This document shows positions 1 to 8,219 of a stretch of 8,219 bases of DNA, one piece after another. The notes below the pieces were generated by a model that saw only the letters and a program-made list of their open reading frames with translations, had not been told where the DNA came from and made no database searches. Origin of the DNA: Candidatus Odinarchaeia archaeon. GTDB taxonomy: Archaea > Asgardarchaeota > Odinarchaeia > Odinarchaeales > Odinarchaeaceae. Location of the stretch: contig JAHQXC010000060.1 of the NCBI GenBank assembly GCA_029856525.1, forward strand, positions 1-8,219. Reading direction: 5' to 3'. How positions within the stretch are numbered: position 1 is the stretch's first letter; the number at the start of each line of letters is the position of its first letter. A program made the translations under genes and the position numbers.

Positions 1-311
1 TTGGAATATGCGCGAGTGTTAGGTGAGTGTAGTTGAAATATTCAAAACAAATATTCCCATACCATTCTATTTAAACATTTACAGCTAATTCAAACAGCTG
101 AAAAGCAAATAGTAAAAACGGTTTTCGATAAATTTTTTAGAGAGTTTTAATAAAACGTAAAACTAGAAAAAGTTTAAGAGTGGAAATTATCTGTTAACTT
201 TTATATTCGCTTTCGTTGACAATAATATTTGAAAAAGAGGTTATCATATTTGATGAATGCGCACTGTTCTATATCGAAACGTTTAACCACTGTTATCTTA
301 ATCACAGGGTT

Positions 312-319
312 TTTAAATA
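312..319 (+). promoter_or_regulatory. Candidate TATA box (TTTAAATA) for the csl4 transcription unit
   Basis: Matches the archaeal TTTAWATA consensus, and typical spacing puts the TSS near 343. The BRE is poor, and alternative TATA-like sites exist at 329-337 and 173-180 (the latter with a GAAAAA BRE-like element). Confidence 0.4.
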
Positions 320-359
320 ACTGTGAAGTTTAAAATACACTCATGTGGGGGAATATTTA

Positions 360-920
360 ATGAGCGGTGAGGTTAAAACTGGAAATTTAGTTTTACCTGG
401 AGATAAACTTGGAGTTATAGAGGAATATGTTTTAGGAGCTGGGACATTTCAAGAAGACGGTGTTATATACTCCTCAAGGATAGGGGTTGTTTTAATAGAT
501 AATAAATCTAAAAAAATCTCAGTTTTCCCTAAAGTAGCTAAACCACTCATACCAAAAAAAGGGGATATTGTTCTGGGTAAAGTTATTACAGTTCAAGGTA
601 AGAAGGCCACGGTAGCGATAGCGATGATAGAGGATAAGGTGCTCTCCTCTATTTTCACAGGGCAAGTCTTCATAAGACAGATTACAGGAGGCTACCTTGA
701 ATCTATCGATGACATGTTTAAAATAGGGGATATAATACGAGCCAGTGTTATAGATGATAAAGAAGAGGTTTACCAGCTTTCAACAGCAAGTCCTGAGCTT
801 GGTGTTATAAAAGCTTATTGCGCTAGATGCGGTAATGTTCTTAGGAGGGTTAATAAGCAATTAAAATGTGATTCATGCGGTAATGTTGAGATGAGGAAGC
901 TTGCAAGCGACTTCGAGTAG
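360..920 (+). CDS. csl4: Exosome complex RNA-binding cap subunit Csl4
   Basis: N-terminal PGDKLGVIEEY..GAGT motif, central S1 domain (PKKGDIVLGKV...IFTGQVFI...MFKIGDIIRASVI) and C-terminal Zn ribbon (CARC...CDSC...EMRKLA). I set the start at ATG 360 rather than the tracked GTG 345, because 345-351 (GTGGGGG) reads as a Shine-Dalgarno site for ATG 360. Adjacency to rpo11 is the usual context. Confidence 0.95.
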   Translation: MSGEVKTGNLVLPGDKLGVIEEYVLGAGTFQEDGVIYSSRIGVVLIDNKSKKISVFPKVAKPLIPKKGDIVLGKVITVQGKKATVAIAMIEDKVLSSIFTGQVFIRQITGGYLESIDDMFKIGDIIRASVIDDKEEVYQLSTASPELGVIKAYCARCGNVLRRVNKQLKCDSCGNVEMRKLASDFE

Positions 921-934
921 TAGAGGTGGGTTAA

Positions 935-1216
935 TTGAAGGTTAATTTTATTAAGAAATCTAAGAAAGAGCTTGAATTAGAGATTGATGGTGAAGGGCAT
1001 ACACTATTCAACCCGATTAGGAAAGCTTTATTTAAAGATAAAAGCGTAGTTTTCGCTGGATACCACGTAGAGCATCCTATGATAGGTCAAACTAGATTTG
1101 TGATTAAAACAGATGGGAGTAAGACAGCGAAGGAAGCGTTGATAGATGCTATTGACAGTTTAAAAAACGAGATTAAAGATCTTAAAGAAGCATTTTTAGA
1201 GAGTAAAAAAAGTTAA
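935..1216 (+). CDS. rpo11: DNA-directed RNA polymerase subunit Rpo11 (RpoL; RPB11 homolog)
   Basis: EGHTLFNPI and AGYHVEHP motifs of the RPB11/RpoL family, 93 aa. TTG start preceded by the SD GAGGTGG (923-929). Confidence 0.96.
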   Translation: MKVNFIKKSKKELELEIDGEGHTLFNPIRKALFKDKSVVFAGYHVEHPMIGQTRFVIKTDGSKTAKEALIDAIDSLKNEIKDLKEAFLESKKS

Positions 1217-1226
1217 GTGCGTGTAA

Positions 1227-1697
1227 ATGGAGAAGAACTCTAAGCTTATCCGGGAATTTCTAAACTCTTTTACCAGTATTTATAAGATTGCTAAAGATAA
1301 AAATTTAGCTCGGATAGGCGATAACATAGTAAACCTAGCTTATTCACTAGCTGTTTTCATATTAACTAACAGGAAAGCCGGTAAAAAAGTACCTGGAAAA
1401 ATTTTATCTACAGCTCTTAGAGAGAGTAATCTTAGAATTTACGCTGGAAGCCGCCGAGACTCGCATAGCCTAGCGGATGTTGTAGAAGCGCTGATAGGTT
1501 ACTGTTGGCTTAAAGGAGAGTTCCCGATCAATAAGATAGTTGAAATATTAACTGAAAACATGGCTTCAAGTGTAAAAGCTGAAGGCTGTTTTGAAAGCGT
1601 TAAAGCATTCAAAAAACTATTAGAAGAAGTGGATTTAATTCTATCTAAAGAGTTTTTTAAACAGGATAGTCTAAAAAATGGTGAAACAGTTTATTAG
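1227..1697 (+). CDS. Archaeal RNase III-domain (Mini-III-like) protein without a dsRNA-binding domain
   Basis: LARIGD (D32) resembles the RNase III/Mini-III signature LA[FY][LI]GD. LADVVEALIG (D84, E87) matches the second catalytic motif AD.[FV]EA[LI][IL]G. 156 aa, helical, with no C-terminal dsRBD apparent. Confidence 0.7.
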   Translation: MEKNSKLIREFLNSFTSIYKIAKDKNLARIGDNIVNLAYSLAVFILTNRKAGKKVPGKILSTALRESNLRIYAGSRRDSHSLADVVEALIGYCWLKGEFPINKIVEILTENMASSVKAEGCFESVKAFKKLLEEVDLILSKEFFKQDSLKNGETVY

Positions 1698-2259
1698 AGC
1701 TTTAGGAATAGATGATACTCCCTTCCAGCTTAGAGAAGACCAGTATACTAACATAGTAGGAGTAGTATATAGAGGGAACCTGATCCTAGAGGATGTTTTA
1801 ACAACTATTATAGAAGTTGATGGATTAGATTCAACAAGTAAAATCGTAGAGATGGTTGAAGGTTCAAAGCTTTCAAGCCAGCTGAGAGTGATCTTCCTTT
1901 CCGGGGTAACTTTCGGCGGCTTTAACACCGTTAATATAAAAGAGTTGTATCAGCTATTGAAAATACCGGTTATAGTTATCTTAGAGAAGAAACCGGATTA
2001 TGAAAGAATTAAAGCTGGAGCCTGCCGAACTAAAAATTATGAGAAAATAATAACTTATATAAAGGAGGCCGGGGATATAACACCTGTCCAGACAGTTAAA
2101 GGGAGAATTTATATACAAATTTCAGGTTTAAATCTCAGCGAAGCGTTAAATTTAATATCCTTATTTCAAGCATCTAGCAAGATACCGGAGCCTCTTAGAG
2201 TCGCGCAGTTAATAGCAAAAATTTTTAAGAAAGAGAATAGTTTAATTAAAAGTTCATAG
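1678..2259 (+). CDS. DUF99/UPF0215 family endonuclease V-like protein
   Basis: Family-typical motifs LGIDD, VDGLDST, LSGVTFGGFNTV and KIPEPLRVA.LIA. Overlaps the preceding gene by 20 nt. Confidence 0.88.
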   Translation: MVKQFIRALGIDDTPFQLREDQYTNIVGVVYRGNLILEDVLTTIIEVDGLDSTSKIVEMVEGSKLSSQLRVIFLSGVTFGGFNTVNIKELYQLLKIPVIVILEKKPDYERIKAGACRTKNYEKIITYIKEAGDITPVQTVKGRIYIQISGLNLSEALNLISLFQASSKIPEPLRVAQLIAKIFKKENSLIKSS

Positions 2260-2275
2260 TTGAGAGGGATATAAC

Positions 2276-2608
2276 ATGGATTTTTGCGATGAATGTGGTG
2301 GTCTTCTATATCCTGTTTCAGATAAAGAATTGAAGTGCCGGCGGTGTGGTAAGACTTTCAATATGAAAAAGGATGGTTCATGCGCTACTGAAGAAATTAC
2401 CATTAAAAAAACACTGAGCCATGGGCCTAAAAGTGAAACATACGTTGTTAAAGAGAATGTGAACACTATGCCGACTGTGAAAGCGGAGTGCCCTAAATGT
2501 AATAATAAATTGGCATATTACTGGCAGGTTCAAACTAGAGCTGCTGATGAGCCGTCTACCAGTTTCTTCAGATGCACTGTATGCGGTTATACTTGGAGAG
2601 AATATTAA
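2276..2608 (+). CDS. tfs: Transcript cleavage factor TFS (TFIIS/RPB9-like, 'RpoM')
   Basis: Two Zn ribbons (CDEC...CRRC; CPKC...CTVC) and an intact QTRAADEP acidic hairpin. SD-like GAGAGGGA at 2262-2269. Confidence 0.96.
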   Translation: MDFCDECGGLLYPVSDKELKCRRCGKTFNMKKDGSCATEEITIKKTLSHGPKSETYVVKENVNTMPTVKAECPKCNNKLAYYWQVQTRAADEPSTSFFRCTVCGYTWREY

Positions 2609-2610
2609 TC

Positions 2611-2624
2611 GGAAGATTTATATA
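2611..2624 (+). promoter_or_regulatory. Candidate BRE/TATA (GGAAGA-TTTATATA) upstream of the GTPase gene
   Basis: A purine-rich run followed by a consensus TATA box in the 88-nt tfs-GTPase gap. A second candidate, TATAAATA, lies at 2644-2651. Confidence 0.5.
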
Positions 2625-2696
2625 AAATAAACCGACTAAAATCTATAAATACCTTAAAAAAAGCTGAAAAGTTTAGAAAAAAGGGATGAGACCGGA

Positions 2697-3194
2697 TTGC
2701 AAATATTAAAAACAAGTGAAGTGATAAAAATAGCGATAACAGGTCTCCCCGGTGTAGGTAAAACAACGATCACCAATCTGCTAACAAATAGAAAAATACC
2801 GGTGAAACATGATCCTACTATAGGAGTTAACTTTTCAAATATAAAACTCAATGAACTTAACAGTATACTATCCGTATTCGATTTTGCAGGTCAGGAGAGA
2901 TTCAGCTTTATAATAGATGATTTAATCAAAGGCTCAAAAATAATTTTATTAGTGACCGATTCAACGCCTCAGAATGTGTTAAACAGCATACCCTTACTTA
3001 ACAGGCTTAAAAGAATCGCACCTGATAGTAAAATAATAGGGATAGCTAATAAACAAGATATAAAAGGAGCTTTAAGCCCTGAAAGAGTCGCAAACATACT
3101 AGGTTTAGAAACATACGGTATGATTGCAATCGACAGCCGAGAGAAAGTTCACATGTACAGAGTGTTAATAAACGCTTTAAAAACAGTAAACTAA
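2697..3194 (+). CDS. Small Ras-superfamily GTPase (Rab/Arf-like motifs, Asgard-type)
   Basis: G1 GLPGVGKT, G2 PTIG, G3 DFAGQ, G4 NKQD, atypical G5 (MIAI). The start is uncertain: TTG 2697 (SD-like GGGATGA at 2683-2689) or the in-frame GTG at 2721. Confidence 0.92.
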   Translation: MQILKTSEVIKIAITGLPGVGKTTITNLLTNRKIPVKHDPTIGVNFSNIKLNELNSILSVFDFAGQERFSFIIDDLIKGSKIILLVTDSTPQNVLNSIPLLNRLKRIAPDSKIIGIANKQDIKGALSPERVANILGLETYGMIAIDSREKVHMYRVLINALKTVN

Positions 3195-3219
3195 AAACCA
3201 GTTATTCAAAACGATTACT

Positions 3220-3525
3220 ATGGAGCCGGCGACTTGGAAAATTATAAAAGATATCAATCCCGGCGATAAAAGAGTGAGAGTGATCGGCAGAATTATAGAA
3301 TCTGATGAAAACTATATAATTATAGACGATGGGACAGGGGTTATATTAGTAGATATAAGCAGTGTTGAAAGAAAAAACCTATTAGAATATGTTCTAGTCA
3401 CTGGGGCGGTTCACTCCACAATCGATAATAAACTTATTATAGAAGCTGAGCTGATAAACAGCTTCAAATATTTGAATTTTGAAATATACCATAAGACATA
3501 TAATCTAGTTAATAAGCAACGTTAA
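3220..3525 (+). CDS. Small single OB-fold protein, RPA14/Rpa3-like (replication protein A small subunit)
   Basis: PA...I.DI...D.RV.VIGRII....Y...DDGTG...V, then V.VTG.V......I.AE.I..F and a C-terminal helix. This closely follows the pattern I recall for Thermococcales RPA14. 101 aa, directly upstream of pcna. Confidence 0.72.
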   Translation: MEPATWKIIKDINPGDKRVRVIGRIIESDENYIIIDDGTGVILVDISSVERKNLLEYVLVTGAVHSTIDNKLIIEAELINSFKYLNFEIYHKTYNLVNKQR

Positions 3526-3526
3526 C

Positions 3527-3532
3527 TTTTTT
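3527..3532 (+). terminator. Oligo-T (T6) terminator-like tract after the RPA14-like gene
   Basis: TTTTTT begins 2 nt after the stop codon. Archaeal intrinsic terminators are oligo-T tracts, but short T runs are common in AT-rich DNA. Confidence 0.35.
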
Positions 3533-3568
3533 AATCCTAAACTATAAAAGTTAAAGGAGTGATCTTTA

Positions 3569-4318
3569 ATGTTCAAAATAAAGTTTGCAGACGCTAAATT
3601 TTGGAGAAACATCTCGGAGGCGCTGTCATCTCTAGTAGATGAGGGTAGTTTCACAGTGAGCCCGACTGGGATAAAAATGAGAGCTATGGATCCATCTCAC
3701 ATTGCAATGGTCGATTTTGAATTACCGAGCGAAGCTTTCCAACAATATGAATGCTCTAAAGAAGTTAAAATCGGTTTAAATCTTGATGAAATGGTTAAAA
3801 TTATGCGAAGAGCAGGCTCAGGAGATGCTTTAGAGCTATCAACCGAGGAAACATTAGACAGGCTTCATATAAAATTTATAGGTAAAGCGGTTAGAAGATT
3901 CAGCCTTTCACTAATAGATATTCAAGCAGAGAATATTCCAACACCTAATATCGACTTCAAATCCACTGTTACAATGACTACAGATACATTAAGACAGGCT
4001 ATTGAAGACGCGGAGATTATAAGCGATCATATAAAACTGTTAATGGAAGGGGAGACCCTAATATTAAAGGCTTCAGGGGACACTGGAGAAGTTGAAATAA
4101 AACTTACAAAAGATAATGATTCAGTTTTATCCGTTAACAGTAGAGAAAATTCTACAGCCACTTATTCACTAGAGTATCTTAACGATATAATGAAAGGCGC
4201 GTCTACATCTAACATAGTTGAGTTAAGTTTCTCGACTAATATGCCTATTAAACTAATGTTCCCGATTGAGAAAGGCGGTATAACATATTATTTAGCGCCA
4301 CGCGTTGAAGCGGAATGA
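3569..4318 (+). CDS. pcna: DNA polymerase sliding clamp PCNA
   Basis: MRAMDPSHIAMVDF, IGLNLDEMVKIMRR, YSLEYL and C-terminal YYLAPRVE motifs, 249 aa. SD GGAGTGA at 3556-3562. Confidence 0.98.
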   Translation: MFKIKFADAKFWRNISEALSSLVDEGSFTVSPTGIKMRAMDPSHIAMVDFELPSEAFQQYECSKEVKIGLNLDEMVKIMRRAGSGDALELSTEETLDRLHIKFIGKAVRRFSLSLIDIQAENIPTPNIDFKSTVTMTTDTLRQAIEDAEIISDHIKLLMEGETLILKASGDTGEVEIKLTKDNDSVLSVNSRENSTATYSLEYLNDIMKGASTSNIVELSFSTNMPIKLMFPIEKGGITYYLAPRVEAE

Positions 4319-4327
4319 GATGAGTTA

Positions 4328-5413
4328 ATGAGTGAAAACCTTAATAAAAGGATAGCCTTCAAATATGCGTGGAGCGTTGATGCAGCGAAGTACGTGAAGA
4401 ACACGGATATTAAATTAGCTGAATTAAAAGAGGATACGCCGGAAGTTGAGTATGTTTTTAGAAGATTCGACGCGCTGATAAGAATACCAGCGGATAAAAT
4501 TCAAAATATAAAAGAAGAGTATTTAGAATCCCCGTACACGCCTTACATACTACCTGTAATGACCCTGGCACTCTCTATAATAGGGGATAACCGGCTTTTA
4601 CATAGATGGGCGGTTATAGAGTCGAAGATAACCCAGATAAATCTACTAGGCGAAGAACCGGATATAATAAGAAAACTACTATACGATAAATTCAACTGGC
4701 AAGCCTGGTACATTGATAAAATAGAGAGAAAAACCCTGTTAGCGAATACCGGGATGAATTATGATTGGAAGCTTAGATTCGAAGACTTCTTAACCGCTAA
4801 CTATTCATTCCACGACGCTTACTGGAAGCTGAATAATCAGATTATTTATGAAGGAAACGTGCTGTTAACAAACCAAATATTCACTCGACTTATAAGCGAA
4901 AGAGTTAAACTAGACTTAGCTTCAAGAAAACTAGTAAAACCGGATTTAAAAGAGTTAAATGAAAGTTTTATAAACGCAGTTGAAAAATTAAAAACAGAGT
5001 GGGATGAATTAAAGAAGGAAGCGGGGTTCCCTGATACTCAAATACAAGGCCCTGTAAGAAGAGAGTCTTTTCCCCCCTGTATCCGAGATCTACTATCCAA
5101 AATGCTTGCAGGTGAAAATATACCGCATCAAGGCAGGTTTACACTCACATCTTTCCTCTTAAACATAGGAATGAATGAGAATGAAATAATAGAATTATTC
5201 AGAGCCTCACCTGACTTCAACGAGAAGCTGACAAGATATCAAATAGAGCATATAAAAGGCAGGGGTTTGAATAAACCACGTTACACACCCCCTTCATGTA
5301 AAACCTTGAAAACCTATGGTTTATGTTTAAACGCGGATGATACTTGCAGTAAAATATCACACCCGTTAAAATACTATAACATAACGAGGAGACTGGTGAA
5401 AAAAAATAAATGA
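4328..5413 (+). CDS. priL: DNA primase large subunit PriL with C-terminal Fe-S domain
   Basis: SFPPCI, IPHQGRFTLTSFL, FNEKLTRYQIEHI and YTPPSCKTLKTYGLC.....C..ISHPLKYY. Four candidate [4Fe-4S] cysteines at C251, C324, C333 and C340. Confidence 0.95.
   Translation: MSENLNKRIAFKYAWSVDAAKYVKNTDIKLAELKEDTPEVEYVFRRFDALIRIPADKIQNIKEEYLESPYTPYILPVMTLALSIIGDNRLLHRWAVIESKITQINLLGEEPDIIRKLLYDKFNWQAWYIDKIERKTLLANTGMNYDWKLRFEDFLTANYSFHDAYWKLNNQIIYEGNVLLTNQIFTRLISERVKLDLASRKLVKPDLKELNESFINAVEKLKTEWDELKKEAGFPDTQIQGPVRRESFPPCIRDLLSKMLAGENIPHQGRFTLTSFLLNIGMNENEIIELFRASPDFNEKLTRYQIEHIKGRGLNKPRYTPPSCKTLKTYGLCLNADDTCSKISHPLKYYNITRRLVKKNK
5395..5399 (+). promoter_or_regulatory. Shine-Dalgarno site (GGTGA) for the proposed ATA start of priS
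   Basis: GGTGA ends 6 nt before ATA 5406. The same 6-nt spacing separates GGAGTGA from the pcna ATG. Confidence 0.6.

Positions 5414-8219: not shown

Follow-up and report, generated by a model that had tools for sequence, protein, structure and literature searches.

Archaeal replication genes are part of a superoperon that combines unrelated housekeeping genes. Berthon et al. (2008, PMC2643942) described the PPsG cluster together with the L44e-S27e-aIF2alpha-Nop10 cluster, with the genes for TFS and the PACE12/GPN GTPase on the 5' side. The superoperon, the link between tfs and pcna and the presence of a GTPase gene before the PCNA block are already known from that work (PMC2643942), and the ArfL and Rpa3 protein families are known as well.

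Asgard archaea are the closest relatives of eukaryotes, and their small GTPases have mostly been taken as forerunners of membrane-traffic switches. According to one study, these GTPases are generally encoded without operon partners, which leaves little basis for guessing their functions (PMC10933270). ArfL is an Asgard-only group of Ras-superfamily GTPases (Vargova et al., bioRxiv 10.1101/2024.02.28.582541, citing Klinger 2016). Many ArfLs are fusions of 290-650 aa, and one that was tested has a longin domain. In the literature searched, no function was found assigned to ArfL.

Gene Organization of the Odinarchaeum Locus

The window, that is, the whole stretch of DNA analysed here, is an entire contig of 8,219 nt (JAHQXC010000060.1; G000:C110) of Ca. 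Odinarchaeum. Placement in this genus follows from its GTPase, which is 93-94% identical to the orthologues of Odinarchaeota J65_bin.29 and O. yellowstonii (WEU39641.1). The gene order is csl4, rpoL, a Mini-III-like rnc, the endonuclease dU gene, tfs, the GTPase gene, an OB-protein gene (rpa3), pcna, priL, priS, gins, rpl44e, rps27e and aIF2alpha. The archaeal PPsG-LSIN superoperon is recognizable in the run of pcna, priS and gins15 followed by rpl44e, rps27e and aIF2alpha, with tfs on the 5' side; the position of nop10 would fall past the contig end. This is the same superoperon as that of Berthon et al. (2008), and the GTPase gene lies just 5' of the PCNA block, as it does in Sulfolobales. 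The GTPase of the Berthon cluster is of the GPN-loop type, whereas that of Odinarchaeum is a Ras-superfamily ArfL, and Asgard superoperons contain rpa3 and priL in addition.

The genes considered here are all on the plus strand. The tfs gene (transcription factor S; 2276-2608), whose product scores above the TIGR01384 cut-off, is the 5' neighbor of the GTPase gene and is parted from it in several other lineages. The GTPase gene (2697-3194) encodes 165 aa from a TTG start, and rpa3 (3220-3525) encodes 101 aa. They are followed by pcna (3569-4318), priL (4328-5413), priS (5406-6662) and gins15/gins51 (6725-7216). The GTPase and rpa3 genes are 25 nt apart, and the 88 nt between the tfs stop codon (ending at 2608) and the GTPase TTG (2697) form the widest internal gap. 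An earlier note on this DNA had described the same spacing, the same gap with BRE and TATA candidates and a T6 run after the pair, all of which were confirmed. It had also seen no roadblock, longin or GAP/GEF-like gene nearby, and none exists among the open reading frames of the window, either adjacent or fused.

The TTG start of the GTPase gene (2697-2699) is kept in four Odinarchaeum species and in L063. The probable start of priS is a conserved ATA codon at 5406, 6 nt 3' of a GGTGA Shine-Dalgarno (SD) sequence, in a region (5395-5413) that overlaps the end of priL. This codon is ATA in five Odinarchaeaceae sequences and ATG in other Asgard lineages. Gene callers place the start about 30 codons late; the apparent 85-nt gap between priL and priS is probably not real, and a frameshift or fusion of the two genes was dropped in favor of the ATA start. 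The Mini-III-like RNase III gene overlaps the endonuclease dU gene (1227-2259), and rnc is a conserved member of the Asgard superoperon.

Identity of the GTPase

The GTPase scores above the cut-offs of the Pfam Ras, Arf and Roc families, with motifs G1-G4 and the invariant columns intact, and its AlphaFold2 model has a G-domain fold in Foldseek comparisons. G1 spans residues 16-23, followed by T41, G3 (residues 62-66), G4 (residues 118-121) and an ArfL-type G5 region. By motifs and predicted fold, the protein is a Ras-superfamily small GTPase that would bind and hydrolyze GTP. The Gln of G3 is replaced by Asp in three Odinarchaeia homologues. A GPN-loop GTPase of the PACE12 type was rejected, with a PF03029 score of 15 bits against a cut-off of 27; the true GPN GTPases of this genome are two, on contigs C21 and C65.

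The best PDB sequence match is ArfR/AArf (8OUM, 8OUN), which is also among the top fold matches, at an identity of only 26-28%. Table S1 names the orthologue HDO80421.1 'ArfR', at odds with its motifs. Proteins of the ArfR/Arf family have Leu and Asp as the second and third residues of G1 and Gly as the third residue of G3 (PMC11914678). The GTPase differs from them, with GLPGVGKT as G1 and DFAG in G3. ArfR/AArf has an N-terminal amphipathic helix and Asp at G1 position 3, and the Odinarchaeum protein is without both: in its model beta1 begins at residue 8 with nothing helical before it, and the orthologues of family f2 have about 4 residues ahead of beta1. ArfL-type features are present instead, namely no SAK G5, DST after beta4 and YGM.AI, and the G3, post-G3, G4 and G5-region motifs match the tree-annotated ArfL rows of Table S3. 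The shared ArfL motifs, together with the missing helix and the missing Arf-type Asp in G1, place the protein in ArfL rather than ArfR; on these grounds we rejected the ArfR assignment given by the best PDB match and by the Table S1 label.

In the tree, the GTPase falls within a short-ArfL group (99/97 support) with P0062, which matches the ArfL NVM27612.1 by motifs and length. This group is apart from the long ArfL fusions and is split from RasL-like outgroups with a support of 100. The named close protein matches are all from Asgard, bar one whose label is described as misassigned in the ArfR paper itself. On sequence grounds, the protein is a short standalone ArfL and not an Arf or ArfR. 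The genome encodes a dozen or so small GTPases, and no other short ArfL is among them. It has the same motifs as the ArfL group of Vargova et al., and it differs from the many fusions in being short and standalone, and from the ArfLs of the papers examined in lying within the replication superoperon. No membrane anchor or membrane helix was found in the GTPase, and it is probably soluble.

Rpa3 as a Standing Neighbor of PCNA

The best PDB sequence matches of the OB protein are to P. abyssi RPA14 (E about 1e-5). Its AlphaFold model (pLDDT 93.8) has an OB fold and a C-terminal helix, and the best structural match is P. abyssi Rpa3 (TM 0.86, rmsd 1.7 A), followed by Rpa2 and TEN1. Sequence matches and model together identify the protein as Rpa3/RPA14, with the RPA14/Ten1-like OB fold and C-terminal trimerization helix that are also seen in Pyrococcus abyssi Rpa3/RPA14, eukaryotic RPA3 and TEN1 (PMC10122647). 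The other two subunits are encoded elsewhere in the genome, Rpa1 at C13:6563-8638 (DUF2240, OB domains and Rep_fac-A_C) and Rpa2 at C48:505-1284 (OB and a weak RPA_C), and Rpa3 may simply be the third subunit of a heterotrimeric RPA. The description of RPA14 in the earlier note as an ssDNA-binding subunit is imprecise because P. abyssi Rpa3 neither contacted ssDNA nor bound it alone (PMC10122647); archaeal Rpa3 is a structural subunit.

Profile searches found rpa3 in 108 of 161 Asgard genomes, and pcna adjoins rpa3 in 22 of the first 23 loci examined. The order tfs-rpa3-pcna with no GTPase gene in between is common and occurs in many Asgard families. Because pcna adjacency and this GTPase-free order are so widespread, rpa3 is a resident of the superoperon, and the earlier proposal that both genes of the pair were inserted at the tfs-pcna junction does not hold for rpa3. 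The rpa3 gene of Thermococcales is encoded with rpa1 and rpa2, whereas that of Odinarchaeum lies beside pcna and the primase genes. As a standing neighbor of pcna that is often near primase genes, Asgard rpa3 echoes the partnership of RPA/CST with primase.

In family f15, tfs and rpa3 flank an unannotated ORF of about 88 aa (L010:1778-2041). In the Thorarchaeia loci L175-L176 and L195-L197, pcna is followed directly by priS and priL was not detected; at L176, pcna is present twice in tandem.

Conservation of the GTPase-rpa3 Linkage

Families f1, f2, f7 and f19 are represented by 17 GTDB genomes, and in every one of them the GTPase and rpa3 genes are adjacent and co-directional. Kin genomes are not independent, and the relevant count is that of lineages, about five. 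The order GTPase-rpa3-pcna in one direction is found in all sampled genomes of Odinarchaeum (4), of a second Odinarchaeales family (3) and of two Jordarchaeia-labelled families (4 and 6), and further contigs also carry it. Among sequences held out from the first profile, two Ranarchaeia contigs and Hel_GB_B have GTPase-rpa3, and one Helarchaeota contig has PolD DP1-GTPase-rpa3 and no pcna. Another Helarchaeota genome has rpa3-pcna without the GTPase gene. Paralogous GTPase loci served as a control: of 63 such loci, none adjoins tfs, rpa3 or pcna, the reference set having been taken from the linked loci. The association of the GTPase with rpa3 is real and deeply conserved, and its mechanism is unproven. 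It extends well beyond this genome and genus; a restriction to these was among the conditions that the earlier note had named as refuting its proposal. Our literature search, which did not reach many subscription papers, found no report of an ArfL-rpa3 linkage.

The GTPase evolves slowly. Within the genus, its dN is 0.029 and its dS 0.64-0.66 (dN/dS about 0.045), and 43-55% of the synonymous sites of the gene differ among Odinarchaeum species. It is as conserved as PCNA and far more conserved than Rpa3, with a within-genus identity of 94% against 71-77%. The GTPase is under strong purifying selection. A recent neutral insertion in this genome or genus, which the earlier note had considered equally possible, would agree with the frequent absence of the GTPase from tfs-rpa3-pcna in Asgard. 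It is refuted by synteny and selection, given the same position in five lineages and the low dN/dS, and with no membrane anchor in the protein its probability is negligible.

The earlier note had suggested testing whether the GTPases at this locus form one orthologous clade. The superoperon-linked copies do not form a single supported clade in a free tree, and their monophyly is not rejected by the AU test (p 0.375 and 0.531). A family limited to the Odinarchaeia and Jordarchaeia sequences (a bit-score clade above about 230 bits) was overturned by wider sampling. Jordarchaeum-like genomes have, in an unrelated context, a second copy of the linked ArfL that evolves faster (L056:1477-1995, L057:1477-1989). 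A contig with the label Ca. Deferrimicrobium (L028) shares its synteny with Helarchaeota Hel_GB_A (L026) and is probably misbinned.

In other lineages the two genes are separated. In Borrarchaeum (Sifarchaeia), tfs-GTPase is convergent, tail to tail, on rpa3. In 18 Lokiarchaeales genomes, the short ArfL gene is 7.5-12.2 kb from rpa3 on the same contig; in the loci retrieved it has EF-1alpha on one side and endoU-rnc-csl4 on the other, the same locus having been scrambled by inversions. In Thorarchaeia (5 of 5 loci checked) and family f25, the short ArfL gene heads an rpoD-rpl18e-rpl13-rps9-rpoN-rps2 operon. The Thorarchaeia genes (L207:3501-7404, L223-L227) are divergent from that of glycerol-1-phosphate dehydrogenase, and several of their products have an altered G3 motif. 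At E<=1e-53, with 23 candidates scored per genome, no short ArfL was found in many Asgard families that keep rpa3-pcna (f3, f4, f5, f13, f15 and others).

These relocated copies bear on the idea that the GTPase acts on the transcription or translation machinery, through RNA polymerase assembly (Rpo3/Rpo11) or the ribosome, and not on replication. The Thorarchaeia and f25 copies at the head of the rpoD operon and the Lokiarchaeales copies 3' of EF-1alpha and beside endoU-rnc-csl4 are consistent with it, as is the co-directional tfs-GTPase pair of Sifarchaeia. However, the link to tfs is lost and that to rpa3 kept in Jordarchaeia f7, Ranarchaeia and Helarchaeales, and the genome already has its two GPN GTPases. 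We consider this idea very improbable. The tie to replication that the earlier note had proposed is supported by the recurring adjacency to rpa3 and weakened by the Thorarchaeia and Lokiarchaeales copies, whose sites at rpoD-rpl18e and EF-1alpha/endoU imply that the link may be to growth genes generally. A relay of GTP status to replication is unproven.

A Probable Promoter Block and a Shared Element

A 43-nt block on the plus strand (2609-2651), directly after tfs, is identical in four Odinarchaeum species despite the synonymous divergence of the GTPase gene beside it. It contains a BRE-like sequence (2609-2616) and a TATA sequence (2617-2624) and would act as a promoter. A scan for sigma-70 promoters is not applicable to archaea, and tRNA upstream regions gave no usable promoter consensus.

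Within this block, a 20-nt element (2623-2642, plus strand) is identical to a sequence between the hef and PRC-barrel genes (G000:C11:43975-43994) and is invariant at both sites in the four species; it is genus-restricted and was found post hoc, and by the same test some exact 20-mer is shared by 6% of intergenic regions. The hef gene encodes a Hef/FANCM-like helicase-nuclease, and its neighbor is only weakly PRC-barrel. At a third site (G000:C1:10960-10980), an 11-nt core of the element is likewise unchanged in the four species; it coincides with the start codon of a TrmB-like HTH gene (G000:C1:10689-10985, minus strand) that is two genes from orc1/cdc6. The core occurs 3-6 times per genome, against a chance estimate of about 1.5 per genome, and the GTPase, hef and TrmB-like sites are always included. 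Upstream of GTPase genes outside Odinarchaeaceae, the element was not seen. These shared sequences point to a small candidate replication and repair regulon in Odinarchaeum that would comprise the GTPase, hef/PRC-barrel and TrmB-like HTH genes. A palindromic CGG-N19-CCG operator, apparent in G000, was rejected in favor of a one-sided element since the remaining three species do not keep its left arm at hef. Further matches in an ASA-dehydrogenase-like coding sequence and on contig C28 are coding or chance.

A T6 tract (3527-3532, plus strand) after rpa3 resembles a terminator and may function as one. It is one of only four runs of T>=6 on the plus strand, and four relatives have T5 at the same place. 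Conserved signals that may serve pcna follow it, a TATA-like word (3542-3550) and an SD sequence (3556-3562). The region 3527-3562 could be either a terminator plus a pcna promoter or a site of read-through. The upstream breakpoints of several lineages and the T-tract fit a transcription unit that begins at the GTPase gene; given the TATA-like word and SD sequence before pcna, this unit may or may not end after rpa3.

Possible Roles of the GTPase

From the adjacency to rpa3 in five lineages, the GTPase may have a housekeeping role in DNA copying or growth, not at membranes; direct contact with the replisome is unproven. We tentatively favor, at somewhat less than an even chance, a housekeeping GTP switch that acts in growth or the cell cycle and is expressed together with the genes of replication and growth. 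The GTPase would come from an old, low-copy group of short standalone ArfLs, and its ancestral site was likely the tfs|rpa3 junction of the Asgard csl4-rpoL-rnc-endoU-tfs-rpa3-pcna-priL-priS-gins superoperon. It would be a soluble GTP/GDP switch with regulators encoded elsewhere. Its gene would be the first of a transcription unit that includes rpa3 and that either stops at the T-tract, as a bicistron, or reads on into pcna. Within Odinarchaeum, hef and the PRC-barrel gene are probably regulated jointly with it via the shared element, which is possibly bound by the TrmB-like HTH protein encoded near orc1/cdc6. The link to the replisome would be co-expression, not a stoichiometric complex. The position of relocated copies at information-processing operons (rpoD-rpl18e in Thorarchaeia and f25) agrees with this reading, as do the recurring adjacency, the paralogue control, the low dN/dS, the lack of an N-terminal helix and the invariant promoter block with its shared element. 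The broken adjacency in Thorarchaeia and Lokiarchaeales and the convergent arrangement in Sifarchaeia argue against it, as do the families that have rpa3-pcna and no short ArfL found, the lack of a single supported clade, and the frequency of shared 20-mers and narrow range of the element.

The same synteny could be kept by hitchhiking or promoter dependence. The GTPase would then be an important but unrelated signalling protein that is first in its unit and acts, for example, with longin-type partners encoded elsewhere. If rpa3 needs the GTPase promoter, breaks should fall 5' of the GTPase gene and not between the two genes, and breaks at this point are frequent (f2, f7, Ranarchaeia and Helarchaeales). 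The pair is uncoupled where rpa3 is inverted (Sifarchaeia and Lokiarchaeales), and unrelated genes are found at the same junction, such as the CDP-archaeol synthase (CarS) gene that fills tfs|rpa3 in Asgardarchaeum (L012:1791-2492). A sister ArfL group has a longin-like partner, and the superoperon mixes unrelated housekeeping genes in any case (PMC2643942). However, relocated copies are again at information-processing operons, the pair has moved jointly beside PolD DP1 in one Helarchaeota contig, and the promoter element is common to hef. We consider this reading rather unlikely.

A more direct role would be that of a regulator or assembly factor whose GTP form would bind to Rpa3, the RPA trimer, PCNA or primase, so controlling how RPA is assembled or loaded at the fork. 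GPN-loop GTPases aid the assembly of large complexes and offer an analogy. In favor of such a role, rpa3 is the most constant partner in the five lineages, kept even where tfs or pcna is lost, and it is encoded apart from rpa1 and rpa2. The PACE12/GPN GTPase gene 5' of the PCNA-priS-gins cluster of Sulfolobales is a precedent (PMC2643942). However, the evolutionary rates of the GTPase and Rpa3 differ strongly, Rpa3 is kept in many Asgard lineages with no short ArfL detected, and in Thorarchaeia the orthologous genes have no link to rpa3. Direct regulation appears decidedly unlikely. A co-folding run of the two proteins (alignments A3 and A2) scored 0.14 (mark 0.32) and counts neither for nor against such a role. 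The fullest version of the proposal is an Asgard-specific GTPase that is ancestrally embedded in the superoperon, is co-regulated with hef/PRC-barrel by an HTH protein linked to orc1/cdc6, and directly gates RPA, the replisome or the cell cycle. We regard it as unlikely; if true, a small-GTPase 'eukaryotic signature protein' would work on DNA replication and not on membrane traffic. A deeply conserved site in information-processing operons offers a concrete lead to the function of this ArfL subgroup that can be tested, and it narrows the candidate partners to a few.

A Sister ArfL Subgroup

The sister group mentioned above is a separate subgroup of short ArfLs (98/96 support) found in f8, f10, Helarchaeota, Lokiarchaeales and Sifarchaeia (L058:4001-4879, L208:3501-4507, L029:4935-6047). 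One query did not find its partner in the Odinarchaeum genome. The genes of this subgroup are always directly 5' of an unannotated gene of 130-190 aa. Judged by a motif, the encoded partner would have a longin/uDENN-like N-terminus, usually with a winged HTH, and the two proteins possibly form a module in which a GTPase regulates a transcription factor.

Follow-up and report, generated by a model that had tools for sequence, protein, structure and literature searches.

The window analysed here, a stretch of 8,219 nucleotides forming contig JAHQXC010000060.1 of a Candidatus Odinarchaeia archaeon, is a co-directional archaeal information-processing cluster. Its genes run in the order Csl4, RpoL, an RNase III-like gene, Endo_dU/DUF99, transcription factor S (TFS), a small GTPase and a 101-aa open reading frame (ORF), followed by PCNA, PriL, PriS, a 163-aa ORF with a Gins51 C-terminal domain, L44e, S27e and aIF2-alpha (Table 1). 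The 101-aa neighbour is RPA14, judging by its predicted structure: the AF2 model has a pLDDT of 94.5, its best Foldseek match is chain C of Pyrococcus abyssi RPA (TM 0.86, rmsd 1.7-1.8 Å), and 7-10 of 11 orthologues have matches to Ten1_2, RMI2 and Rep_fac-A_3. No roadblock gene, such as one for the MglA partner MglB, lies within the window. The genome assembly amounts to 1.32 Mb in 127 contigs.

Table 1. Positions of the GTPase gene, its motifs and its neighbours in the window. Motif conservation was counted in a 56-sequence alignment of the short stand-alone ArfL clade.
Feature	Positions	Strand	Basis or detail
Transcription factor S (TFS)	2276..2608	+	Pfam Zn_ribbon_TFIIS 67.9 bits, Zn_ribbon_RPB9
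tfs-GTPase spacer	2609..2696	+	Sequence
Putative TATA-like boxes in the spacer	2617-2627, 2643-2651	+	Sequence
Putative purine-rich SD-like element GGGATGAG	2683-2690	+	Sequence
ArfL-group GTPase CDS	2697..3194	+	165 aa, TTG start, stop within coordinates; ORF and translation
G1/P-loop GLPGVGKT, residues 16-23	2742..2765	+	G16, G21 and K22 invariant
Switch I PTIGVNF, G2 Thr41	2814..2834	+	T41 invariant; P40 and G43 at least 90% conserved
G3/start of switch II DFAGQERF, catalytic Gln66	2880..2903	+	G65 invariant; D62 and Q66 at least 90% conserved
VTDST after strand beta4, residues 86-90	2952..2966	+	V86 and S89 invariant; T87, D88 and T90 at least 90% conserved
G4 ANKQD, residues 117-121, guanine specificity	3045..3059	+	All five invariant
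TYGMIAIDS, residues 139-147, strand beta6 and non-canonical G5	3111..3137	+	
RPA14 (Rpa3)-like OB-fold protein, 101 aa	3220..3525	+	25 nt 3' of the GTPase gene
PCNA, PriL, PriS	3569..6662	+	Pfam PCNA_N/PCNA_C, DNA_primase_lrg, DNA_primase_S

The GTPase ORF is as the preliminary description had it, and it is well past what chance would give, with orthologues ranging from 94% to about 40% identity across Asgard lineages and a predicted model of pLDDT 86. Its TTG start is kept in three same-genus genomes; the next GTG in frame, by contrast, is GTA in the other two, which makes the short N-terminus real. An upstream start adding an amphipathic helix was ruled out, the frame being closed by a TAA at 2655-2657 with no start codon ahead of the TTG. 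Positions 2603-2653 are 100% identical among the three same-genus genomes; the TATA-like boxes may act as promoter elements and the purine-rich element as a Shine-Dalgarno sequence. Only 9-10 residues lie ahead of strand beta1, residue 2 is a Gln, the protein contains no Cys at all, and its C-terminus extends 20 residues beyond G5 without a C-terminal roadblock domain. The earlier observation that Gly2, a long N-terminal amphipathic helix and a C-terminal Cys are all missing is thereby borne out, and a soluble, unlipidated GTPase is the natural reading of a translated sequence in which no myristoylation, amphipathic-helix or prenylation signal is apparent.

Whole-protein Pfam scores are close to one another (Roc 61.9, Ras 55.5 and Arf 53.4 bits), with the Arf match spanning profile positions 11-145 of 174 only, and TIGR00231 is matched at 54.6 bits, above its cut-off of 42.5. 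The closest homologue, WEU39641.1 of Candidatus Odinarchaeum yellowstonii LCB_4, is 94% identical (E 9e-92); other Odinarchaeia homologues are 59-88% identical, and homologues at 40-48% identity come from Baldr-, Jord-/Frey-, Sigyn-, Ran-, Hel-, Loki-, Hod- and Njord-archaeal records and often bear the name 'ADP-ribosylation factor-like protein'. Named homologues are nearly all Asgard, Odin, Thor and Hermod being also among the lineages. Two records bear non-Asgard names as deposited, 'Thermoproteota archaeon' and 'Deferrimicrobium sp.', and the contig of the former has the same GTPase-RPA14-PCNA-PriL-PriS block as Jordarchaeia loci; apart from these two labels, ArfL is restricted to Asgard archaea among the named homologue matches. 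Within a sample of 201 Asgard genomes, 194 contain a match to the window GTPase with an E-value of 1e-10 or lower. Most families of that sample have matches below 1e-30, and in about eight others most genomes give only weak matches (1e-11 to 1e-15).

In a 141-row tree the window GTPase groups with stand-alone proteins 146-195 aa long, in a clade of 86 rows with an SH-aLRT support of 99. N-terminally extended forms of about 280 aa fall outside this short clade, and nine of the other small-GTPase paralogues in the same genome are placed far from it. The genome's nearest paralogue, on contig C85, is a 303-aa longin-GTPase fusion (Fuz_longin_1 27.7 bits, Arf 84.8 bits), and seven others are true Ras/Rab-like proteins scoring 127-195 bits against the Ras profile, compared with 55.5 for the window GTPase. 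The definition of the ArfL group goes back to Klinger et al. (2016), cited for it by Vargova et al. (bioRxiv 10.1101/2024.02.28.582541), who assign sequences to the group when they form one clade with reference ArfL sequences, and whose data set includes Odinarchaeota LCB_4. Their Table S3 gives the label 'ArfL' by tree to the short Helarchaeales proteins NVM27612.1 and NVM28297.1, and likewise to the longin-fused NHI92917.1 and WP_147664152.1, the latter from MK-D1. A member of the short clade, P0042, is identical to NVM27612.1 over two motif windows (30/30 and 38/38 residues), the clade also holds close relatives of NVM28297.1, and the longin-fused labelled forms match the 'long' sister groups of the short clade. 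Because it shares a clade with sequences labelled in that table, the window GTPase is taken as a member of ArfL, a label that rests on this clade membership in sequence-based trees. It is an ordinary member of a known Asgard group without characterised function. This is one of the outcomes that the preliminary description had named as refuting its reading, the protein being a typical representative of an Asgard clade described before.

A second, 79-row IQ-TREE tree combined short and longin-fused ArfL with Asgard ArfR, RasL and Rag anchors; the ArfR anchors came from three Asgard genomes, scored 125-177 bits over Arf profile positions 3-173, and included an orthologue of GerdArfR1. The trees hold Asgard sequences, and the comparison with eukaryotes was made by profile searches of the PDB. 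Short and longin-fused forms make one clade (99/98), separate from the clades of ArfR (97/91), RasL (99/96) and Rag (100/99), and ArfL, ArfR and RasL form a trichotomy. Approximately unbiased (AU) tests reject neither ArfL+ArfR (p 0.48, delta lnL 1.15) nor ArfL+RasL (p 0.21) nor ArfL+Rag (p 0.44), and consequently give ArfL no deep placement.

The motifs of the Ras superfamily are present at residues 16-23 (G1), 41 (the switch I Thr), 62-65 (G3) and 118-121 (G4). Those quoted in the preliminary description were all found at the residues where it had placed them, namely PTIGVNF at 40-46, DFAGQERF at 62-69, LVTDST at 85-90, ANKQDIKGALSPERVANILGL at 117-137 and MIAI at 142-145, and the catalytic Gln66 is retained as it had said. 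With its group the window GTPase shares, besides the clade, the motifs G[LxP]xVGK[ST], PTIGxDF, VTDSTPxNV, IANKQDLPGA and TYGM[IV]AID, and members of the group measure 150-190 aa when they stand alone. Arf and ArfR are distinguished by GLDxAGKT, with Leu-Asp at G1 positions 2 and 3, and by DxGGQ at G3 (Zhu et al., PMC11914678); with GLPGVGKT and DFAGQ, the window GTPase has the Arf-like Leu at position 2, lacks the Arf-type Asp at position 3, carries a Ras-like Val before GK and reads A for G in G3. That third G3 position is itself A or G within ArfL, with G in many of the other members, and is A in 3/13 ArfR anchors, three of which read VDVAGQ..FRFLW. The FRFLW of switch II is common to ArfL and ArfR, an E/D-R/Q-F start of switch II is found in ArfL, RasL and ArfR, and the PTIG[VMQ]N core of switch I is also present in the ArfR anchors, the GerdArfR1 orthologue included. 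After strand beta4, eukaryotic Arf reads VVDS; the DS pair at this place is found in GerdArfR1 too, and on the family alignment VTDST is an ArfL signature. ANKQDLPxA is common to ArfL, ArfR and Arf, and GNKxDL is found in most RasL of the same genome.

The G5 region and the spacing of the motifs set the group apart further. Instead of the canonical G5 [ST]A[KL], the window GTPase reads MIAID, in which the Ala is kept, as it is throughout ArfL where Ras/Rab read SAK, and the preceding Ser/Cys is replaced; the ArfL-wide pattern is [IVT]A[ITL][DN]. The atypical G5 (MIAI) noticed earlier is thus present, and it is a conserved ArfL signature, TYGM[IV]AID[PS] being kept in short and longin-fused forms. 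The G4-to-G5 spacing is 26 residues in ArfL, compared with about 31 for RasL and over 36 for ArfR, and it is because this region is short that the Arf-profile alignments end near position 145 of 174 and that the proteins comprise only 150-165 aa. The distance from the switch I Thr to the G3 Asp is 19 in 24/27 short ArfL from outside Odinarchaeia and in 12/13 ArfR, 23 in 7/7 RasL and 21 in 6/6 Odin sequences. The Arf1 interswitch is also 19 residues long.

The AF2 model of the window GTPase, built from the family alignment, has a pLDDT of 86 and a pTM of 0.83, with the strand and helix order of a small GTPase (six strands and the expected helices), lower confidence (68-78) in switch I, the interswitch and switch II, and disorder at residues 1-6. 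Foldseek gives a probability of 1.00 to many small GTPases; ARF1 and GerdArfR1-GTP come first in the list, and Arl1, Arf6 and Arl6 follow closely, interleaved with Ras and Rab matches. The E-values do not separate Arf from Ras/Rab, and only TM and rmsd lean towards Arf, the Arf-family matches having TM 0.69-0.78 and rmsd 2.8-3.3 Å and the Ras/Rab matches rmsd 3.2-4.2 Å. A small-GTPase fold is confidently predicted, and the model superposes best on GTP-bound Arf-family structures.

It is conceivable, though rather doubtful, that ArfL truly belongs to the Arf lineage as a divergent branch, with ArfR plus eukaryotic Arf/Sar/SRbeta as its sister, and has retained an interswitch mechanism of the Arf type. 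Such a placement agrees with the structural superpositions just described and with a profile of the 56 short-clade sequences, whose best 60 PDB matches are all Arf-family (81-93 bits, profile positions 2-131), among them GerdArfR1 (93), Arl1 (90), Arl5 (89), Arf6 (87) and Arf1 (86 bits). It also agrees with the ANKQDLPxA, DS pair, FRFLW and 19-residue interswitch that ArfL has in common with ArfR, and the AU test leaves ArfL+ArfR standing. Against it are the trichotomy of the 79-row tree, the position of ArfL near Rag and Rup2 in Zhu et al. (PMC11914678), the lack of an N-terminal amphipathic helix on which an interswitch toggle could act, and the Pfam Arf scores of ArfL, 53-85 bits over positions of about 11-145, compared with the full-profile 125-177 bits (positions 3-173) of ArfR. 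The window GTPase itself, at 53.4 bits over 11-145, lies in a clade separate from ArfR, with a sister relation not rejected. Vargova et al. (bioRxiv 10.1101/2024.02.28.582541) describe ArfL as exclusively asgardarchaeote and without a direct relation to eukaryotic Arf.

GerdArfR1/HodArfR1 (PDB 8OUN, 8OUM, 8OUL) give the best sequence match of all solved structures, at 64 bits with the protein and 93 with the family profile, and rank near the top by fold (TM 0.78, rmsd 2.8 Å); their PTIGVN, their ANKQD-x-GA and the DS pair that follows beta4 occur in the window GTPase too. Unlike it, ArfR proteins carry an amphipathic helix at the N-terminus, read GLDxAGKT in G1, have a canonical SA G5 and are longer in the alpha4-beta6 region, and their helix-mediated binding to membranes, which has been shown, is without counterpart in the window GTPase, where an Arf-type helix, which in the GDP form would pack against the interswitch, was not found in the 9-10 residues before beta1 that follow the conserved TTG and are disordered at 1-6 in the model. 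Eukaryotic Arl1, Arl5, Arl8, Arf1 and Arf6, all within the best 60 PDB matches of the family profile, share ANKQDLPxA followed by '...LGL'; compared with them the window GTPase lacks Gly2 and hence myristoylation, lacks the amphipathic helix, has A for G in G3 and a non-canonical G5, and is about 15 residues shorter in its C-terminal third.

Quite unlikely is that the protein is Rag/Gtr-like and works in a roadblock/longin dimer platform, as proposed for a class of MK-D1 GTPases that are 'Rag-like but close to Arf'. Tran et al. (PMC10933270) found such longin/roadblock-fused GTPases, annotated as Arf, to be structurally closest to Rag, and Zhu et al. (PMC11914678) likewise put ArfL close to Rag; ArfL+Rag is not rejected by the AU test, and the Rag anchors have a 19-residue interswitch, as ArfL does. 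The window GTPase, on the other hand, has no Gtr1_RagA match at E 0.01 or better, reads NKQD at G4 where the Rag anchors read HKxD, and does not carry the C-terminal roadblock domain. Rag structures are absent from the best 60 PDB matches of the family profile. On profiles built from the Asgard anchors, its N-terminal and C-terminal halves score 30.0 and 4.4 bits with Rag, against 48.7 and 16.9 with ArfR.

The preliminary description had read the protein as Rab-like in its N-half and Arf-like in its C-half. Taken as a single sequence against eukaryotic proteins, this holds: residues 1-85 match GerdArfR1 best (39.9 bits), then Rab7 (about 32) and Ras (about 29), eukaryotic Arf being absent from the best 60 PDB matches of this half, and the C-half has Arf-family matches only, weak ones of 13-18 bits, except for one 13.4-bit Site-2 protease. 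At the level of the family it does not hold, both halves leaning towards Arf. Short ArfL from outside Odinarchaeia score 54.8 bits with the ArfR profile and 43.7 with the RasL profile in the N-half, ArfR being higher in 27/27, and 18.3 against 5.4 bits in the C-half; the N-half of long ArfL favours ArfR in 16/17. The Odin clade is tied in its N-half (44.0 ArfR, 44.5 RasL), with the window GTPase at 48.7 and 42.5 bits. The N-half discriminates poorly between families because it carries the universally conserved G1-G3.

Resemblance to Rab/Ras-type GTPases, represented by the seven RasL of the same genome, consists of the P-loop VGK, DxAGQERF and the general fold. These RasL differ in having GDxxVGK[ST], mostly GNKxDL, ETSAK, a 23-residue interswitch and Ras profile scores of 127-195 bits. 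When the window GTPase was searched for GDxxVGKS, WDTAGQE, GNKxDL, ETSAK, a long interswitch and a C-terminal Cys, only the letters AGQERF fitted a Rab; G4 is ANKQD, G5 is IAID, the interswitch has 21 residues rather than 23, Cys is absent and the Ras profile gives 55.5 bits. Compared with other ArfL, the Odin sequences have an interswitch of 21 instead of 19, FSFII in place of FRFLW, and an Arf profile score of 53 bits, where five other stand-alone ArfL that were scanned score 64-75. Their N-half, otherwise on the Arf side, is blurred because of the two additional residues at the interswitch tip and the loss of the switch II Trp. The Rab-like look would accordingly reflect drift in Odinarchaeia, comprising the 2-residue insertion at the interswitch tip and the change of FRFLW to FSFII, to which the A at the family-variable G3 position probably adds.

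What had been presented as a notable mixture of features otherwise separate in Rab and Arf does not stand, given that PTIGVN and xDS are common to ArfR and that A/G at G3 varies within both ArfL and ArfR. The mixed look is a known ArfL trait strengthened by Odinarchaeia drift and not a new hybrid. A recombinant or chimeric origin was rejected, the half-protein profile scores favouring ArfR for both halves outside Odinarchaeia. An evolutionary mosaic of a Rab/Ras-like N-half and an Arf-like C-half, or a relic intermediate from before the separation of Rab and Arf, is hardly credible: the Rab7 and Ras matches of the one half beside the nearly all Arf-family matches of the other, the nearly equal Roc, Ras and Arf scores in Pfam and the tie of the Odin clade speak for it, but the best N-half match is an Asgard ArfR1 that also comes within one bit of the best C-half match, the N-half favours ArfR outside Odinarchaeia in short and long forms, the family profile finds only Arf-family structures in its best 60 across positions 2-131, A/G at G3 and ERF-type starts of switch II are common to ArfL, ArfR and RasL, and in both trees ArfL is one coherent clade without sign of recombination.

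The position of the gene is kept in part of the group. The order GTPase-RPA14-PCNA-PriL-PriS is found in Odinarchaeia (families f1 and f2) and in 10/11 Jordarchaeia/'Freyarchaeota' loci, and the GTPase gene between tfs and rpa14-pcna distinguishes Odinarchaeia and Jordarchaeia from other ArfL. tfs precedes the block in Odinarchaeia and in three Jordarchaeia/'Freyarchaeota' loci of the f19 type that reach upstream; it was not detected upstream of the block in f7-type loci, and in a rearranged f16 locus TFS, GTPase and RPA14 remain adjacent. In single genomes from 13 other families the GTPase was not detected within about 1.5 kb on either side of PCNA, and PCNA loci without it read TFS-RPA14-PCNA in f15 and TFS-PCNA in f13 and f6. 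In Thor-type loci a short ArfL stands directly upstream of rpoD in 37/54, with NDK, L7Ae and a Fe-ADH_2 family gene on its other side. The GTPase gene of the window is probably expressed together with its neighbours tfs, rpa14 and pcna. That short ArfL might be a housekeeping GTPase working with the transcription and/or replication machinery, and not a membrane-traffic switch, is unlikely, gene order in archaeal housekeeping clusters being weak evidence of function; the link is nevertheless worth testing, because there are two information-processing neighbourhoods and no membrane anchor.

The reading we prefer, with a probability of roughly 85%, is that of a minimal stand-alone ArfL GTPase, likely a soluble switch and probably docked in trans, whose Rab look arose by drift in Odinarchaeia. 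Sequence and predicted fold suggest that GTP and GDP would be bound by the G1-G4 residues, with Gln66 as the catalytic residue. Since there is no amphipathic helix, no Gly2 and no Cys, the protein most likely acts as a soluble GTP/GDP switch and not by membrane insertion of the Arf/ArfR kind. The closest paralogues of the protein have a longin domain fused in cis. The simplest expectation is therefore that the short form relies on another protein in trans as platform or regulator, probably by docking on a partner, of the longin/roadblock type or otherwise, that would serve as platform, GAP or GEF. GTP binding, hydrolysis, solubility and the existence of a partner are all inferred. Nucleotide affinity and specificity in ArfL could differ from those of Ras or Arf because the G5 is non-canonical.

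For the family, the hybrid look turns out to be a known signature of ArfL, an Asgard-only group with a contested relation to eukaryotic Arf, and in the form in which it was first posed the finding changes nothing. ArfL can be told from ArfR and RasL by the combination of a 19-residue interswitch, VTDST, IANKQDLPGA, TYGM[IV]AID and a shortened alpha4-beta6 region. In at least three Asgard classes stand-alone ArfL is kept in an information-processing neighbourhood, a hint, cheap to test, at the role of one of these 'eukaryote-like' GTPases.

The 101-aa ORF that begins 25 nt after the stop codon of the window GTPase gene encodes an OB-fold protein of the archaeal RPA14 (Rpa3) type. The ORF itself has no Pfam match; its orthologues match Ten1_2, RMI2 and Rep_fac-A_3, and the top fold match of its product is chain C of Pyrococcus abyssi RPA (TM 0.86). 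Further downstream, a 163-aa ORF flanked by priS on one side and L44e on the other carries a Gins51 C-terminal domain, and the block is therefore PCNA-PriL-PriS-Gins51-L44e-S27e-aIF2alpha.

Upstream of the GTPase gene, a stretch of ca. 50 nt (window 2603-2653), which overlaps the tfs stop codon and continues past it, is 100% identical across three same-genus genomes, the flanking spacer being variable among them. Given the two TATA-like boxes within it, this stretch may be the promoter of the GTPase-rpa14-pcna unit.

Coordinates of the features described
Feature	Location	Strand	Support or context
TATA-like box	window 2617-2627		within 2603-2653
TATA-like box	window 2643-2651		within 2603-2653
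RPA14 (Rpa3)-type protein, 101 aa	window 3220-3525	+	fold and orthologue matches
Gins51-domain ORF, 163 aa	window 6725-7216	+	Pfam PF22090, 68.7 bits
Longin-GTPase fusion, 303 aa	L001:1354-2265, contig C85	-	Fuz_longin_1 27.7 bits, Arf 84.8 bits
Divergent ArfL-like GTPase, 365 aa	L007:1192-2289, contig C118	-	N-terminal extension, ~125 aa
RasL GTPase	L005:1477-2031, contig C118	+	
RasL, first of tandem	L010:1495-2010, contig C27	+	
RasL, second of tandem	L010:2028-2705, contig C27	+	
RasL, C-terminally extended	L003:253-1926, contig C91	-	extension ~390 aa
Thor-type ArfL-rpoD locus	L127:1078-5907		Thorarchaeota chromosome CP070658.1

Within the same genome (G000, whose contigs are listed in the table), the nearest paralogue of the window GTPase is the 303-aa protein, a longin-fused form of ArfL. 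The ArfL-like and RasL genes of contig C118 lie divergently, back to back, with ca. 115 nt between them, and may form a GTPase pair. The tandem RasL genes are spaced by 17 nt. The long extension of the contig C91 RasL has no Pfam match.

In Thor-type loci of other records, the short ArfL gene lies directly 5' of rpoD, an order present in 37 of 54 loci (L127 and 36 others among L111-L163). Here rpoD, encoding an Rpb3-like protein with an Fe-S insert, is followed by a conserved 141-aa ORF, and the upstream side holds NDK, L7Ae and a member of the Fe-ADH_2 family that may encode glycerol-1-phosphate dehydrogenase. Two record names seem mistaken: L108 (JAPDJY010000034.1), titled 'Thermoproteota archaeon', has the GTPase-RPA14-PCNA-PriL-PriS block as in Jordarchaeia loci, and L124 (JBHLQC010000048.1), titled 'Odinarchaeota archaeon H3S.115', shows 48% identity over residues 5-153, as in Hermodarchaeota-labelled loci.
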